From sequence record NC_041878.1: a DNA stretch of 64,000 bases; one strand, written 5' to 3'. The stretch's first letter is position 1. Every line of letters starts with the position of its first letter. Below, in pieces: positions 1 through 64,000 of this stretch. Below the pieces are notes generated by a model, which saw only the letters and a program-made list of their open reading frames with translations, did no database searches and was not told the DNA's origin. Position numbers and translations under genes: made by a program.

Positions 1-267
1 GCAAGTTTAGTTGATGGAAGGAATGAAGCTCCACAAAGACTAATACAAGCTAGTTTAGGTATGTACAAGTATGATTATTTGTCATGTCCTGAACCATATG
101 TTAATTTCTGGAAAGAACGTGCAATGCAAGCTCTACAAAAAGCGGTTGCAATTCTCCAGAAAACATATATACTTAAATTCAGAAACGCGACAATGTATGA
201 CTTATCTCCAGTGCCGGAGAGATTCACGCCAATAAACGCTTTTCATTGGAATATAAAAAGGACGTAA
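1..267 (+). CDS. hypothetical protein (5' partial)
   Basis: Frame open from base 1; followed by terminator. Confidence 0.6.
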   Translation, partial: ASLVDGRNEAPQRLIQASLGMYKYDYLSCPEPYVNFWKERAMQALQKAVAILQKTYILKFRNATMYDLSPVPERFTPINAFHWNIKRT

Positions 268-282
268 TTTTCGTCCTTTTTT
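256..282 (+). terminator. intrinsic terminator
   Basis: AAAAAGGACG-taattt-CGTCCTTTTTT hairpin + U tract. Confidence 0.75.
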
Positions 283-293
283 CATTTTAGCCC

Positions 294-325
294 TTGACAG
301 GGCATGAAAAATGCAGTACTATAAT
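294..325 (+). promoter_or_regulatory. sigma70-type promoter
   Basis: TTGACA-17-TACTAT. Confidence 0.85.
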
Positions 326-403
326 CACATGAAAACAACGGCTCTAGCCGTGAACTTCTATGGGTTAAAAAATAAACTTTCTATATCTTAAAAAGGAACC
401 AGA

Positions 404-943
404 ATGAAAACTGTAACTTTCGTATACACCGACAACGTAACCTACAAAGCCGCCAACGTAATTTCTATTGACAATCACGGCGATACTATTGAGTACGTTC
501 AGGACAGCACCAACACTGATGGCTCTATTGTCGGTCTGAACATGCGTTCTGTTGACACCTACGATCTTCTGTACGCAGTAGTTAAAGATGTTGACACCAA
601 AGAAGTGACTATCATTCCTGGTCTGTTTGACAGCTTTGATGTTGTTCCTAAAGGTGTAGCAGTTCAACGTCAGGCAAACATCGATGCAGAAGCGGCTCGC
701 GTAGCAGCAGATCGTGCAGCGAAAGCACCAGCACGTGAAGCAAAAGAAAAAGCAAAATACGAAGCTCGTCGTGCGGCTCGTAAAGCAGAATGGGTTGGCA
801 ACGAAGGTGATGTTGCGGTGGCCGACACCACTGAAGCGGCTCCAGTAGCAGCAGAAACCGAAGATAACAGCGTGTTCGGTCAACTGGCAGCAGCAGGTAT
901 CTCTGCTCGTGATCTGGCTGTTCTGCGTGAAGTTCTAAAGTAA
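404..943 (+). CDS. hypothetical protein, Ala-rich helical C-half
   Basis: SD AAGGA, high-expression codon bias. Confidence 0.85.
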   Translation: MKTVTFVYTDNVTYKAANVISIDNHGDTIEYVQDSTNTDGSIVGLNMRSVDTYDLLYAVVKDVDTKEVTIIPGLFDSFDVVPKGVAVQRQANIDAEAARVAADRAAKAPAREAKEKAKYEARRAARKAEWVGNEGDVAVADTTEAAPVAAETEDNSVFGQLAAAGISARDLAVLREVLK

Positions 944-976
944 TAAAATTTGACTTTCAAATAAGGAAAAGGTAAT

Positions 977-1177
977 ATGAAATCTGGTAATTACATTATT
1001 GCAGGTACTGATAAGGCAACTGGTCGTAGCTCAATTTCGGCAAAACCAAAAGAGCATGTAAGCGAAGCATCAGCGAAAGCTGAAGCAGCACGTCTTGCTC
1101 AGGACAACGACGAAAAAGATTTTACTGTACTACGTGTTGTCGCTACTGCTTCAGTAGCTAAAGTATCCTGGCGTTAA
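977..1177 (+). CDS. hypothetical protein
   Basis: SD AAGG, co-oriented ORF. Confidence 0.8.
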   Translation: MKSGNYIIAGTDKATGRSSISAKPKEHVSEASAKAEAARLAQDNDEKDFTVLRVVATASVAKVSWR

Positions 1178-1187
1178 GGTTTGTTTT

Positions 1188-1212
1188 GGGGAATGAAAGT
1201 TCCCCGCTTTTT
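1188..1212 (+). terminator. intrinsic terminator
   Basis: GGGGAA-tgaaag-TTCCCC then T tract. Confidence 0.7.
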
Positions 1213-1235
1213 AATTTAACTGCGAGAATTATAAG

Positions 1236-2432
1236 ATGAAAGGCAAATATTTTTTCAACGATGGTCGTCAGAACATTGAAATTCAAGAGTTCGATTACGA
1301 CTATGTTCGTAACTCATTGTTAAAAGTATTTGATAAGAACGTTGCTAAGAAATATATCTTCAACGTTATTGTCAGCCGTACCTATGATGGTAACGGTATG
1401 CCGATCTTTGATGTTCGTCCGTTGAATCTGAACGACATTTTCTATGATAGTACTCGGCTCCGTGTACTGGAAATGATGTTAGATGACATTTATTTCGGAC
1501 GGATCTCAATCAAAGAACTTCCGGTTCCTCGCTTACAGCAGGAATATCAGGAGTATCTTGAAGGTCGTGCAAAACCAGTAGTACAAAATACTACACCTGA
1601 CGTTCCTGCACCAATCGTGTTCGAACGTGTAGAACTGAACGAAAACGATTCACGTCTTCCTGCTATCATTGAAATGCAGAAAGATCAAGAAAACTTTCAT
1701 CCAATGAAAGTACTCGACTGGATTGAAAACTTCGAAGTGTGTAGCCAGGAAATCACGGTTAGCATTCAGAAGTCATCCGAAGAACAGATTCGTTTAGTAC
1801 AGGTCTTGAAAACTAACAGTGAATACATCCACGGTGTTTTCAACAATCTGACCTCTGTACTGGAAAGTTTGTTCCCACTGAAGCCAAGCTTTACACAACG
1901 TCTGTTCGGTTATAAGAAAGATGTTGAAGTGAAGCAGGAAGACTTAGGTACTATTCTAAGTACTCTGCGTAATGCGGTTGCTATTGACCCTAATCGCTTT
2001 AGTGGTATCTCTGAAGTCTTTAAAGGAATTCAGAGCAATTTCTCTGACATTAAAGATACTGTAGAACACGGTATCAAAGGTTGTGAGTATGTAATCACTA
2101 CAGAAGAAGATGCGTATGAGTTCGAACTTCGTCGGGAACGTCTGATGAAGATTCGTGCAACCACGGATATTTCTGAAATGTCATTAACTACGATCAACAA
2201 AAAATTCCTTTCTGACTTGAATAAGTTGAAAGAAGTACAGGAAGTGGTTGTACCACTGCTGATTGTTAAACTTCAGAATCAGGTTTCTAAGAAAGTTGAT
2301 GACGAAACAGTTAACATCATCCGTAATCTTGCGTATCGTCAAGAAGCTCCGATCCAATCGGACTCTACCGAAGCAAGTAATGATGACAGTACTGAGCAAG
2401 GCACTGGAACGTTTAGTACGGGTCCGAAATAA
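1236..2432 (+). CDS. hypothetical coiled-coil protein upstream of TelA
   Basis: 398 aa ORF, helical C-half. Confidence 0.8.
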   Translation: MKGKYFFNDGRQNIEIQEFDYDYVRNSLLKVFDKNVAKKYIFNVIVSRTYDGNGMPIFDVRPLNLNDIFYDSTRLRVLEMMLDDIYFGRISIKELPVPRLQQEYQEYLEGRAKPVVQNTTPDVPAPIVFERVELNENDSRLPAIIEMQKDQENFHPMKVLDWIENFEVCSQEITVSIQKSSEEQIRLVQVLKTNSEYIHGVFNNLTSVLESLFPLKPSFTQRLFGYKKDVEVKQEDLGTILSTLRNAVAIDPNRFSGISEVFKGIQSNFSDIKDTVEHGIKGCEYVITTEEDAYEFELRRERLMKIRATTDISEMSLTTINKKFLSDLNKLKEVQEVVVPLLIVKLQNQVSKKVDDETVNIIRNLAYRQEAPIQSDSTEASNDDSTEQGTGTFSTGPK

Positions 2433-2444
2433 TCGAAAAAACCC

Positions 2445-2473
2445 TTGACAAATCATGTGGGTGCTGTTAGAAT
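2445..2473 (+). promoter_or_regulatory. sigma70-type promoter
   Basis: TTGACA-17-TAGAAT. Confidence 0.85.
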
Positions 2474-2524
2474 GTTTACATCAAGACGGCACTCCTAATT
2501 AACTTAGAATGAAGGATTTAAAAG

Positions 2525-3667
2525 ATGGCAATTGACGACGTTAACAATGGTTTCGAAGAAGTTAAGCCACAGCGTAAAACTGGAACTCGTAAGCGTAAAC
2601 CTGCGGCAACTAAAGCAGAACCAGTAACTATCGAACAAGAAGAATTCGCACAGAGCGAAAAACAGTTACCATCTCTGCGTGATGCAAAAGGTACTTCAAT
2701 GGAACTGACTGTAGCGAATATCCATACTTTGGGTTCCGATGCTGGTCAGAACATTGGTAAACTTTCTGAAGAAATTCTTTCTAAAGTTAAAGTTGCTGAT
2801 ACTGGTGAACTCGGTGATGGTATTTCTAATATTCTGACTTTGACTCGTAAAGTCGATATTACCCGCCTGGGTGAACAACGTAATGGTCTGCTTTCTCGTG
2901 TTTGGAATATCTTTGGTGATACCAAACAGAAAGTACTGGATCAGTTCGAAACCAGTAAAGACCAAATCGAAAAGATCACTGGCACTCTCAGTACTGGTAT
3001 TGATCGTATGCGTGGTGAAGCAGTATGGCTTGAAAATGCATATGATGCGAACATTGAATATCTGCATGAACTGGAAGATATTCTGGTAAACGTTGATGAA
3101 GTTAAAATCATTGAAGATCAGAAGTTGGCTAAACTCATGGCTGATCCTGAAACTCCAATGAACGTACTGGATGACCAGCGTATGCTTACCGATGCACTGG
3201 ATAAGCAAGCCGACAAACTTCGCCGTCTGGTACAACTGGCAAAACTGACCGCACCGCAGATTGCGTCAATGCGTAAAGTTAACATGAACACCGTTGAGAA
3301 GTTTGAATCTCTCAACACCGTTGTTATCCCAGCGTGGAAAAACAACATGAGTCTTTCTCTGATTAGTTTGCAGCAGAAGAAAGATAACGAATTGTCGAAC
3401 ATGATCGACAATGAAACAAACCGTCTGTTGAAAGACAACGCGAAAACTGTTGCACAGAACATGAAAGACGCAGCAGCGGCGAACCAACGTGGGGTAGTGG
3501 ATTTGAGTACTCTTCAGTCTATCCAGAACGATATGTTGAATGGTATCAAAGAAACCATTCGCATTGAAGAAGCTGGACGCCAAGAGCGTAAACAAGCTGC
3601 AATCGAAATGCAGAAAATGGATCAAAATCTGAAAATCGCACTTCGCGATATTGCTCAGAAAAAATAA
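2525..3667 (+). CDS. telA: toxic anion (tellurite) resistance protein TelA family
   Basis: 380 aa; LLSRVWNIFG...LDQFET and SLNTVVIPAWKNNM segments typical of TelA. Confidence 0.85.
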   Translation: MAIDDVNNGFEEVKPQRKTGTRKRKPAATKAEPVTIEQEEFAQSEKQLPSLRDAKGTSMELTVANIHTLGSDAGQNIGKLSEEILSKVKVADTGELGDGISNILTLTRKVDITRLGEQRNGLLSRVWNIFGDTKQKVLDQFETSKDQIEKITGTLSTGIDRMRGEAVWLENAYDANIEYLHELEDILVNVDEVKIIEDQKLAKLMADPETPMNVLDDQRMLTDALDKQADKLRRLVQLAKLTAPQIASMRKVNMNTVEKFESLNTVVIPAWKNNMSLSLISLQQKKDNELSNMIDNETNRLLKDNAKTVAQNMKDAAAANQRGVVDLSTLQSIQNDMLNGIKETIRIEEAGRQERKQAAIEMQKMDQNLKIALRDIAQKK

Positions 3668-3687
3668 TCCAAAAAGCAGTACTACAA

Positions 3688-3714
3688 AAGCTCCCAACAC
3701 TTGGGGGCTTTTTT
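3688..3714 (+). terminator. intrinsic terminator
   Basis: AGCTCCCAA-cac-TTGGGGGCT TTTTT. Confidence 0.8.
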
Positions 3715-3733
3715 CATATGGAGAAATAAAAAT

Positions 3734-4066
3734 ATGGATAACCTATACACTCAAGAACTACTAACTAAGCTATCAGAAATCATTTCAGAAAATGATATGG
3801 ATGATGATAAAGAAGGTAAGTACAATGATGAAGGTATCAAGTACATCACAGTTGTAGAAGGTGATTGGACAGACGAAGGTAAGTACTCTTTCTGTGACTG
3901 GACTTTCTTCTTCCCTGAACTAAATGTATATGTCTATTGCTCACAATCTCGTAGTGGTTCTTACTATAGCGATTACTACTATGACGACCCTGATTTTAGC
4001 TTTGTAGAACCATACACCGAAACGGTTGTAGTTACAAATTACCGTACTGTTAAGGTGACTGCATAA
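3734..4066 (+). CDS. hypothetical protein
   Basis: SD GGAG; start moved to MDNLY. Confidence 0.8.
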   Translation: MDNLYTQELLTKLSEIISENDMDDDKEGKYNDEGIKYITVVEGDWTDEGKYSFCDWTFFFPELNVYVYCSQSRSGSYYSDYYYDDPDFSFVEPYTETVVVTNYRTVKVTA

Positions 4067-4740
4067 TGAATCTTTTTTCTTTAGACATTGAAACACTTGG
4101 TACTCCAGAGAACTCAGGTTATGGAATCGTAATTCCGAACTATGCTATTGTTAAAATCCCTGAAGTACTAACACATGAATTAGAATGGATTTATGTTCAA
4201 CTACCAATTCAAGATCAGATTGATGTAGGTCTTAAAATGGATGCAAGTACTATGAACTTCTGGTTCGATACTTGTGCACAGGAATTCCCTCTAGCATTGT
4301 GTGAAATGCAGCAATCATTTAAACTTAAAGCACCAACGGTTCTACACTCAGATGGTGATACTCATGAATCCACCAATATTCCACTAGTCGTTAAGAATTT
4401 CTTACATGGACAGGAAGAACCAAAGTTCAATACTAAAGTCTTTGGAAATGGTTGTAACTTTGATTGTAGTATTCTACAAGAGAACCATCGAGTAATGTTC
4501 GGTGACGGTAATTTGTGGCAATATGCTGCACCAAACAATGTTCGTTCACTAAGACTTCTTCTTTCTAAAGAAGATGAAGAATTAATGAAAGATACGATTG
4601 ATCCATATCTTAGCCGGTTCTGTGATTCTATTGATGAAGTGGGTTGGATGTTTGATCTTTGTTTACATAATCCTCTGTTCGATGCGGCTAAAGAAGCGTT
4701 GTTCGTAACTTATATTATGAACTTAAAAAAATCAGCTTGA
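4066..4740 (+). CDS. DEDDh 3'-5' exo(ribo)nuclease
   Basis: SLDIETLG, GNGCNFD and HNPLFDA motifs. Confidence 0.75.
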   Translation: MNLFSLDIETLGTPENSGYGIVIPNYAIVKIPEVLTHELEWIYVQLPIQDQIDVGLKMDASTMNFWFDTCAQEFPLALCEMQQSFKLKAPTVLHSDGDTHESTNIPLVVKNFLHGQEEPKFNTKVFGNGCNFDCSILQENHRVMFGDGNLWQYAAPNNVRSLRLLLSKEDEELMKDTIDPYLSRFCDSIDEVGWMFDLCLHNPLFDAAKEALFVTYIMNLKKSA

Positions 4741-4766
4741 CAAACAGCCCCTTAACGTTGTACAAT
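4737..4766 (+). promoter_or_regulatory. sigma70-type promoter
   Basis: TTGACA-18-TACAAT. Confidence 0.7.
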
Positions 4767-4796
4767 AGCCCTGTTAACCACTAATAGGGCTAGATC

Positions 4797-5894
4797 ATGA
4801 ATTTCCTCATTATTGCTGCACCAGCGTTATTGATCATGATCATCATGAAATATAAGTACTCACATCAAATAACAACTAAGGAATTAGGTTTTCATTTCTT
4901 AGCAGTGTGCGTAAGTATTGGTATCATGATGGGAATCACTTACACAAGTTTATACGTATCAATGGCTGATACTGAAATTTTAAATGGTAAAGTACTTTCT
5001 AAATCTCGTGATGTTGAATGGTGTACTTCACAAAGTTCTTCATGTAAACATTACACATGGCATGAACGTTGTTCGTACTACACAGATAGTAAAGGTAAAC
5101 GCCAGAAGTCGTGTGAATCATATAAAGTTTTTGATTATCCATACGAAGTAGATTGGACAGTACGGACTTCAGTTGATTCACATACTATTGAACGTGTAAA
5201 CCGTCAGGGAACTAAAGTACCGCCACGTTGGGCACAAATTAATATTGGTGATCCAGCAAGTACTGAACACCGTTATATCAATTACCTTTTAGGTAATAAA
5301 GATTCTTTATTCTACGAGAATGAATACGAAAAAGAATTCACCGAAGAATACAAGAAAGAGTTACCAAATTACCCACAAGTTTATGATTATTATCGTGTAA
5401 ACCACGTAATAAATTTGACAAAGGCTGATGCCACAGGGTATAATGATTACATCAACATGGCACTGCGGGAAATGGGAGCGAGTAAACAAGTTAACATTGT
5501 ACTGATTATGTATCCTGCTACTAATGTTGATTTGGTAAAAGCAACCACAGCAAAATGGCGTGGCGGTAAAAAGAACGATGTAATTATGTTCGCTGGCTTG
5601 GATGAAGATGGTACTGTAACTAAGTTTAGTAGTACTTCATTCGGCAAGGGAATGAAAAATGAATACTTACATAGTACTTTACGAATGACTGCACTAACTG
5701 AGAAAATGTCTCTGAACTTAGTACAGTTACTTGTAAAAGACGTAAATGATAATTTCAATCGTCTTCCTAATAAGGAATTCGAATACTTGAAATATAAATT
5801 AGAACCTAGCCTTTGGGTAGTTATTTTATGCTCAATCTTAGCTGCGGTATCTTCAATCTTAGTTGGTAATTACATGAGGAAAGTTGATTTATGA
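4797..5894 (+). CDS. membrane protein (2 N-terminal + 1 C-terminal TM), TPM-like C domain
   Basis: Hydrophobic termini; WRGGKKNDVIMF segment. Confidence 0.7.
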   Translation: MNFLIIAAPALLIMIIMKYKYSHQITTKELGFHFLAVCVSIGIMMGITYTSLYVSMADTEILNGKVLSKSRDVEWCTSQSSSCKHYTWHERCSYYTDSKGKRQKSCESYKVFDYPYEVDWTVRTSVDSHTIERVNRQGTKVPPRWAQINIGDPASTEHRYINYLLGNKDSLFYENEYEKEFTEEYKKELPNYPQVYDYYRVNHVINLTKADATGYNDYINMALREMGASKQVNIVLIMYPATNVDLVKATTAKWRGGKKNDVIMFAGLDEDGTVTKFSSTSFGKGMKNEYLHSTLRMTALTEKMSLNLVQLLVKDVNDNFNRLPNKEFEYLKYKLEPSLWVVILCSILAAVSSILVGNYMRKVDL

Positions 5895-6445
5895 AAGCAG
5901 GAACAGCAGTACTTCTGTCATTCGTTGCAGTGATCGCGGTGGGTGCTTTGGGTTTTGCGGGTATGTATAAGAGTTCTTACGATACTGCAAATAATTACGA
6001 AGCAAATATCAATCGTCTGAACAAAGCAAGTGAATCGCAGCTTAGTACTTATACTTTGAAAGTACAAGAACAAGCACAAATTCCTGCTATGTATTCTGAA
6101 GATCTTCAGAAAACTATTAAGGCGTACTTCGAAGGTCGTGGTAAACAAGATGAAACATTCATCCGTTCCTTCGTAACACAGAACGTACCTAATCTGTCAC
6201 CTAAGATGTATGAAAATCTGATGGTAACAATTGATGCTGGTCGTGATGCGTTTAACAACGTACAGAAACAGAAGATCGATACCTGTTCTGACTATGATGA
6301 ATTCCGTGGTAAATTCTGGAGTAGCTTTACTCTGCCAGGGAAGTTCCCAAGCAAGAATATCGAAAAGCTCTGCCAGGTAGTTTCTGATGCACGTACTCAG
6401 AAAGCATTCGAAACTGGTGTTCAGGAAACTATTAAATTCCGCTAA
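5891..6445 (+). CDS. membrane-anchored LemA-like protein
   Basis: N-terminal TM + helical domain, coupled to preceding membrane gene; family call is inference. Confidence 0.55.
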   Translation: MKAGTAVLLSFVAVIAVGALGFAGMYKSSYDTANNYEANINRLNKASESQLSTYTLKVQEQAQIPAMYSEDLQKTIKAYFEGRGKQDETFIRSFVTQNVPNLSPKMYENLMVTIDAGRDAFNNVQKQKIDTCSDYDEFRGKFWSSFTLPGKFPSKNIEKLCQVVSDARTQKAFETGVQETIKFR

Positions 6446-6453
6446 TAGTTTAT

Positions 6454-6481
6454 AAGCTGGCCTTAGTTGGTCAGCTTTTTT
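6454..6481 (+). terminator. intrinsic terminator
   Basis: AAGCTGGCC-ttagtt-GGTCAGCTTTTTT. Confidence 0.8.
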
Positions 6482-6494
6482 AAGTAAGAAGTGC

Positions 6495-6523
6495 TTGACA
6501 AATTGAATATAAAATGTTATAGT
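6495..6523 (+). promoter_or_regulatory. sigma70-type promoter
   Basis: TTGACA-17-TATAGT. Confidence 0.8.
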
Positions 6524-6557
6524 ACTAGCAAGATATGAAATTAAGTGAGGGTTCACT

Positions 6558-6737
6558 ATGTCGTACTTAATATTAGTTCTCGCAATGAAAGCAGGTAACT
6601 TAGCTCCTACGTCTGTAACAATGAAACTTGATGTAGATGTTGATAACTGTGAACAGGTCTTTATTCCTGAAGCAAAGAAACAGTATGCGAGTACGCCTCT
6701 TACAGTAATTTCAGCAAAATGTTTTCCGACTAAGTGA
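6558..6737 (+). CDS. small hypothetical protein (59 aa, below ORF-track cutoff)
   Basis: SD GAGG, MSYLILVLAM...CFPTK*. Confidence 0.65.
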   Translation: MSYLILVLAMKAGNLAPTSVTMKLDVDVDNCEQVFIPEAKKQYASTPLTVISAKCFPTK

Positions 6738-6748
6738 GGGTTTAACAA

Positions 6749-7096
6749 ATGTGGGCGTTTCTATCGATCATGCTTCTTTGCATGGTAATAAACTTTGGAA
6801 TTTGGTACGCAGTTTCGCGTTGGTATCTTAAAGACGACTTTGTTATCATCATTGGTGATAACATGAAACGCTTCATGAAAACAATGCTAATTGCAATTGT
6901 AATTTCAATTCTGTTGTGTTCTGTTAAACTTTATAAAATGGCTTCATGTCAAACTAAAGGTTGGATTACGAATGCCAGTACTCAATACTCATGGGTAATG
7001 GATCAATGCCAGGCAAAAAATAGTACTGGAGTATACGTAGATATTGAACGTACTCGTGGTACACCTGGTGAAGAAAATCACGACACAGCACAATAA
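6749..7096 (+). CDS. membrane protein
   Basis: Two hydrophobic segments. Confidence 0.75.
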   Translation: MWAFLSIMLLCMVINFGIWYAVSRWYLKDDFVIIIGDNMKRFMKTMLIAIVISILLCSVKLYKMASCQTKGWITNASTQYSWVMDQCQAKNSTGVYVDIERTRGTPGEENHDTAQ

Positions 7097-7101
7097 TAAA
7101 T

Positions 7102-7126
7102 AAAACCCTCCTAGTGAGGGTTTTTT
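7102..7126 (+). terminator. intrinsic terminator
   Basis: AAAACCCTC-ctagt-GAGGGTTTTTT. Confidence 0.8.
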
Positions 7127-7144
7127 ATATTTTAGGAGATTTGA

Positions 7145-7777
7145 ATGCCAAAAAAATTAGTTTATGAACATGGAATTAATGATTCAGACGAACCTATATG
7201 TAAACAAGAAAAAATTAATGGTAAATGGAAGGTTATTTGGAGATGCCCAATATATACTATGTGGAGAAATATACTAGAACGATGCTATTCGCAAAAACTT
7301 AAAGATAAATTTCCAACGTATAAAGATTGTACAATTCACGAAGAATGGTTGTATTTTTCAAATTTTAAGTCATGGGTTTTAACACAACCATATCAAAACC
7401 GAGATATTGATAAAGATTTATTATATAAAAATAATAAACACTATTCCCCACATACTTGCATTTTCGTTCCTCATGAAATCAATACATTTATTTTGCAATC
7501 TTCTACCATTCGCGGAGATTATGCATTAGGTGTATCTTATAATGCTTGTAGAAAAGCAAAACCTTTTTATTCTTATATTAGCGTTGAGAATAAAAAACTT
7601 CATCTTGGCGTTTTTGATAATGAATATGAAGCACATTTAGCATGGCAGCACAAAAAAATTTATTTTTGTAACCAATACATTGAGAAATACACCGATGATA
7701 AAAATATTATTTTAGTGTTAGAAAAATATAGAGATTCGATACAAAAAGATATTGACGAAAATAGGTTTACTATATAA
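7145..7777 (+). CDS. HNH-type homing endonuclease with AP2-like DNA-binding domain
   Basis: YTMWRNILERCY, EEWLYFSNF, DIDKDLL, YSPHTCIFVP motifs; lower GC than flanks. Confidence 0.75.
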   Translation: MPKKLVYEHGINDSDEPICKQEKINGKWKVIWRCPIYTMWRNILERCYSQKLKDKFPTYKDCTIHEEWLYFSNFKSWVLTQPYQNRDIDKDLLYKNNKHYSPHTCIFVPHEINTFILQSSTIRGDYALGVSYNACRKAKPFYSYISVENKKLHLGVFDNEYEAHLAWQHKKIYFCNQYIEKYTDDKNIILVLEKYRDSIQKDIDENRFTI

Positions 7778-8262
7778 TGTTTGAATTTGATGAAAATCCG
7801 ATATACAATCCTGAAGAAGATGGCATCACTCATATCAACATATATAGTCAAGCGAAAACTGAATTAGGAAGAATGCTCTCCAATTTTTATTACTCACCTT
7901 TCACATTTGAACCTTATGGGGAGTTTGCATCAGGGGAATCGTTCTGGTACTGGTATTTAACTGGTCAACAACACAATTCACTAAAAACCTTGCATGGTTT
8001 TGAAGCCAAAAAAGAAGGACGTAAATATCGTAATGACAGATTGGATGTACTTGGTCTAACTAATGAAGATTTAGAAGTTATGGAACAGATGTTAGTACAC
8101 AAGATTGCATACAATCCCAATATTGCGAAATTACTAAAAGAAAGTACTTTGCCGTTTGTTCACTATTATTCTTATCATGGTAGAGTAATAGTGCCAGATG
8201 GGGTAGACTGGTTATCCACCAGCTACGAGGATATCAGAACAGTCCTTAAAGAAACGAACTGA
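7777..8262 (+). CDS. NADAR/YbiA-like protein
   Basis: THINIYS...LGRMLSNFYYSPF...SGESFWY. Confidence 0.5.
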   Translation: MFEFDENPIYNPEEDGITHINIYSQAKTELGRMLSNFYYSPFTFEPYGEFASGESFWYWYLTGQQHNSLKTLHGFEAKKEGRKYRNDRLDVLGLTNEDLEVMEQMLVHKIAYNPNIAKLLKESTLPFVHYYSYHGRVIVPDGVDWLSTSYEDIRTVLKETN

Positions 8263-8321
8263 CCAAAGAATGGTCAATTTTATAAATAGTTCTACATTTT
8301 TTATACAACATGGAGTGTTAT

Positions 8322-10046
8322 ATGAATAAAACCAAAAATGTTCTACAAGTGGTTGTCAATTTTGAAACTGCTGAATCAGTACAAGAGCTTAAAAATCTAA
8401 TCCAATCTAAAGTTGGTGATGTTGATATTGTTCGTTACTCAGTTAATCCAACCAACGTAGTTCTTTATGTTCTTGCTGAACCGTCAGCCAATCTACATAC
8501 TATTCAGGTAGAAGATACAGGTAAAACTTACAGTACTATCAATGTAGTCGAATCTATTGTAGAAGACGGTACTAAAGAATATACAGGTACTGTTCAAGAG
8601 GCATTTGCTGAAGTTCAAACTTCTGAACCAAAACCTGCCAACGTTATCATCTTTGAACACGATCCTAAGCTCGTTGCATTACTTAATAAAGAATATAAAC
8701 TATCAAACGTTAGTGTTTATGATGGTTTGGTTTCTATCAGTACTGAAGATGAGATTGTGCTAATTGAACCACAAGTTAATGTGACTATTGATTATAGTAC
8801 TTATAATGAGAGTACTGGTACAGTCAAACTTGTTCAAACCAAAGATGAAGAATCTTCTATAATTGAAGCTTTTAACAATCGTGTTGCAGAAATTCAAGAA
8901 GAAGAATTGTCTAGTCGTGATTTTTCTGAATTAGTAAGTGCAATTGACAATATTGATAATGACCGATTATCATTAACCGAACAGTTTAAGGATAGTATTT
9001 TTGGTCCAGGTATTGCTAAAGCAGAAGACTATGCACGTATGAGTACCGAACGCAATACTATTAATCTAATGTCTGACATTATGAATACGTTTAATGCTAT
9101 TGAAAACGATTTACCTTACAAACTACCAGTTGAAGCACTTGCTAAGATGGATGAACATGAACGCAACGTGCATGAAATGAAAAACATTCTTCTAAATGTA
9201 CAAGGTTTAGGTGAAGAAATTTCTATGGCAGCAGCATTGAAAGAAGACGTGTCTCATACAACAGTAAAAGAAGTAGCTGGTGCGTCACAATCTGGATTTG
9301 TTGATGAAGATGATGATGATATAGAATCTCTATCAGCTTATAGTATTGGTGATACCGTAGTTGAAACAGTAACTCTAAAAGTTGCACTAATTAGCTTTAA
9401 TGCTTTTGATGAGTATGCTGCAAATCACAATATTGTTGGTTGGGATCTATTCACACCAACTACACTACTAATCAAGTACATGGAAGAAGGTGTAACTTCT
9501 GAAGAAAAAATTAAGAAATTTCATGAGATGATGGATAGTCTTGATACTGGTTGGGTACAGAAAGTTTCAGATGAAACTAAATTCTTATCAGAATTCAAGC
9601 AAGTACTAGACCGTGATGTAACACAAGAGTTCTTAGCTCGTGTTAAGAAACACAATGTCTTTGTTCGTGAAAATCTAGCGAAAATTCGTTCTGCACTTCT
9701 AGATATGGAAAAAGACTACGAAGAACTAAAAGATGAAGTCAATCTAACCATCGATTGGGAAAATCTAACCGCATTTGCATCCAAAAAGGAACGTATTGAG
9801 CATCGTGTAAGAGGTGTTCAAATGGTGTTCTCTGGCTCTAATCGTCCAGATGCAAACGTTGTAAGAGTTGATTCTGAATATGAAGGGAAAGATTTTTACA
9901 TTCCATTTAGTTTGATTACTGATGAAATTCGTGAAAAATATGTACTAGATAACGAACTTCTATACATTGAAAATGTTCCAGACTTCGCATTCTATGAAGT
10001 ACCTGTAAATGGTCATGTCATGATTATTGAAAAAACTGACCTATAA
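8322..10046 (+). CDS. large acidic hypothetical protein
   Basis: ~574 aa ORF. Confidence 0.8.
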   Translation: MNKTKNVLQVVVNFETAESVQELKNLIQSKVGDVDIVRYSVNPTNVVLYVLAEPSANLHTIQVEDTGKTYSTINVVESIVEDGTKEYTGTVQEAFAEVQTSEPKPANVIIFEHDPKLVALLNKEYKLSNVSVYDGLVSISTEDEIVLIEPQVNVTIDYSTYNESTGTVKLVQTKDEESSIIEAFNNRVAEIQEEELSSRDFSELVSAIDNIDNDRLSLTEQFKDSIFGPGIAKAEDYARMSTERNTINLMSDIMNTFNAIENDLPYKLPVEALAKMDEHERNVHEMKNILLNVQGLGEEISMAAALKEDVSHTTVKEVAGASQSGFVDEDDDDIESLSAYSIGDTVVETVTLKVALISFNAFDEYAANHNIVGWDLFTPTTLLIKYMEEGVTSEEKIKKFHEMMDSLDTGWVQKVSDETKFLSEFKQVLDRDVTQEFLARVKKHNVFVRENLAKIRSALLDMEKDYEELKDEVNLTIDWENLTAFASKKERIEHRVRGVQMVFSGSNRPDANVVRVDSEYEGKDFYIPFSLITDEIREKYVLDNELLYIENVPDFAFYEVPVNGHVMIIEKTDL

Positions 10047-10057
10047 TGTCTCCATAT

Positions 10058-10082
10058 ACCAGCCTAGTGCTGGTATTTTTTT
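10058..10082 (+). terminator. intrinsic terminator
   Basis: TACCAGC-ctagt-GCTGGTA TTTTTT. Confidence 0.8.
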
Positions 10083-10094
10083 AAGTAAGATTTA

Positions 10095-10123
10095 TGAAAC
10101 GTACTGAAAAAACATGGTATAAT
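10095..10123 (+). promoter_or_regulatory. class-B promoter (TGAAAC-17-TATAAT)
   Basis: TGAAAC gtactgaaaaaacatgg TATAAT. Confidence 0.75.
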
Positions 10124-10129
10124 GTCAGT

Positions 10130-10622
10130 ACAAGAATTATTAGATACAACTCTGATTGACAAGGATAGTCCTTGATGAGTAAAGAACCTGAACCTATCGA
10201 AAACGTAGATGGCAGATGAGTAGTTCAATCAGTACGATGTGCAAAAGAAACCCGTTAGAGTACTAGCAATCATACAAACGCGATGTAAGTCTACGAATCA
10301 CGGCAATGCGGCACAATAAAGGAATACACTAAGCATATCAAGTATTCCCTAGATAGACATATAAGGTCACTTACCAATACGCTAAGGGAGCCAGAAATGG
10401 CACAGTACTAATTTGGTCGAATAGATCAGTACTGAGTGTGGGAATGTTTAAATCCACGACCGTTGCATATGACTGTGATAGAGAGATTACCGAGCAACCC
10501 GCTTTCGCTCTCAGAAATTGTACAATGAAGTTGTATCTAAAATTCAGAGAAATTCACAATTCGACAGATTCCGACGACTATCATCGTCAGAAAAAATTCG
10601 TACACACTTGTGTACTTTTTTT
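10130..10622 (+). ncRNA. large structured RNA, ROOL-like
   Basis: Own promoter and terminator; no credible ORF; 12-bp helix 10140-10151/10529-10540; short motifs resembling ROOL as recalled. Confidence 0.55.
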
Positions 10623-10784
10623 ATGTCTTTATTCCCCTGCGGGGGGATGAAAATGTCCTCAACAAATCTCGTCAGTATAAATTGTGTTAAACATATAAAA
10701 TGTGAATTGAGTTAAGTACGAACAACGTGAGTACTAACGAAAATTCTTTGACATTCGAAGAATGGCAAATGAAAAGGAATAGAA

Positions 10785-11024
10785 ATGATCACTGCAATAT
10801 GTGAAATGTCAGATCAGGCTTGTGGTATTGAAGCAGTACGGATTATTGAAAATACACCTGAATCCATTGCGAGTTTTGAAGAAGAAATGGATGAAATGAT
10901 GTGTATGTTTGGTTATCAATTGTATTTCTATAATTCGATAATACCAGATACCAATAGTAATGAATCCATTGTTTATCAGTGGATGCGAGATAATGAACAA
11001 TATGAAATTGATGTGGATGTGTAA
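10785..11024 (+). CDS. hypothetical protein
   Basis: Co-oriented ORF with SD. Confidence 0.75.
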   Translation: MITAICEMSDQACGIEAVRIIENTPESIASFEEEMDEMMCMFGYQLYFYNSIIPDTNSNESIVYQWMRDNEQYEIDVDV

Positions 11025-11026
11025 TT

Positions 11027-11467
11027 ATGCCTAATATGAGTTACTGCATGTTTGAGAATACCTCAAAAGATATGCAAGATATTATTGATAAAATGTACGA
11101 AGATGATTTTGATCCTGATGAACTTTCTCGTTATGAACGTAGATACTACGATCAGTTATGGGATCAATGCGAAACTATGCTTCAGAGACTTGAAGAACTT
11201 CAAGAAATGATGGATGAACGAGAAGAAGCAGAGCAACGCCGTTTAGAAGATGAAGAACTTAGACGTGAAGAATATGACATGCATCGTGCAATTGTTGGTA
11301 CTCAACGAGCAGATGAAGATTTTGGTCATACCTTCACTCGTCATGATGATAGTAGTACTGACAATCATTCAACACATACTTTCAGTCGTGCTGATGACTG
11401 TTCTAGTTCAAGCTATGATTCTGGTAGTAGCAGTAGTGATTCAGGAAGTTCTTGTTCAGGAGATTAA
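11027..11467 (+). CDS. hypothetical protein with Ser/Asp/Gly-rich tail
   Basis: SSSSYDSGSSSSDSGSSCSGD C-terminus. Confidence 0.75.
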   Translation: MPNMSYCMFENTSKDMQDIIDKMYEDDFDPDELSRYERRYYDQLWDQCETMLQRLEELQEMMDEREEAEQRRLEDEELRREEYDMHRAIVGTQRADEDFGHTFTRHDDSSTDNHSTHTFSRADDCSSSSYDSGSSSSDSGSSCSGD

Positions 11468-11468
11468 T

Positions 11469-11672
11469 ATGTTTAACGAAGATGCAGTAAATGCTTTTTA
11501 TGCTGGTAAAGAAGATGGTTATGAGGAAAAACAGTACTCTAATCCTCACGCAGAAATGGTAGACTTTCTTGCTAAAAATGGTGTAACCGTATCAGTATCT
11601 AACAAACTACATGAACAGTACAAACGTGGTTATGAATGGGGTAAAGCTCAGAAAGATGAGGAAAAATCCTAA
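11469..11672 (+). CDS. hypothetical protein
   Basis: Start moved to MFNED; coupled to neighbours. Confidence 0.7.
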   Translation: MFNEDAVNAFYAGKEDGYEEKQYSNPHAEMVDFLAKNGVTVSVSNKLHEQYKRGYEWGKAQKDEEKS

Positions 11673-12019
11673 TGAAGCAAGAACCTTATATCATTCGTGA
11701 AGTAACACATATTATCCGTGAATATAATCCAGAATATGGTGATGACCGTATCTGTGAATGTGGTCATTCATATGATCGTCATTTTGATTCATATGAAGAT
11801 ATGGAAGCAGTAGGTTGTAAGTACTGTGATTGTTTTGAATTCATCGAAGTCTTACCTGGTCAAAAAACTGGTAAAGATGCAGAAGATGATGGTTATGACG
11901 ATGGTGTTTCGGGTTTGCCAATGCGTACCGAATATGAAAATACCAAATGGAAAGAAGTTTATGAACGTTGGTATGAATATGGAAACAACAAAAGATCTGC
12001 ACAGGACTACAAATTTTAA
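11672..12019 (+). CDS. hypothetical protein, Cys/His metal-binding motif
   Basis: CECGH..H...CKYCDC. Confidence 0.75.
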   Translation: MKQEPYIIREVTHIIREYNPEYGDDRICECGHSYDRHFDSYEDMEAVGCKYCDCFEFIEVLPGQKTGKDAEDDGYDDGVSGLPMRTEYENTKWKEVYERWYEYGNNKRSAQDYKF

Positions 12020-12020
12020 T

Positions 12021-12335
12021 ATGACTGATAATGAAGCACTAAAACTAGCAGTGAAAATGCATGATGAATTTAATGCATTAAGTACTCAATTTGATTTAGA
12101 ATTTGAACTACATAAACATATGTGGTTTAAATCTGGTTCTGATATTTGCGAAAACCGAGATAATAATAAAGAAGACCTCTTTGAAGGTGATGGTAATACT
12201 TATGGTTGGGAAGTTCGTTATATTCGTTATGAAGATGATGATTTCCTTCTCGCAAAAGTTGATAATGGTTGTGGTGACCAGTACTTTGCATTATTTTTAA
12301 AAGAGTTTGAGGTTAGTGAGTATGAAGACTGCTGA
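12021..12335 (+). CDS. hypothetical protein
   Basis: Start moved to MTDNE. Confidence 0.75.
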   Translation: MTDNEALKLAVKMHDEFNALSTQFDLEFELHKHMWFKSGSDICENRDNNKEDLFEGDGNTYGWEVRYIRYEDDDFLLAKVDNGCGDQYFALFLKEFEVSEYEDC

Positions 12336-12672
12336 TGAAGTACTTCACGAATTAAATTCAATCGTAGATGGATGGTCTTTATCATTTGACACTACTGAAT
12401 ACGCAATTCAATTAGGTGATTCATCTGGAGCAGCTTATGTCTTTTTTAATCAGACCCTATTGATTGAAATGACATATTGGACACACTCAAAAACTTATTC
12501 TGCATTACACCGCAAAGTTGTATTTGGTGATCGCCAAAATGCAGAAAGTGGCGAACGTGAATCTGCATTCGATGCTTATATTGGCTTGCAATGGATAATT
12601 AGAATGAAAGCCAAAGAATTATTAAACATTATTAATGAAATGAACAAGGATAGAAAGAATGGCAACTCGTAG
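12322..12672 (+). CDS. hypothetical protein
   Basis: Co-oriented ORF. Confidence 0.7.
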   Translation: MKTADEVLHELNSIVDGWSLSFDTTEYAIQLGDSSGAAYVFFNQTLLIEMTYWTHSKTYSALHRKVVFGDRQNAESGERESAFDAYIGLQWIIRMKAKELLNIINEMNKDRKNGNS

Positions 12673-13378
12673 TAATATTAACGTTAAAGTTGGTGATGTA
12701 TATCATACTATCTACTGTCACTTTGACGGTTATCCAGAAGGTGTAGGTAAAACTCTAGTACTAAATTATAATTCACAGGAACTGGCAGAAAAACTAGTTT
12801 CCTTTGGTGATATGTCATCTATTGATGATTCATGTGATGCACCAGCAGGTCATAGTTATGATAAACCAGTAAAAGGTCATTGTGTATATTATGGTCGTGA
12901 CCGTGGAGAAACTGGTACAGATATGAAAGTATCTGATAAACCACGTTACGAAGAAGAATACTGTTATGTATGGGAAGGTAATGGTTGGTACGTATCTGGT
13001 TATGATCTTGATCACAAGTTAGTATTAGATGTATTGGATATTGAAGTAATGACTGATGAAGTAGGTGATGAAGACGAAGAACCTATTTCCGATGGTGATA
13101 AAGTATTCAAGTACTTTGGTTGTTCAATTGAAGAAGTAATTGCAATTAACAATGAATGGGCTGTTACTTTCAATACACCAGATGAACGCATGACTGATGC
13201 ATATAACGAACGTATTCGTTGGATGGTTCGCCATCGTGAAGCACCGTATCAGGGTCTTGATGAAGATGGTATTTGGCATCACTCTTTCTTTGGTCGTACT
13301 TTGTACGAAGCAGTAAAACGTGGCGAAGAATATCTAAAACGTGGAAAAGATTGGGAAGCGGAACAGCATGGCAATTGA
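12659..13378 (+). CDS. conserved phage hypothetical protein
   Basis: MATRS...IYCHFDGYPEGVG N-terminus. Confidence 0.8.
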   Translation: MATRSNINVKVGDVYHTIYCHFDGYPEGVGKTLVLNYNSQELAEKLVSFGDMSSIDDSCDAPAGHSYDKPVKGHCVYYGRDRGETGTDMKVSDKPRYEEEYCYVWEGNGWYVSGYDLDHKLVLDVLDIEVMTDEVGDEDEEPISDGDKVFKYFGCSIEEVIAINNEWAVTFNTPDERMTDAYNERIRWMVRHREAPYQGLDEDGIWHHSFFGRTLYEAVKRGEEYLKRGKDWEAEQHGN

Positions 13379-13616
13379 TGAGAAATTGTTTGATACATTT
13401 CCCATTGATGAGCTAAAAGTTCCACAAGATAACCATAAAGTTTATATGAAACGGTACTGGATTGTATACGAAGGTTCAGTACTTCGTTTCAAGAAAACTA
13501 AAGCTTGGCAGTGTAATGGATTCAAACAGATAGTAGAACAGGTTATTGAAACCAATCCTATCTATGAAGGTTGTGAAATACAGTATTTCGAGTACTTATA
13601 CGTACCAGAGGGTTAA
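13368..13616 (+). CDS. hypothetical protein
   Basis: Co-oriented ORF. Confidence 0.7.
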   Translation: MAIDEKLFDTFPIDELKVPQDNHKVYMKRYWIVYEGSVLRFKKTKAWQCNGFKQIVEQVIETNPIYEGCEIQYFEYLYVPEG

Positions 13617-13620
13617 TACG

Positions 13621-13815
13621 ATGGATGAGCAATATATCTTTGATGAACCAAATGAATGCATTCAACGTGCTATTCGTGGTTTAGAACGTGCTGGTTTTAA
13701 CGGTACTGAGAAAGAAGCACTTGATTACTTGCAAGGGAAATTCACCAGTTACAGCAGGGATGAATTGCAACAAATTTATCGTCAGTACGGCGAAGTTGAA
13801 GATTTTGAAATTTAA
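13621..13815 (+). CDS. hypothetical protein
   Basis: Start moved to MDEQY. Confidence 0.7.
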   Translation: MDEQYIFDEPNECIQRAIRGLERAGFNGTEKEALDYLQGKFTSYSRDELQQIYRQYGEVEDFEI

Positions 13816-13831
13816 TATAAGGTAAAGAACA

Positions 13832-14851
13832 ATGTCACATTTTACAGTACTAGTACATCTGACTGAAGAAGAAGTTAAGAATAACATCCAAGAATGTGCA
13901 GCAATCAAACTGCAACCATATCATGAATTTGAATGTACTGGAGTCAAAGATCAGTACGTGGTAAAAGTTGATGAAACTGATGAAAAGTTGTATGATTACA
14001 ACACTGAAACAGTTGAAGCTGTTTATGATGAAGATGGAGCACTTCTTGGTTCTAAGTATTCTGAAGCATGTAAACGTTTCTGGCAACGTGCTGGTTATGG
14101 ATATTCTTCTGAAGATAAATTTGAACTTCCAGAAGGTTATACACTACGTAAAACTCCATTAAACGAAATTTATACCTTTGAAGGTTTCCTTCGTGATTGG
14201 CACGGTTATAGTTTAGATGGAGAGTATTCATCTTTAGAAGATGGTAAGTTTTATCGTTTTACAAACCCAAATGCTAAGTGGGATTGGTGGACTGTAGGCG
14301 GTCGTTGGTCTGGTATGTTCCTTGATACTAATGGTCAGAAGCAAGACATTATTCAGAAAAAAGATTGGGATCTTGCTGGTGAAGCTACAAAAGCAATTAC
14401 AGACTTTGCACCGTTCTTTGACCGCTTTGAAGAACACGCTGATAAATTCGACGGAGTGGTATTCATGTCATGGGATGAATGCTGTGATAAGTTTAAAACT
14501 CCAGATGGTAAAACTGATTATAATTCTGCTCGTGAATTTTATCATAACCAAGAGTACAAGAATATTTTAAAAACCGTGTTCAGTTCTGTCGGTGATGGCG
14601 AGCATGAATGGCTACTACATGACCCTAATAACTTCTATAACGTATCACGTGAAGACTTCATGAAAGCTCGTATCTTCAATCGCATAGGCACGTTCGCTGT
14701 ACTGGATGACGCTGGGTGGCACGAGAAAGGCTCTATGGGCTGGTTCGCGTGTGTGAGCGATGAAAAGGCAGATTGGAACCAAATTTACCTTGACAAAATC
14801 AACTCCATCCCTGATAATGATTACCTAGTTCTTGTGGATTGCCACATTTAA
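13832..14851 (+). CDS. conserved phage hypothetical protein
   Basis: NPNAKWDWWTVGGRWSG and LVLVDCHI motifs. Confidence 0.85.
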   Translation: MSHFTVLVHLTEEEVKNNIQECAAIKLQPYHEFECTGVKDQYVVKVDETDEKLYDYNTETVEAVYDEDGALLGSKYSEACKRFWQRAGYGYSSEDKFELPEGYTLRKTPLNEIYTFEGFLRDWHGYSLDGEYSSLEDGKFYRFTNPNAKWDWWTVGGRWSGMFLDTNGQKQDIIQKKDWDLAGEATKAITDFAPFFDRFEEHADKFDGVVFMSWDECCDKFKTPDGKTDYNSAREFYHNQEYKNILKTVFSSVGDGEHEWLLHDPNNFYNVSREDFMKARIFNRIGTFAVLDDAGWHEKGSMGWFACVSDEKADWNQIYLDKINSIPDNDYLVLVDCHI

Positions 14852-14860
14852 GGATAAATT

Positions 14861-15232
14861 ATGAATACGTTTGAAATTTGTCGTGGAATCCGCAGGGTTA
14901 TACTTAATAGTACTGCTGAAGTAATGAACTATCCTTCTTGGGGTTCTGAATTTGCATATAAACAAATTACCCAGCTTGCAGAAAGAATTAAAGATAATAG
15001 TACATTTAAATTTATTGACCCATCCGATTTAACTTTATCTGAAATGCAAGAATTAGGATTTGGGAAATGGGAAGAAGGATCAAAGTTGATGCTTATTCCG
15101 CTATGGCTAATGCAGTTTATTGATCCTGAACTTGAAGTAACTTGTATTTCTGGTGAAGTGTACAAATTTAAAGATGCTGACAATGATAATCGTTATGGTT
15201 GTCTTGCTTATGGCATTTTTCCCAAAGAATAA
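14861..15232 (+). CDS. hypothetical protein
   Basis: SD AAGGA. Confidence 0.75.
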   Translation: MNTFEICRGIRRVILNSTAEVMNYPSWGSEFAYKQITQLAERIKDNSTFKFIDPSDLTLSEMQELGFGKWEEGSKLMLIPLWLMQFIDPELEVTCISGEVYKFKDADNDNRYGCLAYGIFPKE

Positions 15233-15249
15233 AAATTGAGAATTTAAAA

Positions 15250-16299
15250 ATGAAAGAATCAGGTTTGTTTTTTGGTAAATTCGCCCCGTTACATACGGGG
15301 CATATTTCTGCAATTTTAAATGCAGCAACACAAGTAGAAGAACTTTATGTTGTACTGTGTTGGGATGAAAAGTTTCAAAGTACTTTAACCCCTGAATTGC
15401 AGAAGGTAATGACTTTACGTAATCGTCTTATGTGGTTGAAAGATACCTTCAAGCATATGAAAAAGATTAAAATTACATATGTGAATGAAACACCAATTCC
15501 TGCTTATCCGGTAGGTTGTGATGATTTCACAAAGCTGGTTCGTAATAAACTTATTACCGAATTCCACCAGCCTTATGTAGATATGGTATTCAGTTCTGAA
15601 ACTGATTATAACGATTACTTTAGTCAGTACTGGCCTGATTCTGAACATGTACTAATTGACCCACCACGTGAATTCGTGAACATTAGTGCTACTCGTATTC
15701 GCAACAATCCATATCAACATTGGGATCTGTTAGCTCCAGCTTCACATAAACATTTTGTGAAGAAAGTTTGTATTATCGGAGTTGAAAGCACTGGTAAAAG
15801 TACTTTAACTATAAATCTGGCAAACCACTTCAGTACTCAGTACGTTGAAGAAGTTGGGCGTACTATTTGCGAAAATGAATACCATTGGTCTGAAGCAATG
15901 ATGAACATTGAAGATTATGTTTACGTTGCGATGGAACATAAAGTAAAAGAACACAAAATGGCTGCTACAGCTAATAAAGTACTTTTTAGTGATACAAATA
16001 ACTTGATCACTTTATTCAGTGCTGAATGTAGCGGTCATACAAGTAGTCCTCTCCTAAGTCAAATGGCGTTCGCAGAGGATTATGACCTTGTAATAATGCT
16101 TGACATTGATGTACCGTGGGTGTATGATCCACTCAGGTTGAACAACACCGCTGAACTGCGGGAAAAAACGTTCAATCATTTAAAGTTTCTTTGTAAAGCA
16201 CACGGCGTTGAATATACCACAGTAAGTGGTGACTTTAATACCCGTTTTAAAACGGCGGTTGAACTCGTACAAAATCTATTACAAGGTAATAACAAATGA
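15250..16299 (+). CDS. nadR: NadR-like NMN adenylyltransferase / nicotinamide riboside kinase
   Basis: FGKFAPLHTGH (HxGH), NISATRIR, Walker A GVESTGKST. Confidence 0.9.
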   Translation: MKESGLFFGKFAPLHTGHISAILNAATQVEELYVVLCWDEKFQSTLTPELQKVMTLRNRLMWLKDTFKHMKKIKITYVNETPIPAYPVGCDDFTKLVRNKLITEFHQPYVDMVFSSETDYNDYFSQYWPDSEHVLIDPPREFVNISATRIRNNPYQHWDLLAPASHKHFVKKVCIIGVESTGKSTLTINLANHFSTQYVEEVGRTICENEYHWSEAMMNIEDYVYVAMEHKVKEHKMAATANKVLFSDTNNLITLFSAECSGHTSSPLLSQMAFAEDYDLVIMLDIDVPWVYDPLRLNNTAELREKTFNHLKFLCKAHGVEYTTVSGDFNTRFKTAVELVQNLLQGNNK

Positions 16300-17099
16300 A
16301 CGCACTCGTCACAAGTTTAAATTTGTCACCAACATTACTGTTGGGATACATTCTGTTTTTAACTACGGTTTGTGGAATTTACATTTACCGTATTGCTGGA
16401 ACTGATTTGAAACTTTCCCAAGTATTCAGTACTTGTGTAACAGACTTCAAAGGTTGGACAGTTAAAGAATATCTTTGGCTGTTTACTGCACCAGCAATCA
16501 TTTGTGCCGTATCACTTATTATGGGTGGCGGTTGGGTAGAATTCGTCTGCTCAGTTACAAGTATTATCGGTGCTATTCTTGTAGCTAAGGGTAAAATCAG
16601 TTCTTATGTTTGGGGATTTGTCGGTACTGCTTTGTATCTGTACATTTCTTACAAATATAAATTATACGGTGAAACGATCACATACGCATTGCTTTTCTTA
16701 CCGATGCAAGTATCAGGTTACTATTACTGGATTGTAAACAGTAAAGAAAAAGATACTGACGTAATTAAGAAAGTGATGACAACTAAACAACGTATCTGGT
16801 TGTTTGCCGGTACTGGTATTGCAATCGCTGCATATGCTGCATTCCTTCGTTATCTGGAAGGTGCAACGCCAGGTTTAGATTCAGCAACATCTATTCTGAG
16901 TATTGTAGCAACAACTCTGATGGTAAAACGTTATGCTGAACAATGGTTGATCTGGATTCTGGTTAACACCGTTGCAATCGTAATGTGGGTACTGGCAGTA
17001 CTTCATCATCAAGATCAAGGTTTCGCAGTACTGACTATGTGGATCACCTTCTGGTTGAACTCCGTATACGGTTGGTATCAATGGCGTAAAGGTAATTAA
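16296..17099 (+). CDS. pnuC: nicotinamide riboside transporter PnuC
   Basis: Multi-TM; LDSATSILSIVATTLMVKRYAEQWLIW; coupled to nadR. Confidence 0.9.
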   Translation: MNALVTSLNLSPTLLLGYILFLTTVCGIYIYRIAGTDLKLSQVFSTCVTDFKGWTVKEYLWLFTAPAIICAVSLIMGGGWVEFVCSVTSIIGAILVAKGKISSYVWGFVGTALYLYISYKYKLYGETITYALLFLPMQVSGYYYWIVNSKEKDTDVIKKVMTTKQRIWLFAGTGIAIAAYAAFLRYLEGATPGLDSATSILSIVATTLMVKRYAEQWLIWILVNTVAIVMWVLAVLHHQDQGFAVLTMWITFWLNSVYGWYQWRKGN

Positions 17100-17100
17100 T

Positions 17101-17412
17101 ATGTATGCACTCTATAATACTAAAAATAAACAATTTGCATGTTTAGGGTATATTCATACTGATGTTAGTGAGATTGAAGATACCTGTGTTTCAGTACTTT
17201 CATATGTACAAACAGATTGTGTATTCATACGCAATGATAAGAAAGAATTAGAGCGTATTATTTGTGAAAAAGATTGCAGTGATGATTCTTATGATGATGA
17301 ACTTGGTTATTTGGGAGATCTCAAAGGATCTCCATTAAATCCAATAATTATGTTTGAGTCGAACGATTATGATGAAACAATCATCATTGAAGTACAACCC
17401 AAATTGTCTTAA
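17101..17412 (+). CDS. hypothetical protein
   Basis: Co-oriented ORF. Confidence 0.7.
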   Translation: MYALYNTKNKQFACLGYIHTDVSEIEDTCVSVLSYVQTDCVFIRNDKKELERIICEKDCSDDSYDDELGYLGDLKGSPLNPIIMFESNDYDETIIIEVQPKLS

Positions 17413-17431
17413 TATATGTGACGAGGATAAT

Positions 17432-17674
17432 ATGAAATTCACTGAGTTTGTAAAATTTAAAGCAGTACAATTCCACGGTACAGAAGTACATGTACCTGAA
17501 CATATCAAGTACATCGCTGCTGATAAATCAGGTAAAGTAATTGGCTTTGAAAAAGAACCTGTACCTGATGCAGAATTTGAATGGTGGGATAATCCGACCG
17601 CAGATGATATGTACGATGTTGGTACTGTTGATCTGGAAGGAATGAACTGGACTGAAACTCTGGTCATTCTGTAA
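17432..17674 (+). CDS. hypothetical protein (related to 41202-41468)
   Basis: SD GAGG; V.FHGTEVHVP..IKYIAAD..G. Confidence 0.75.
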   Translation: MKFTEFVKFKAVQFHGTEVHVPEHIKYIAADKSGKVIGFEKEPVPDAEFEWWDNPTADDMYDVGTVDLEGMNWTETLVIL

Positions 17675-17681
17675 GAAGTAT

Positions 17682-17705
17682 CCCTGTACTAAGTACAGGG
17701 TTTTT
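17682..17705 (+). terminator. intrinsic terminator
   Basis: CCCTGTAC-taa-GTACAGGG TTTTT. Confidence 0.75.
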
Positions 17706-17720
17706 AATTGAGAGAACTAT

Positions 17721-17924
17721 ATGAAATATGAAGATTATCGTGACTTGCGTGATTGGTTTAATTTTGCACCTCGTAAGTTGAAGACCAACGTTAAATGGTT
17801 TATACTTGAACTTGGCTATGATAATAGTTCAGAATTGTGGAGTCACATTCTTGAGTGTTATCATATCCGCACCAATCGTGCAGTACTGAAACAATTAATT
17901 GACCATTACAAGGATTTAAAATGA
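17721..17924 (+). CDS. hypothetical protein
   Basis: Co-oriented ORF. Confidence 0.7.
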   Translation: MKYEDYRDLRDWFNFAPRKLKTNVKWFILELGYDNSSELWSHILECYHIRTNRAVLKQLIDHYKDLK

Positions 17925-18358
17925 AATACTTTCGTGTAAATTGCGGGGATGCTTCCGGTATGTCAGAATTTTGGGAATACTTTGCATTAAAGGAATACTC
18001 AATGTCTGATGAAGATTTGATGGATGAAGCCATTTCTCTTTTCACTGAAAATAATCATTGGGTTTATTCTCTGGATTGTGACCGCCGCCGTGCAGAAGAA
18101 TTGACTGAAGAACAGTACAAAACAGGTTTGCTGTTCAATAAGATGTACCAATATCAGCATGAACTGAATGCGTTTCGTCGTGAGCACAATATCTATCCTA
18201 CTATGGATATGGCAGTACTGTTCGCAAAGCGTGATCATAAATCTGGTTATGTTCGTGTTGGTCATCCTAACATTCATAATGTTTATAAAGTGAATGCTGA
18301 TGGTAATTTCATTTTTGTATATCATCACTGGTCTGACCGTGTTGGAGTACTGAAATGA
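17921..18358 (+). CDS. hypothetical protein
   Basis: ATGA overlap coupling. Confidence 0.75.
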   Translation: MKYFRVNCGDASGMSEFWEYFALKEYSMSDEDLMDEAISLFTENNHWVYSLDCDRRRAEELTEEQYKTGLLFNKMYQYQHELNAFRREHNIYPTMDMAVLFAKRDHKSGYVRVGHPNIHNVYKVNADGNFIFVYHHWSDRVGVLK

Positions 18359-18660
18359 TCCATATCATTTATGACATGAATGACGGCGTTTCTGTGCCAG
18401 ATAACAAGGTTAAAAACTTTGCAGCAGACATGGTATGGGATCTCGGTACTATCGATGAAGTTATTGAAGTACGAGTAGGTCAACTGAATATTATTCGTTC
18501 TGTTGCTTATGCAATGAAACACCGTAATATCCCGCATACTAATCTAACTATTAGTTATGCTCATAGTGATTCTAAAATCTGGTTAAATGCAGATTATCAT
18601 TTAGACGGTGTTTTTGATTTTTGTAATCACGATATTGAAGTACTAATGGACATGCTATGA
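18355..18660 (+). CDS. hypothetical protein, tandem paralog 1 (MIHIIYD family)
   Basis: Similar to next two ORFs. Confidence 0.75.
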   Translation: MIHIIYDMNDGVSVPDNKVKNFAADMVWDLGTIDEVIEVRVGQLNIIRSVAYAMKHRNIPHTNLTISYAHSDSKIWLNADYHLDGVFDFCNHDIEVLMDML

Positions 18661-18968
18661 TTCATATTATATACGACAAAAATTCTCCAGTTGCTTTCAA
18701 TGATGCTGCAATTATGAAAATTGCAGACAAAATTGTTAAAGAACATGGCAGTACTGAAGAAATTCATGAATGTACGGTAGGACAAGAATTGTTCTTGTCT
18801 GCTATTCGCTCTGCAATGTGTGTACAAGGCGTATCACATGAAAACCTTGTTGTATTTGCTGTTGATGATGAGAAAATACATCGAATTACTATTAATGACT
18901 GTTATAGTTTCGAAACATACGTTCATTTTCCTAATATAGTTTGTGAAATTTTAATGCCTTTATTTTAA
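18657..18968 (+). CDS. hypothetical protein, tandem paralog 2
   Basis: MIHIIYD start; GQ..I.SA.R pattern. Confidence 0.75.
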   Translation: MIHIIYDKNSPVAFNDAAIMKIADKIVKEHGSTEEIHECTVGQELFLSAIRSAMCVQGVSHENLVVFAVDDEKIHRITINDCYSFETYVHFPNIVCEILMPLF

Positions 18969-18976
18969 GGAACTGT

Positions 18977-19321
18977 ATGCTAATTGTTCAGTACAAGCCA
19001 AACGATTCTTCTGTAGCAATTGCTGATGGAAAAATAAAAGAAGTAGCCGAAGAATGGGTGCGTGATATTACGTTTCATGAACGTAAGGTTGTTTCCATCA
19101 GTCAATTACTTATGATTGATGGTATTCGTGCCGCATTGGTGGATCTGTATGTTGATCCATCATTGGTTGTAATTGAGGTTTATAACGCAGATGATGAACT
19201 TATGGAATCTGTAAGCATCACTGATCGTTATTGCTTGACTTCTTGGAATTCATTTCCACAAGTCCAAGTCGATTGTTTAAGAACTACAATTAAGAGTAGA
19301 AAATATGGACAAAACAACTAA
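18977..19321 (+). CDS. hypothetical protein, tandem paralog 3
   Basis: VAIADGKIKE..SQLLMIDGIR pattern. Confidence 0.7.
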   Translation: MLIVQYKPNDSSVAIADGKIKEVAEEWVRDITFHERKVVSISQLLMIDGIRAALVDLYVDPSLVVIEVYNADDELMESVSITDRYCLTSWNSFPQVQVDCLRTTIKSRKYGQNN

Positions 19322-19658
19322 TACAAGTAAAAGTTTTATTATTCGTTGTCATTGCTCTGATGCACGTGAACATGCTATTCATATTTGTCAGTACAATACT
19401 GGTGATGATACTGATGATTCAGAAATCGGTCTTTGTACTATCAATCTTAGTATGGAAATTCGTAATCCGTGGTATAAGCGTGTATGGATAGGTCTGAAAT
19501 ATATGTTCGGATATACTGACCATATGCATTACATGGATACAATGGTAGATGTTGATGTTTTGAAAGAAGTAGTTTCTAAACTAGACGATAACCGTACTGA
19601 AGAACAGAAAGCCGCTGCTAAAGAGCAACGTGAATGGAATAAATTTGAAGTATTGTAA
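19305..19658 (+). CDS. hypothetical protein
   Basis: Co-oriented ORF. Confidence 0.75.
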   Translation: MDKTTNTSKSFIIRCHCSDAREHAIHICQYNTGDDTDDSEIGLCTINLSMEIRNPWYKRVWIGLKYMFGYTDHMHYMDTMVDVDVLKEVVSKLDDNRTEEQKAAAKEQREWNKFEVL

Positions 19659-20017
19659 TGGAAAATATATTTGAGGGTCTAGAGTACGTTAAAAAATACG
19701 TACTCTTTGAAGATACAAAAAGTGTGTACTGGTATGATATTATTACTAATACATCAAATAACGTTGTAGTTATAAGTAATAAAAACTTCGATCCATATGT
19801 AACGTTAATTGCTGATGGCTACACACTCAAATATGATGGAACTGAATTGAAATTGACCTGTCTTATCGCAGGAAAATCATTTGATGACATTTGTGACCCA
19901 AATATTACCGAAGAATGGTTTTTCCAGTTGAGTACTATTAAAGACTTTGGTGCGTTGGAGTACATTGAAATTGAATTTGTAAAAGAAGTTTATAAAAGAT
20001 GTTTTAATACTAATTAG
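19658..20017 (+). CDS. hypothetical protein, EExxFQxxT family
   Basis: TEEWFFQLSTIKD. Confidence 0.7.
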   Translation: MENIFEGLEYVKKYVLFEDTKSVYWYDIITNTSNNVVVISNKNFDPYVTLIADGYTLKYDGTELKLTCLIAGKSFDDICDPNITEEWFFQLSTIKDFGALEYIEIEFVKEVYKRCFNTN

Positions 20018-20027
20018 GGGATTTAAT

Positions 20028-20333
20028 ATGCTTAATCCAATTTTTGAATCTATACTCAATGACGAGCGTTATGAAAGATATGACGGAATCAATGAAGTTC
20101 TGATTTTAAGTACAGTTGATTACGAAGTGAAAGTAACCAAAGAATACATGAAATTGGATAAAGTGCAATATAATATGAATTTGGTTAATCCACATCATGG
20201 AATCCCTTTACACCGCGAGACTGTTGCGGTAATCTACTATGAAACATTCCTTGCGTCAGACGACGAGGAAACATTTGGCATCACGAAAGACGATGTGAAC
20301 GCCGTTTTAAGCTATTATCGGAGTTTAGGATGA
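20028..20333 (+). CDS. hypothetical protein
   Basis: Co-oriented ORF. Confidence 0.7.
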   Translation: MLNPIFESILNDERYERYDGINEVLILSTVDYEVKVTKEYMKLDKVQYNMNLVNPHHGIPLHRETVAVIYYETFLASDDEETFGITKDDVNAVLSYYRSLG

Positions 20334-20779
20334 ATCAATTTGCAAGCGTAGTTGACCTGAAAGCAGACGAGTTGGAGTTTAAATTTAGTGAGTTCTACCA
20401 GCCCTGGAACAGTGTTAAACTAAATTACGATACCGTTGTGTTCACGGAAAAATTTAATATCAACATCAATATCTCTGAACGCAGCAGTTCTGTACATTTT
20501 ATGGATAACTTTGTCGATGATGGCAATAGTAAGCGTACTGTACATGTAGATTTCCGTACTGATGAAGACGAAGGTTACACTGTATCATTATTCAAAATGA
20601 ACCTTTCTGGTGATGAAAATGACTTCATTGAAGATTATGATGGCATTGATTATATTCCAGAGGTAGATCTCCGTCGCTGCTCGTTGGATGTAGAGACTTT
20701 ACGGGCTATGGCAAAACTTGCTGTTGAGATTGTAGAAAATCTCAAGAAAAATGAAACGATTATAAATTCTGTGCTATAA
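20330..20779 (+). CDS. hypothetical protein
   Basis: Co-oriented ORF. Confidence 0.7.
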   Translation: MNQFASVVDLKADELEFKFSEFYQPWNSVKLNYDTVVFTEKFNININISERSSSVHFMDNFVDDGNSKRTVHVDFRTDEDEGYTVSLFKMNLSGDENDFIEDYDGIDYIPEVDLRRCSLDVETLRAMAKLAVEIVENLKKNETIINSVL

Positions 20780-20780
20780 T
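20752..20780 (+). promoter_or_regulatory. class-B promoter
   Basis: TGAAAC-17-TATAAT before tRNA-Ser. Confidence 0.75.
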
Positions 20781-20790
20781 ATAAGTACTT

Positions 20791-20880
20791 GGTGAGTTGG
20801 GGGAGTGGTTTAACCCAGCACCCTGCTAAGGTGTCGGCCTCGCAAGAGGCCCGTGGGTTCAAATCCCACACTCACCGCCA
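20791..20880 (+). tRNA. tRNA-Ser(GCT)
   Basis: Cloverleaf, loop CTGCTAA, long variable arm, GTTCAAATC, CCA. Confidence 0.95.
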
Positions 20881-20894
20881 ATAAGAGAATAATA

Positions 20895-21311
20895 ATGATA
20901 ATTTTAAAAGAGAATTTTAAGCTTCGCGAAAATGAAGAAAAAGAAGTAACGTACACAAAGACTACAAGTGATGAAGGTAAAGAAACACATCATTATTCGT
21001 ATTTTGCTTGTACCTGTAGCGACGAAGATGAGAAGTACTGGAAAGATAAATTGAACGATGAGTTCAAAGATTATGATCCAGAAATTCATGCTGATTTCAC
21101 AAGCCAGTTAGCGATGGAAATAGCCCATACATTTGATGGTGGTATTAGTATTAATGCTGATATGTGGTTCGGAATCAGTACTTCCTGTAATATATGGAAT
21201 GGTGAAACTTCAGAATCTGTACATGTTTATATGTATTGTGATGAAATTGCAATTGGTCTTCTCGCTATAGTTGAAATACTTCGTAAGGTCACTGATAATG
21301 CCACAGATTAA
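20895..21311 (+). CDS. hypothetical protein
   Basis: Start moved past tRNA to MIILK. Confidence 0.7.
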   Translation: MIILKENFKLRENEEKEVTYTKTTSDEGKETHHYSYFACTCSDEDEKYWKDKLNDEFKDYDPEIHADFTSQLAMEIAHTFDGGISINADMWFGISTSCNIWNGETSESVHVYMYCDEIAIGLLAIVEILRKVTDNATD

Positions 21312-22125
21312 ATGGCTTGTGCAGGACACATCACGTATGTATTCTGCGATTGAGAATGAATTCACACCATTGGTTAGTTTAGGATATGAGGTAATACCGT
21401 TCGGTGTTATTCCCTTCACTAATACAATAACTGGAATTGATGATTTGAATCCTGACGATTTTTATATTATTCGTTCAGGTACAAAGATTGTACAATTACT
21501 TGAAAGTGGTGAACCTGATAATCTTTCTCCAGAATTAACTGCAAAGTTACGATTGGGTATTTCGTACAATCATCGTAACTTTGACCAAGCGTATTATTCA
21601 CAGTTAAACTTACCGCTACTGAATAGTACTCCAGAGATTTTAAATCTAAGTGATGAAAAAGATTTGTTTGCATCATTTAGCGTACCAAAGTTTGTAAAAC
21701 CAAGTTCAGACCTGAAAGCATTTACTGCGGGTATTCTTGAACCTGGTGAAGTACTGAAGTATTTCATTGAAAGTCATTACTACCGTTCTGGCTATCAGGA
21801 AGAAACTGCTTTAGTCCATGATGTAGTAGATATTATTGCTGAACATCGTTTCATTTGTCTTAATGGTGAAGTTATTACTGGTTCACAATATCGCCGTAAT
21901 AACAGTACTGTTTATGATGCTAATATTCCACAAGATGTACTTCGTGCCGCAGATGAATATGCAAAATTGTATGAACCTGCTGAAATTTACACGATGGATT
22001 TGGCTGAAACACCGTCCGGTATCAAGATAGTAGAATATAACTGCTGGAATGGTTCAGGCTTGTATCATATGGATACTAAAAAGCTTTTCAGTACAATTCA
22101 TGAATATTACAAAGGTAAACTTTAA
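21298..22125 (+). CDS. ATP-grasp domain protein
   Basis: KFVKPSSDLKAF, EHRFICLNGEV, MDLAETPSGIKIVEYN. Confidence 0.8.
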   Translation: MPQIKWLVQDTSRMYSAIENEFTPLVSLGYEVIPFGVIPFTNTITGIDDLNPDDFYIIRSGTKIVQLLESGEPDNLSPELTAKLRLGISYNHRNFDQAYYSQLNLPLLNSTPEILNLSDEKDLFASFSVPKFVKPSSDLKAFTAGILEPGEVLKYFIESHYYRSGYQEETALVHDVVDIIAEHRFICLNGEVITGSQYRRNNSTVYDANIPQDVLRAADEYAKLYEPAEIYTMDLAETPSGIKIVEYNCWNGSGLYHMDTKKLFSTIHEYYKGKL

Positions 22126-23390
22126 TGGGTTCTTTTAACACAACTTGTGCAGTAAGTCATTCACCCATTCGTGAAGGTGATAAAGTACGTTTATTCTTTT
22201 TAGTATCACAGCCACACTGGTATAAATTTGATCCACTTCGTCATTCATTGAATCAAGGGTGTCAATGTTATGCATGGGATGATTTTAATGTAATTGGCGG
22301 CATTTCACTTGAAGCTAAGTATAGTGATTACAATACTTATGAATTCGATGAAGATAGCATTTATGCACGTTACATTCGCTGGCTTATTCGTTCTAATTAC
22401 GTTATGAACGTTCCAGAAGAAGGTAAAGAATATAACGAATTCCACGATCACATGAATGTTCCTGTGGAAGATTTAACTTGGGAAAAGATTTTCGACATGC
22501 AACATAGCGGTCGTTTATTTTTACGAGGTTATGGTTCTGGTCCGCTTCCGTTCGTTGGTATTATGGCAATTCATGAATCTGTATATCAGATTATGTTGAA
22601 TGAACCATTCGAGGTTTATGTTGGTCGTGAAGACGGCAATGATTATCCTTATAAAATGGTAAGTTTTGAATCAGCACTTGCTAAAAAGCTTGCGGTTAGT
22701 GATCAACAAGAACTTGAAAAATTAGTACAAGAATTTAAAGAGTACTGTAAAGACCAAGATTGGTCTGAAGAAAAGCAGAATGAATGTGCATTACGAATGG
22801 CACAACACAAAATTGATAGTCGTTCTGAACGGCATCAATTGAATTTTGCATACACGAACGGGGTAACACCATACGCACAAATTCGTGATCTTTTAGCCTT
22901 TAATAATGAAAAAGATGACTCGGATGAAACTAAAATTGATTTTGGTGGTGTAACACTAGATGACATTAAAGCCAAAACCTTTGAAGGTGAATTCTTCAAT
23001 CAGCGTTTTGATGAACGTAACTTTATGTATCGTCCTATCATGACTTCTGGACAAGAACATGATTTAGTACGTGATGGTATTTTCTGGTCTAAAGTCAGTG
23101 CTGCAATTGGTTCTATCGGTTCTGAATGGGAAGAAGAAGAACATGTGGTAACACGTAAGTACTCTAGATCTTGGCAGGAAGTTACTATTGCTGAGATTAT
23201 GGAACGATTAACTGATTGGTACGAATCCGATGATGAAGAATTTATTGAACAGAAAAATCTTTTCGATGAACTTCTAAAAGATAAAGATGTAGTTGTTATT
23301 TCAGCAGAAGATTTTGATAAACCAGAATATTCAGCAATTCGTTCCTTAATTTGGAACAAAAGTTTAGACCTGCATATTTTTGCAAAGTAA
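22125..23390 (+). CDS. conserved phage hypothetical protein
   Basis: MGSFNTTCAVS start; 421 aa. Confidence 0.85.
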   Translation: MGSFNTTCAVSHSPIREGDKVRLFFLVSQPHWYKFDPLRHSLNQGCQCYAWDDFNVIGGISLEAKYSDYNTYEFDEDSIYARYIRWLIRSNYVMNVPEEGKEYNEFHDHMNVPVEDLTWEKIFDMQHSGRLFLRGYGSGPLPFVGIMAIHESVYQIMLNEPFEVYVGREDGNDYPYKMVSFESALAKKLAVSDQQELEKLVQEFKEYCKDQDWSEEKQNECALRMAQHKIDSRSERHQLNFAYTNGVTPYAQIRDLLAFNNEKDDSDETKIDFGGVTLDDIKAKTFEGEFFNQRFDERNFMYRPIMTSGQEHDLVRDGIFWSKVSAAIGSIGSEWEEEEHVVTRKYSRSWQEVTIAEIMERLTDWYESDDEEFIEQKNLFDELLKDKDVVVISAEDFDKPEYSAIRSLIWNKSLDLHIFAK

Positions 23391-23429
23391 CAAAGAAACA
23401 AATTTCTATAAACAAACAAAAGGTACAAG

Positions 23430-24620
23430 ATGTATAATCAAAGCGGTGACGTAATCACGATTGCTCGTGAATTTGGTAATAAAATTGAGAAGATTCCAGC
23501 AGGTACTTATACTGTTGAACAGAATCCTCAAACGGGGCAGTACTATCTTCTATCTTCAGCACCTTTCACACGTCCAGAGAAAGTGTACGGTGAAATGGCT
23601 TCACGTAACGAGAAAGTAATTAATACTTATCTAAAACGTGAAGGTAAAAACACTGGCGTACTACTAAGTGGTACTAAAGGTGCTGGTAAAACTCAACTAG
23701 CAAAAGATGTAAGTATTGCTCTTGCTGGTATGGGTATTCCAACCATCATTATTCAGAACTGCTACACTGATGGTGGATTTATTAACTTCATCAAAGATAT
23801 TAAAGACAAAGCTCTTATTCTTTTTGATGAGTTCGAAAAGGTTTATTCTGAGCGTGAGCATCAGGAAGCAATTCTAACGCTACTGGATGGTACTGGTTCG
23901 TACAATAAATTGTACATTCTAACCTCTAACAACCGTAACGTTTCTGAATTCCTACGTAACCGTCCTAGCCGTATCTTCTACCATTTCGAGTACAAGAAAC
24001 TTGCTAAACAAGTTATGTTTGATCTTCTGAACGACAAACTAGTGAACAAGTCGTTCATCCCACAGTTTGATACACTATGGGAAGTTGCGGAAACTATCAG
24101 TTTCGATATGATTCAGTGTCTAATCGAAGAACTGAACCGTTACCCAACTCAGACTTTCACTGAAACATTCCGTGAATTGAATGTTGAAGTTGAAACTCGT
24201 GAAGGTAACTCTTTCGCACTAACTGAGTTCACTATCGATGGTCAAGAGATCAAGTTCGATGCGAAGTACACCAACCGCTTCACTGCGTTCTCATTCATGT
24301 CTAAGTACGATTGTCTACGTGCGTATATCTACGCAGACGAAGGTACTCGTGAGAAAGAACTTCTAGCAATCGGTGCACGTGTATACGACATGGATTGGGA
24401 AGATGATGAAGTCGCCGCAGAAAGTGACTCTGAATCTGAAGAAGCAGTAGCACTTCGCGAGATTCAGTACTTCTTGAACCTAGAGTTCGACAAGGCTGAT
24501 ACTGTTGTTAACAGTACTAGCATCACCATTAATCGTGCATTCGGTGAACATCGGGTTCATGCGAAATTCTCGAAAGTGGATGCTCCAGACGTGATCGAAA
24601 CCATGTTCGATGGTAAATAA
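23430..24620 (+). CDS. AAA+ ATPase
   Basis: Walker A GTKGAGKT, Walker B ILFDEFEK, NRPSRI arginine finger. Confidence 0.9.
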   Translation: MYNQSGDVITIAREFGNKIEKIPAGTYTVEQNPQTGQYYLLSSAPFTRPEKVYGEMASRNEKVINTYLKREGKNTGVLLSGTKGAGKTQLAKDVSIALAGMGIPTIIIQNCYTDGGFINFIKDIKDKALILFDEFEKVYSEREHQEAILTLLDGTGSYNKLYILTSNNRNVSEFLRNRPSRIFYHFEYKKLAKQVMFDLLNDKLVNKSFIPQFDTLWEVAETISFDMIQCLIEELNRYPTQTFTETFRELNVEVETREGNSFALTEFTIDGQEIKFDAKYTNRFTAFSFMSKYDCLRAYIYADEGTREKELLAIGARVYDMDWEDDEVAAESDSESEEAVALREIQYFLNLEFDKADTVVNSTSITINRAFGEHRVHAKFSKVDAPDVIETMFDGK

Positions 24621-24674
24621 ATAAGAACAGAGAGAGGACTTTGTTAGTACTTGTACTTCCCCCTCTCTCGATTT

Positions 24675-24749
24675 GGGAGTATCGTATATCGGCTATTATG
24701 TTCGGTTCCAACCCGAAAGAGCAGGGTTCAACTCCTTGTGCTCCCGCCA
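24675..24749 (+). tRNA. tRNA-Trp(CCA)
   Basis: TTCGG-TTCCAAC-CCGAA arm, GGTTCAACTCC, CCA. Confidence 0.9.
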
Positions 24750-24756
24750 AATAAAT

Positions 24757-24785
24757 TTGACTTCCCATGACAGTGCGTGTAGAAT
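24757..24785 (+). promoter_or_regulatory. sigma70-type promoter
   Basis: TTGACT-17-TAGAAT. Confidence 0.75.
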
Positions 24786-24816
24786 AGCCCTATCTTAAAA
24801 GTTAGGGTTTTATTCT

Positions 24817-25290
24817 ATGAAATTGCTCACGAAGGACGGACATAAAGTTTACTACAGCCAGTACCATCTGAAAGTACACGCAGATGTTATTGAGTACTTA
24901 GAAGAAGCTATGAGCAAAATTGACAGTAAAGATGAATCATTCATTAAAGTAGCTGTTGATTTCAATAAAACCATCGGTCATAGTACTTGTGTTAAAGTAC
25001 AAGACGGTGATAAATTCCGTTATGCTAAACGTTTAGGTAGGAAATATCCAACACGCTTCGTAATGAATCGTGAACCTGAACCGTGTAGTACTGTAACTGT
25101 TATTATGAAACGTACACCTAATAGTGATAAGTATGGATACTCTTTACTTACTGCTTATATCGGTGGATTAGCAACTAAAGAAGTACACGATCCTAAATTA
25201 GAATATGAAGAAGCTCATGAAGCAAATGAGTTCTGGAGTAAACATGCTTTAATTTGGGATGAAACGATATTAGAAAAAGAAGACGCTTAG
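24817..25290 (+). CDS. hypothetical protein
   Basis: ORF ending in TAG. Confidence 0.8.
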   Translation: MKLLTKDGHKVYYSQYHLKVHADVIEYLEEAMSKIDSKDESFIKVAVDFNKTIGHSTCVKVQDGDKFRYAKRLGRKYPTRFVMNREPEPCSTVTVIMKRTPNSDKYGYSLLTAYIGGLATKEVHDPKLEYEEAHEANEFWSKHALIWDETILEKEDA

Positions 25291-25313
25291 AGCGTCTTTT
25301 TTATTGGGATAGT

Positions 25314-25646
25314 ATGACAGTACAAGAATTAATTGAAGAACTTCTAAGATACAATTTAGAAGACGAAGTTGTAATTGGTGCGAGTTATACCTTTATTACA
25401 GCAGGCCAAAGACCAAGTACTAATGTTATAGGTACACAGAAAGGGTTTGATTGGGATAGAGGAAAAATATTCATCAGAACTGAGCCGCATTTAGTACAAC
25501 TAAATAACTACCAATATGGTGAGTTCTGTAAAGAAATTAGAGAACATGACTGGATTAGAAGTGATATACATCGTGGTATAAAACCTCGTGGTGTAATTCC
25601 TCCAATGTTTAATCCTACAGCACCAGAAAATAAAACTGAGGAATAA
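25314..25646 (+). CDS. hypothetical protein
   Basis: MTVQELIEEL start. Confidence 0.7.
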   Translation: MTVQELIEELLRYNLEDEVVIGASYTFITAGQRPSTNVIGTQKGFDWDRGKIFIRTEPHLVQLNNYQYGEFCKEIREHDWIRSDIHRGIKPRGVIPPMFNPTAPENKTEE

Positions 25647-25649
25647 CCT

Positions 25650-26237
25650 ATGCCATATGGCTATTGCCCTTATTGTGGTGGTGAAGGTGTTACTGCTGCC
25701 CGTAATCCAGTTGGTCCAACCTATTGCGAAAACGGTCATGAATATCCGCATATGATGCGACAACCTACACCTAATCCATTACCAGTACTAGCAGGTACTA
25801 AACGCTCTCTCCGTATCTATGTTGATATGGATGGTGTGATTGCAGACTTTGAAAAGAATCTTAATGGTCGTAATCCTAAAGCTGTAAAATTGATGCCTGG
25901 TACATATATTCGTTTAGACCCAATTCCTGGGGCTATTGAAGCGGTACGTAAACTTATTGCAATGGGTCATGATGTTTGGATTGCTACAAAAACTCCAACA
26001 CATAACTTACTTGCGGATTCGGAAAAGAAACACTGGATTAGTGAACATATTCCAGAGTTACTTCCGAAAACCATCATTACTCCAGACAAAGGTTGTTTGC
26101 GTGGTGATGTACTAATTGATGATCGCAAGCATAAAGCAAATTGCGAATCATTTGAAGGACACTTTATTCATTATGGAACAGAAGAATTTCCATCATGGGA
26201 TGAAGTACTAAAATATATTGAGGAAATAGAATGTTAA
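25650..26237 (+). CDS. 5'(3')-deoxyribonucleotidase (HAD) with N-terminal Zn ribbon
   Basis: IYVDMDGVIADF; KKHWISEH; GDVLIDDR; CPYC...CENGH. Confidence 0.85.
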   Translation: MPYGYCPYCGGEGVTAARNPVGPTYCENGHEYPHMMRQPTPNPLPVLAGTKRSLRIYVDMDGVIADFEKNLNGRNPKAVKLMPGTYIRLDPIPGAIEAVRKLIAMGHDVWIATKTPTHNLLADSEKKHWISEHIPELLPKTIITPDKGCLRGDVLIDDRKHKANCESFEGHFIHYGTEEFPSWDEVLKYIEEIEC

Positions 26238-26785
26238 AAGAAGTACAGGACGTAATTAAACGCATTGAAGCATTTTTAGCTGAAAAAGAAAATTTCGAAA
26301 CCGTTGTTGAACAAGATGGTCTAGCAATTCGGGTATTTCCTCGTGATGCTGAACCTTCAGTTTATCATGGTTATGAACTATTCCTAATGGAAAAAGTAGT
26401 ACAGAAACTTGGTCATACTCTGGACTTTAAACTATCTAAAGATGATGAAGGTATTGAACGCTTTATCGTAACAACTGAAGCTAACTTTAATCTAATGTCT
26501 TATATTCGCAGTACTAACGAATCACTTGCGGCTGCTTGTGCACAAAGCGATGAACTAAGTACTATTTTCCTATGTGAAAAACTAACTGAAGATTCACGTG
26601 GTGAATTTACTATTCTAACTGGTTATTCTAACGGTACTTGGACACGTTGCGACATTACTAAAGCTGAACTGCTTTATGCTGCAACTCATGACCTTGCTAT
26701 TACACAGAACGAAAATGGTATCTTCTGGTACGAAGACCTAATCACTATGAATAACTCTCTTTTTGATGAAATCGAAGCAGAGTAA
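26231..26785 (+). CDS. hypothetical protein
   Basis: High-expression codon bias. Confidence 0.8.
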   Translation: MLKEVQDVIKRIEAFLAEKENFETVVEQDGLAIRVFPRDAEPSVYHGYELFLMEKVVQKLGHTLDFKLSKDDEGIERFIVTTEANFNLMSYIRSTNESLAAACAQSDELSTIFLCEKLTEDSRGEFTILTGYSNGTWTRCDITKAELLYAATHDLAITQNENGIFWYEDLITMNNSLFDEIEAE

Positions 26786-26837
26786 TTCAATACAATATGA
26801 GTGGTTCAAAAAATCACTCATTTTTAAGTAAGAAAAA

Positions 26838-26866
26838 TGAAACGACAAAATTTTTTGTGATATAAT
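26838..26866 (+). promoter_or_regulatory. class-B promoter
   Basis: TGAAAC-17-TATAAT. Confidence 0.75.
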
Positions 26867-26907
26867 ATACACATGAACAGAATGAGACAGATTGGAGAAT
26901 CAGCAGA

Positions 26908-27486
26908 ATGAAATTAACACTACGTAAAGCACATCGTTTAGTAAAAGAATTACAACAAAAAGCAGCAGTACGTTTCGCTGCAAAAGCAATTCATCATTCT
27001 GCAACGGATGAAGAAGTACTAGAAACTATCGCAGCAGTGAACAGCGAAAGTTTCAAAGCTGTTGAAACAGCACTTGCTGTACAAGATGCAATTTACGAAA
27101 TTCGTAAAGCTCTACAGGAAGCAAATTCCAAAGAAGTTGATGGTAACTCCATTGATTCTCTACTGAATCAGAAGGTTCTGGTAGAAGCTCGTATGAAAGT
27201 ACTTGCTGTCTTCCGTGAGAAGTCTAAATCCACCGATGAAGAAACGCAAAACCGCATTCTTCGTGAAGTGCAAGACAATCATACCAGTACTTCTGAGTAC
27301 CGTAACACTTACACACAAGTAAGTGGGCTATCAGCAGTAATGCATGATAATCTGAACAGTCTGTACATTCAGATGAAACAAGAACAAGAAAGTGTAAGCG
27401 ATAAACTTGCTTACATCAACAACAAACTTGAAATCGAAATTGATGACAAGTTCGCAGAATTGTTTAAAGAACTTCAGGTTCTTTAA
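26908..27486 (+). CDS. coiled-coil hypothetical protein (MKLTLRKA family)
   Basis: 192 aa helical ORF after its own promoter. Confidence 0.8.
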   Translation: MKLTLRKAHRLVKELQQKAAVRFAAKAIHHSATDEEVLETIAAVNSESFKAVETALAVQDAIYEIRKALQEANSKEVDGNSIDSLLNQKVLVEARMKVLAVFREKSKSTDEETQNRILREVQDNHTSTSEYRNTYTQVSGLSAVMHDNLNSLYIQMKQEQESVSDKLAYINNKLEIEIDDKFAELFKELQVL

Positions 27487-27489
27487 TAA

Positions 27490-27780
27490 CTGAACACTGC
27501 TCCTTGAAGTGTGTTTACAATGGAGATAGGTGAGTAATTTAGATTAACTCACTCCCTAACTCCCCTTGCTAAAGAAGCACATCGCCTACAAAGCGATGCT
27601 CTTATCTTCGTATGAAGAATGGTCAATTACAATTTATGTAATCTACTATTGAAAGAGTTTGCTCCATTTATACTGAACAGATATTATATCTTGCTTGGTT
27701 GTGGAAATGGCTTAACTCGATTGTGTGGTTGCTTGTTTGTATGGTTGCCTGGTTGCTTCGCTTCTTTAGCACAATCTTTT
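27490..27780 (+). ncRNA. candidate structured RNA downstream of coiled-coil ORF
   Basis: 12-bp helix 27567-27578/27760-27771, internal hairpins, GGTTGY repeats. Confidence 0.45.
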
Positions 27781-27818
27781 TACTATGTTTTTATATTGTT
27801 AAATAAAAATGTAGTACT

Positions 27819-27891
27819 GCTTCTATCGTATAATGGCTTATTACTTTGGCTTTGTAACCCAAAAATCTGCGTTCGATTCGCAGTGGAAGCA
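27819..27891 (+). tRNA. tRNA-Thr(TGT), C31-C39 mismatch, no encoded CCA
   Basis: Acceptor GCTTCTA/TGGAAGC, loop TTTGTAA, CTGCG-TTCGATT-CGCAG. Confidence 0.8.
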
Positions 27892-27901
27892 CAAAAATAA
27901 T

Positions 27902-28042
27902 CATATTATAAGGATGTAATAAGATGGTGATGCAGAAAATAATTCCCCATCTAATCTAAAAATACTTTGCCCGAATTGTCATTCAATGACACCGACATTT
28001 AGGGCAAGAAATAAAAACTCTAAAAGAAAAAGATAATGACTG
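27902..28042 (+). pseudogene. HNH endonuclease remnant
   Basis: HI-[IRM**]-DGDAENNSPSNLKILCPNCHSMTPTF; N-terminus missing, two in-frame stops. Confidence 0.7.
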
Positions 28043-28362
28043 AAGAACAAATTAAAGAAATATCAGAATTAATTCCAACCGTTTATCATGAACTGTTTTC
28101 CAGTAAAGAAGATATTGCTAATCGGTTTGAAATCCCATTGAGTGATATTGAAGATTTAGAAATTCTTTATGCATTTTATGAGTATGAAGATTATTCCGGT
28201 TCTGCAACTGTATTCTATTATGATCCTAAAGACAATACTTACTATGAAGTTCGTGGTGGTCATTGTTCTTGTTACGGTCTAGAAGGTCAGTGGGACCCAG
28301 AAGAAATTGGTTATTTCAGTACTTTTATTGAATACGTACAGCGTGTAAATTACAAGTACTAA
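28036..28362 (+). CDS. conserved phage hypothetical protein
   Basis: YEDYSGSA...EVRGGHCSCYGLEGQW. Confidence 0.8.
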   Translation: MTEEQIKEISELIPTVYHELFSSKEDIANRFEIPLSDIEDLEILYAFYEYEDYSGSATVFYYDPKDNTYYEVRGGHCSCYGLEGQWDPEEIGYFSTFIEYVQRVNYKY

Positions 28363-28455
28363 AGAATTCCCTGTAGGTTAGGGTATGCTGCAATAGGTTT
28401 TCTGTTGCGGATTAGACAAGTCATCATTTCTGACTATAACTGAAATTTTTTAAAA

Positions 28456-28521
28456 CGTCATACACAGCACAAGCTGTATCGAAGAAATTCTGAGGCCAGT
28501 CAGCCAAGAAACAGAATGACA
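28456..28521 (+). ncRNA. ACAGCA-helix family RNA, variant closing helix
   Basis: GTCAT-ACACAGCA...AGA-ATGAC. Confidence 0.4.
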
Positions 28522-28547
28522 TAAGAAAAGTACTTCGGTGCTTTTAT

Positions 28548-28671
28548 CGGGAATTGGTGTAATGGCAGCACAACGTTATAACATAGATTCTTGTATATAG
28601 GAATTTCACAGCAACCAATACAATTGCATAGGGAGCCGTGAGATGAGGTTCGATTCCTTGATTCCCGACTA
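28548..28671 (+). ncRNA. tRNA-Pro-like (AGG loop) with 50-nt ACAGCAA insert in anticodon stem
   Basis: Acceptor CGGGAAT/ATTCCCG-A, D arm, T arm GGTTCGATTCC; insert 28576-28625. Confidence 0.6.
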
Positions 28672-28679
28672 ATTAACTA

Positions 28680-28702
28680 AACCAGCTTTATGCTGGTTTT
28701 TT
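28680..28702 (+). terminator. intrinsic terminator
   Basis: AAACCAGC-tttat-GCTGGTTTTTT. Confidence 0.75.
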
Positions 28703-28720
28703 CATTTCTGAGGTCATACC

Positions 28721-28870
28721 ATGAAGATATTAAAAGTACACAAAAGTATCGGATATTCAATTTTGCCGTTTAAGCAGAATCCTACTTATGGTCGTTGCTC
28801 CACTTGCGGAAGATATGATAATGATGGTGGTCCATTATGTGGTAATGTATTTTGCCCAGGAGGGAACTGA
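28721..28870 (+). CDS. small Cys-rich hypothetical protein (49 aa)
   Basis: SD GAGG; CSTC...CGNVFC. Confidence 0.55.
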   Translation: MKILKVHKSIGYSILPFKQNPTYGRCSTCGRYDNDGGPLCGNVFCPGGN

Positions 28871-29124
28871 TGAATCCTAATGATTTAAACAATTCTGAAA
28901 ATTTTACATGGTGTTATACTTGGTCAGACCTTCGTGAGAATTATGATAAAGTAAAACTAGTTAATCCAGAATTCATTGAACTGTATGGATTTGCTATTCC
29001 AGATGATGTGAAAGTTGGTGATGTTTTTGCAGTCACAGAACTTACTGAAGATGGTGGAACTCGTGTTGACCGTGGATTTGTTATTCCACGTCAATATCTT
29101 GATTACTTTGAGGCTAATTGCTGA
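28870..29124 (+). CDS. hypothetical protein
   Basis: Start moved to MNPND. Confidence 0.7.
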   Translation: MNPNDLNNSENFTWCYTWSDLRENYDKVKLVNPEFIELYGFAIPDDVKVGDVFAVTELTEDGGTRVDRGFVIPRQYLDYFEANC

Positions 29125-29915
29125 TGCACTTTTTGATAATGGATAAGTACTTTAACGAAGATGGATTTCGTATCATGAAAGAATACATGGTACAGAATAA
29201 TATTCCTCATACTTCAGTTAAGCCTGTGCCATTTATTAACATATTCGTACCAGAAGACGTTAATGATTATTCTGATTCTACATATGAAAAGTACTTCGAC
29301 AAAAGCATTCCTACTATGTCATTTGGTAGTTATGCATTAGCTCATCAGCTAATTGAAGCCGGTTATACACCTGGTGGATATATTAATGATAATCATAATA
29401 TTGAAATACAGATGCGTGAATGGGGTTCTGAGAATTTCTTAAATGGTAATTGTATCTTCACTACTATGGGTGAAATTGAGAATCCTGGTTGGGATAATAT
29501 TTTCATTCGCCCTGTACATGATACTAAAGTTATGGTTGCTCGTGTAATGGAACAACGTAATTTTAATGCTGAAGTTGATGCATTCTTTTCATTCTACGGT
29601 GATCCAGAATTTGAAGTACTATTAGCAGAAGCACAAGAAATACTGGCAGAATATCGGTTATTCATTGTTAACGGTAAAGTTGTATCACATTCTTTATATA
29701 AAGTTCGTGGAACATTTTGTATCAATCCTGAAGTGCCAAAAGAAATTATTGATATTGCAGAAGAACTCTGTACTAAATGGGTTCCAGCCGATGCATTTGT
29801 TATGGATTTTGCGGAAACAGATAACGGCTTTAAAGTACTGGAAGTTAATAACATAAATTGTGCTGGATTTTATGCAGCCAACATACCAGCAATAGTTGAG
29901 GCATTCCGTGCGTAA
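29124..29915 (+). CDS. ATP-grasp domain protein (paralog of 21298-22125)
   Basis: IFIRPVHDTK, EYRLFIVNGKV, MDFAETDNGFKVLEVNNINCAGFY. Confidence 0.8.
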   Translation: MHFLIMDKYFNEDGFRIMKEYMVQNNIPHTSVKPVPFINIFVPEDVNDYSDSTYEKYFDKSIPTMSFGSYALAHQLIEAGYTPGGYINDNHNIEIQMREWGSENFLNGNCIFTTMGEIENPGWDNIFIRPVHDTKVMVARVMEQRNFNAEVDAFFSFYGDPEFEVLLAEAQEILAEYRLFIVNGKVVSHSLYKVRGTFCINPEVPKEIIDIAEELCTKWVPADAFVMDFAETDNGFKVLEVNNINCAGFYAANIPAIVEAFRA

Positions 29916-30285
29916 TCATCTTAAAGAATTTCTTGAAAAACATAATACAGTTGCGTATGAATTACAAACTGATGTTAGAAAAAGTATTGAAGATTTAGAG
30001 TTCGTTTATATAAAACTTACGTGTGTATATAATGATTATATGACTCTGCACTATTATACAGATAGTGATAATTTACAAATATGGGATGAGATTGATAAAT
30101 CGGTATACATATATAATGACTTTTCAAAGTTATCTGATGAAGCATACCATTTCCAACAAATGACAGTACTAGACCATATCGGATTTGAACATGATGAAGT
30201 GCAGCCGATGATGGATATTATAAACCGGATTAAAAGAAAACATGAAACCAAATCTACCAAAAGAACCAGATCCAAGACTAATTGA
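29908..30285 (+). CDS. hypothetical protein, EExxFQxxT family
   Basis: DEAYHFQQMTVLD. Confidence 0.65.
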   Translation: MRNHLKEFLEKHNTVAYELQTDVRKSIEDLEFVYIKLTCVYNDYMTLHYYTDSDNLQIWDEIDKSVYIYNDFSKLSDEAYHFQQMTVLDHIGFEHDEVQPMMDIINRIKRKHETKSTKRTRSKTN

Positions 30286-30703
30286 AAGTATGTGTCTACG
30301 TTATGACCATTCTCATGCTATGCGTGTACCACGCTTTAAGAATGGGTCATTTGAAATTGAAACAGAAGAAGAATTTGAACGCCGTAGAGATGCAAATCGT
30401 CGTGTAATGCGTCAATTGTATGAAGAAGTATCCGGTAACGGTTTCTATCAATATCCAAATCCAAAGGACAAAATGAATAAATCTATTTGCTTAACTCTAC
30501 CTGAAGGTGATCAGTCCGACCTTGAAATTGCAGTTTCTCGTTTTATTGAAAGCCTTAATATTGGTTCTGAAGAACCGTGGGGTGAATGCTATGTACTGCA
30601 AGGTAATATCTTACATGGTGTTCAATGGTCATTAACTGAAGATGGTGATTGTGAAATTGGGTGCTCATGGCACGAAAATGATAATTACTCTGGAGAAGCA
30701 TGA
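30242..30703 (+). CDS. hypothetical protein
   Basis: Co-oriented ORF. Confidence 0.7.
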   Translation: MKPNLPKEPDPRLIESMCLRYDHSHAMRVPRFKNGSFEIETEEEFERRRDANRRVMRQLYEEVSGNGFYQYPNPKDKMNKSICLTLPEGDQSDLEIAVSRFIESLNIGSEEPWGECYVLQGNILHGVQWSLTEDGDCEIGCSWHENDNYSGEA

Positions 30704-30972
30704 TGAGTACTAAAGTAACATTTAAAGTCACTGATGAAGATATGGAATATGCACGTTCTATTTGGGATAGTGCTGATTATGTACTTTCTGAAGTGAACCG
30801 TATATTAGCTGAACGTGGTATTGATATTAAATTTGATGTTGATAACTGCCATGATGATGAATATCTTGAAGAGTACTGGAATGAAGAACATCCAGATTAT
30901 AATCGGGGTATTGTCATTGTAGAAACACCTAACGATGATGAATGCGACTTCATGGACAAATTGATTAAATGA
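30700..30972 (+). CDS. hypothetical protein
   Basis: Co-oriented ORF. Confidence 0.7.
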   Translation: MMSTKVTFKVTDEDMEYARSIWDSADYVLSEVNRILAERGIDIKFDVDNCHDDEYLEEYWNEEHPDYNRGIVIVETPNDDECDFMDKLIK

Positions 30973-31484
30973 CAAAAACTGATCCAAATCTAAATGATGA
31001 TTTTATCGATTACTTAGCAGATGTATATCCAGATGCAGCCTGGAGTATTACATACATTCACTGGCATGAAAGTGTTGGTGAATACTGCGTGTATATCGAT
31101 GACAAATGGCGTGATTATGTTCCAGAAGAATATATCTTCAAAGCAGGGTTCGAACATTATACACGGTGGGTGAACTATTGGAACAAATATCGTGAACAAG
31201 AACTTGAAATGTATCTGGTAGGAAAACATGTTAGAACGCTTATCAAATTTTGTACGGAAAAAGGTACTGTATCATCTGATTATTTGGGCTATGTACAGTA
31301 CTTTATTGATACTATACGGAGTCGGGCGATTACTTCAGAAATGCAGGATTTTGCCTTAACACGAGCTAAAGAGTGGTTAGAACAAAATGGATACACGGCT
31401 GGTGCAGGACTTGTGGTTTCGGAAATTGGAAATAAAAGTGAGCAACATTCTAGGATTCAAAGAACTTCTCGACAAGTTCTTTAA
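30969..31484 (+). CDS. hypothetical protein
   Basis: Co-oriented ORF. Confidence 0.7.
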   Translation: MTKTDPNLNDDFIDYLADVYPDAAWSITYIHWHESVGEYCVYIDDKWRDYVPEEYIFKAGFEHYTRWVNYWNKYREQELEMYLVGKHVRTLIKFCTEKGTVSSDYLGYVQYFIDTIRSRAITSEMQDFALTRAKEWLEQNGYTAGAGLVVSEIGNKSEQHSRIQRTSRQVL

Positions 31485-31893
31485 ACATGATGCAGTACTT
31501 CGAAAAACAGTGAATCGTTCAACTGCTTGTTATTTCAAATTCGGAGTACAGGAACATTTGGAAGTAAAAATTACTGAACATGGGCTTGTTGAATTTAAAT
31601 ATAAGCCTAATGTGTATGATCACTATCATCTGAATTATGATATTAAAAATGATTCACTAATTCGATATAAAACATCTGTATCATATGCGGGTCAAAATCA
31701 TAATCGTGCTGCCCCGCAAAATGAGTTAGTACTAAGAAACTTAAAACGTCTTTGTACTGAAGAAGGATTTTTTCAAGAAATGACACGTCAGGACTTGACA
31801 AATCTAGAAGAAGCTGATATTATACGTTTCTTAGATTTGGTAGATAAGATTATAAAAATCAGGAACGAAGCAAATGACAAAGCCAGTACTTGA
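31387..31893 (+). CDS. hypothetical protein, EExxFQxxT family
   Basis: TEEGFFQEMTRQD. Confidence 0.65.
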   Translation: MDTRLVQDLWFRKLEIKVSNILGFKELLDKFFKHDAVLRKTVNRSTACYFKFGVQEHLEVKITEHGLVEFKYKPNVYDHYHLNYDIKNDSLIRYKTSVSYAGQNHNRAAPQNELVLRNLKRLCTEEGFFQEMTRQDLTNLEEADIIRFLDLVDKIIKIRNEANDKAST

Positions 31894-32302
31894 ATATAAG
31901 TGTTATGTACTTCTACGTGAAGACCTTGAGATGCCTATTGGGAAATTCTCTGCACAGGTTGGTCATGGTTTAGACCAAGTTTGGGGTCAGTACAATACGT
32001 ACAAAGAACGTAGCCGTAAAGAAGATAATGAAGACCTAATTATGCCTGTCGCTAACTTTGAAGGTTGGCATAAAGAAGGTCGTCGTAAGATTATTCTTCG
32101 TATCAAAGATGAAGATCAAATGAATAAGGTGAAAGCCAAAATTCAGGAACAGATCGACGGTGAACAGTACCATCCTGGTTATTTTGTTCATGACATTTTT
32201 GATTACGGTTTCAACTTCTTCAACGGTCTAACACAAACTGGTTTGATTATCTATCCGAACAAAGAAGAAATCAAAGCAGTAAAAAGGTTGCGTTGTTGGT
32301 AA
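31874..32302 (+). CDS. peptidyl-tRNA hydrolase, Pth2 type
   Basis: YVLLREDLEMPIGKFSAQVGHG, RKIILR, DYG...T. Confidence 0.8.
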   Translation: MTKPVLEYKCYVLLREDLEMPIGKFSAQVGHGLDQVWGQYNTYKERSRKEDNEDLIMPVANFEGWHKEGRRKIILRIKDEDQMNKVKAKIQEQIDGEQYHPGYFVHDIFDYGFNFFNGLTQTGLIIYPNKEEIKAVKRLRCW

Positions 32303-32308
32303 AATAAA

Positions 32309-32337
32309 TGAAACGGAACTAAAAATTGTGGTATAAT
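32309..32337 (+). promoter_or_regulatory. class-B promoter
   Basis: TGAAAC-17-TATAAT (TGTGG extended -10) before tRNA-Leu. Confidence 0.8.
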
Positions 32338-32356
32338 ATAGATAAATAAGACAAAC

Positions 32357-32442
32357 GGGGATGTGGCGAAATTGGTAGCACGCATGAGTTTTAGGTACTC
32401 ACGCCTTCGGGCGTGTCGGTTCGAGTCCGACCATCCCCACCA
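32357..32442 (+). tRNA. tRNA-Leu(TAG)
   Basis: TGAGT-TTTAGGT-ACTCA, long variable arm, CCA. Confidence 0.95.
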
Positions 32443-32488
32443 ATTAAAGTTTTTATTTTGGAGTCTTATAACACGTCTTAAATCTTTT

Positions 32489-32517
32489 TTGACACTAAAC
32501 GCTATAAATGTTATAGT
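32489..32517 (+). promoter_or_regulatory. sigma70-type promoter
   Basis: TTGACA-17-TATAGT. Confidence 0.75.
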
Positions 32518-32574
32518 ATGAGTGTTAAGCTTTCAAGCTGCTTAATGCAGCTTTTTTTATTTCTGGAGAATAAG

Positions 32575-32934
32575 ATGAATAATACAAACGTTGGTTGGTT
32601 TATCTTCTTTTGGATTGCATTCACTGTTGTTAACATCAAGATTAGTATGTTGGATGTTCGTGAAGAAGTAGTACAGCAATATACTAAGAAAGAAACTGAA
32701 GCCAAACGTCAAGACGAACCGATGTATATTGCAGTACTTAATAAAATCAAAGATGAATCCTGTAAAGGAACAACTGATAAAGAGAACAACACTTTCTATG
32801 TTTGTGCTGATGGTTCCAAAGTTAGCATGATACATTGGACTCGCGGCACTGATCGCAAAGGTGTTGTTACTCGTGAGTATGATCCAAATGGTAAATTAAT
32901 TCTAATCTACGGACACCCTGACGATGTTTACTAA
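32575..32934 (+). CDS. membrane-anchored hypothetical protein
   Basis: SD GGAG; N-terminal TM. Confidence 0.7.
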   Translation: MNNTNVGWFIFFWIAFTVVNIKISMLDVREEVVQQYTKKETEAKRQDEPMYIAVLNKIKDESCKGTTDKENNTFYVCADGSKVSMIHWTRGTDRKGVVTREYDPNGKLILIYGHPDDVY

Positions 32935-33157
32935 AATTGAAAACGCTGAAGTACTAATTAAAACCGCTGGTGGTTATAAAGTACTTCCTGTGTACTTCCG
33001 AAACAGCAATGAATATTTGTATGCAAAAAATGGTCAAATGTTCATCGCCCTCCTTAATAGCTCTGTAACGAGTAATGCAAAAATGACTTGGCAGGAGATT
33101 AATATTCCTGTACAATACGAAAAAGGTAATATGGTGCAATGCAACACTACATCCTAA
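32924..33157 (+). CDS. hypothetical protein
   Basis: Co-oriented ORF. Confidence 0.7.
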   Translation: MFTKIENAEVLIKTAGGYKVLPVYFRNSNEYLYAKNGQMFIALLNSSVTSNAKMTWQEINIPVQYEKGNMVQCNTTS

Positions 33158-33241
33158 CGAGTACACAAGGTAATCGTACTTTTATGATGACAAGTCACGA
33201 TTTGCACTCTTTCATTGTGTTTGACAATCCAAAAAGTGAAG

Positions 33242-33271
33242 TTGACAAACACGGAAACACACTGGTATACT
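33242..33271 (+). promoter_or_regulatory. sigma70-type promoter
   Basis: TTGACA-18-TATACT. Confidence 0.65.
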
Positions 33272-33302
33272 TCAGTACTATTCACATTCGCAGGATATAA
33301 TT

Positions 33303-33557
33303 ATGACTAAGGTAGTTCGTAAACGTCGCGTATTAGATAATGATGAGTTTAAAACTTTAGATATTCATCGCAACTTATGGCGTAGGCTTTGTGCTGGCGA
33401 ACCGCAGTTAGTAGTTACTGAAACTTACGAAGAACCTGAAAAACTGTTTGGACAGTACTTTGCTGTATTCAACCATTTTATGAATAAAGGTCTACTCAGG
33501 GTAATTACCATTGATGAGTTAGATCCATCAGAACACGAATTTACTGTAATTAAATGA
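33303..33557 (+). CDS. hypothetical protein
   Basis: SD AGGA. Confidence 0.75.
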   Translation: MTKVVRKRRVLDNDEFKTLDIHRNLWRRLCAGEPQLVVTETYEEPEKLFGQYFAVFNHFMNKGLLRVITIDELDPSEHEFTVIK

Positions 33558-33563
33558 GGATTT

Positions 33564-33926
33564 ATGTGGAATAACCGAATAATGATCGAATCATATACTT
33601 TTGAAGATGGTGAAGTTGAACTAACTGCAACTGTTCATGAAGTATATTATATGAAAGAAGGTGTTGGATATACTAGTCCTATCTCACCTGCTGGTACTGG
33701 AGAAACTGAACTTGCCGCATTAGAAGAACTGAAGTTAGAACTTCAATTAATGCTTGAGGCAGTTGATTATGCGATACAGAATAAAACTTCTGTTTTCGAT
33801 TATGATAATCCTGAAACTCATAATCCTGGTGCACCTTCTTTAATCATGCGTGAACATAAAGCAAAAAATTCAGTACTGGACAAAGATGATGCCTACATGG
33901 ATGAAAAATATGGCGAAGAAGATTGA
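33564..33926 (+). CDS. hypothetical protein
   Basis: SD GAGG. Confidence 0.75.
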   Translation: MWNNRIMIESYTFEDGEVELTATVHEVYYMKEGVGYTSPISPAGTGETELAALEELKLELQLMLEAVDYAIQNKTSVFDYDNPETHNPGAPSLIMREHKAKNSVLDKDDAYMDEKYGEED

Positions 33927-34374
33927 ACTACTTAGTTTTAGAAATATTATTGATAAAGCAAACGAATTAATTGATTCCAATCCCATTCTTCATCAAGAAA
34001 GAGATGATGAATGTAAAATAACAGTTCCTAATCCAACTAATATTGGATATGATGAATTGTGGGAAATATGGGGATATGAACGATTCGTGAGAATTAAGTT
34101 CAGAGATCCAGACCAATTAATTGAATATCAAATCGATCTTCTTCCCTGGAACATGTCAGTAAATTATAATATCTGGAATGATAATAAGAATTCCCCTTCA
34201 TCGATGGTAAGAAAAATACATATTAAATTTACCGACACAGAAGAAGAATACTTTCAACGAATGACTCAACAGGATAATTCATTCTTCACGATGGAAGAAT
34301 TGCGTGATGCAAAACTTCTAATGAAAAGAGTTTACGAGTACTTCAATATCACTCCAGTACCACAAGAACAATAA
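33910..34374 (+). CDS. hypothetical protein, EExxFQxxT family
   Basis: TEEEYFQRMTQQD; start uncertain. Confidence 0.65.
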   Translation: MAKKIELLSFRNIIDKANELIDSNPILHQERDDECKITVPNPTNIGYDELWEIWGYERFVRIKFRDPDQLIEYQIDLLPWNMSVNYNIWNDNKNSPSSMVRKIHIKFTDTEEEYFQRMTQQDNSFFTMEELRDAKLLMKRVYEYFNITPVPQEQ

Positions 34375-34395
34375 TTAAAATAGAAAAGGATTTCT

Positions 34396-35256
34396 ATGAA
34401 ACCAATAACAGTACTATCGTTATTCAACGGTATGTCCTGCGGGTATATGGCATTACAAAATGCTGGTATTCCTATTGACAAGTACTACTCATCTGAAATC
34501 GACAAGTACGCAATTGCGGAAAGTCAAGAAAACTTTCCTGATATAATCCAACTTGGTGATGTTACTAAGTGGGAAGAATGGGATATAGACTGGAGTAGTA
34601 TTGATCTTCTTATGGGTGGATTCCCATGTCAAGCTTGGTCAGTCGCAGGTAAACAAGGTGGAACTAACGATCCACGTGGTATGTTGTTCCATACAATGAT
34701 TGATATTTTCAATCATATAAAAAGTGTAAATCCAGATGTGAATTATCTTTTCGAAAACGTCAAGATGAAGAAGGATTTTGAAGAGTACTGTTCTGGTATT
34801 ATTGGCAGAACTCCGCACTTAATTAATTCAGAAAACTACACAGCACATTACAGGCAACGTTATTATTGGATTAGTACTGATAACTTTATTATTCCTCCAC
34901 CAAAAAGCATTGCACCTGAACTTTATCAAATACTTGAATCAGGATTTGTTGATAGAACTAAATCTTATTGTTTAGATGCAAATTATTTCAAAGGTGGAGA
35001 TGCTAACCAGTACTTTAATAAATCCAGGCGTCAGCTAGTATTTTTTAATTATCCTATTGACAAGCAGTATCTTGTTGAAAACGGTAAAAATGGGGTTGAC
35101 TATCGTAAGCTAAGTGTGGTAGAATGTTGTCGTCTTCAGGGTGTTCCTGATGATTTTTTTAAAGTTTCTTCAAATACACAAGCGTACAAAATGCTTGGGA
35201 ATGGCTGGACAGTTCCAGTTATTGAACATCTTTTAAGAGAAATATTTAATGGATAA
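34396..35256 (+). CDS. DNA (cytosine-5) methyltransferase
   Basis: LSLFNG motif I, GGFPCQ motif IV, FENV motif VI, RQRYYW motif VIII, KMLGNG motif X. Confidence 0.92.
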   Translation: MKPITVLSLFNGMSCGYMALQNAGIPIDKYYSSEIDKYAIAESQENFPDIIQLGDVTKWEEWDIDWSSIDLLMGGFPCQAWSVAGKQGGTNDPRGMLFHTMIDIFNHIKSVNPDVNYLFENVKMKKDFEEYCSGIIGRTPHLINSENYTAHYRQRYYWISTDNFIIPPPKSIAPELYQILESGFVDRTKSYCLDANYFKGGDANQYFNKSRRQLVFFNYPIDKQYLVENGKNGVDYRKLSVVECCRLQGVPDDFFKVSSNTQAYKMLGNGWTVPVIEHLLREIFNG

Positions 35257-35560
35257 GATCGAATTTTTAAAACAAGCCGAAGCAGACTTATGGGAACAGG
35301 TTCAGAATCTACGCAACCGTAGTAATGAATCACTTGAAAGTGATGCTCAGTACTGTTTTGTTTTGTGCAATGCGAAGATTAACTTTATTAATTCAATTTT
35401 GAACTCAGTTCGCTTCGCAATGTCTGGACATGCACCTGAAGAAGTGGTAGAATCTACCATAGAAGCAGTGAAGCACGTAGAAGAAAACTTTAAAGTATTC
35501 TTGGGTACTCCATGCGAAACTTCAGTTTGTAAACGTACTGAAAATGAACTTGGTATCTAA
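35249..35560 (+). CDS. hypothetical protein
   Basis: Co-oriented ORF. Confidence 0.7.
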   Translation: MDKIEFLKQAEADLWEQVQNLRNRSNESLESDAQYCFVLCNAKINFINSILNSVRFAMSGHAPEEVVESTIEAVKHVEENFKVFLGTPCETSVCKRTENELGI

Positions 35561-35562
35561 CC

Positions 35563-35904
35563 ATGAAAAAAGCCAAAGTGAAATTTCTTATTGATGCATA
35601 TGGTGTTATCGATGGTATTAATGATGGTACTATCTATGCACGAATTTATGATATTAATACCTATGAATATATCGACGATATAACATTAAGTATTGATGAA
35701 TTTTGTACTGAACATCAAGAACTGTTGCATCCAACTGTTATATTCACTTGGCGGTTAGGGTACATTGGTAAGAAGGCATTTTCTAACTTTAGAGTTAAAA
35801 TGCGGGAATATCCACGTTTACCAAAAATGACTTACGAGGAAATATGTGAACTTTCTCGTAGGGTACGAAATAACGATTCAATCGACTTTGGTGAAGCAGA
35901 ATGA
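35563..35904 (+). CDS. hypothetical protein
   Basis: Co-oriented ORF. Confidence 0.7.
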   Translation: MKKAKVKFLIDAYGVIDGINDGTIYARIYDINTYEYIDDITLSIDEFCTEHQELLHPTVIFTWRLGYIGKKAFSNFRVKMREYPRLPKMTYEEICELSRRVRNNDSIDFGEAE

Positions 35905-36605
35905 ATGAAAAACTGAAAAAAGCATTAGAAGCTGCTGCGGAAGATATTCGCAATATGCCACGTGATGAATTCTTTAAATCACTATTTGGGTATACTCCAG
36001 AAGAAGAAAAAGCGTATACTCAAGAACAGTTTCTTGAAGAACTGACTTATCTTCGTACTTTTTTTGTAAACGGGCAGTATTCTTTTGAGCCGAAATATAA
36101 TGGTGAACCAGAAGCAACTGTAAGTAAGTTATTCTGGAATTACATCAATAAAAATGCACGTTCTAACTATCAAGATAGTACTGAAACGTTCCCAACGTAC
36201 TATATCGAATTACCACAATATGGCATTCGTGTAACGCAAATTTACGGCCAGGGTACACTTACCATTGTCGAAGATTTTGATTACAGTGATGTGAAGTACA
36301 TCATTAGTAATGCTACACGTCTGAAGCGTGAAGCAGTTTGGCGTGAACAAGAACGTATCAAAGAAATGCTTCGTGGTAAACCGAACCTTTATGATGAAGT
36401 ACGGTTCAGTACTGAAGTGAATGGTATCGGTATTGTAGACACTGGTGTAATCACTAAGGTTTACACGAAGAAAGGTGTTATTCGTTACATGATCGATTCT
36501 GTACACAACGGAACAGTACTGGTTTATTTTGAACAGGGTGACAAATATCCTATGGACATGGTTGAAGTAACCGTGTATCATCCTGACAACTACGATAATT
36601 ATTAA
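35901..36605 (+). CDS. hypothetical protein
   Basis: Co-oriented ORF. Confidence 0.8.
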   Translation: MNEKLKKALEAAAEDIRNMPRDEFFKSLFGYTPEEEKAYTQEQFLEELTYLRTFFVNGQYSFEPKYNGEPEATVSKLFWNYINKNARSNYQDSTETFPTYYIELPQYGIRVTQIYGQGTLTIVEDFDYSDVKYIISNATRLKREAVWREQERIKEMLRGKPNLYDEVRFSTEVNGIGIVDTGVITKVYTKKGVIRYMIDSVHNGTVLVYFEQGDKYPMDMVEVTVYHPDNYDNY

Positions 36606-36615
36606 GGTACATAAC

Positions 36616-36972
36616 ATGGAAATCGATTTCAAACTGGTACGTGAAATTACCCATGATCTGGAAATGAACGGTCGCCAGTACATTATTCGTTGTCGTAAAA
36701 TTGACGAAATGAAAAATGACGGTACATACGATGTTAAACATGGACAAGATTTACAGTACTTCCATATTGTAAGTTCTATGGGTAATGCAGTACTGGAAAA
36801 GATTTTCATGTACTTTGAACTTCGCCATCTTTCTGACGAGTTAGAAAAAGCATTTCGTGAGAATGTAGAAAAAGCATATGCTGAGTACAAAGAACGTTTG
36901 ACGCACTCAGGCTTTTTAACTGAAATGGATCGTAAGTACTGTTTGAATTTTTATAATAAAACTGCGGAATAA
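36616..36972 (+). CDS. hypothetical protein
   Basis: SD AAGG. Confidence 0.75.
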   Translation: MEIDFKLVREITHDLEMNGRQYIIRCRKIDEMKNDGTYDVKHGQDLQYFHIVSSMGNAVLEKIFMYFELRHLSDELEKAFRENVEKAYAEYKERLTHSGFLTEMDRKYCLNFYNKTAE

Positions 36973-36975
36973 TTT

Positions 36976-37500
36976 ATGGATTTGAAAAAACCAGAAATCA
37001 TTTCACGTTTGAATGCAATGGCTAATAAGTACCAACAAGTAGTAAAAGATTCATTTCGTTTGTTTAATTACGATTTTGAAATCAGTTGGACAGGACATTT
37101 CATTGACCGTTTCATTCAGCGTTACCCGACTTATGAAGTAGCTCAAGGTATTGTTGAACCAATGCTGGATTTGTTCTTTGAAAACAAAAACGAACTGATC
37201 TTTAGTGGTGTTGATGGTTTCAAAGAGTACAAACTTGTAAACATTCGTCATTCGAACTTACAACGTCAAAATGTAATTGTTATGACAGTTGAACGTATCG
37301 ACAATGTTTTTAAAATCACGTTTGTAACGGTGTATCGTAAAACAACATCGTACATTAACAACAATCCAACTGAGTATGTACAGCTTCATAAGAAACCACG
37401 CTTTTTTGTTCCAGGTGTAGTTGGTAAACGTTTAAAGAAGTTTGCTGAAAATAATGAAGTGCCTGAAGAACTGAAATGCATTAGCAAACTTTGGAATTAA
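36976..37500 (+). CDS. hypothetical protein (HFIDRF motif)
   Basis: Co-oriented ORF. Confidence 0.75.
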   Translation: MDLKKPEIISRLNAMANKYQQVVKDSFRLFNYDFEISWTGHFIDRFIQRYPTYEVAQGIVEPMLDLFFENKNELIFSGVDGFKEYKLVNIRHSNLQRQNVIVMTVERIDNVFKITFVTVYRKTTSYINNNPTEYVQLHKKPRFFVPGVVGKRLKKFAENNEVPEELKCISKLWN

Positions 37501-37501
37501 T

Positions 37502-37699
37502 ATGCAAAAAGAACCACGTTTGACGCCTAAATATTGGGCTGCACATGATTCACGTACTGATGATCTACTAATCAGTACTATGTTTAAACACCGTCAAGAT
37601 ACCTATGATCAACTGGTATCAATGTTCGGGGAAAATTGGGAAGAAACACATCCTCATTTTCAAATAGATTTGGTTGAACTCAAACTAGTTCAGCAATAA
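37502..37699 (+). CDS. hypothetical protein
   Basis: Co-oriented ORF. Confidence 0.7.
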   Translation: MQKEPRLTPKYWAAHDSRTDDLLISTMFKHRQDTYDQLVSMFGENWEETHPHFQIDLVELKLVQQ

Positions 37700-37708
37700 T
37701 GATCACTG

Positions 37709-37958
37709 ACCGTTGTTAGGATGTAGGCTTAGAAGCAGCCACATTTAAAGAGTGTCGAGGACGATCCGTAATTGGGAAACATATCACAAGTACCAAACGT
37801 ATAAGTTCAGGGGAAGAAAAGACCGGATACAGTTGTATTAATATGGTATACACGGGCGGCGTATACTTAATGACATGAATCGTAGGTGATATTACGTGAA
37901 GCGTTAGATGTTAATACAGACCCTTAGAGACTTTGGCGTAACAGCACACTATCAACGG
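37709..37958 (+). ncRNA. 23S rRNA GTPase-associated-centre (uL11-binding, H42-H44) mimic with ~181-nt insert
   Basis: AGGATGTAGGCTTAGAAGCAGCCACATTTAAAGAGTG...GCGTAACAGCACACT matches 23S nt ~1054-1105; closed by CCGTTG/CAACGG. Confidence 0.8.
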
Positions 37959-38002
37959 CTTTTTAATTGAGATTTTATTAACCATAGAAAGAGGAAATAA
38001 AA

Positions 38003-38341
38003 ATGGCACAATAGAATGAAAAAACTTGGATTTACGTATTTGTTCGCACGGATCTTCCGATTGAACAAATAGTAGTACAATCAAACCACGCAGCTTATGA
38101 AAGCGGCTTGGCCTTCGAAAATAACAGTACTGAGACTAGTTCTTTAATTGTTATTTCGTGTAAGAATAAACATAAGTTACAAAAAGCATATGATGAACTC
38201 AAAGATTCTGGTATTGACTTTGTTCAGTTCCATGAACCTGATTGGGATTATGGCTTCACCGCCTTTGCTAGTGCTCCTGTAACTGCTGAACAGCGTAGTA
38301 TCTTCCGTAAGTATCAATTATTCAAGGGAGGTGCTAAATGA
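38003..38341 (+). CDS. Pth2-like protein with in-frame TAG at codon 4
   Basis: SD GAGG, ATG GCA CAA TAG AAT...; IYVFVRTDLP..QIVVQSNHAA, FHEPD..YGFTA. Confidence 0.65.
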
Positions 38342-38904
38342 TTTATCCTAACACTTTCGAAGAATTACTACACGTAATGCAGAATACAGAACAAATGAAA
38401 GATCTTAGTGTACATGCACATGGTCTGATGGTTGTTGAGCAATATAAAGTACTAATTTCTGAATTAGACACTGGATAGGGCGATTCTGTACTACTTGAAG
38501 TATATGGTAAAATCAAAGATAAGATTCTACCAGATGAAATAGTACTACGATACCAGGAATATCATGATTGTGGTAAACCATTGTGTCGTGTAGTTGATGA
38601 AGATGGAAAAGTACATTTCCCTGATCACGCTAATATTAGTGCTGATACTTGGAAGCACTTATTCCCTGAAGAAACTGTCATTCAAGAGTTAATGCGAAAG
38701 GATATGACTTTTCACATGGCAAAATCGGAAGATTTTGAATCCATCTGGAATGATCCGTTAGCACCAACTTTATATTTGACAGCGTGGGCTGAAATACTCG
38801 CGAACTGCACAATGTTTGGTGGACAGGATAGTACATCTTTTAAAATCAAAAAGAAAAAACTAATCCAAGCGGGTAAAAAGTACTTAAACTCTTTGCCTAA
38901 ATAA
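38338..38904 (+). CDS. HD-domain protein with in-frame TAG (38476-38478)
   Basis: SD GGAGG, ATGA overlap; SVHAHG...TG*GD...YHDCGKP...HFPDHA. Confidence 0.7.
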
Positions 38905-38949
38905 AAATGTATTGGCACTCATCTGAGTGCCACTATTAAGGAAACTGTA

Positions 38950-39381
38950 ATGCAAGATCCTATTTTGAAGTTTCAGAAATATTGTTCACAAACTGATAAA
39001 CTTATTGATGTGTGTCAGATTCGTTTGCAGTACTTTACACCAGAAGCAATCACTGAACTATGGGATTATGAAGTAGACCATAAAGGTGATTGGAAACGTG
39101 CATTCAAATGTGGTGAAATAAATTCACGTGAACATACTACCAAAATATTGTTCGGTGTTAATGGATATGTTTACTCTTTTGCTAAGGTATTTGCTAAAAG
39201 TGGAAAACATCATCCACATGATCATTTGGTTGCATCATTTAGTGGATATGGTGATTGTACTGGCTCTACTATTATTATGGATCTTGCACAGTACTCTAAT
39301 GCAGCTTCCTCCGCATTGAAACCGATCATTGATGATTATGATCTGCTGATGCAAAAATATAATGAAATTAATGTAACATAA
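38950..39381 (+). CDS. hypothetical protein
   Basis: SD AAGGA. Confidence 0.75.
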   Translation: MQDPILKFQKYCSQTDKLIDVCQIRLQYFTPEAITELWDYEVDHKGDWKRAFKCGEINSREHTTKILFGVNGYVYSFAKVFAKSGKHHPHDHLVASFSGYGDCTGSTIIMDLAQYSNAASSALKPIIDDYDLLMQKYNEINVT

Positions 39382-39390
39382 GGAAATGTC

Positions 39391-39585
39391 ATGATTACAG
39401 AAAACGTGACAATCTATGATAACCTAAATGAAAGTTATGGTTCTCCATATGGTTTCAGTTATCATGGGTTTATCTTTGTCTTCGAAACTGCTGAAGAACG
39501 CGATGCGTGGATTCAGGATTGTACAGTAGAAGATTTAGAATACATCATCAATGAAAGTGAAGAAGAAATAAACGCCGAGGGCTAA
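39391..39585 (+). CDS. hypothetical protein
   Basis: SD AAGGA. Confidence 0.7.
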   Translation: MITENVTIYDNLNESYGSPYGFSYHGFIFVFETAEERDAWIQDCTVEDLEYIINESEEEINAEG

Positions 39586-39586
39586 A

Positions 39587-39937
39587 ATGGGTTCGAACGT
39601 AGAAGCAGAAGTTAAAGTTAAACTCCTTAAACAACCACGTGGTGTTAAAGGAGCAACAATTGATATGTCACAGTTACACAAAGATCTTGAAACAATTGTA
39701 ACTGATGAAAGTTTTTATATTCAACGAGATACTTTTGTTGCACAGCAAGAATGTCGCTGGTATTCGATTGAAGAAGATATGCGTAAACTTTCAGCGATGT
39801 ATCCAGGTGTACTATTCACTGTAAAATCAGATGTACCTGATTATGGTGAAGATCCAGTTGTTCAGTACTTCTACGAAGGTAAAACACATAAAGCAGTAAT
39901 CACATATTCGCCATTTGACGAATCATTGTTAAACTAA
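39587..39937 (+). CDS. hypothetical protein, tandem paralog A
   Basis: WYSIEEDMRKLSAMYPGVLFTV. Confidence 0.75.
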   Translation: MGSNVEAEVKVKLLKQPRGVKGATIDMSQLHKDLETIVTDESFYIQRDTFVAQQECRWYSIEEDMRKLSAMYPGVLFTVKSDVPDYGEDPVVQYFYEGKTHKAVITYSPFDESLLN

Positions 39938-39947
39938 TAGAGGAATA

Positions 39948-40283
39948 ATGGGATATTACACAAACTACGAAATTTCTATTGATAAACATAATTCTGAAAT
40001 AGATGTACATAGTTCCGATTTTGTTGAAATTGTAGTTAATCGTTTAAACGAACTTTCTGACTACGGATTCGATGAAGACCTATCTCAGTACGGTATTAAA
40101 TGGTACGATTGGGAAGAACATATGAGGCAACTTAGTTCTGAATTCCCTTCAGTACTGTTCACCGTTAATGGTGTTGGTGAAGAAGATGGTGATATTTGGC
40201 GAGCATACTTTACTAATGGTAAAAGCCAGATTGAACAAGCACGAGTTTCTTTTGCACCGTTCGACGAAACAAAATTGAAGTAA
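39948..40283 (+). CDS. hypothetical protein, tandem paralog B
   Basis: WYDWEEHMRQLSSEFPSVLFTV. Confidence 0.8.
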   Translation: MGYYTNYEISIDKHNSEIDVHSSDFVEIVVNRLNELSDYGFDEDLSQYGIKWYDWEEHMRQLSSEFPSVLFTVNGVGEEDGDIWRAYFTNGKSQIEQARVSFAPFDETKLK

Positions 40284-40303
40284 ATAATATGCCACAAAGT
40301 TTT

Positions 40304-40332
40304 TGAAACAATCAAAGATTTTGTGGTATAAT
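40304..40332 (+). promoter_or_regulatory. class-B promoter
   Basis: TGAAAC-17-TATAAT before tRNA-Arg. Confidence 0.8.
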
Positions 40333-40344
40333 AGTAATATCAAT

Positions 40345-40419
40345 GCTCCTATAGTTAAGTGGAAATAACAGGAACCTTCTAAGTTCTAGTCCCTGGTTCG
40401 ATTCCAGGTGGGAGTGCCA
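40345..40419 (+). tRNA. tRNA-Arg(TCT)
   Basis: GGAAC-CTTCTAA-GTTCT, T arm, CCA. Confidence 0.95.
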
Positions 40420-40425
40420 ATTTAA

Positions 40426-40450
40426 ACCCAAGCATAGTCTTGGGTTTTTT
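40426..40450 (+). terminator. intrinsic terminator
   Basis: AAACCCAAG-catagt-CTTGGGTTTTTT. Confidence 0.75.
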
Positions 40451-40467
40451 CTTTTGTGGAGCAATCT

Positions 40468-40572
40468 ATGAGTAATAAAGATAAAAAGCCATCGCCTATG
40501 GATCGAGTCAAAGACCTCCTTAAAACGCCTCCTATGCCCGTCAACAAGTACCCAAAGGATGGTAAGCAATGA
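40468..40572 (+). CDS. small hypothetical protein (34 aa)
   Basis: SD GGAG; overlaps next start. Confidence 0.45.
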   Translation: MSNKDKKPSPMDRVKDLLKTPPMPVNKYPKDGKQ

Positions 40573-40790
40573 GCCTCGATCTAGGCATGAGCTTCGGCAC
40601 GTTGACTCTGGAGGGCTGGTCAGCCCAGGGTTTCACCGAACTCTTTGAAAATGCTAAAAAAGTACTTGACACGATACCAGCAATTCGGGTACAATTTCAC
40701 TTCAACGGATACATGATCGTAGTGAACGATAACACTGCACAAAGTGCGTGGGAAAAGTATCTTAACAAAGAATTTGAAAAAATAGGTTGA
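40569..40790 (+). CDS. hypothetical protein
   Basis: Co-oriented ORF. Confidence 0.6.
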   Translation: MSLDLGMSFGTLTLEGWSAQGFTELFENAKKVLDTIPAIRVQFHFNGYMIVVNDNTAQSAWEKYLNKEFEKIG

Positions 40791-40815
40791 CTATGAATCC
40801 ACGACCGAATACAAT
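40787..40815 (+). promoter_or_regulatory. sigma70-type promoter
   Basis: TTGACT-17-TACAAT. Confidence 0.65.
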
Positions 40816-40911
40816 GGCTAAGCCGATGAGTGATGAGCAAAAACTTCGCTTACTGGAAATGATTAAACCCAATAGTAATGTAGTATTCGTTGACTTCAAA
40901 AGGAAGTAATT

Positions 40912-41205
40912 ATGGATACGTTATTAACTTTGATGTACTGGTACATTGGTTTAAGTTTTGCTGGTATGCTATATATTGCATTGTACTTCGCATATACAGA
41001 TTTGCGAGCATATTTCCATATTAATGGGCATAAACCAGACAATAAATTTGGGTATGCGTATGGTTCTGGAATTGTGTTAACAATTTTCTTTATCCTTGCT
41101 GCACTTCCATTTGTTAATATAGTGTCTGCTGGGGTAGTGATTTATCTTTCTATCTTTAATAAGAAGGAAAGAGCTAAACGTGAAGCACAAAAGGCGAACC
41201 AATGA
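40912..41205 (+). CDS. membrane protein
   Basis: Two hydrophobic segments. Confidence 0.75.
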   Translation: MDTLLTLMYWYIGLSFAGMLYIALYFAYTDLRAYFHINGHKPDNKFGYAYGSGIVLTIFFILAALPFVNIVSAGVVIYLSIFNKKERAKREAQKANQ

Positions 41206-41468
41206 AACTTACATCGTACACTGAACCAGTACTGGTAACTATTAACGGTACTGAAGTAAAAGTACCTAAAGGTATTTTGTTTTTAACTATTAACCAGTAC
41301 AATCATCTTCAGGGATGGATTACTCGTCCATCAATTGATGAAGGTTTTTGGTCATCTTCCACGCAACCTATTTCTTTAGGTTTTGTTGAACTTGAAGAAG
41401 ATGATAAACGTTGGGATATTTTTGATGTTAAACGCAACGACTGGTACGAGAGTTATTACTATGACTAA
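41202..41468 (+). CDS. hypothetical protein (related to 17432-17674)
   Basis: INGTEVKVP..ILFLTIN. Confidence 0.7.
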   Translation: MKLTSYTEPVLVTINGTEVKVPKGILFLTINQYNHLQGWITRPSIDEGFWSSSTQPISLGFVELEEDDKRWDIFDVKRNDWYESYYYD

Positions 41469-41715
41469 TAGTGAAGTTTACAATGCAGCTATGATCTATC
41501 GTGAACTTCGTGCTAAACGTGGTTGTAGTAAAGATAAAAAGTACTGGAATACTGAATTAAGAATTCGTGTTGCAGTAGTTAATCATGAGATAATCATGAA
41601 TCGTGGAAAGGCTGGAACAGATAAAGAACGTCCTGAACTTCAGGATGCATATGATTATCTGGCTGAAGGTTTAAAAGAAGCCATGACTTATGCTGTTCCA
41701 CTTAAATGTCAGTAA
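41461..41715 (+). CDS. hypothetical protein
   Basis: Start moved to MTNSE. Confidence 0.7.
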   Translation: MTNSEVYNAAMIYRELRAKRGCSKDKKYWNTELRIRVAVVNHEIIMNRGKAGTDKERPELQDAYDYLAEGLKEAMTYAVPLKCQ

Positions 41716-41730
41716 AATAAAGAAAAAACT

Positions 41731-41759
41731 TGAAACGGCGATAAAAACTGTGGTATAAT
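41731..41759 (+). promoter_or_regulatory. class-B promoter
   Basis: TGAAAC-17-TATAAT. Confidence 0.8.
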
Positions 41760-41785
41760 AAAGGCATCGGTAAGGAGATAAACAA

Positions 41786-41986
41786 ATGGCAAAGAATGGT
41801 CGTTTGGGTCGTTACACGGTGATTATTAATGGTGATTATGGTTATCTGAGTAAACATGTTAAAGCACATAGTTATTCTGAAGCTGAAGAAGTCGCCACGG
41901 AAGAATACAAAAACGAGAATCCTGAAGATAAAGATGTTGGCTGTGCTGGAATTATTCGCGGCTGGCATGTAGTTTGGGGTGCTTAA
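41786..41986 (+). CDS. hypothetical protein
   Basis: SD AAGGAG. Confidence 0.75.
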   Translation: MAKNGRLGRYTVIINGDYGYLSKHVKAHSYSEAEEVATEEYKNENPEDKDVGCAGIIRGWHVVWGA

Positions 41987-41994
41987 AGAATTAC

Positions 41995-42068
41995 GCCTTT
42001 GTAGCTCAGCGGTAGAGCGGGGATCTCTAAAATCCTTTGTCGTGGGTTCGAATCCCTCCATCGGCACA
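41995..42068 (+). tRNA. tRNA with CTA anticodon (amber suppressor candidate), Phe-like body
   Basis: GGGAT-CTCTAAA-ATCCT; canonical D arm; 2 acceptor and 1 T-stem mismatches. Confidence 0.7.
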
Positions 42069-42113
42069 AATTGAAAATATAAGTGAGCTTTAGTGGTTCA
42101 TTGGTAAAACAAT

Positions 42114-42203
42114 GCGGGTAGTAGTGTTATTGACCTAGCACGTATCGGTTTCCTTAACTTTAGCCGATAAAGATTGGGGGTTTGAATCCCTCTACCCGCC
42201 GCA
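42114..42203 (+). ncRNA. tRNA-like RNA with 13-nt anticodon loop
   Basis: Acceptor GCGGGTA/TACCCGC; TATCGGT-13nt-GCCGATA; GGGGG-TTTGAAT-CCCTC. Confidence 0.55.
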
Positions 42204-42282
42204 CTAAAGGTAGCGTACATAGTACGAGCAACTAACACGAGGCGTCGGATTCCACGCCTACACTTATATTAAACTGTACAAT

Positions 42283-42369
42283 GCGGGTGTGGCGGTATTG
42301 GTAGTACGCAAGGGATTTAAAATCCCTCAGACTTCGGTCTTGTGAGTTCGAATCTCATCACCCGTACCA
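42283..42369 (+). tRNA. tRNA-Leu(TAA)
   Basis: AGGGA-TTTAAAA-TCCCT, long variable arm, CCA. Confidence 0.95.
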
Positions 42370-42371
42370 AT

Positions 42372-42483
42372 GCATAAATGACGGAATTGGTAAACGTAGA
42401 GTCTGACAATAGCGAAAGCGACGATAGGACTTCGGGAGTAGCCGTGAGGTTCCCTTGTAGGTTCGAATCCTGCTTTATGCACC
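42372..42483 (+). ncRNA. class II tRNA-like RNA with anticodon loop replaced by ~22-nt insert
   Basis: GCATAAA/TTTATGC acceptor, D and T arms intact; GC-GAAA-GC in place of anticodon. Confidence 0.6.
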
Positions 42484-42506
42484 TTTTTAATTAAGCGGAG
42501 TTTATC

Positions 42507-42740
42507 ATGGATAAATGTACTGTTTGTAATGGTGATGGTTGGCATTATGGTGGTGATGGTACTATGTACGAATGTGAACCATGTAATAGTACTGGTGTAG
42601 TTCAAACAAATCGTCGTGTACTTTCTGAAGAATCTTTCAATCAAGTACAAGAAGCAATTAACAAACCAGCTAATCCATTTTTAATGCTGCGTAAACTTAT
42701 GCGTCGTAAAAGTACTAACAGTACTTATATCAAGAAATAA
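42507..42740 (+). CDS. hypothetical protein with CxxC-CxxC Zn ribbon
   Basis: CTVCNGDG...CEPCNSTG. Confidence 0.7.
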   Translation: MDKCTVCNGDGWHYGGDGTMYECEPCNSTGVVQTNRRVLSEESFNQVQEAINKPANPFLMLRKLMRRKSTNSTYIKK

Positions 42741-42747
42741 TTAATTC

Positions 42748-42824
42748 GGCCCTTTGTACTGTCGCGTGAAAGTACTCTGCTCATAACAGATGTAAGGTGG
42801 GTTAGACTCCCACAAGGGCCACCA
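42748..42824 (+). tRNA. tRNA(CAT), probably Ile2 (lysidine)
   Basis: GGCCCTT/AAGGGCC-ACCA with C4:G69, C5:G68 like E. coli ileX; loop CTCATAA; T loop TTAGACT. Confidence 0.8.
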
Positions 42825-42850
42825 ACTTTTTAAATGGATTTTGTGTTTTA

Positions 42851-43255
42851 ATGAAAATGGATTTAGAATATCCGTACAACCAAGATTGGCAACGCGGATA
42901 CCTTGTGGTTAATCCAGAAGGAAGAAAAACAGTTATATTGTTTAATTCGGATAATGATAGAAGCTCTACTGCATATGCACGATATTTACTAGCAGTAAAA
43001 GAGGGTAGATATTTAACTGAAAATGAACAAGCTGATCATATAGATGCGGATAAAACTAATGATAGTATTGATAATCTGCAAATATTAACAATAGAACAGC
43101 ATAAAGAAAAAAGTTTATTTGAATCTCCTGGTAAAACGTATGTTGAATTTATATGCCAATATTGTGGGGAATCATTTAAAAGAGAAATTCGCCAAATTAA
43201 ACCATACACTAAGTATTGTAGTAGAAGATGTGGATGGGATAGTTTAAAAAAATAA
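42851..43255 (+). CDS. HNH homing endonuclease
   Basis: ADHIDADKTNDSIDNLQILT..H; C-terminal CQYC...YCSRRC. Confidence 0.85.
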   Translation: MKMDLEYPYNQDWQRGYLVVNPEGRKTVILFNSDNDRSSTAYARYLLAVKEGRYLTENEQADHIDADKTNDSIDNLQILTIEQHKEKSLFESPGKTYVEFICQYCGESFKREIRQIKPYTKYCSRRCGWDSLKK

Positions 43256-43266
43256 CTAAGAATTAT

Positions 43267-43437
43267 GCCGTGTACAGGTTCGATTCCTGTTCATTCACTG
43301 AGAGAAAGTACTCGAAAGGTGCACACAGTACAGTACGAGTATCAATAATGGTATTGTGATAGGGTGACAAGAAGATATTCTTGAGTGGTTGGTACTACGT
43401 TCATCTGAAATGGGTTCGAACCCCATTTGCGGCTCCT
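43267..43437 (+). ncRNA. RNA with two T-arm modules
   Basis: ACAGG-TTCGATT-CCTGT and ATGGG-TTCGAAC-CCCAT; ends GCCGTG/TGCGGC pair. Confidence 0.5.
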
Positions 43438-43455
43438 ATTAATTGAGGATTGAAT

Positions 43456-43608
43456 ATGATGCAGTACTTAAAAGAAAACTTGTGTTTTATTTTGTTCGGT
43501 ATCTTATTCTTATGCGTCTGTGGCATTATTACTAATGCAATTATTGACGGTGTACAGCGTAACATCACTCAGAAAATGATTGATGACACATATCGTATTC
43601 ACAAGTGA
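43456..43608 (+). CDS. small membrane protein (50 aa)
   Basis: SD GAGG; hydrophobic N-half. Confidence 0.55.
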   Translation: MMQYLKENLCFILFGILFLCVCGIITNAIIDGVQRNITQKMIDDTYRIHK

Positions 43609-43614
43609 GATCAT

Positions 43615-43815
43615 ATGACAATCAAAGAAATCCAAAAAGTACTCAGTACTTCGTTTAAAAACGGGGTATACATTCGCCGTCCAAGTTTTAACAACATTGA
43701 ACTTTATATTAATAAAGATGGTAAAGTGTGGCAATGTGAAAAACTAACTGGTCACGTGTTCGAAACAGAACTCATGAAGCATGAATTTAATCATGATGAT
43801 TGGGAAGTTGTATAA
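43615..43815 (+). CDS. hypothetical protein
   Basis: Co-oriented ORF. Confidence 0.7.
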   Translation: MTIKEIQKVLSTSFKNGVYIRRPSFNNIELYINKDGKVWQCEKLTGHVFETELMKHEFNHDDWEVV

Positions 43816-44030
43816 TGAATACTATGTTTGTAATACAACTTATTATTTCAGCCATTCTCGGTGTAGCTTCAAGTATTTTGTATCCAGGTTTTAAATCCGG
43901 CTCATATAGCAGTATTTTTCTTGCTATAATCTTTATATCTATTTTCCTAATGGGTAAAGGTTTTGGTGAATTGTGTACTGCAATGAAACTTCGTGAAGAT
44001 AAACCAGAATCGGGGTTTAAAAAGAAATGA
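43815..44030 (+). CDS. membrane protein
   Basis: Two TM segments. Confidence 0.7.
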   Translation: MNTMFVIQLIISAILGVASSILYPGFKSGSYSSIFLAIIFISIFLMGKGFGELCTAMKLREDKPESGFKKK

Positions 44031-44224
44031 GTCCAGTACTAGCAATTATTTGTATTTGGGCGTTTATGTTTTCGATTTATTATATGAGTAAATCTATTAA
44101 AACTATAATCGCTGGTGAATTTCGTAAATTCGGGTCTGCTGTTGGTATGTTTGTACCATTTGCAATTGTTTGGATTGATGCGTTTCTTCGTATCTTTTCG
44201 GTTCAACACACAGGTTTGTGGTAA
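44027..44224 (+). CDS. membrane protein
   Basis: Two TM segments. Confidence 0.7.
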   Translation: MSPVLAIICIWAFMFSIYYMSKSIKTIIAGEFRKFGSAVGMFVPFAIVWIDAFLRIFSVQHTGLW

Positions 44225-44664
44225 TGGAAATTCTAACCCCTGATAATATGCCAGTTAAAGTACTGGCTGAAATGGCATTAAATGAAGGTTTATATCATTC
44301 ACCAGCATGGACAATGATTTCATGTTATCGTGATATTATTACTAATCCAGATGTTGAAGAAACTTCAGTCATGCTGGTACTGCGTGATGATGAACAGAAT
44401 TGCATTGGTGCTACATTCTTCAATGATGAATTCTGTGATTATTATTGGGGTACTAACATTCAGATGTTTGTTAAGCCTCAGTATCGCGGTCAGGGGTATG
44501 CAAAATTATTATTCACACAACTGAATAATTACTTGAAAAAATCTGGCTGGAATGGTACACTGTTTTGCGGTTACGGTGTTGAAGGTTCAGGTAATTTTTG
44601 GTATCAAATGAACAAATTACATTTGAATGAACCTGAACAGTACTGTCAAGTTTGTTTAAATTAA
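44224..44664 (+). CDS. GNAT-family acetyltransferase
   Basis: MFVKPQYRGQGYAKLL acetyl-CoA motif; NFWY. Confidence 0.8.
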   Translation: MEILTPDNMPVKVLAEMALNEGLYHSPAWTMISCYRDIITNPDVEETSVMLVLRDDEQNCIGATFFNDEFCDYYWGTNIQMFVKPQYRGQGYAKLLFTQLNNYLKKSGWNGTLFCGYGVEGSGNFWYQMNKLHLNEPEQYCQVCLN

Positions 44665-44671
44665 AAATTTA

Positions 44672-44756
44672 GCGTTTGTGGTGAAATTGGTAAACACAGG
44701 AGACTTAAAATCTCCCGCCTTTAGGTTTGTCGGTTCGAGTCCGACCAGACGCACCA
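44672..44756 (+). tRNA. tRNA-Leu(TAA), second copy
   Basis: GGAGA-CTTAAAA-TCTCC, CCA. Confidence 0.95.
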
Positions 44757-44770
44757 ATCATGAGGTTTAT

Positions 44771-44983
44771 ATGGATAAGTACGTAATCTCTTATGTTGAT
44801 AGTACTGGTAACACACATTATCTTATAAGTTCAGGTGCACAGACTTATACTGCCAATGTTGGCGAAGCTACAGAGTTCGATCATGAAACTGCAATTGCAT
44901 TGCAAAACTATATTACTCGTGTGAAGAAAACTGAAGCTCAAATGTCACGTGTTGAAAAAATCTATCATAAGGTTCAAAACTGA
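44771..44983 (+). CDS. hypothetical protein
   Basis: SD GAGG; start moved past tRNA. Confidence 0.7.
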   Translation: MDKYVISYVDSTGNTHYLISSGAQTYTANVGEATEFDHETAIALQNYITRVKKTEAQMSRVEKIYHKVQN

Positions 44984-45228
44984 TGAAGACTTTGAATAAA
45001 CTGATTTTGGGTGTAGCAATTGCTGCTGCCCTAGTTAGTACTGCAAACGCAGAAAGAATGCGACCCGCACGATATATTGCAGAGTGCTCCACTCCGAAAG
45101 GAGTTTATGAAGAAAAAGTGTATGATTACGACTACTATAATGGTAGTAGTATCAAAGTAACACCACTTCTCGGAAAGCAAATTTTATTTGTAAATGCTTT
45201 TTGTGTATTTTATCCATTGGAAAATTAA
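44983..45228 (+). CDS. exported hypothetical protein
   Basis: Signal-peptide-like N-terminus (AxA). Confidence 0.7.
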   Translation: MKTLNKLILGVAIAAALVSTANAERMRPARYIAECSTPKGVYEEKVYDYDYYNGSSIKVTPLLGKQILFVNAFCVFYPLEN

Positions 45229-45230
45229 TA

Positions 45231-45458
45231 ATGAAAATTATCGAAGATGCAGTACTGGCTAAAATGAATCTGCAACGTCTGAAAGCACATCGCACTTCAG
45301 TACTTGCACATATTAGTAAAAACTTTTATGAAAACGACGAAGATGATATTCGCCGTCCAGTAAATCACGATACTCAAGAATTTAAAGATGCTATTGAGTA
45401 TCGTAATAAAGTAAACAAATACTACGACTCTGCTCGTACCGCAATTAAGGTTAAGTAA
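45231..45458 (+). CDS. hypothetical protein
   Basis: Co-oriented ORF. Confidence 0.7.
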   Translation: MKIIEDAVLAKMNLQRLKAHRTSVLAHISKNFYENDEDDIRRPVNHDTQEFKDAIEYRNKVNKYYDSARTAIKVK

Positions 45459-45718
45459 TGTCTGATAAGTTTATTCTTGAAACACGCTTTTGTATGGTAA
45501 GCAGTGATGTTAATTCAGTAGGTAAGATGCTTGGCCTGGAATGGAACTATGTTTGTGGTTTAGTTTCTGAGGCAGGATTGTACGGCGAAGATGGTGCTGG
45601 TTATACTATCGTTGAACGTGATGAATATGAATTTGATTCAGAACTGGATCAAATCTTTGACAAAATTTTTGCAGACAATCCAGAATGTAATGTAATTTAT
45701 ATTTTAGACGACTGCTAA
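45458..45718 (+). CDS. hypothetical protein
   Basis: Co-oriented ORF. Confidence 0.7.
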   Translation: MSDKFILETRFCMVSSDVNSVGKMLGLEWNYVCGLVSEAGLYGEDGAGYTIVERDEYEFDSELDQIFDKIFADNPECNVIYILDDC

Positions 45719-45724
45719 AAACCC

Positions 45725-45753
45725 TTGACAGTACTGTAACTGTATGATATAGT
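45725..45753 (+). promoter_or_regulatory. sigma70-type promoter
   Basis: TTGACA-17-TATAGT. Confidence 0.8.
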
Positions 45754-45780
45754 ACTGTTTATTAAGTGAGAGAACAAATC

Positions 45781-45984
45781 ATGACTAAAGCAGAATTGAT
45801 TGAAGCATTGAAAGATTATCCAGATGATGCCTGTATTGAAATAGTACATGGTTCTGGTGGCAATCATTATGATATTGGTAAAGTAGTACATTATAATGAT
45901 TATGGTATTCAAATTGCAGAACTGGCTATTAGTGAACCTAAAACTGTGCCAGAATCTATTATTCGTGGTATTCGCGAGGCTTAA
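45781..45984 (+). CDS. hypothetical protein
   Basis: MTKAELIEAL start. Confidence 0.7.
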   Translation: MTKAELIEALKDYPDDACIEIVHGSGGNHYDIGKVVHYNDYGIQIAELAISEPKTVPESIIRGIREA

Positions 45985-46785
45985 ATGAACGAGTTCATCG
46001 AGAAGTTTATTACAGGTTATACTGGTTTGAGTTCTAAAACTCGTAACCATATTCGTTCTTTCAACCGCCGAATCAGTAATTACAAATTTGTAATGATTCA
46101 TCCAGTACTTATTAAAGATGATTATGAACTGATGGTGGGATTTGTTAATGACAACTCCAATATCTGGCCTTTGGGTGAAGAAGAACAGCGTAAAGCGTTT
46201 GAATTCATTGGTCATCGTGGTCATGAATTCCTGCGTACTGATGATAAGCTGGATACGGAAATGTTCAACCAAACGTTGTACATTGAAACTTCCCGTTTCT
46301 CTCCAATTGCTTTGGAAACCGGTTCTTGGGAGCAATTACTGAATGCTCCGAAAATCGAAGATGGTGACTTTGAACTTCTCAGTGAACCATTTAGTACTTT
46401 CTTTAATCTGGATGAACATTACAACAACGATTTTGACGTATGGGAATTCTTTCAAGAAAAGAATAAACCATCTGACGTAGAACTGCGTGTTGTCTGGAAA
46501 GATGTTGACAGTGACCATAAGTACGGGAACATTAACACACTAATTTTCTGGCAGGGTGAATTCATCGGATGGGTGAATAGTGGTTCTAAATGGTTGGCAA
46601 CACACGTGTATAATACTGTGAATGCTGAACGTTGGGCTGCATTCATGCAGTACTTGTATCAGTGTTCCGGTCAAACGCCAAATAATACATTACGTGGAAT
46701 TTACGTGGTTGACATGAATAGCGTTACTGACGTTGAGAGTGTTATCAGTATTCCTGGATTAACTGAACCAGATTACGGTGAATAA
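45985..46785 (+). CDS. hypothetical protein
   Basis: 266 aa ORF. Confidence 0.8.
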   Translation: MNEFIEKFITGYTGLSSKTRNHIRSFNRRISNYKFVMIHPVLIKDDYELMVGFVNDNSNIWPLGEEEQRKAFEFIGHRGHEFLRTDDKLDTEMFNQTLYIETSRFSPIALETGSWEQLLNAPKIEDGDFELLSEPFSTFFNLDEHYNNDFDVWEFFQEKNKPSDVELRVVWKDVDSDHKYGNINTLIFWQGEFIGWVNSGSKWLATHVYNTVNAERWAAFMQYLYQCSGQTPNNTLRGIYVVDMNSVTDVESVISIPGLTEPDYGE

Positions 46786-47089
46786 TATGACATTCATGCA
46801 TTTTGTTAACTTCGGAAAGAAAAAACCACAAAGTGATGAAAAAATTATTATTCATCTTGAACATTCTGTTTTTGAAAGTGGCATTACTGAAGAATTGGAA
46901 GGTATAATCGCAAAAGCATTAAAAGATGGTACATGGTCACGTACTACGCTTATACCACCATCACCAATAAGTATCAATATGAGTACTGGTGAAGGTACAC
47001 CATTGCCACTAGGTCAAATGTCAACGGATATTTTAATTGACATGTGTAATGAAATCCTTAAACGTTTGCAGGATGATACTGATGAATGA
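46778..47089 (+). CDS. hypothetical protein
   Basis: Co-oriented ORF. Confidence 0.65.
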   Translation: MNNMTFMHFVNFGKKKPQSDEKIIIHLEHSVFESGITEELEGIIAKALKDGTWSRTTLIPPSPISINMSTGEGTPLPLGQMSTDILIDMCNEILKRLQDDTDE

Positions 47090-47489
47090 ACTGATTGAAA
47101 CTTGGATGCACAATGTTAAAGTGTATCCACCTGCGGAAATCTTTTTTGAAAAGTACGGGAAAGAAGCAAAAGCTGAAGAACGTATTAAGCAACTTTGTGA
47201 AGATGTTTATCGTTTCTGCTTCCCTGAAGGTACTAAAAACCCGTTGGGTGATCTTGGTCAATCGTATCGTGAATTTGAAGTTGCATATCTTATGGGCTTC
47301 GACGGCATGAAACCAGAGTACATCACAAAAGTTAAAGATGCGTTCCTTGCTGATGTGAAGTACGCAATAACTGAACTGGAAAAAATGTTCAAAAAGGATC
47401 AAATCCTTCAGCAGTACTATGCACCGTGGAAAGTCAAATTCGCGGATATTAACTCAGCCGTTTATGATATGACTAAGGATTATGTATGA
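47082..47489 (+). CDS. hypothetical protein
   Basis: Start moved to MNELI. Confidence 0.7.
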   Translation: MNELIETWMHNVKVYPPAEIFFEKYGKEAKAEERIKQLCEDVYRFCFPEGTKNPLGDLGQSYREFEVAYLMGFDGMKPEYITKVKDAFLADVKYAITELEKMFKKDQILQQYYAPWKVKFADINSAVYDMTKDYV

Positions 47490-47713
47490 AAATCTTAGCC
47501 ATTGAACGTTATGGTGATTTTGATATGCCATATCTGGTATTATTCAAAGGTTCAGAAGAATCCCCTGAACCATCGGTAGTACTTGCTGAACTTGAAGCAA
47601 TCAATGAACCAACTTGGTTGGAACAAGAGAAACTTCATAATCAAATGGTTCGTATTTTGACTAGTCATGGCTATACAAAATTTGAACCACCAATGGTCAC
47701 TATTAGTGATTAA
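47486..47713 (+). CDS. hypothetical protein
   Basis: Co-oriented ORF. Confidence 0.7.
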   Translation: MKILAIERYGDFDMPYLVLFKGSEESPEPSVVLAELEAINEPTWLEQEKLHNQMVRILTSHGYTKFEPPMVTISD

Positions 47714-47722
47714 TATTTAAAA

Positions 47723-47836
47723 GCAGTGATCGTCTAGCGGCCCAGGACACGAAAAGCGATTCTTGATTAAGAATCTTACGGCATCTATAACTTTCATTTC
47801 ACGAACGTAACGTAGGTTCGAATCCTACTCACTGCT
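47723..47836 (+). tRNA. tRNA-Glu(TTC) with 41-nt insert between nt 28 and 29
   Basis: Glu-type D arm GTCTAGCGGCCCAGGAC; CG[insert 47752-47792]TTC-ATTTCAC-GAACG. Confidence 0.65.
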
Positions 47837-47859
47837 CAAATTATAAAAGGCTTTTTAAA

Positions 47860-48153
47860 ATGAAAAGTATTTTATTCTTTCAATATGCAGCAACTGGTGA
47901 AGGTTGGCGTACAGAAATCCGTTTCTGTAATCAGTCAAGACTCAGTGATGAACAAGCGATAGAACAGTTTAAGCAGAAACATCACGAGTACTTTCATTGT
48001 GGTATAGAAATGCATGACATTGATGAAGCGAAGGAAGACAAACGTTTTCTGCAACATTTGCAAGAACACGTACCTGCTTTACATCGTTATGTTGTGGGAA
48101 ATCGTGGTTGTTTAATTGATATTGACTACGTTCATTACGTGAATTTCTCATAA
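47860..48153 (+). CDS. hypothetical protein
   Basis: Co-oriented ORF. Confidence 0.7.
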   Translation: MKSILFFQYAATGEGWRTEIRFCNQSRLSDEQAIEQFKQKHHEYFHCGIEMHDIDEAKEDKRFLQHLQEHVPALHRYVVGNRGCLIDIDYVHYVNFS

Positions 48154-48159
48154 AAATCC

Positions 48160-48188
48160 TTGACTTGCGTCGGTTGACCTGATAGAAT
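48160..48188 (+). promoter_or_regulatory. sigma70-type promoter
   Basis: TTGACT-17-TAGAAT. Confidence 0.75.
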
Positions 48189-48228
48189 GTATTTACTGAT
48201 TTGAAATATAAAAGTTAACGAGGCTATC

Positions 48229-48510
48229 ATGAGCAACGGTACTGGTATTGCAATGCGTATTCAGATATTACCTAGTGGTCTTATCATCGGTCATGTGGTT
48301 CCTGAAGAACATCCGGCAAATGGTCATATTACAATGAAAACTGATCACGTATATGAGTTGCAGTTTGAACTTGCATACGGACGTGAACAATTGCGTGATA
48401 TTGGCGAAGCCGATGTGAAAATGTTTGATATTCAACCTGGTGGTTGTGGTCTGGATAAATTCATTGCTCTGGCTGGTGGTAAACATCTTACTGTGAAGAA
48501 CGGAAAGTAA
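48229..48510 (+). CDS. hypothetical protein
   Basis: SD GAGG. Confidence 0.75.
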   Translation: MSNGTGIAMRIQILPSGLIIGHVVPEEHPANGHITMKTDHVYELQFELAYGREQLRDIGEADVKMFDIQPGGCGLDKFIALAGGKHLTVKNGK

Positions 48511-48512
48511 CC

Positions 48513-48710
48513 ATGAAAGTACAATGGATCAAAATTAAAAATCCAGACGATATGCAATTCTTCGCTGGAAAGATTTATCCAAAAGATGATGCTGACTATC
48601 AGTACATCGAAGATGAATTTGGTACTCAGTACTCAGTAAGTCCTGATGGACTTAAAGAACTTCAGAATTTCGGATGGGAAATTGAGGTACAATATGAAAG
48701 TATACATTGA
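48513..48710 (+). CDS. hypothetical protein
   Basis: Co-oriented ORF. Confidence 0.7.
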   Translation: MKVQWIKIKNPDDMQFFAGKIYPKDDADYQYIEDEFGTQYSVSPDGLKELQNFGWEIEVQYESIH

Positions 48711-49059
48711 TGATATTCGTGATCCTCAAAAGTACTTGACTGCTGAACAAGCTGAAGGTATTGTATGGCTCAAAGAATGGTGGGAAGCAAAACGTTTTTT
48801 GATTGAACATTCTTCTGAAATTGAAGTAATTCATTTTGACCATTATATGGATGAACCAACTTTAACTGGTACTGATCTGTTTATGATGGTTGCGGGTGAT
48901 TGCATGTGGGGTGATAAAGAAAATTGGCCTAATGTGAAAACCATTTATCTTCATTCTTCGGATGAAGACAGTATTGAAGAATTGATGGAAAACTATGCAG
49001 AACCTATGCATAAGGCTGGTGTAGAAGTTATCAATAATAGTCAGAGGAATAATTACTGA
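48694..49059 (+). CDS. cyclic-phosphate-processing receiver domain protein
   Basis: KVYIDDIRDP...IHFDHYM...TGTD...IYLHSS. Confidence 0.7.
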   Translation: MKVYIDDIRDPQKYLTAEQAEGIVWLKEWWEAKRFLIEHSSEIEVIHFDHYMDEPTLTGTDLFMMVAGDCMWGDKENWPNVKTIYLHSSDEDSIEELMENYAEPMHKAGVEVINNSQRNNY

Positions 49060-49415
49060 TGAAAGTATATGTTGATGATATTCGTAATCCAGAAAACCAT
49101 CTCAGTGCTGAACAGGCAGAAGGAATCCACTGGAAAAAAGAATGGTGGGAAGCAAAGAACTTTATCTTCGATAACTGCGAAGAAATTGAAACTATCCATC
49201 TGGACAATTTCTTAGGTGATCGTACTCATACTGGTGCTGATATACTTCGTATGGTAACTCGTAGTTTAAAACGCGGTACGTTCCCTAAACTGAAACAAAT
49301 TTATCTTCACAGTTCTGACAAAGAAGTTGTGAATAACTTATATAACTCTCAGATTGAGTGTTGTAAAGAAGCAGGTGTTGAGTTAATTAAAAACTCACGT
49401 CCTAATCGTACTTAA
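49059..49415 (+). CDS. cyclic-phosphate-processing receiver domain protein (tandem paralog)
   Basis: KVYVDDIRNP...IHLDNFLG..TGAD...IYLHSS. Confidence 0.7.
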   Translation: MKVYVDDIRNPENHLSAEQAEGIHWKKEWWEAKNFIFDNCEEIETIHLDNFLGDRTHTGADILRMVTRSLKRGTFPKLKQIYLHSSDKEVVNNLYNSQIECCKEAGVELIKNSRPNRT

Positions 49416-49423
49416 TAAAATAT

Positions 49424-49548
49424 GGCGAGTTAGCTCAGTGGTAGAGCACGTATGAAACCCAGGATTCCTGTACTTGAATCCCGCAGCAACTATACTCTCA
49501 AGCCTTTTAAGCTCGTGGTCATTGGTTCGAATCCAATACTCGCCACCA
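49424..49548 (+). tRNA. tRNA-Lys(TTT) with 50-nt insert between nt 28 and 29
   Basis: Removing 49451-49500 leaves a 75-nt cloverleaf: CGAGC-CTTTTAA-GCTCG, ACCA. Confidence 0.75.
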
Positions 49549-49565
49549 AACATTGAGGAAAAGAT

Positions 49566-49799
49566 ATGTCTATCTTTGCTGAAATTAAACAAAGTTTTTT
49601 AGATGCAGTACGTACTGATGTGACTTTTGCTGATCCAGCAATTGCACGTGAGCAATCATCTAAGTCAGTAAACCCTACTACTTATGATCGCTATCAGAAG
49701 TATCATTTTGACGCTGGTGAAATGTCTAAACTGGACAAAGTACTTGGCAATTTTATTAACCCTGTAATCGATAATATTAAAAAGGTTATCATTAAATGA
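49566..49799 (+). CDS. hypothetical protein
   Basis: SD GAGG. Confidence 0.7.
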   Translation: MSIFAEIKQSFLDAVRTDVTFADPAIAREQSSKSVNPTTYDRYQKYHFDAGEMSKLDKVLGNFINPVIDNIKKVIIK

Positions 49800-50419
49800 C
49801 AATTAAACTGACTCCTGTTAGTACTAAAAATCCATTAAGTCTACTTCGTGTAAAGCTATCCTTTATGCATGGTGATGCAGACGCATACACTAGTGACAGT
49901 TTTGATGTTCGTCTTCCAAATGTGGAAAACAAAAATGAACTGATCGGTCGTATTCTTCGCGGAGTCAGTATTGGCTTAGATTTGATGGATGATGATAATT
50001 ATCCAGAATGTCCGTTTATGGTTGCTGATGGGGATTGGAATACATCTAATATGATTGATGGTATTCCGTTAATCGGTACTAAAGTTCAATTCGTATATGA
50101 AGTTAAGCATTCTGAATACTGGACTGAACGTTGTATTGATACTGGTACTGTAGTAGAAGCAAACGAAGACACAGTTACTGTTGAATTCGAAGGTTCTAAA
50201 TACGTAGTACCGAACGATGAAGATCATATTGCACCAGAAAGTTCAGTTGCCATTATTGTTGATGGTAATGAATGTACCTTTACGGTTGATGGTGCGAAAG
50301 TGTATTTTAACGGTCAGGGTGATTGTACTTGTGATGGTCAACGTTCAGCCCAGCCAAGTTTTGACGAAGTACTTTACTTTGACGAAAACGGCAACAAATT
50401 CACTGTTTCGGGATTCTAA
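49796..50419 (+). CDS. hypothetical protein
   Basis: 207 aa ORF. Confidence 0.8.
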   Translation: MTIKLTPVSTKNPLSLLRVKLSFMHGDADAYTSDSFDVRLPNVENKNELIGRILRGVSIGLDLMDDDNYPECPFMVADGDWNTSNMIDGIPLIGTKVQFVYEVKHSEYWTERCIDTGTVVEANEDTVTVEFEGSKYVVPNDEDHIAPESSVAIIVDGNECTFTVDGAKVYFNGQGDCTCDGQRSAQPSFDEVLYFDENGNKFTVSGF

Positions 50420-50443
50420 GTGTAAAAAAACCAGCGGGAACGC

Positions 50444-50472
50444 TTGACAACTGCCAAACACCCCGCTATAAT
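50444..50472 (+). promoter_or_regulatory. sigma70-type promoter
   Basis: TTGACA-17-TATAAT. Confidence 0.85.
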
Positions 50473-50485
50473 AGTGGGGTATCCT

Positions 50486-50641
50486 ATGAAGTACTTTTTT
50501 GAAGTTTTAATTTTAATTATCATAGTTATGGCGTTGTTGGCATTCGTCTTTAAAAGCCATGTAATAGCAATCACTGGCATTACCATATTTCTTTTGGGAT
50601 GCTTACTTGAATACATTCTTAACAGGAATTCAAAAACATGA
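50486..50641 (+). CDS. small membrane protein
   Basis: Two TM; start moved to MKYFF. Confidence 0.65.
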   Translation: MKYFFEVLILIIIVMALLAFVFKSHVIAITGITIFLLGCLLEYILNRNSKT

Positions 50642-51012
50642 AATATTTTAGTGAAGTACTTTTCCTCGCTCTGGCACTTATTCTGTTTGTATGTGGTCAA
50701 ACTGGCCTTGCAATATTCTCTGCAATGTTCTGTGTAATTGCATGGATGTGGCCGCATTATAAAGAACCAAAAACTGCTGAACAGTTGATGGCAGAAGCTG
50801 ATCCAGGTAATGCAGTACTGGTATTTGTTGAATATGAATTTAATTCTAACAAAGGTGAAACCTTCACTGCTGAATTGCATCATGACAGTACTATTCCTCT
50901 TACTGAAGAAGAAGTACTAACTGATCTGGCTGAACATGTAACTGAACACACTGGTATTCCGATTGATGCTTCACGCCTTCATGTACTGAAGTTCAATCAA
51001 ATTGCAGCGTAA
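50638..51012 (+). CDS. membrane protein
   Basis: N-terminal TM hairpin resembling previous ORF. Confidence 0.75.
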   Translation: MKYFSEVLFLALALILFVCGQTGLAIFSAMFCVIAWMWPHYKEPKTAEQLMAEADPGNAVLVFVEYEFNSNKGETFTAELHHDSTIPLTEEEVLTDLAEHVTEHTGIPIDASRLHVLKFNQIAA

Positions 51013-51061
51013 TTAAACGATCCTTTAATAAGTATTAGTTTAATAAAAATAAATTTTAATT

Positions 51062-51085
51062 AAGCCCTTATCATAGGGCTTTTTA
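51062..51085 (+). terminator. intrinsic terminator
   Basis: AAGCCCT-tatcat-AGGGCTTTTT. Confidence 0.75.
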
Positions 51086-51088
51086 TTT

Positions 51089-51174
51089 GGGAATATGGCG
51101 AAATTGGTAGTACGCACCACACTCAAAATGTGGCGAGGCAACTCGTGTCGGTTCGAGTCCGACTATTCCCACCA
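51089..51174 (+). tRNA. tRNA-Leu(CAA)
   Basis: CCACA-CTCAAAA-TGTGG, long variable arm, CCA. Confidence 0.95.
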
Positions 51175-51203
51175 ATTTTAATTGAGAAAGGTAGTTTATA
51201 TTC

Positions 51204-51788
51204 ATGCATACGTTTGATGTTTGTGAAACGGATTTAGAACTACTAGGTGAAGGTTCTTCGCGTAGAGTTTATGGTTTAGATCCAGAATGGGCTATTAAAA
51301 AGCCAATTAATTACGGCGGCATTTGGCAAAACAAAAATGAAATAAAAGTTTTTAAAAAGTACAAGAACAGTACTTTACCGTTGTGTCCAATTGATCTTGA
51401 ACGTTCAACATCGCAATCTATTATTATGCGTAGAGTGAAGCCATTAGATGATATGCAATTAAGCATGTTTGATGGTGCAGTAATGGATTATGTTGATGAA
51501 TGTCATATAAAATATATTAGTACTGAACAGAAGCGTAACTTCATAAAAGAAATGATTGAAAGCAACTATGATCCTAAAGTAGTTGAATTCGTAAAGAAAC
51601 TTGCACGTTTCAAAAGTGAAGATATTCATCATTTCTTTTATGATGTTTGCTCTTTTAATTGTGGTATGTTAAATGATCAAATTGTAATTATTGATTATGG
51701 TTATCCTGATGAAGATTACCATGATGATCATTTTTATACCAGTACTAAGGAATATGAAAGATATTTTGAATGTTCTTTGACAGCTTAA
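51204..51788 (+). CDS. minimal protein-kinase-like protein
   Basis: LGEGSSRRVY, AIKK, NKNE, IIMRRV, D...FNCG, VIIDYG. Confidence 0.7.
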   Translation: MHTFDVCETDLELLGEGSSRRVYGLDPEWAIKKPINYGGIWQNKNEIKVFKKYKNSTLPLCPIDLERSTSQSIIMRRVKPLDDMQLSMFDGAVMDYVDECHIKYISTEQKRNFIKEMIESNYDPKVVEFVKKLARFKSEDIHHFFYDVCSFNCGMLNDQIVIIDYGYPDEDYHDDHFYTSTKEYERYFECSLTA

Positions 51789-51806
51789 TTAAAAAAGAGT
51801 AATATT

Positions 51807-52313
51807 ATGTCTGATACAATGTTTCCTTATATTGGTAAAGGTTGTTCAAGGATGGTGTACGCGATTAATGATGATATAGTCATTAAGGTTGCACGATACT
51901 TAGATAGTTCATCTGGCACTACATTAGCCAAATGGGGCATAGATCAGTGTAAAACAGAATTAGATACGTACTTAAAGTACGGAGAAAAGATGCCATTCTG
52001 TAAAATTTACGTTGACATGTGCACAGATGAGCGTATAATAATGGAACGGGTCACACCACTGTCTGACCTTCCGAGTGAAATTACAGATTTTGATGAAGTG
52101 ACTGACTTGATTTCACGTTTAGAATTTGAACGTGAGAACGAGTCTGGATATTTAGAGTCGTTACATCCTGCGATGCAGCGGTTTGCTGAAAAAGTTTTAA
52201 AAAGTGGCTTGACACGTCAGGAAATACGAGATATACTCTCTGACGTTGAGTACAGTAATATGGGTATTAAAAACGGGGAACTTTATATTTTAGACTTTGG
52301 AATATACGGCTAA
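51807..52313 (+). CDS. minimal protein-kinase-like protein (tandem paralog)
   Basis: IGKGCSRMVY, VIKVA, CKTE, IIMERV, DVEYSNMG, ILDFG. Confidence 0.75.
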   Translation: MSDTMFPYIGKGCSRMVYAINDDIVIKVARYLDSSSGTTLAKWGIDQCKTELDTYLKYGEKMPFCKIYVDMCTDERIIMERVTPLSDLPSEITDFDEVTDLISRLEFERENESGYLESLHPAMQRFAEKVLKSGLTRQEIRDILSDVEYSNMGIKNGELYILDFGIYG

Positions 52314-52330
52314 AATATTTAAAAAAGTCC

Positions 52331-52359
52331 TTGACTCTGGTTTGAAAGTTTGATACTAT
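52331..52359 (+). promoter_or_regulatory. sigma70-type promoter
   Basis: TTGACT-17-TACTAT. Confidence 0.75.
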
Positions 52360-52461
52360 AATCACATCGACGGATGTAAAGCGTAAAAGTTGGTATATAA
52401 TTATAAAATAAAGATTATAATTAGTACTTTTTGTAAAAATAAAATATAAGGTTTATAAAGA

Positions 52462-52677
52462 ATGGCTAAGAATGTTATTACTGATATTGGCGAAGTTGAA
52501 CGTACTGTGAACTACATCCAGTTCCAGATCTCTCAGGCAGATGCAATGCTTGCTCCTTTCGCTAACAGCGATAAATCAAAGATCTGCTATGCACATCTTC
52601 TGGATTGGAAGAAGTCTTTGCAGAACGAACTGCATGAGATCCGTAAGGCTCAGCAGAAAGCACGTTACCACAAGTAA
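52462..52677 (+). CDS. hypothetical protein
   Basis: High-expression codon bias. Confidence 0.75.
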   Translation: MAKNVITDIGEVERTVNYIQFQISQADAMLAPFANSDKSKICYAHLLDWKKSLQNELHEIRKAQQKARYHK

Positions 52678-52740
52678 TGTGAAGCCATGCCGCCAACATT
52701 GTTGGCGGTACTTTTAAGTTAGAAACAAAGGAACTGCAAA

Positions 52741-52983
52741 ATGAAAAGTGCAACTGACCTTAAAAACTTGCATAAACGTATTCAACAGTTGAAAGGGCAG
52801 CAGAAGTTACTTAATGTAGAATATGCTGAACTGGATGCTAAAGAAAACAAAACCAAAGATGAAACGAAACATCTTGCGTCTATTCGCAATTTGCAGTGGT
52901 CTTTGATTTATCAAATTCGTGGGCTGGAATTAACGTTCAAAGAACTGAAAGACCAGGTTATTCAAGAAATTATTAACTCGTAA
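52741..52983 (+). CDS. coiled-coil hypothetical protein
   Basis: SD AAGGA. Confidence 0.7.
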   Translation: MKSATDLKNLHKRIQQLKGQQKLLNVEYAELDAKENKTKDETKHLASIRNLQWSLIYQIRGLELTFKELKDQVIQEIINS

Positions 52984-52995
52984 CTGGAGATTATA

Positions 52996-53466
52996 ATGGG
53001 TACAATTATACTGTACTGTGTTTTGGGAAGTCTAGGTTTATTCATTCTGTACATGTTGGTGATCACTTCATCTTTGGGTACTGAACGTTTTAAAGTACCG
53101 CAATTCTTAATGTCATCTTTGACGTACAGCGAAGAAGCAACAACTAAGTTGAATCTTCTGATTGATAAGTACGAAGCTGGTCTTCTGAACATTCGCCGTA
53201 CTGATAAAACATTAATTTTTACTGATGTTGAAACTGGTCAAAAAGCTGGTGAAATCTGGATTCAGAACAAGTACTATTCGTATGGTAATCTGCATCGTTA
53301 CGGTGCACAAGATGACAAACAATGGTCTTGTAATAAACCAAACATCAAAACGTTCAAGCGTATTATCAAACTTGAACAAACTCTAGAAAAAACTTCTCAA
53401 GAGCAATCTGCGGTTAGTACTCCTAAACCAGCAGCTAAAGCTGGTGAAGAAGTTGTTCTAGACTAA
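52996..53466 (+). CDS. membrane-anchored hypothetical protein
   Basis: SD GGAG; N-terminal TM. Confidence 0.75.
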   Translation: MGTIILYCVLGSLGLFILYMLVITSSLGTERFKVPQFLMSSLTYSEEATTKLNLLIDKYEAGLLNIRRTDKTLIFTDVETGQKAGEIWIQNKYYSYGNLHRYGAQDDKQWSCNKPNIKTFKRIIKLEQTLEKTSQEQSAVSTPKPAAKAGEEVVLD

Positions 53467-53484
53467 GGGCGAAAGCCCTTTTTT
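53466..53484 (+). terminator. intrinsic terminator
   Basis: AGGGC-gaaa-GCCCT TTTTT. Confidence 0.8.
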
Positions 53485-53520
53485 AATTGAGATGTTTTTC
53501 AGTACTTTATGAAAAATAAA

Positions 53521-53549
53521 TGAAACGATAGAAATTTTTGTGGTATAAT
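53521..53549 (+). promoter_or_regulatory. class-B promoter
   Basis: TGAAAC-17-TATAAT before permuted tRNA mimic. Confidence 0.8.
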
Positions 53550-53566
53550 ATAGTACATAAGGCAAC

Positions 53567-53687
53567 GGAATCTTACAGCAAAAATAATTAATTTTTGATG
53601 AAAACAAAACGATGGCGGTTCGAATCCCCACCCACGATTTTGCCTTATTTTAAGTGGGAGCATGGTGCTGGATAAACAAGAGATTCC
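53567..53687 (+). ncRNA. circularly permuted tRNA mimic (ACAGCAA family)
   Basis: GGAATC-TTACAGCAA, T arm, CCCAC/GTGGG closed acceptor, D-like hairpin, GATTCC. Confidence 0.7.
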
Positions 53688-53709
53688 AGATTTTAATTTA
53701 GAAAATTTT

Positions 53710-53738
53710 TGAAACGAATCAAAAATTTGTGGTATAAT
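53710..53738 (+). promoter_or_regulatory. class-B promoter
   Basis: TGAAAC-17-TATAAT. Confidence 0.8.
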
Positions 53739-53755
53739 AAACGTATTAGCAACAC

Positions 53756-53873
53756 GAAATCTTACAGCAAACAATATCTTATATTTTTTATGCGAAAAAA
53801 ACGATGTGGTTCGAATCCACAACAACCATGTTGCTATGTTGGTTGTGCATGGGGCTAGAAAACAAAAGATTTC
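53756..53873 (+). ncRNA. circularly permuted tRNA mimic (ACAGCAA family)
   Basis: GAAATCTT-ACAGCAA; TGTGG-TTCGAAT-CCACA; ACAACC/GGTTGT; AAGATTTC. Confidence 0.75.
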
Positions 53874-53907
53874 AGTTTTTTTAATTAAGACAAATAGGAC
53901 AACGGCA

Positions 53908-54054
53908 ATGACCGCAGAAGAAAATTTAGAAATCCTTCGTAAAATTCTTGACGGAATTCGTGATGGCGATTTGAATGAAGTAATGTCCGAAATAGGTTTT
54001 GAAGTATCCAAAAGTACAGATAAAAGTACTGAATGGATAAACAAAAACCAATAA
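53908..54054 (+). CDS. small hypothetical protein
   Basis: SD AGGA; MTAEENLEIL. Confidence 0.6.
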   Translation: MTAEENLEILRKILDGIRDGDLNEVMSEIGFEVSKSTDKSTEWINKNQ

Positions 54055-54060
54055 CAATCA

Positions 54061-54133
54061 GTTCCCATCGTCTAGTGGTAGGACTTTTGACTTTCTATCA
54101 AAAAACCTCGGTTCGAATCCGGGTGGGAACGCA
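54061..54133 (+). tRNA. tRNA-Glu(TTC)
   Basis: TTTGA-CTTTCTA-TCAAA, T arm. Confidence 0.9.
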
Positions 54134-54142
54134 AAGATATTT

Positions 54143-54231
54143 GGGGGAATAGTCCGTAGTTGGTAGCGGGGCAGACTGTAAATCTGCTACACGAAAGTGT
54201 TCGGGTGGTTCGACTCCATCTTCCCTCACCA
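54143..54231 (+). tRNA. tRNA-Tyr(GTA)
   Basis: GCAGA-CTGTAAA-TCTGC, long variable arm, CCA. Confidence 0.95.
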
Positions 54232-54232
54232 A

Positions 54233-54338
54233 AAGAATCGCACAGCAAACATCAATCTTATATATTTCATTTGGCGAAAACACCTTCGGTTCGATTCCGA
54301 TTTACCACTGGATGTGGGGATAGAAAAACACGATTCTT
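54233..54338 (+). ncRNA. ACAGCAA family RNA with T arm and short closed acceptor
   Basis: AAGAATCG-CACAGCAA...TCGG-TTCGATT-CCGA...CGATTCTT. Confidence 0.65.
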
Positions 54339-54376
54339 GTTTCTAATTTAGCGTGAGTTAACAGAATTTAGCACAC

Positions 54377-54533
54377 GGATTCAGACAGCAAACATAAAAT
54401 CTTAAAAATCATATCATATAACGAGATTGTCTACTCGGACGTAAAACTCCCTTCGTAGTCACTTGGCAACTAGGGATATATAAATTAGTTGTATCGAACA
54501 GTGCTAAGGTTTTTGTTCGATTACATTGAATCC
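54377..54533 (+). ncRNA. ACAGCAA family RNA with inverted closing helix
   Basis: GGATTCA-GACAGCAA...TGAATCC. Confidence 0.55.
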
Positions 54534-54563
54534 AGTAATCAAAGTACTTCATTGTACTTTTAT

Positions 54564-54654
54564 GGAAGATTGGCAGAGCGGTTTAATGCACATGTCTTGA
54601 AAACATGCGGGGGTTAATAGCCCTCCCTGGGTTCGAATCCCAGGTCTTCCACCA
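54564..54654 (+). tRNA. tRNA-Ser(TGA)
   Basis: CATGT-CTTGAAA-ACATG, long variable arm, CCA. Confidence 0.95.
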
Positions 54655-54660
54655 AATTTT

Positions 54661-54781
54661 GGGAAAGTAGCTCAGTTGGTAGAGCACGTATAGACGATTC
54701 TTGTAGTTGAATCTTACAGCAACCATACAATTGCATATATGAAAGCACGGTGTCATTGGTTCGAATCCAGTCTTTCCCACA
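54661..54781 (+). ncRNA. tRNA (Phe-like body) with 43-nt ACAGCAA insert and 10-nt loop
   Basis: GGGAAAG/CTTTCCC, canonical D and T arms; CG[54689-54731]TGC-ATATATGAAA-GCACG. Confidence 0.65.
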
Positions 54782-54845
54782 TAGAATCTAACAGCAAACC
54801 TTATTTTATCAAACCTAACCTTTGAAGCGAAAATAATAGATTCTA
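54782..54845 (+). ncRNA. minimal ACAGCAA family RNA
   Basis: TAGAATCTA-ACAGCAA...TAGATTCTA. Confidence 0.6.
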
Positions 54846-54870
54846 GTACTTTTAATTTGAGAAATACATA

Positions 54871-55272
54871 TTGGAAAATGATGAAATTGAAAATATGTTA
54901 GTTGACGCATTGCGAAAAATCGACACTTCATCATATGATTTTAAATCTTCCAAAGAGATTTCGAATTCAGAATTCGGTTCTGACGGCAAACGGCGATACT
55001 TGAAACTCTACTTTCAAAAAAGTTCAGGTGAAGGTATTATAGAATTCATTTATCATTCGATAAAAGATACGCTACGATTCAGAATTCAATATATTGATAA
55101 CTCTGATGAAGATGAAGATTTTGATGGAACTAGCATATCGTATAAGATACCAAGAACTGAGGAACAATATTTTCAGTACGATACAATTCAGGACAACATG
55201 TTTAGTTTAGAATTCTATATTTTACTAGAAAAAACAATGTCAGAATTGACACTACTATGGTATAGTAGATGA
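54871..55272 (+). CDS. hypothetical protein, EExxFQxxT family
   Basis: TEEQYFQYDTIQD. Confidence 0.7.
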   Translation: MENDEIENMLVDALRKIDTSSYDFKSSKEISNSEFGSDGKRRYLKLYFQKSSGEGIIEFIYHSIKDTLRFRIQYIDNSDEDEDFDGTSISYKIPRTEEQYFQYDTIQDNMFSLEFYILLEKTMSELTLLWYSR

Positions 55273-55295
55273 TTTAATCACCACAAGGAAATGAA

Positions 55296-55505
55296 ATGTT
55301 TTACGATTATTATTATAAAGTAGATGGTGCACTTCGTCGTCATACTTCTGCGGAAGAACTAAATGATGAACAAGTAAGCAACATCTTCGGTGCACAAAAA
55401 CGTGTAGTACTTCTTGAGCCAGTAGTGTTTGAACGCGAAGTTCAGGAAGATGAAAAAACTAAAACTGTTAAAGAACATGTAGGGTTTATCGGTTACGTAG
55501 AATAA
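55296..55505 (+). CDS. hypothetical protein
   Basis: SD AAGGA. Confidence 0.7.
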   Translation: MFYDYYYKVDGALRRHTSAEELNDEQVSNIFGAQKRVVLLEPVVFEREVQEDEKTKTVKEHVGFIGYVE

Positions 55506-55532
55506 TAAATGTAACGTACTGATAAATAAAAT

Positions 55533-55577
55533 AGAATCCATCCAGCATTGACCGGAAAATAATATATTGGATTCTTG
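55533..55577 (+). ncRNA. minimal ACAGCAA family variant
   Basis: AGAATCCA-TCCAGCA...TGGATTCT-TG. Confidence 0.45.
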
Positions 55578-55600
55578 TATTAATTGAGATGAGATATATT

Positions 55601-55825
55601 ATGGATAATCAACACAAACAAATTAAAGGATACCGAGATTTATCTCAGAAAGAGATTAATCAAATGAATGCATTAAAAGATATTGCTAATAAAGTTGGCG
55701 ATATTATTGAAGCACTACAAGATGACCCTGACGTTGATCAACGATGGCTTGCAATTGCGAAGACTGACCTTCAAAAAGGTTTCATGTCAGCAGTTCGAAG
55801 CGTTGCTAAACCGGACTCGTTTTAA
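55601..55825 (+). CDS. acb2: anti-CBASS cyclic-nucleotide sponge, Acb2 family
   Basis: MDNQHKQIKGYRDLSQKEI..MN...RWLAIAKTDLQKGFM...AKPDSF matches Acb2/Vs.4 as recalled. Confidence 0.85.
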   Translation: MDNQHKQIKGYRDLSQKEINQMNALKDIANKVGDIIEALQDDPDVDQRWLAIAKTDLQKGFMSAVRSVAKPDSF

Positions 55826-56223
55826 TGGACAAATATGATCGTTTAGATTCAATAGGTGAAGAACACCTGTTGAGCTTGATGAAAGTACAAAATCCAAGAA
55901 CAATGATAGGATTATCTGACCAGATAGTGTTTAATGAAAATGATTCATTCTCACTTATTACTGGAGAGGTAATCCTTTTTCATTTGGATGATGGTAGTAA
56001 CACATTTAGTGTAATGATACTACCAAACAATACATTCAAAGTACTGTACTATGTAACAGATGATGAAGATGATGGTAACTACATATTCACTTTCAACAAT
56101 GTTCCATATGATATTACTGAAGAATGGCATTTTCAAAAGAGTACACAAAAACGTTTACCATTCACTTATGAATTTCATGAGAAGATGAAAGAATTCGTTG
56201 AGTACTGTTTGAAGTTAATTTAA
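55825..56223 (+). CDS. hypothetical protein, EExxFQxxT family
   Basis: TEEWHFQKSTQK. Confidence 0.7.
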   Translation: MDKYDRLDSIGEEHLLSLMKVQNPRTMIGLSDQIVFNENDSFSLITGEVILFHLDDGSNTFSVMILPNNTFKVLYYVTDDEDDGNYIFTFNNVPYDITEEWHFQKSTQKRLPFTYEFHEKMKEFVEYCLKLI

Positions 56224-56226
56224 CCT

Positions 56227-56300
56227 AGCGGGTTAGTATAGAGGCATTACACTCGACTGATAATCGAGCGAAGGCGGATCGTTACCGCCACCCGCTACCA
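56227..56300 (+). tRNA. tRNA-Ile(GAT), atypical T loop
   Basis: CTCGA-CTGATAA-TCGAG; GGCGG-ATCGTTA-CCGCC; CCA. Confidence 0.9.
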
Positions 56301-56310
56301 ACGAATTTTC

Positions 56311-56448
56311 GGAATCTAACAGCAATTAAAAATGTTAACTAAAAAATAGCTGCCGCAAGGCTTGTAGGTTCAAGTCCTACAAATTATGTCTTCATGAATA
56401 ATGATGGTGAAAATGGTAAACACGGCTATTAACTAAACAATGGATTCC
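56311..56448 (+). ncRNA. circularly permuted class II (Leu-like) tRNA mimic, ACAGCAA family
   Basis: GGAATC-TAACAGCAA; ATAGC; CC-GCAA-GG variable arm; TGTAGG-TTCAAGT-CCTACA; D arm GGTGAAAATGGTAAACAC; GCTAT; GGATTCC. Confidence 0.8.
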
Positions 56449-56464
56449 TGTATTAATTAAACCA

Positions 56465-56560
56465 CAAGAGCATACGTACATTGATTCAATAATCTATAGG
56501 CTTTGTACGATGGGTGGCAGATGGATTATCATCTGAAGATAGTTACGCTGCGGCTATCAA
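56465..56560 (+). ncRNA. candidate three-hairpin RNA
   Basis: CGTACA/TGTACG, CAGATG/CATCTG, GATAG/CTATC hairpins in tandem. Confidence 0.3.
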
Positions 56561-56567
56561 CAAAATT

Positions 56568-56712
56568 TGGAATTTGCCAGCAATTAACTTATTCAACGCT
56601 GCGGGTCGCAGGTTCGAGTCCTGCCAGATATGAAATGATGCTTCGTAAGATAAATCAGATTAGTACTGTAGCTCAGTTGGGAGAGCAGCAGCCCACACAA
56701 AGATGAATTCCA
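56568..56712 (+). ncRNA. circularly permuted tRNA mimic, ACAGCAA family
   Basis: TGGAATT-TGCCAGCAA; GCTGC; GCAGG-TTCGAGT-CCTGC; CAG/CTG; TAGCTCAGTTGGGAGAGC; GCAGC; GAATTCCA. Confidence 0.85.
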
Positions 56713-56725
56713 GTATTAATTAAGT

Positions 56726-56902
56726 AGGGCGGTTGTAACCAGTACTAGAATAATACTTAGGAGAGTAGTGACTCAATAGTACTAGTAGCTTTTCAGAAAT
56801 GAGAGCTTTCACGAGGCCAGCACAGTTAAGATCACAACTTAATTGTACACGTAGAGTTGGCAAAAAACGGATAAGTAGTCATTCACTGGTTAGGGTGGCC
56901 TT
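56726..56902 (+). ncRNA. candidate nested multi-helix RNA
   Basis: TAACCAGT/ACTGGTTA, GTGACT/AGTCAT, GCCAGC/GTTGGC, ACAGTTAAG/CTTAATTGT. Confidence 0.5.
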
Positions 56903-56959
56903 ATAAACTATTAATTGAGACATAAATATTCCTATACGTTTTTTAGTAAGGATATAATT

Positions 56960-57559
56960 ATGGAAATGAAAAAACTAATGGAAGATATTTCTGCCATTAT
57001 GGAAGGACAATTACCTGACTATTACTATCATGGTAGTTCTTCACCAATCACAAATTTCAGTGATGAGTTTGTTGGTAGAGGTAATGATGAATACGGTCCT
57101 GGTATATATTTTAGCTCCGTTCCTAGTACTGCAATTGGTTATGCCAAAGATGGTGCAAATGGTGTAGTATATCAGTGTCAGATAACTTTAAGAAAAGTAC
57201 TCTCAAAGAAACAAAAAATCAATAAAGCAGTACTTTTAAAGTTAATGCAAGCAACACCAGATGATGAAGCATATACTAATTGGGATGAAAACCCCAATAG
57301 AGCATATCAAAATGCATTGAATTCATATATTGATGCAGAAACTAATATGTATGATGCTTTGATGGATGTATGGTACGATTGGTATCGTTATCATGGTACT
57401 GAATTTGTACGTAATCTTGTTAAATTAGGTTATGATGGTTATATCTACGAATTTCCAAATGGAGAAAGATTTGTAGTAGTATATAATCCAGCAAGTATTA
57501 AAGTTGTAAATAGTTATTCTCCAGAAGAAGCTCTACAAACACTAGTTAAATCTAAATAA
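56960..57559 (+). CDS. ADP-ribosyltransferase-fold protein (ART-PolyVal-like)
   Basis: YHGS....F...GPGIYFS....AIGYA...LGYDGYI...VVYNP..IK. Confidence 0.6.
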   Translation: MEMKKLMEDISAIMEGQLPDYYYHGSSSPITNFSDEFVGRGNDEYGPGIYFSSVPSTAIGYAKDGANGVVYQCQITLRKVLSKKQKINKAVLLKLMQATPDDEAYTNWDENPNRAYQNALNSYIDAETNMYDALMDVWYDWYRYHGTEFVRNLVKLGYDGYIYEFPNGERFVVVYNPASIKVVNSYSPEEALQTLVKSK

Positions 57560-57593
57560 TTATAGTACTAACTATATTAGAAGGATTTTTAAA

Positions 57594-57947
57594 GTGTTTA
57601 AGACTAGATTAAAAGTTGAATTAATCAACAACGAAGGAAAGAAGTGGAAACTTATTGAAGATTTAGTTTACGAAGATGAAATGCATGGAAGAATTACTGT
57701 TCCTGCTGGATTTGAAACTGACTTTGCAAGTGTACCTAGAATACCAGTTGTGTTTGAATTGGTAGGGGATCGTGGTCATGCAGCAGCAACACTTCACGAT
57801 TGGTTGTATCATAATGATAATCTATCACGTAAAGAAGTTGATAAGATTCTACTTCAGGCTTTAAGAGATACGAATGTGGGTAAAGTTCGTTCATATTTGA
57901 TGTACTTTGGTGTACGTGGATTTGGATGGTTATTCTACATGAAATAA
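57594..57947 (+). CDS. DUF1353 family protein
   Basis: ITVPAGFETDFASVPR...AATLHDWLY. Confidence 0.85.
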   Translation: MFKTRLKVELINNEGKKWKLIEDLVYEDEMHGRITVPAGFETDFASVPRIPVVFELVGDRGHAAATLHDWLYHNDNLSRKEVDKILLQALRDTNVGKVRSYLMYFGVRGFGWLFYMK

Positions 57948-57952
57948 GAATT

Positions 57953-58210
57953 TGGAATTTAACAGCACAAAACATTTTGTCGCAGGTTCGAATCCTGCCA
58001 GAAATATTTAATTTGTAGATTACTTTATTATCATTTTCTAGATATTGATAATATTGAACATGTAACACCGTGGAGGTAACAGCTTTAGCGGGTTGTGAGA
58101 TAAACGCAGGGGTTACAATATATGTTGCAACGACCGATATGGCTAATCATAACAAATTAACTTAGTTCTGTAGCTTAGCTGGTAGAGCAAATGATAACGA
58201 ATAAATTCCA
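57953..58210 (+). ncRNA. circularly permuted tRNA mimic with 162-nt acceptor-stem insert
   Basis: TGGAATTT-AACAGCA; CATTT; GCAGG-TTCGAAT-CCTGC; CAGAA..TTCTG; TAGCTTAGCTGGTAGAGC; AAATG; AAATTCCA. Confidence 0.8.
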
Positions 58211-58245
58211 GTATTAATTAAACTAAAAAAAAAAGGTGCAATACA

Positions 58246-58680
58246 GTGGAACACGCTTTTAAAATTAACATCGGAGATTATTCTGATGATGGTCATGGTA
58301 AAAACGAAGTTATTATTGTTAAAAGTACTAAATCAGTACAAGATGTACTTAATGCGTTCATCAGTGCTGGTACTAAATTGAATGTAGTTCAACATGGTAG
58401 ATTTGTAATTGCTGAAGAATATGAAGATTCAAAGCTAAGTAATGAACATGCTGACTTCCTTCGTAATGCAGGTATCGAATTCGAAGATCTAGTTTATAAC
58501 GATGGTGACGAAGAAGAACCTGAATACATGATTAACGGCACTAATGAAATCATCCATTTAGTAATGCGTATTGCACAAACAGAATTAGACTTCGATTATC
58601 AAATTGCGAATGATACAATTCCATCATTCAATGGTTTTAGTGGAGCGGGTCCACAAATCGGATACGGTCTATTCTGGTAA
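58246..58680 (+). CDS. conserved phage hypothetical protein
   Basis: IGDYSDDGHGK...IGYGLF. Confidence 0.8.
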   Translation: MEHAFKINIGDYSDDGHGKNEVIIVKSTKSVQDVLNAFISAGTKLNVVQHGRFVIAEEYEDSKLSNEHADFLRNAGIEFEDLVYNDGDEEEPEYMINGTNEIIHLVMRIAQTELDFDYQIANDTIPSFNGFSGAGPQIGYGLFW

Positions 58681-58687
58681 TAAAATT

Positions 58688-58753
58688 TGGAATCTAGCAG
58701 CAACCATAAAATGAAATCAACTGTTAATTGAAAACCTCAAAAAATGGATTCCA
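58688..58753 (+). ncRNA. minimal ACAGCAA family RNA carrying Asn-type anticodon hairpin
   Basis: TGGAATC-TAGCAGCAA...TCAA-CTGTTAA-TTGA...GGATTCCA. Confidence 0.65.
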
Positions 58754-58760
58754 GCCTTTT

Positions 58761-59072
58761 ATGAATATAAAAGAAATTGTAGAACAAATTGAAAGTACTA
58801 TGAAAACTTCAGGTGATAATTACATGAAGGAGTTAATACTAACAAATAGGAAGAAATTACGTAACACATTCTGTGATGAATGTAATTCTTACTCCGTGTT
58901 CATGATAGTACATGATGAATTATGGAACATCATAAGTGACGGTAACTTAGATATTTTCTTATGTCCTAAATGTATGGAAAATCGATTAGGTAGAAAAATA
59001 GAAATTGCTGATTTAAAAATTTGTAATGTAAATTACCCTTACTTTTTAGCATTACAAATGATTGAAAAATAA
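58761..59072 (+). CDS. hypothetical protein with CxxC motifs
   Basis: CDEC...LCPKCMENRLGR. Confidence 0.65.
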   Translation: MNIKEIVEQIESTMKTSGDNYMKELILTNRKKLRNTFCDECNSYSVFMIVHDELWNIISDGNLDIFLCPKCMENRLGRKIEIADLKICNVNYPYFLALQMIEK

Positions 59073-59073
59073 A

Positions 59074-59102
59074 TGAAACGCCACAAGAAATTGTGGTATA
59101 AT
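59074..59102 (+). promoter_or_regulatory. class-B promoter
   Basis: TGAAAC-17-TATAAT before tRNA-Asn. Confidence 0.8.
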
Positions 59103-59122
59103 ATAAGTAAGAAAAACAACTT

Positions 59123-59196
59123 GACTGTATAGCTCAGAGGCAGAGCGGCTCCCTGTTAAGGAGAAGGTCGGGATTTCGAAATTCCCTACGGTCGCA
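59123..59196 (+). tRNA. tRNA-Asn(GTT)
   Basis: CTCC-CTGTTAA-GGAG; acceptor GACTGTA/TACGGTC. Confidence 0.9.
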
Positions 59197-59320
59197 AAGA
59201 ATCAAATTCACCAGGCGTACTATGGTGCAATACGGATAGCATGTTATTCTATAAGATTGGAATAGAATACGTATTAGAACCTTGTAAAGTTCTTCTGTAA
59301 ACTCAATTTGATACCTTCTT

Positions 59321-59387
59321 TAGAATCTAACAGCAAACACATTTAAACATATATTTTTGGGATATAAAACGTTAAAAACGGATTCTA
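59321..59387 (+). ncRNA. minimal ACAGCAA family RNA
   Basis: TAGAATC-TAACAGCAA...TATAT-TTTTGGG-ATATA...GATTCTA. Confidence 0.6.
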
Positions 59388-59417
59388 GTCTTATTAAAAG
59401 CAATCGAGAATATTTAC

Positions 59418-59648
59418 ATGAAAACGATCAAAATGTATTTGCTACAACGTCCAGGCCGCGATGATGATTATATCTCAGTACTAGATGATAAAATCAACGT
59501 TCAGTCAAGTCTATTAAAACATATGTGGAATGACCCAAGTAAGATCAATTTCAAAATTCTGACATTCCCTTATACATTAGAAACCTATTATGGTGATTCT
59601 AATGTTCTGGAAGATGCAGTACTATTATGGGAACATAATATAGATTAA
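59418..59648 (+). CDS. hypothetical protein
   Basis: Co-oriented ORF. Confidence 0.65.
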   Translation: MKTIKMYLLQRPGRDDDYISVLDDKINVQSSLLKHMWNDPSKINFKILTFPYTLETYYGDSNVLEDAVLLWEHNID

Positions 59649-59653
59649 AAATT

Positions 59654-59709
59654 TAGAATCTAACAGCAATTAAAACTCATTTGGATAATATGAAAACCGA
59701 TAGATTCTA
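59654..59709 (+). ncRNA. minimal ACAGCAA family RNA (near-identical to 60718-60772)
   Basis: TAGAATCTAACAGCAATTAAAACTCATTTGGATAATATGAAAA...TAGATTCTA. Confidence 0.65.
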
Positions 59710-59715
59710 GTCTTT

Positions 59716-59790
59716 AGGCGTATAGTGTAATTGGTTAGCACACCAGGTTTTGATCCTGGTAATCGAGGTTCAAGTCCTTGTATGCCTGCA
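59716..59790 (+). tRNA. tRNA-Gln(TTG)
   Basis: CCAGG-TTTTGAT-CCTGG; CGAGG-TTCAAGT-CCTTG. Confidence 0.9.
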
Positions 59791-59809
59791 AAATAAAATA
59801 AGGCAAATT

Positions 59810-60058
59810 ATGTTCGAACAAGAATACAGCAATTCAACTCCAGTACAAGATATGCTTGCATATTTTGTAACCGGTACAGTACGAATTAGCGATTATATGG
59901 TTGAAGAACCAAGAAGATATAATAAGTCACACATTGTTTATGCTCTTGATGAAAATGACGCAGAACGTAAGTTCATAGAACATTATGAAAAGAAAACTTC
60001 AGAGTATGAACGTTACTACAGTGTAAGTAATGTAGAAGTTTCAGAAACCTTAATTTAA
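59810..60058 (+). CDS. hypothetical protein
   Basis: Start moved past tRNA to MFEQE. Confidence 0.7.
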   Translation: MFEQEYSNSTPVQDMLAYFVTGTVRISDYMVEEPRRYNKSHIVYALDENDAERKFIEHYEKKTSEYERYYSVSNVEVSETLI

Positions 60059-60194
60059 AAAATTTCATTTCCTTGTGAAACAAGCTCGCATGATTCCCCT
60101 AGCTTGTAAAATTGTATGATGGGAACCGCGTTGCACCTGTACAGGTCAGATTGTAAAGATCAAGTATGTACAGTACTGAGAGCGGCAGTACACT

Positions 60195-60269
60195 GCATCC
60201 ATCGTATATCGGCTATTATAATTGGCTTCCACCCAATAGAACGGAGTTCGACCCTCCGTGGATGCTCGA
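60195..60269 (+). tRNA. tRNA-Gly(TCC)
   Basis: ATTGG-CTTCCAC-CCAAT; U73. Confidence 0.9.
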
Positions 60270-60383
60270 AGATTAACAAACAATAAGGTAAATTATATGC
60301 TATAGAATCCTAGTACTGGTCCTCCTGATAAGTTTAATTCAGAACAAACTACTAAATTAAACAATATCAAAAAGGAACATATT

Positions 60384-60710
60384 ATGTTAAACAAAGAACA
60401 ATACATTACTGTAAAAGCAACCTGGAAAAAAGTAAAAGAGCACACTGTACACGAACACATTATCTATAATGTACTTCGGGGTAAAGAGGCTGATGAAGGG
60501 TTTGTAGCTTTAACTGATTGGGGTCGTTTGAATGCAAGTGATAACAATCCGTGGTTCAACTATGATAACGCAGTACGCGAAATTCACTATCAGTTGAATG
60601 CTAAACGTTATAACTATGAAGGTACAGTAAAACATTATTCCGATGTTTTCGGCATTGATTTAACACCTGAACTAATTGCAGAAGTACTACAAGCAATTAA
60701 GTTCAAGTAA
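60384..60710 (+). CDS. conserved phage hypothetical protein
   Basis: SD AAGGA; HIIYNVLRGK. Confidence 0.75.
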   Translation: MLNKEQYITVKATWKKVKEHTVHEHIIYNVLRGKEADEGFVALTDWGRLNASDNNPWFNYDNAVREIHYQLNAKRYNYEGTVKHYSDVFGIDLTPELIAEVLQAIKFK

Positions 60711-60717
60711 CAGAATT

Positions 60718-60772
60718 TAGAATCTAACAGCAATTAAACTCATTTGGATAATATGAAAAACAATAGATTCTA
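60718..60772 (+). ncRNA. minimal ACAGCAA family RNA
   Basis: Direct repeat of 59654-59709. Confidence 0.65.
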
Positions 60773-60797
60773 GTACTTTTTTAGCTAAGAGACAAAT

Positions 60798-61034
60798 ATG
60801 AAACGTGAATTCATGCATTTTATGCCTGAGCCAAAAGCGAAAGAACCAAAGAAAACAATGACTCCTGAAGCATTTGCTGATATGGTTGAAGAACAAATCA
60901 GAAAAATGTTGGAAGATGGTGAAGAATATGGTGAACTTCGAATTGATATTCCTGAGAATTTAACTCCAGAACAAGCTGCACAGTTTGTTGAAGAAATCAT
61001 CAAACGTTTCAATAGTGAGGAAGATGATGAGTAA
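60798..61034 (+). CDS. hypothetical acidic protein
   Basis: Co-oriented ORF. Confidence 0.7.
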   Translation: MKREFMHFMPEPKAKEPKKTMTPEAFADMVEEQIRKMLEDGEEYGELRIDIPENLTPEQAAQFVEEIIKRFNSEEDDE

Positions 61035-61512
61035 TACTACTGAAAGAACTTTACAGGTATTACGGATGTTCTTCAATAATAAAGAACAACTACAATCAAT
61101 GGTTGACAATGATACATTAAAATGTCATCCTTCTTTGAAGTTCTATGTTAAACATGTACTTGATGGTACTGTTGATAGTCTGGATATGCAACTATATTCA
61201 CGTGACATTAATGAGTATCACAAGATTTTCTTAGACTTAAAAGAAAAGAGTAAGCCAATTCACGGTAACTTCTACGATGACTTGCGTCAGCGTTACTTTG
61301 ATTTACTTAACTGTACACCAATTGAAAATCCCAATGAACCACTAAATGATACACATTTAGCATGGATGTTAACTAAACTCTCAGATGATACAATGTCTGA
61401 AACTAAAAAGCATCGTTGGTTGGGATACATTCAGGGTTGTATGGCGTACCGTGGATTTATTACAGTGAATGAGGAACGTGATAATACACGTGAAATATTC
61501 AAAGGAAAATAA
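61027..61512 (+). CDS. hypothetical protein
   Basis: C-terminal KKHRWLGYIQGCM motif. Confidence 0.75.
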   Translation: MSNTTERTLQVLRMFFNNKEQLQSMVDNDTLKCHPSLKFYVKHVLDGTVDSLDMQLYSRDINEYHKIFLDLKEKSKPIHGNFYDDLRQRYFDLLNCTPIENPNEPLNDTHLAWMLTKLSDDTMSETKKHRWLGYIQGCMAYRGFITVNEERDNTREIFKGK

Positions 61513-61513
61513 T

Positions 61514-61717
61514 ATGAAGTACTTTGTACGATACACATATAAAGCTGATTATAATAATGAAATTCATGATTATGATCGAATTGAAGAAAGTGATATTATT
61601 AGTACTGAAGAAGAATTTGATGATATTTACGATGTGAAAACAGTACTGAAAGGTATGTTCACATGGAAAAATCTTCAAGAAACAGATTTTGATATTATAG
61701 CTTTAACCAAGCTGTAA
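61514..61717 (+). CDS. hypothetical protein
   Basis: SD AAGGA. Confidence 0.7.
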   Translation: MKYFVRYTYKADYNNEIHDYDRIEESDIISTEEEFDDIYDVKTVLKGMFTWKNLQETDFDIIALTKL

Positions 61718-61724
61718 TATTTTT

Positions 61725-61798
61725 GGAGCCATCGTTCAACGGTTAGGATACGGCACTGTCACTGCTGAGATGGGGTTTCGATTACCCCTGGTTCCGCA
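61725..61798 (+). tRNA. tRNA-Asp(GTC)
   Basis: CGGCA-CTGTCAC-TGCTG; G73. Confidence 0.9.
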
Positions 61799-61818
61799 AA
61801 ATAAACAAAGAGACATAT

Positions 61819-62202
61819 ATGAGTATATCAGCATCCATAGATTTTAAAATAATACAAAAATCTGATTTTGATGGTATAAATTTAATCAGAGAAATACAAA
61901 CATTCATAGAACGTATTCAGCGATTGTCTTATTATACTGTTGAATTCGATAATGATTTAAATTATTTTTCAATTTTTTATGATAGATGGGATCATGTAAA
62001 TCATGACCATATTAAACAATCTATTTCAGGATTACATTCATTTGATTTAGAATACAAAGAACATGTTTACGATGGCAGTACTGAACCCTATACAATTAGA
62101 TTAGTAAAAGGTACTGGTGAATGTATCAATCAAATGATTAAATATTATCCGTGGCTTGAAATAGAAGATGAATCTGTACAGGTCGAAGATCTACATGAAT
62201 AA
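61819..62202 (+). CDS. hypothetical protein
   Basis: Co-oriented ORF. Confidence 0.65.
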   Translation: MSISASIDFKIIQKSDFDGINLIREIQTFIERIQRLSYYTVEFDNDLNYFSIFYDRWDHVNHDHIKQSISGLHSFDLEYKEHVYDGSTEPYTIRLVKGTGECINQMIKYYPWLEIEDESVQVEDLHE

Positions 62203-62458
62203 GAAAGCTAAGCAACGAATAATGAATAAATTAATCGAAGCTGAACCATCATTAAGTACTGACTATAAAAGACAGAATCGTTTTAAAAAGATTATTCTGA
62301 TGAGTAGTAGATGTACTGGTGACAAGATGAATGAAGAACGTATACTTAATATGTTGCTTCGTCATATTGAAAATGCAAAACAGTTTCATGCAGCAATAGC
62401 AAAAAGTGCAGTTCGTGAAGAACAATACTATGGTCTGTTGTGTGGTAAACCAAATTAG
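62195..62458 (+). CDS. hypothetical protein
   Basis: Start moved to MNKKA; ends in TAG. Confidence 0.65.
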   Translation: MNKKAKQRIMNKLIEAEPSLSTDYKRQNRFKKIILMSSRCTGDKMNEERILNMLLRHIENAKQFHAAIAKSAVREEQYYGLLCGKPN

Positions 62459-62641
62459 TAACAAAGAGTGTAAGGGTTAGTACTCAGTATCATATTCCCC
62501 CTCTGCCATCTTCCCCCATATGTTATGGGTTCTAGTCGCAGACACAGTTAGTACTTTGTTACTCGCGATTTTCCCGAAAGGGTGACGGTGTGAATAGTGC
62601 ACATCACTGCTGTACGTGACAGTACAGATTTTACAATAATT

Positions 62642-62719
62642 GTTTGTGTAGCTCAGTTGGAATTAGAGCATTTGTCTACGAAACAAAGGGTCGCAGGTTC
62701 GAGTCCTGCCATGAACACA
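62642..62719 (+). tRNA. tRNA-Arg(ACG)
   Basis: TTTGT-CTACGAA-ACAAA; GCAGG-TTCGAGT-CCTGC. Confidence 0.9.
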
Positions 62720-62739
62720 AAATCTAAAGGATTAATGAA

Positions 62740-62958
62740 ATGAGTAAATTACTAGACATGGTTAAAGACAAACACGTTAAGTTTAGCCATTATAAAGAAA
62801 ACGAGTTATGGTACAGTACTGAATGCGGCTTTATGTTTCCGGTTCCGGTATCTGATACAGGTAACGCAGAATTTAAAAATGAAGACAAAGCCACGTTCTT
62901 CATGCGTTGGATTCGTAAACATCTAGAAATGCTTACGAAAGAACAAGAAAATGCATGA
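62740..62958 (+). CDS. conserved phage hypothetical protein
   Basis: LWYSTECGFMFPVPVSDTGNAEF..EDKATFFMRWIRK. Confidence 0.8.
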   Translation: MSKLLDMVKDKHVKFSHYKENELWYSTECGFMFPVPVSDTGNAEFKNEDKATFFMRWIRKHLEMLTKEQENA

Positions 62959-63301
62959 TGAAACTTGGAAGGATTATCCCGATAAAAGGGATTTTCCATC
63001 CGAAGACCAATGGAAGAAGGTGCACTACGTACTCAATGTTTGCCAAACGGTAGGTGTTAAGTACTGTACATCGTACTTCACATATGAGTACTTTAGAAAG
63101 TACTGCTATGTACCGGATACGGGGTTTTGTTTTAACACACAATATGTGTATTTTGACGGAATTCCCCGATACATAGATAAAGTACATTCAGAAGAATCAT
63201 TCTTTCAGCAAAGTACTGTACATGATTATCATGATCTCACATTCGAAGAAATCATGATACTCAAAGAAATCTATGAATTTATAGTAGGGGATTTTCCGTA
63301 A
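62951..63301 (+). CDS. hypothetical protein, EExxFQxxT family
   Basis: SEESFFQQSTVHD. Confidence 0.7.
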   Translation: MHDETWKDYPDKRDFPSEDQWKKVHYVLNVCQTVGVKYCTSYFTYEYFRKYCYVPDTGFCFNTQYVYFDGIPRYIDKVHSEESFFQQSTVHDYHDLTFEEIMILKEIYEFIVGDFP

Positions 63302-63331
63302 GGGAAATCCCTTTTTTCGTTTAGGGATTAT

Positions 63332-63727
63332 ATGGCAAGCTTAGTACAAAAATTTAAAGCATTTACTGATATATCAAGTAATGACATTACAAGAATCTAT
63401 GATGCTCTTTACATACAAAAAATATTAGTTAAGTTTCATCCTAATTTCACATTGTATGCAGATAGAGAAGATATTCTAATACTAGATGTTCAGCAAAAAG
63501 AAGTACTAACATATATTGAATTCCATGAGAATCATATGCTTGTTAATGTATCACGAGATTTCACGGATGACGAAGTAAACAGTGCTGAAGAATTTATTTT
63601 GAAGTACGATGCAACATCAGAATGGTTGTTCCAATTAAGTACTATTCACGATTTAGGATTTATTGAGAATCGTTATATGAAGTACTTGAATAAGTTACGT
63701 GACCTTTATAGTACTGACTATGATTAA
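63332..63727 (+). CDS. hypothetical protein, EExxFQxxT family
   Basis: SEWLFQLSTIHDLG. Confidence 0.7.
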   Translation: MASLVQKFKAFTDISSNDITRIYDALYIQKILVKFHPNFTLYADREDILILDVQQKEVLTYIEFHENHMLVNVSRDFTDDEVNSAEEFILKYDATSEWLFQLSTIHDLGFIENRYMKYLNKLRDLYSTDYD

Positions 63728-63730
63728 AAA

Positions 63731-63759
63731 TGAAACGAAAAAATAAACTATGGTATAAT
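63731..63759 (+). promoter_or_regulatory. class-B promoter
   Basis: TGAAAC-17-TATAAT before tRNA-Pro pair. Confidence 0.8.
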
Positions 63760-63780
63760 GTAGTTAGAAAATAAAAAATT

Positions 63781-63854
63781 CTCCGGTTGGGTCAATGGTT
63801 GATCGCTTGTTTTGGGAACAAGAATATGGAAGTTCGATTCTTTCACTGGAGACA
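63781..63854 (+). tRNA. tRNA-Pro(TGG)
   Basis: CTTGT-TTTGGGA-ACAAG; C1:G72, A73. Confidence 0.85.
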
Positions 63855-63857
63855 AAA

Positions 63858-63933
63858 CGGGATGTAGCTCAGTTGATAGAGTGCGTCGTTTGGGGCGATG
63901 AAGCCGCTGGTTTGAGTCCAGCCATCCCGACCA
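63858..63933 (+). tRNA. tRNA-Pro(TGG), second copy
   Basis: CGTCG-TTTGGGG-CGATG; CCA. Confidence 0.9.
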
Positions 63934-63948
63934 ATTAAGGATAACATA

Positions 63949-64000
63949 ATGAAACGTAATAGACAAATGATATTGTCCAGTACTTCAGAAACCGATATTA
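63949..64000 (+). CDS. hypothetical protein (3' partial)
   Basis: SD AAGGA; runs off window. Confidence 0.5.
   Translation, partial: MKRNRQMILSSTSETDI

What the first reader, a model, noticed from the sequence alone, without database searches (positions are those of the whole stretch)
58688..60772. Minimal module RNAs displaying isolated anticodon-like hairpins
Seen: 58688 carries TCAA-CTGTTAA-TTGA, the same 7-nt loop as the real tRNA-Asn at 59123. 59321 carries TATAT-TTTTGGG-ATATA; 54233 carries TTTC-ATTTGGC-GAAA; 59654 and 60718 are near-identical 55-nt copies 1 kb apart. Inference: a panel of anticodon-loop decoys on a common protein handle. Only the Asn case is a clear canonical loop.
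Basis: partly seen in the sequence, partly recalled or inferred. Interest (0 to 1): 0.65.

Follow-up and report, generated by a model that had tools for sequence, protein, structure and literature searches.

The report
Phage small RNAs displaying anticodon-loop copies
A giant Pectobacterium phage carries a family of ~60-base RNA modules with one shared "handle", probably held by the phage's own Ro60-like ring protein. Across this and many unrelated phages the variable part is often an exact copy of a tRNA anticodon loop, which points to an undescribed RNA-protein tool aimed at tRNA-directed conflict.

Summary
The window is Pectobacterium jumbo phage CBB, in its tRNA region. All four sequence observations are correct.

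The flagged elements are free-standing "minimal" copies of a repeated RNA module. The module is a covarying 7-bp terminal helix, a single-stranded NACAGCAA and a 3' YNGU tail. CBB has at least 13 free copies, plus 3 inside tRNA genes.

Earlier agents of this scan had already noted the module and its link to a Ro60-like protein, on this window and on other phage DNA. I re-tested both points:
- CBB gp183 (DUF2828+DUF7788) folds as Ro60.
- Stem+CAGCAA modules sit beside DUF2828 genes in distant phages and bacterial MAGs.

Cargo hairpins are strongly enriched for canonical anticodon loops: 12 CU-NNN-AA loops against 0.2-0.4 expected. Whole loops match those of Asn, Lys, Asp, Tyr, Ser and Met tRNAs.

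Within CBB only the Asn copy (58717-58731) is canonical, and it is invariant in nine phages. The Gln-like loop is ambiguous, the Lys-like loop is scrambled, and the two twin copies carry a different conserved loop.

The "common handle plus anticodon display" reading is supported. The "decoy" function remains an inference, and expression is not shown.

The parts
58690..58755 (+). Minimal module U10. Helix 58690-58696 pairs with 58745-58751; GCAGCAA at 58697-58703; cargo hairpin TCAA-CTGTTAA-TTGA at 58717-58731 (Asn GUU anticodon-loop copy); tail CAGC.
   Evidence: (64.4 bits). The hairpin is invariant in 10 copies from 9 phages while the linkers vary.
59323..59389 (+). Minimal module U11. Helix 59323-59329 pairs with 59379-59385; ACAGCAA at 59330-59336; hairpin TATAT-TTTTGGG-ATATA at 59350-59366 (Gln UUG-like, ambiguous).
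   Evidence: (61.1 bits). The only orthologue found is in GAP32, which has TATTT-TTTGGGT-AAATA. The stem therefore covaries but the loop register shifts.
59656..59711 (+). Minimal module U12, directly upstream of tRNA-Gln (59716). Its hairpin TCAT-TTGGATAAT-ATGA at 59677-59693 is not anticodon-like.
   Evidence: (70.4 bits). The hairpin stem covaries: TCAT/ATGA in most copies, TTCT/AGAA in GAP32, c371 and Kaldavass.
60720..60774 (+). Minimal module U13, a near-twin of U12, between gp518 and gp517. It carries the same hairpin at 60740-60756.
   Evidence: (74.5 bits).
54784..54847 (+). Minimal module U5, directly after the long tRNA at 54661-54779. Its hairpin TCAAA-CCTAACC-TTTGA at 54809-54825 is a scrambled version of the Lys UUU loop found in relatives.
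   Evidence: GAP32 has CTTTTAC at this position. Four of the 7 loop bases differ between the two phages, against 3 of 69 elsewhere in the module.
55534..55578 (+). Minimal module U6, with no cargo hairpin and the handle variant CCAGCAT.
   Evidence: (27 bits).
54235..54340 (+). The handle is followed by TTTC-ATTTGGC-GAAA and then a T-arm-like hairpin, so it is an intermediate form rather than a minimal one.
53568..58210 (+). Larger sibling modules U1, U2, U4, U7, U8 and U9. Each has the same handle enclosing a circularly permuted tRNA-like body (T arm, closed acceptor stem, D arm).
   Evidence: U8 gives a weak YrlA match at 56600-56690 (31.4 bits, gathering score 69). U1 and U2 follow sigma-70-like promoters (families D2 and D3).
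49424..49545 (+). tRNA-Lys(UUU) gene with the module in forward topology inserted in the 5' strand of its anticodon stem. The real anticodon arm (AGC-CTTTTAA-GCT) follows CAGCAA plus an 11-nt linker.
   Evidence: Similar cases are at 47723-47836 (Glu UUC) and 54661-54779.
59123..59195 (+). The genuine tRNA-Asn(GUU), with its promoter at 59073-59102. Its anticodon arm is GCTCC-CTGTTAA-GGAGA, so base 39 is G, not U.

Best explanation
The flagged elements are free-standing members of a phage small-RNA family built like Y RNAs.

The handle is a terminal 7-bp helix joining the two ends, an adjacent single-stranded NACAGCAA, and a 3' YNGU tail. It is most likely the docking site for the phage's Ro60-like ring protein gp183 (DUF2828+DUF7788, at genome positions 102737-104251).

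The variable interior is the cargo. In the minimal modules the cargo is one short A/U-rich hairpin. In many family members that hairpin is a copy of a specific tRNA anticodon stem-loop. In CBB this is Asn GUU, with a decayed Lys copy and a doubtful Gln copy.

The RNA-protein particle would present the anticodon loop to a factor that recognises anticodon loops. The most likely such factor is a host anticodon nuclease of the PrrC, RloC, PARIS-AriB or colicin-E5 kind. The RNA would then act as bait or decoy, possibly coupled to the RNA ligase gene (gp181) that lies beside gp183.

Shown here: the module family, helix covariation, the Ro60 fold of gp183, gene-RNA linkage in distant genomes, and the anticodon-loop enrichment.

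Inferred: transcription and excision of the modules, protein binding, and the identity of the factor that the loop engages.
For: - The handle is conserved, and the covariance model hits only the tRNA region. There are 3-12 copies in each of 10 related jumbo phages, on the gene strand in the tRNA-gene region. The helix covaries.
- gp183 matches Pfam DUF2828 and DUF7788. The AF2 model has pLDDT 87.5. The 12 best Foldseek PDB matches are all full-length Ro60/TROVE structures, with E-values from 5e-10 to 3.5e-5.
- Independent linkage: in 69 IMG/VR loci encoding 42-47%-identical DUF2828 proteins, strict stem+CAGCAA+GU-tail modules number 38 on the gene strand, 6 on the opposite strand and 2.0 in shuffles. 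Many lie within 0.5 kb upstream, and their stems are unrelated in sequence. In 80 bacterial/MAG loci the counts are 61, 20 and 13.
- Cargo statistics over 155 distinct interiors: 34 seven-nt loops (controls 12.9 and 14.7), 18 Y-U-NNN-R (0.95 and 1.7; maximum 7 in 200 control sets), and 12 CU-NNN-AA (0.18 and 0.38; maximum 3). Loop positions show C32 in 61%, U33 in 75%, U36 in 64%, A37 in 71% and A38 in 68%.
- Whole loops equal those of real tRNAs: CUGUUAA (Asn), CUUUUAA (Lys), CUGUAAA (Tyr), CUGCUAA (Ser), CUCAUAA (Met). CUGUCAC (Asp) occurs on three different stems.
- The Asn hairpin is invariant in 9 phages while the linkers change.
- The cargo position is homologous to the real anticodon arm in module-bearing tRNAs.
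- Context: an Rnl2-type RNA ligase lies next to gp183, and a T4 Rnl1-type ligase lies near one distant DUF2828 gene.
- PARIS AriB targets Lys UUU, Thr UGU and Asn GUU through U36-A-A-U39 (PMC12409363). Every CU-NNN-AA cargo hairpin listed is closed by an A31-U39 pair, so those with U36 carry U36-A-A-U39. Among the related phages, all the real tRNA-Asn but one have G or C at position 39.
Against: - There is no direct evidence that the minimal modules are transcribed as, or processed into, discrete RNAs. The only RNA-library data were contigs of relatives and do not show transcription.
- No binding evidence exists. In CBB the protein gene lies 200 kb from the modules.
- The hairpins are thermodynamically marginal. 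The Asn stem has 4 A/U-rich pairs, RNAfold does not predict it, and z-scores are -0.3 to -1.65.
- Within CBB only 1 of 6 minimal modules has a canonical anticodon loop. The commonest cargo type, in U12 and U13, has no U33.
- AriB needs contacts outside the anticodon arm (PMC12409363), so a bare stem-loop may be a poor decoy.
- RNA-ligase adjacency is not general. By tblastn it was found in 1 of 69 distant viral loci and 0 of 80 bacterial loci.
Confidence: 0.5

Rival explanations
1. The architecture and protein partner are the same, but the anticodon-loop cargo recruits or titrates tRNA-handling enzymes rather than decoying nucleases. Candidates are queuine TGT for the GUN loops, t6A or other modification enzymes for the U36-A37-A38 loops, synthetases, or the neighbouring RNA ligase. 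The particle would then be a tRNA quality-control or repair platform, like the bacterial Rsr/YrlA/RtcB system.
For: - gp183 has the Ro60 fold.
- An RNA ligase lies beside gp183, and an Rnl1-type ligase lies near a distant homologue.
- Bacterial YrlA RNAs are substrates of tRNA enzymes (PMC4201824).
- Jumbo-phage TROVE proteins have been read as RNA-repair platforms (PMC7824862).
- Most cargo anticodons read ANN codons or are GUN anticodons.
Against: No enzyme link was tested. Ligase adjacency is confined to this clade plus isolated cases. No RtcB is present in CBB.
Confidence: 0.2
2. The modules are cis-acting parts of long polycistronic transcripts and are not released as small RNAs. They would be intercistronic structures that direct RNase processing, protect mRNA or tRNA precursor ends, or control translation of the next gene. 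The anticodon-like hairpin could act as an operator, as in the thrS leader.
For: - Each minimal module fills a whole gap between same-strand genes. Each ends 6-35 nt before a start codon or directly at a tRNA gene.
- None has a convincing promoter of its own.
- The flanks are A/U-rich and single-stranded (AAUUU at the 5' side, YAGUNUUU at the 3' side), which resembles RNase E sites. That resemblance rests on my own knowledge.
Against: - Sibling modules U1 and U2 have dedicated strong promoters and no downstream ORF.
- In distant phages the modules stand upstream of the DUF2828 gene, at least one with its own promoter.
- The same design forms free ~60-nt RNAs in Dictyostelium (PMC7919456).
Confidence: 0.2
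3. The elements matter mainly at the DNA level. They would be repeated intergenic cassettes that act as recombination points for gene shuffling, like the PeSL cassettes of T4-type phages. The U11-U13 type could additionally be weak sigma-70 promoters for the next tRNA or ORF.
For: - Contigs of relatives join sequences exactly at module ends: 58760>59066, 59197>59655, 59115>59323, and 59310 going back to 58685.
- CTAACA-N17/18-GATAAT or TATATT promoter-like matches lie inside U11, U12 and U13.
- Group-D modules stand directly before tRNA-Gln, tRNA-Ile and tRNA-Leu genes in several phages.
Against: - Promoter-like matches are not above shuffles in this region (15 against 11.1, sd 2.7), and the -10-like hexamer is poor in several orthologues.
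- Compensatory changes keep both the terminal helix and the inner hairpin paired. That indicates selection on RNA structure.
- Stems of unrelated sequence beside DUF2828 genes in distant genomes cannot be explained by recombination repeats.
Confidence: 0.12
4. The minimal modules are decaying remnants of module-bearing tRNA genes and have no function of their own. The anticodon-like loops would simply be inherited.
For: - The three topologies (tRNA insert, permuted tRNA-like, minimal) share the handle and a CYATA linker.
- The CBB Lys-like loop is scrambled.
- U6 has no cargo.
Against: - The Asn hairpin and handle are invariant across 9 phages whose linkers and flanks vary.
- The same loop appears on different stems, for example Asp CUGUCAC three times. 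That indicates selection on the loop.
- Minimal modules are the form found next to DUF2828 genes in distant phages.
Confidence: 0.06

Closest known systems
Bacterial and phage Y RNAs of the YrlA type with Ro60/Rsr (Rfam RF02553; Chen et al. 2014, PMC4201824)
   Same: Both are small RNAs whose 5' and 3' ends form a helix carrying the protein site, with a second module that mimics tRNA. Both partner a ring-plus-vWA protein of the Ro60 fold, and both are linked to RNA-repair genes. The larger sibling modules in this window have the same permuted T-arm / closed acceptor / D-arm order.
   Different: The protein belongs to DUF2828/DUF7788, not Pfam TROVE. The handle is helix+NACAGCAA+YNGU, not GNCGAAN0-1G. 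The minimal modules carry only an anticodon-type hairpin, which is the one tRNA part that YrlA lacks. In CBB the RNA genes are many and lie 200 kb from the protein gene.
Class I RNAs of Dictyostelium (Aspegren 2004; Kjellin 2021, PMC7919456; search pattern GTTGRCCTTACAGCAA ... GTCAACTG in PMC5054030)
   Same: The design is nearly identical: about 60 nt, a 6-7-bp covarying terminal stem starting with G, the motif (C)YUUACAGCAA next to the 5' strand, a variable interior, and a 3' end of C-UGU. All five near-invariant motif positions (T3, C6, C9, A10, A11) are matched by UCUAACAGCAA. The distant phage copies end in C-UGU exactly.
   Different: Class I RNAs are eukaryotic nuclear genes with a DUSE promoter and have been reported only in Dictyostelia. 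Their known binder is the RRM protein Rnp1A/CIBP. No Ro60-like partner or anticodon-like cargo has been reported for them. The Rak2-like phage copies end in C-YWGU, which is one base longer.
Phage tRNA-based evasion of anticodon nucleases (T5 tRNA-Lys/Thr/Asn against PARIS, PMC11464382 and PMC12409363; T4 Pnk/Rnl1 repair against PrrC)
   Same: The same tRNA species are involved (Lys UUU, Asn GUU, Thr UGU, Tyr). The genomic setting is the same, a phage tRNA cluster. RNA ligase genes are also present.
   Different: Those systems replace or repair whole tRNAs. Here only an isolated anticodon stem-loop is displayed on a non-tRNA scaffold, so it cannot decode. A decoy role is an inference only.
PeSL mobile regulatory cassettes of T4-type phages (Arbiol et al. 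2010; recalled from my own knowledge, not checked here)
   Same: Both are repeated stem-loop cassettes in intergenic regions, and genomes of relatives are shuffled at them.
   Different: PeSLs contain an early promoter. These modules have no significant promoter. They have a covarying helix and are linked to a protein family across distant genomes.

Membership tests
YrlA / Y RNA (RF02553) | Reaches the Rfam gathering score (69 bits) | tested here: not met
   No hit on any minimal module. The best hit in the window is 31.4 bits, on sibling U8 and only over its tRNA-like core.
YrlA / Y RNA (RF02553) | Rsr-binding motif GNCGAAN0-1G near the 5' end (PMC4201824) | tested here: not met
   The handle reads GAAUCUA-ACAGCAA, with no GNCGAA.
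YrlA / Y RNA (RF02553) | Genome encodes a Ro60 orthologue (Pfam TROVE) | tested here: inconclusive
   Pfam TROVE gives no hit in CBB. However, gp183 (DUF2828+DUF7788) has a full-length Ro60 fold, with Foldseek E-values from 5e-10 to 3.5e-5.
YrlA / Y RNA (RF02553) | tRNA-like domain with T arm, closed acceptor stem and D arm | tested here: not met
   This domain is absent from U5, U6 and U10-U13. It is present in siblings U1, U2 and U7-U9.
Dictyostelium Class I RNA | [quoted passage not shown] | tested here: met
   The modules are 45-67 nt from helix to tail. The 7-bp helix is 97.5% paired with double changes at 4 pairs, and the first pair is G-C in 65 of 68 sequences.
Dictyostelium Class I RNA | 11-nt motif CCUUACAGCAA next to the 5' stem strand, with T3, C6, C9, A10 and A11 near-invariant | tested here: met
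   UCUAACAGCAA or UCUUACAGCAA matches all five positions. The motif definition comes from PMC7919456 and PMC5054030.
Dictyostelium Class I RNA | Mature 3' end of C-UGU | tested here: inconclusive
   CBB copies have C-UAGU, C-CAGC or C-UUGU in the DNA. Distant phage and MAG copies have C-UGU. The mature ends are unknown.
Dictyostelium Class I RNA | DUSE promoter about 60 nt upstream, and dictyostelid origin | tested here: not met
   This is a phage genome, which uses sigma-70-type promoters where any are seen.
tRNA anticodon stem-loop (mimic) | 7-nt loop with Y32, U33 and R37 on a stem of about 5 bp | tested here: met
   This is met for U10 (C-U-GUU-A-A on 4 bp) and met at the family level. It is not met for U5, U12 and U13. 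U11 fits, but its register is not conserved in GAP32.
tRNA anticodon stem-loop (mimic) | Whole loop identical to that of a cognate tRNA | tested here: met
   The U10 loop equals the CBB tRNA-Asn loop. In relatives and distant loci the Lys, Asp, Tyr and Ser loops equal real phage tRNA loops.
Anticodon-nuclease decoy | Is bound or cleaved by an anticodon nuclease and protects the phage | not testable with these tools
   There is only circumstantial evidence: the U36-A-A-U39 signature and the overlap with PARIS targets (PMC12409363).
PeSL-type promoter cassette | Contains a functional early promoter | tested here: inconclusive
   There are 9-of-12 matches inside U11-U13, but the number of matches in the region is not above shuffles.

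The most novel reading that the evidence does not exclude
DUF2828/DUF7788 proteins and helix+CAGCAA RNAs form a widespread, undescribed Ro60-like ribonucleoprotein class, found in phages, many bacteria and, through the Class I RNAs, social amoebae. Its RNAs display exchangeable copies of specific tRNA anticodon loops. In phages the particle would work as bait that senses or soaks up host anticodon nucleases and hands damage to a neighbouring RNA ligase. It would also give the orphan Dictyostelium Class I RNAs a candidate partner and mechanism.
Probability: 0.2. Interest if true: 0.88.

Novelty: new variant of a known kind. Interest (0 to 1): 0.72.

Why it matters
Ro60/Y-RNA particles are known, and bacterial Y RNAs are known to mimic tRNA bodies. 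I found no published description of three things: the partner RNAs of the very large DUF2828 branch (more than 6,600 protein clusters), the CAGCAA handle in phages, or a scaffold that displays isolated anticodon loops of defined identity.

If the modules are real small RNAs, they offer a compact and testable system. The components are one protein, about 60-nt RNAs and a swappable 15-nt cargo. Such a system could show how phages deal with tRNA-targeting immunity such as PrrC, PARIS and retron-type effectors.

They would also tie together three loose ends. These are the 'intron-containing' or pseudo-tRNAs in jumbo-phage annotations, the unknown function of bacterial Y-RNA tRNA mimicry, and the orphan Class I RNAs of Dictyostelium.

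Tried and rejected
- Known RNA families: Rfam at gathering and at E<=1 gives nothing on the minimal modules. No ribozyme or riboswitch family matched.
- Split or permuted functional tRNA genes with ORF-containing introns: rejected. Each unit has both handle halves within 45-270 nt, and the minimal units lack all tRNA arms.
- Canonical tRNA introns for the long tRNAs: the insert lies in the anticodon-stem 5' strand between nt 28 and 29, not after nt 37.
- Pfam TROVE and RtcB in CBB: absent.
- Thermodynamic support for the folds: not significant.
- Expression: one search for runs found only small-share metagenome or metatranscriptome contigs of relatives. Laying them showed rearrangement joints but no evidence of transcription.
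- General RNA-ligase adjacency to DUF2828: not found beyond this clade by tblastn with the CBB ligase. Other ligase families were seen only anecdotally.
- A 14-mer scan of IMG/VR returned mostly chance hits and was used only to pick jumbo-phage relatives.
- A DUF2828 homologue in Dictyostelium: not testable here. The atlas look-up gave only viral and bacterial clusters.
- Pair counting on the inner hairpin of the U12/U13 group was not run, because MAFFT gap placement breaks the register. That covariation was read by eye.
Full report
**Identity of the window.** The window is bases 248001-312000 of Pectobacterium phage vB_PcaM_CBB, a 378-kb Rak2-like jumbo phage. The flagged interval lies in its long tRNA-gene region, where 21 tRNAs are called by ARAGORN. 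All genes there are on the + strand.

**Observation.**
- The elements share a handle. It has a 5' AAUUUR flank, a 7-nt strand GAAUCUA and the motif ACAGCAA. After the interior come the complementary strand UAGAUUC and a YWGU tail.
- The 14-mer pattern occurs 14 times in the window against 1.16 expected.
- I built a covariance model (R1) from 18 minimal copies of four phages. It hits only the 301.5-308.8 kb region of the whole genome, always on the + strand.
- Counting by model and by eye, CBB has six minimal modules: U5 at 54784, U6 at 55534, U10 at 58690, U11 at 59323, U12 at 59656 and U13 at 60720.
- It also has seven larger modules (U1-U4 and U7-U9). In most of these the same handle encloses a circularly permuted tRNA-like body. 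U3 keeps only a T-arm-like hairpin.
- Three tRNA genes carry the module in forward topology inside the anticodon stem: 47723, 49424 and 54661.

**Structure.** Each of the ten related jumbo phages examined has 3-12 hits at E<=0.1. These phages are GAP32, BF, pEa_SNUABM_50, fHe-Yen9-03 and fHe-Yen9-04, Kaldavass, XbC2, fENko-Kae01, Munch and a 371-kb IMG/VR contig. The hits lie on the gene strand, nearly all in one 5-12-kb stretch of the tRNA-gene region.
- Over 68 distinct sequences the terminal helix is 97.5% paired, with compensatory double changes at four of seven pairs. Every shuffle and every slid register scores lower. One caveat is that the alignment was fitted to the model.
- Free energies alone are unremarkable, with z-scores of -0.3 to -1.65. 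These are weak A/U-rich folds that would probably need a protein.

**The protein partner.** Earlier agents of this scan had proposed a Ro60-like DUF2828 protein as partner. I treated that as a lead and tested it.
- Pfam TROVE is absent from CBB. A 504-aa gene at 102737-104251 (gp183, annotated 'RNA-binding protein') matches DUF2828 and DUF7788, the latter being vWA-like.
- An AlphaFold model built on 35 homologues has pLDDT 87.5 and pTM 0.85.
- Its 12 best PDB matches are all full-length Ro60/TROVE structures, with E-values from 5e-10 to 3.5e-5. They include Xenopus and human Ro60, Deinococcus Rsr and the Thermus phage phiLo Ro60.
- In CBB the gene is 200 kb from the modules, so linkage had to be tested elsewhere. 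I took 69 IMG/VR loci encoding DUF2828 proteins only 42-47% identical. In them a strict descriptor finds 38 modules on the gene strand, 6 on the opposite strand and 2.0 in shuffles. The descriptor requires 7 of 7 pairs, CAGCA[AC] 1-3 nt after the stem and a GU tail.
- Many of these modules lie within 0.5 kb upstream of the gene. Their stems are unrelated in sequence, for example GGAUAGU/GCUAUCC, GGAUGCU/AGCAUCC and GGUUAGU/ACUAACC.
- In 80 bacterial/MAG loci with 30-47% identity the counts are 61, 20 and 13. At least one such module has its own sigma-70 promoter.
- The gene-RNA pairing is therefore real and ancient. Binding itself remains inferred.

In the module-bearing tRNA-Lys(UUU) gene at 49424, the true anticodon arm (AGC-CUUUUAA-GCU) follows CAGCAA after an 11-nt CYAUA-type linker. 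The tRNA-Glu(UUC) gene at 47723 is built the same way. The hairpin of the minimal modules occupies the same position after the same kind of linker. It is therefore positionally homologous to an anticodon arm.

- From 91 sources I collected 155 distinct minimal-module interiors. The sources were the 11 jumbo phages (CBB included) and the 80 viral DUF2828 loci. I took the best hairpin of each interior.
- Seven-nt loops number 34, against 12.9 in shuffled interiors and 14.7 in random genomic segments of the same lengths.
- Y-U-NNN-R loops number 18, against 0.95 and 1.7. The maximum was 7 in 200 control sets.
- C-U-NNN-A-A loops number 12, against 0.18 and 0.38, with a maximum of 3.
- Positional composition is that of an anticodon loop: C32 in 61%, U33 in 75%, U36 in 64%, A37 in 71% and A38 in 68%.
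- Whole loops equal natural ones: CUGUUAA (Asn), CUUUUAA (Lys), CUGUAAA (Tyr), CUGCUAA (Ser GCU) and CUCAUAA (Met). In Clostridia MAGs, CUGUCAC (Asp, with its characteristic C38) occurs on three different stems.

**The flagged copies, one by one.**
- *U10 (58690).* The 18-nt block containing UCAA-CUGUUAA-UUGA is invariant in ten copies from nine phages, while the linkers on both sides carry substitutions and indels. This is a solid Asn anticodon-loop copy.
- *U11 (59323).* UAUAU-UUUUGGG-AUAUA has only one orthologue, in GAP32: UAUUU-UUUGGGU-AAAUA. The stem covaries but the loop register moves. Its 'Gln UUG' identity is therefore doubtful.
- *U12 and U13 (59656, 60720).* These belong to the commonest cargo group in this clade. 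The stem is UCAU/AUGA, with a compensated UUCU/AGAA variant, and the loops are of the type YGGAUAU, UUGGAUAAU or UCGAUUAU. Several loop bases are invariant but there is no U33. These are not anticodon loops. The same 9-nt loop UUGGAUAAU recurs on a different stem next to a DUF2828 gene in a Cellvibrionaceae MAG.
- *U5 (54784).* Its relatives carry UCAAA-CUUUUAA/CUUUUAC-UUUGA (Lys). CBB has CCUAACC instead. That is four changes in 7 loop bases against three in the other 69 bases relative to GAP32.
- *The element at 54235.* This one is an intermediate form with a T-arm-like hairpin.

**What the particle might do.** This part is inference.
- The anticodon identities found are Lys UUU and CUU, Asn GUU, Thr UGU, Tyr GUA, Asp GUC, Ser GCU and Met CAU. 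They overlap the tRNAs attacked by known anti-phage or toxin nucleases. From my own knowledge these are PrrC (Lys), the retron-associated PtuAB effector (Tyr) and colicin E5 (GUN anticodons).
- PARIS AriB cleaves Lys UUU, Thr UGU and Asn GUU, and depends on U36-A-A-U39. A U39A change abolishes cleavage (PMC12409363).
- Every CU-NNN-AA cargo hairpin listed is closed by an A31-U39 pair, so those with U36 carry U36-A-A-U39. Among the related phages, all the real tRNA-Asn but one have G or C at position 39.
- gp183 lies next to an Rnl2-type RNA ligase, separated only by an inserted HNH gene. One distant DUF2828 gene has a T4 Rnl1-type ligase nearby. However, ligase adjacency is not general.
- Iyer et al. 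already read jumbo-phage TROVE proteins as RNA-repair platforms with a tRNA-like partner (PMC7824862).
- I therefore favour a Y-RNA-like particle whose cargo engages an anticodon-recognising factor. A nuclease decoy or bait is the leading sub-model, and recruitment of tRNA enzymes is the main alternative.

**Rivals.**
- *Cis-acting elements.* The minimal modules have no convincing promoter of their own and fill whole intercistronic gaps. A cis-acting processing or translation-control role cannot be excluded.
- *Promoter-like matches.* Weak matches (CUAACA-N17/18-GAUAAU) lie inside U11-U13, and group-D modules often directly precede tRNA genes. Such matches are not above shuffles, and they do not explain the compensatory changes.
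- *Recombination points.* Contigs of relatives join exactly at module ends, so the repeats also serve as recombination points.
- *Pure decay.* This is contradicted by the invariance of the Asn hairpin and by identical loops on different stems.

**Relation to known things.**
- The elements fail YrlA membership. They have no Rfam score, no GNCGAA motif, no tRNA body and no Pfam TROVE partner. They do work like Y RNAs.
- They match the defining features of Dictyostelium Class I RNAs remarkably well: length, a covarying terminal stem beginning with G, YUUACAGCAA with all five near-invariant positions, and a C-UGU end (PMC7919456, PMC5054030). The organism and promoter features do not match.
- Searches for DUF2828, for Ro60 with phage and anticodon, and for the motif found no description of the phage RNAs.

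Noticed in passing
outside the window: genome 100739-104251 (locus L300:1740-5252): The RNA ligase gp181 (Rnl2 family) and the Ro60-like gp183 are neighbours, separated only by an HNH endonuclease gene that looks inserted. This arrangement recalls the bacterial rsr-rtcB repair operons.
   Followed up: partly
window 58685-59655 (joints at 58760>59066, 59115>59323, 59197>59655, and 59310 going back to 58685): Metagenome and metatranscriptome contigs of relatives break and rejoin exactly at module ends, deleting or reordering the ORFs and tRNAs in between. The modules therefore mark gene-shuffling points.
   Followed up: partly
window 54809-54825 versus L009:6848-6864 (GAP32): The loop of the Lys-like hairpin differs at 4 of 7 bases between CBB (CCTAACC) and GAP32 (CTTTTAC). 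The other 69 bases of the module differ at only 3. This indicates either rapid loop turnover or loss of function in CBB.
   Followed up: partly
window 59327-59355, 59660-59689, 60724-60752: Weak sigma-70-like matches (CTAACA, a 17-18 nt spacer, then GATAAT or TATATT) lie inside modules U11-U13. The -35-like part is the handle itself. Their number is not above shuffles.
   Followed up: partly
window 59148-59164 and the tRNA-Asn genes of L009, L126-L128 and L134-L139: The real phage tRNA-Asn genes have a G-C type 31-39 pair, giving U36-A-A-G/C, in all the related phages but one. The Asn cargo hairpin keeps U36-A-A-U39, which is the signature required by the PARIS nuclease AriB.
   Followed up: partly
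L240:2854-2902 (Cellvibrionaceae MAG): A module 100 nt upstream of a DUF2828 gene carries the same 9-nt loop TTGGATAAT as CBB U12 and U13, but on a different stem (TTGC/GCAA). It can also be read as a near-consensus promoter (TTGACT, 17 nt, GATAAT).
   Followed up: no
window 54661-54779: This module-bearing 'tRNA-Ser(AGA)' of the annotation has, at the anticodon position, a 3-bp stem with a 10-nt loop (TGC-ATATATGAAA-GCA). It probably cannot decode.
   Followed up: no
window 59196-59320 and 60060-60195: Two unannotated non-coding stretches lie beside tRNA-Asn and tRNA-Gly. The second is kept in relatives' contigs in which the tRNA-Gly itself is replaced by about 154 other bases.
   Followed up: no
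L009:18041-18116 (GAP32 tRNA-Lys): The anticodon arm reads U36-A-A-A-C-C. This is the same variant that makes phage T5 tRNA-Lys resistant to PARIS AriB, according to PMC12409363.
   Followed up: no
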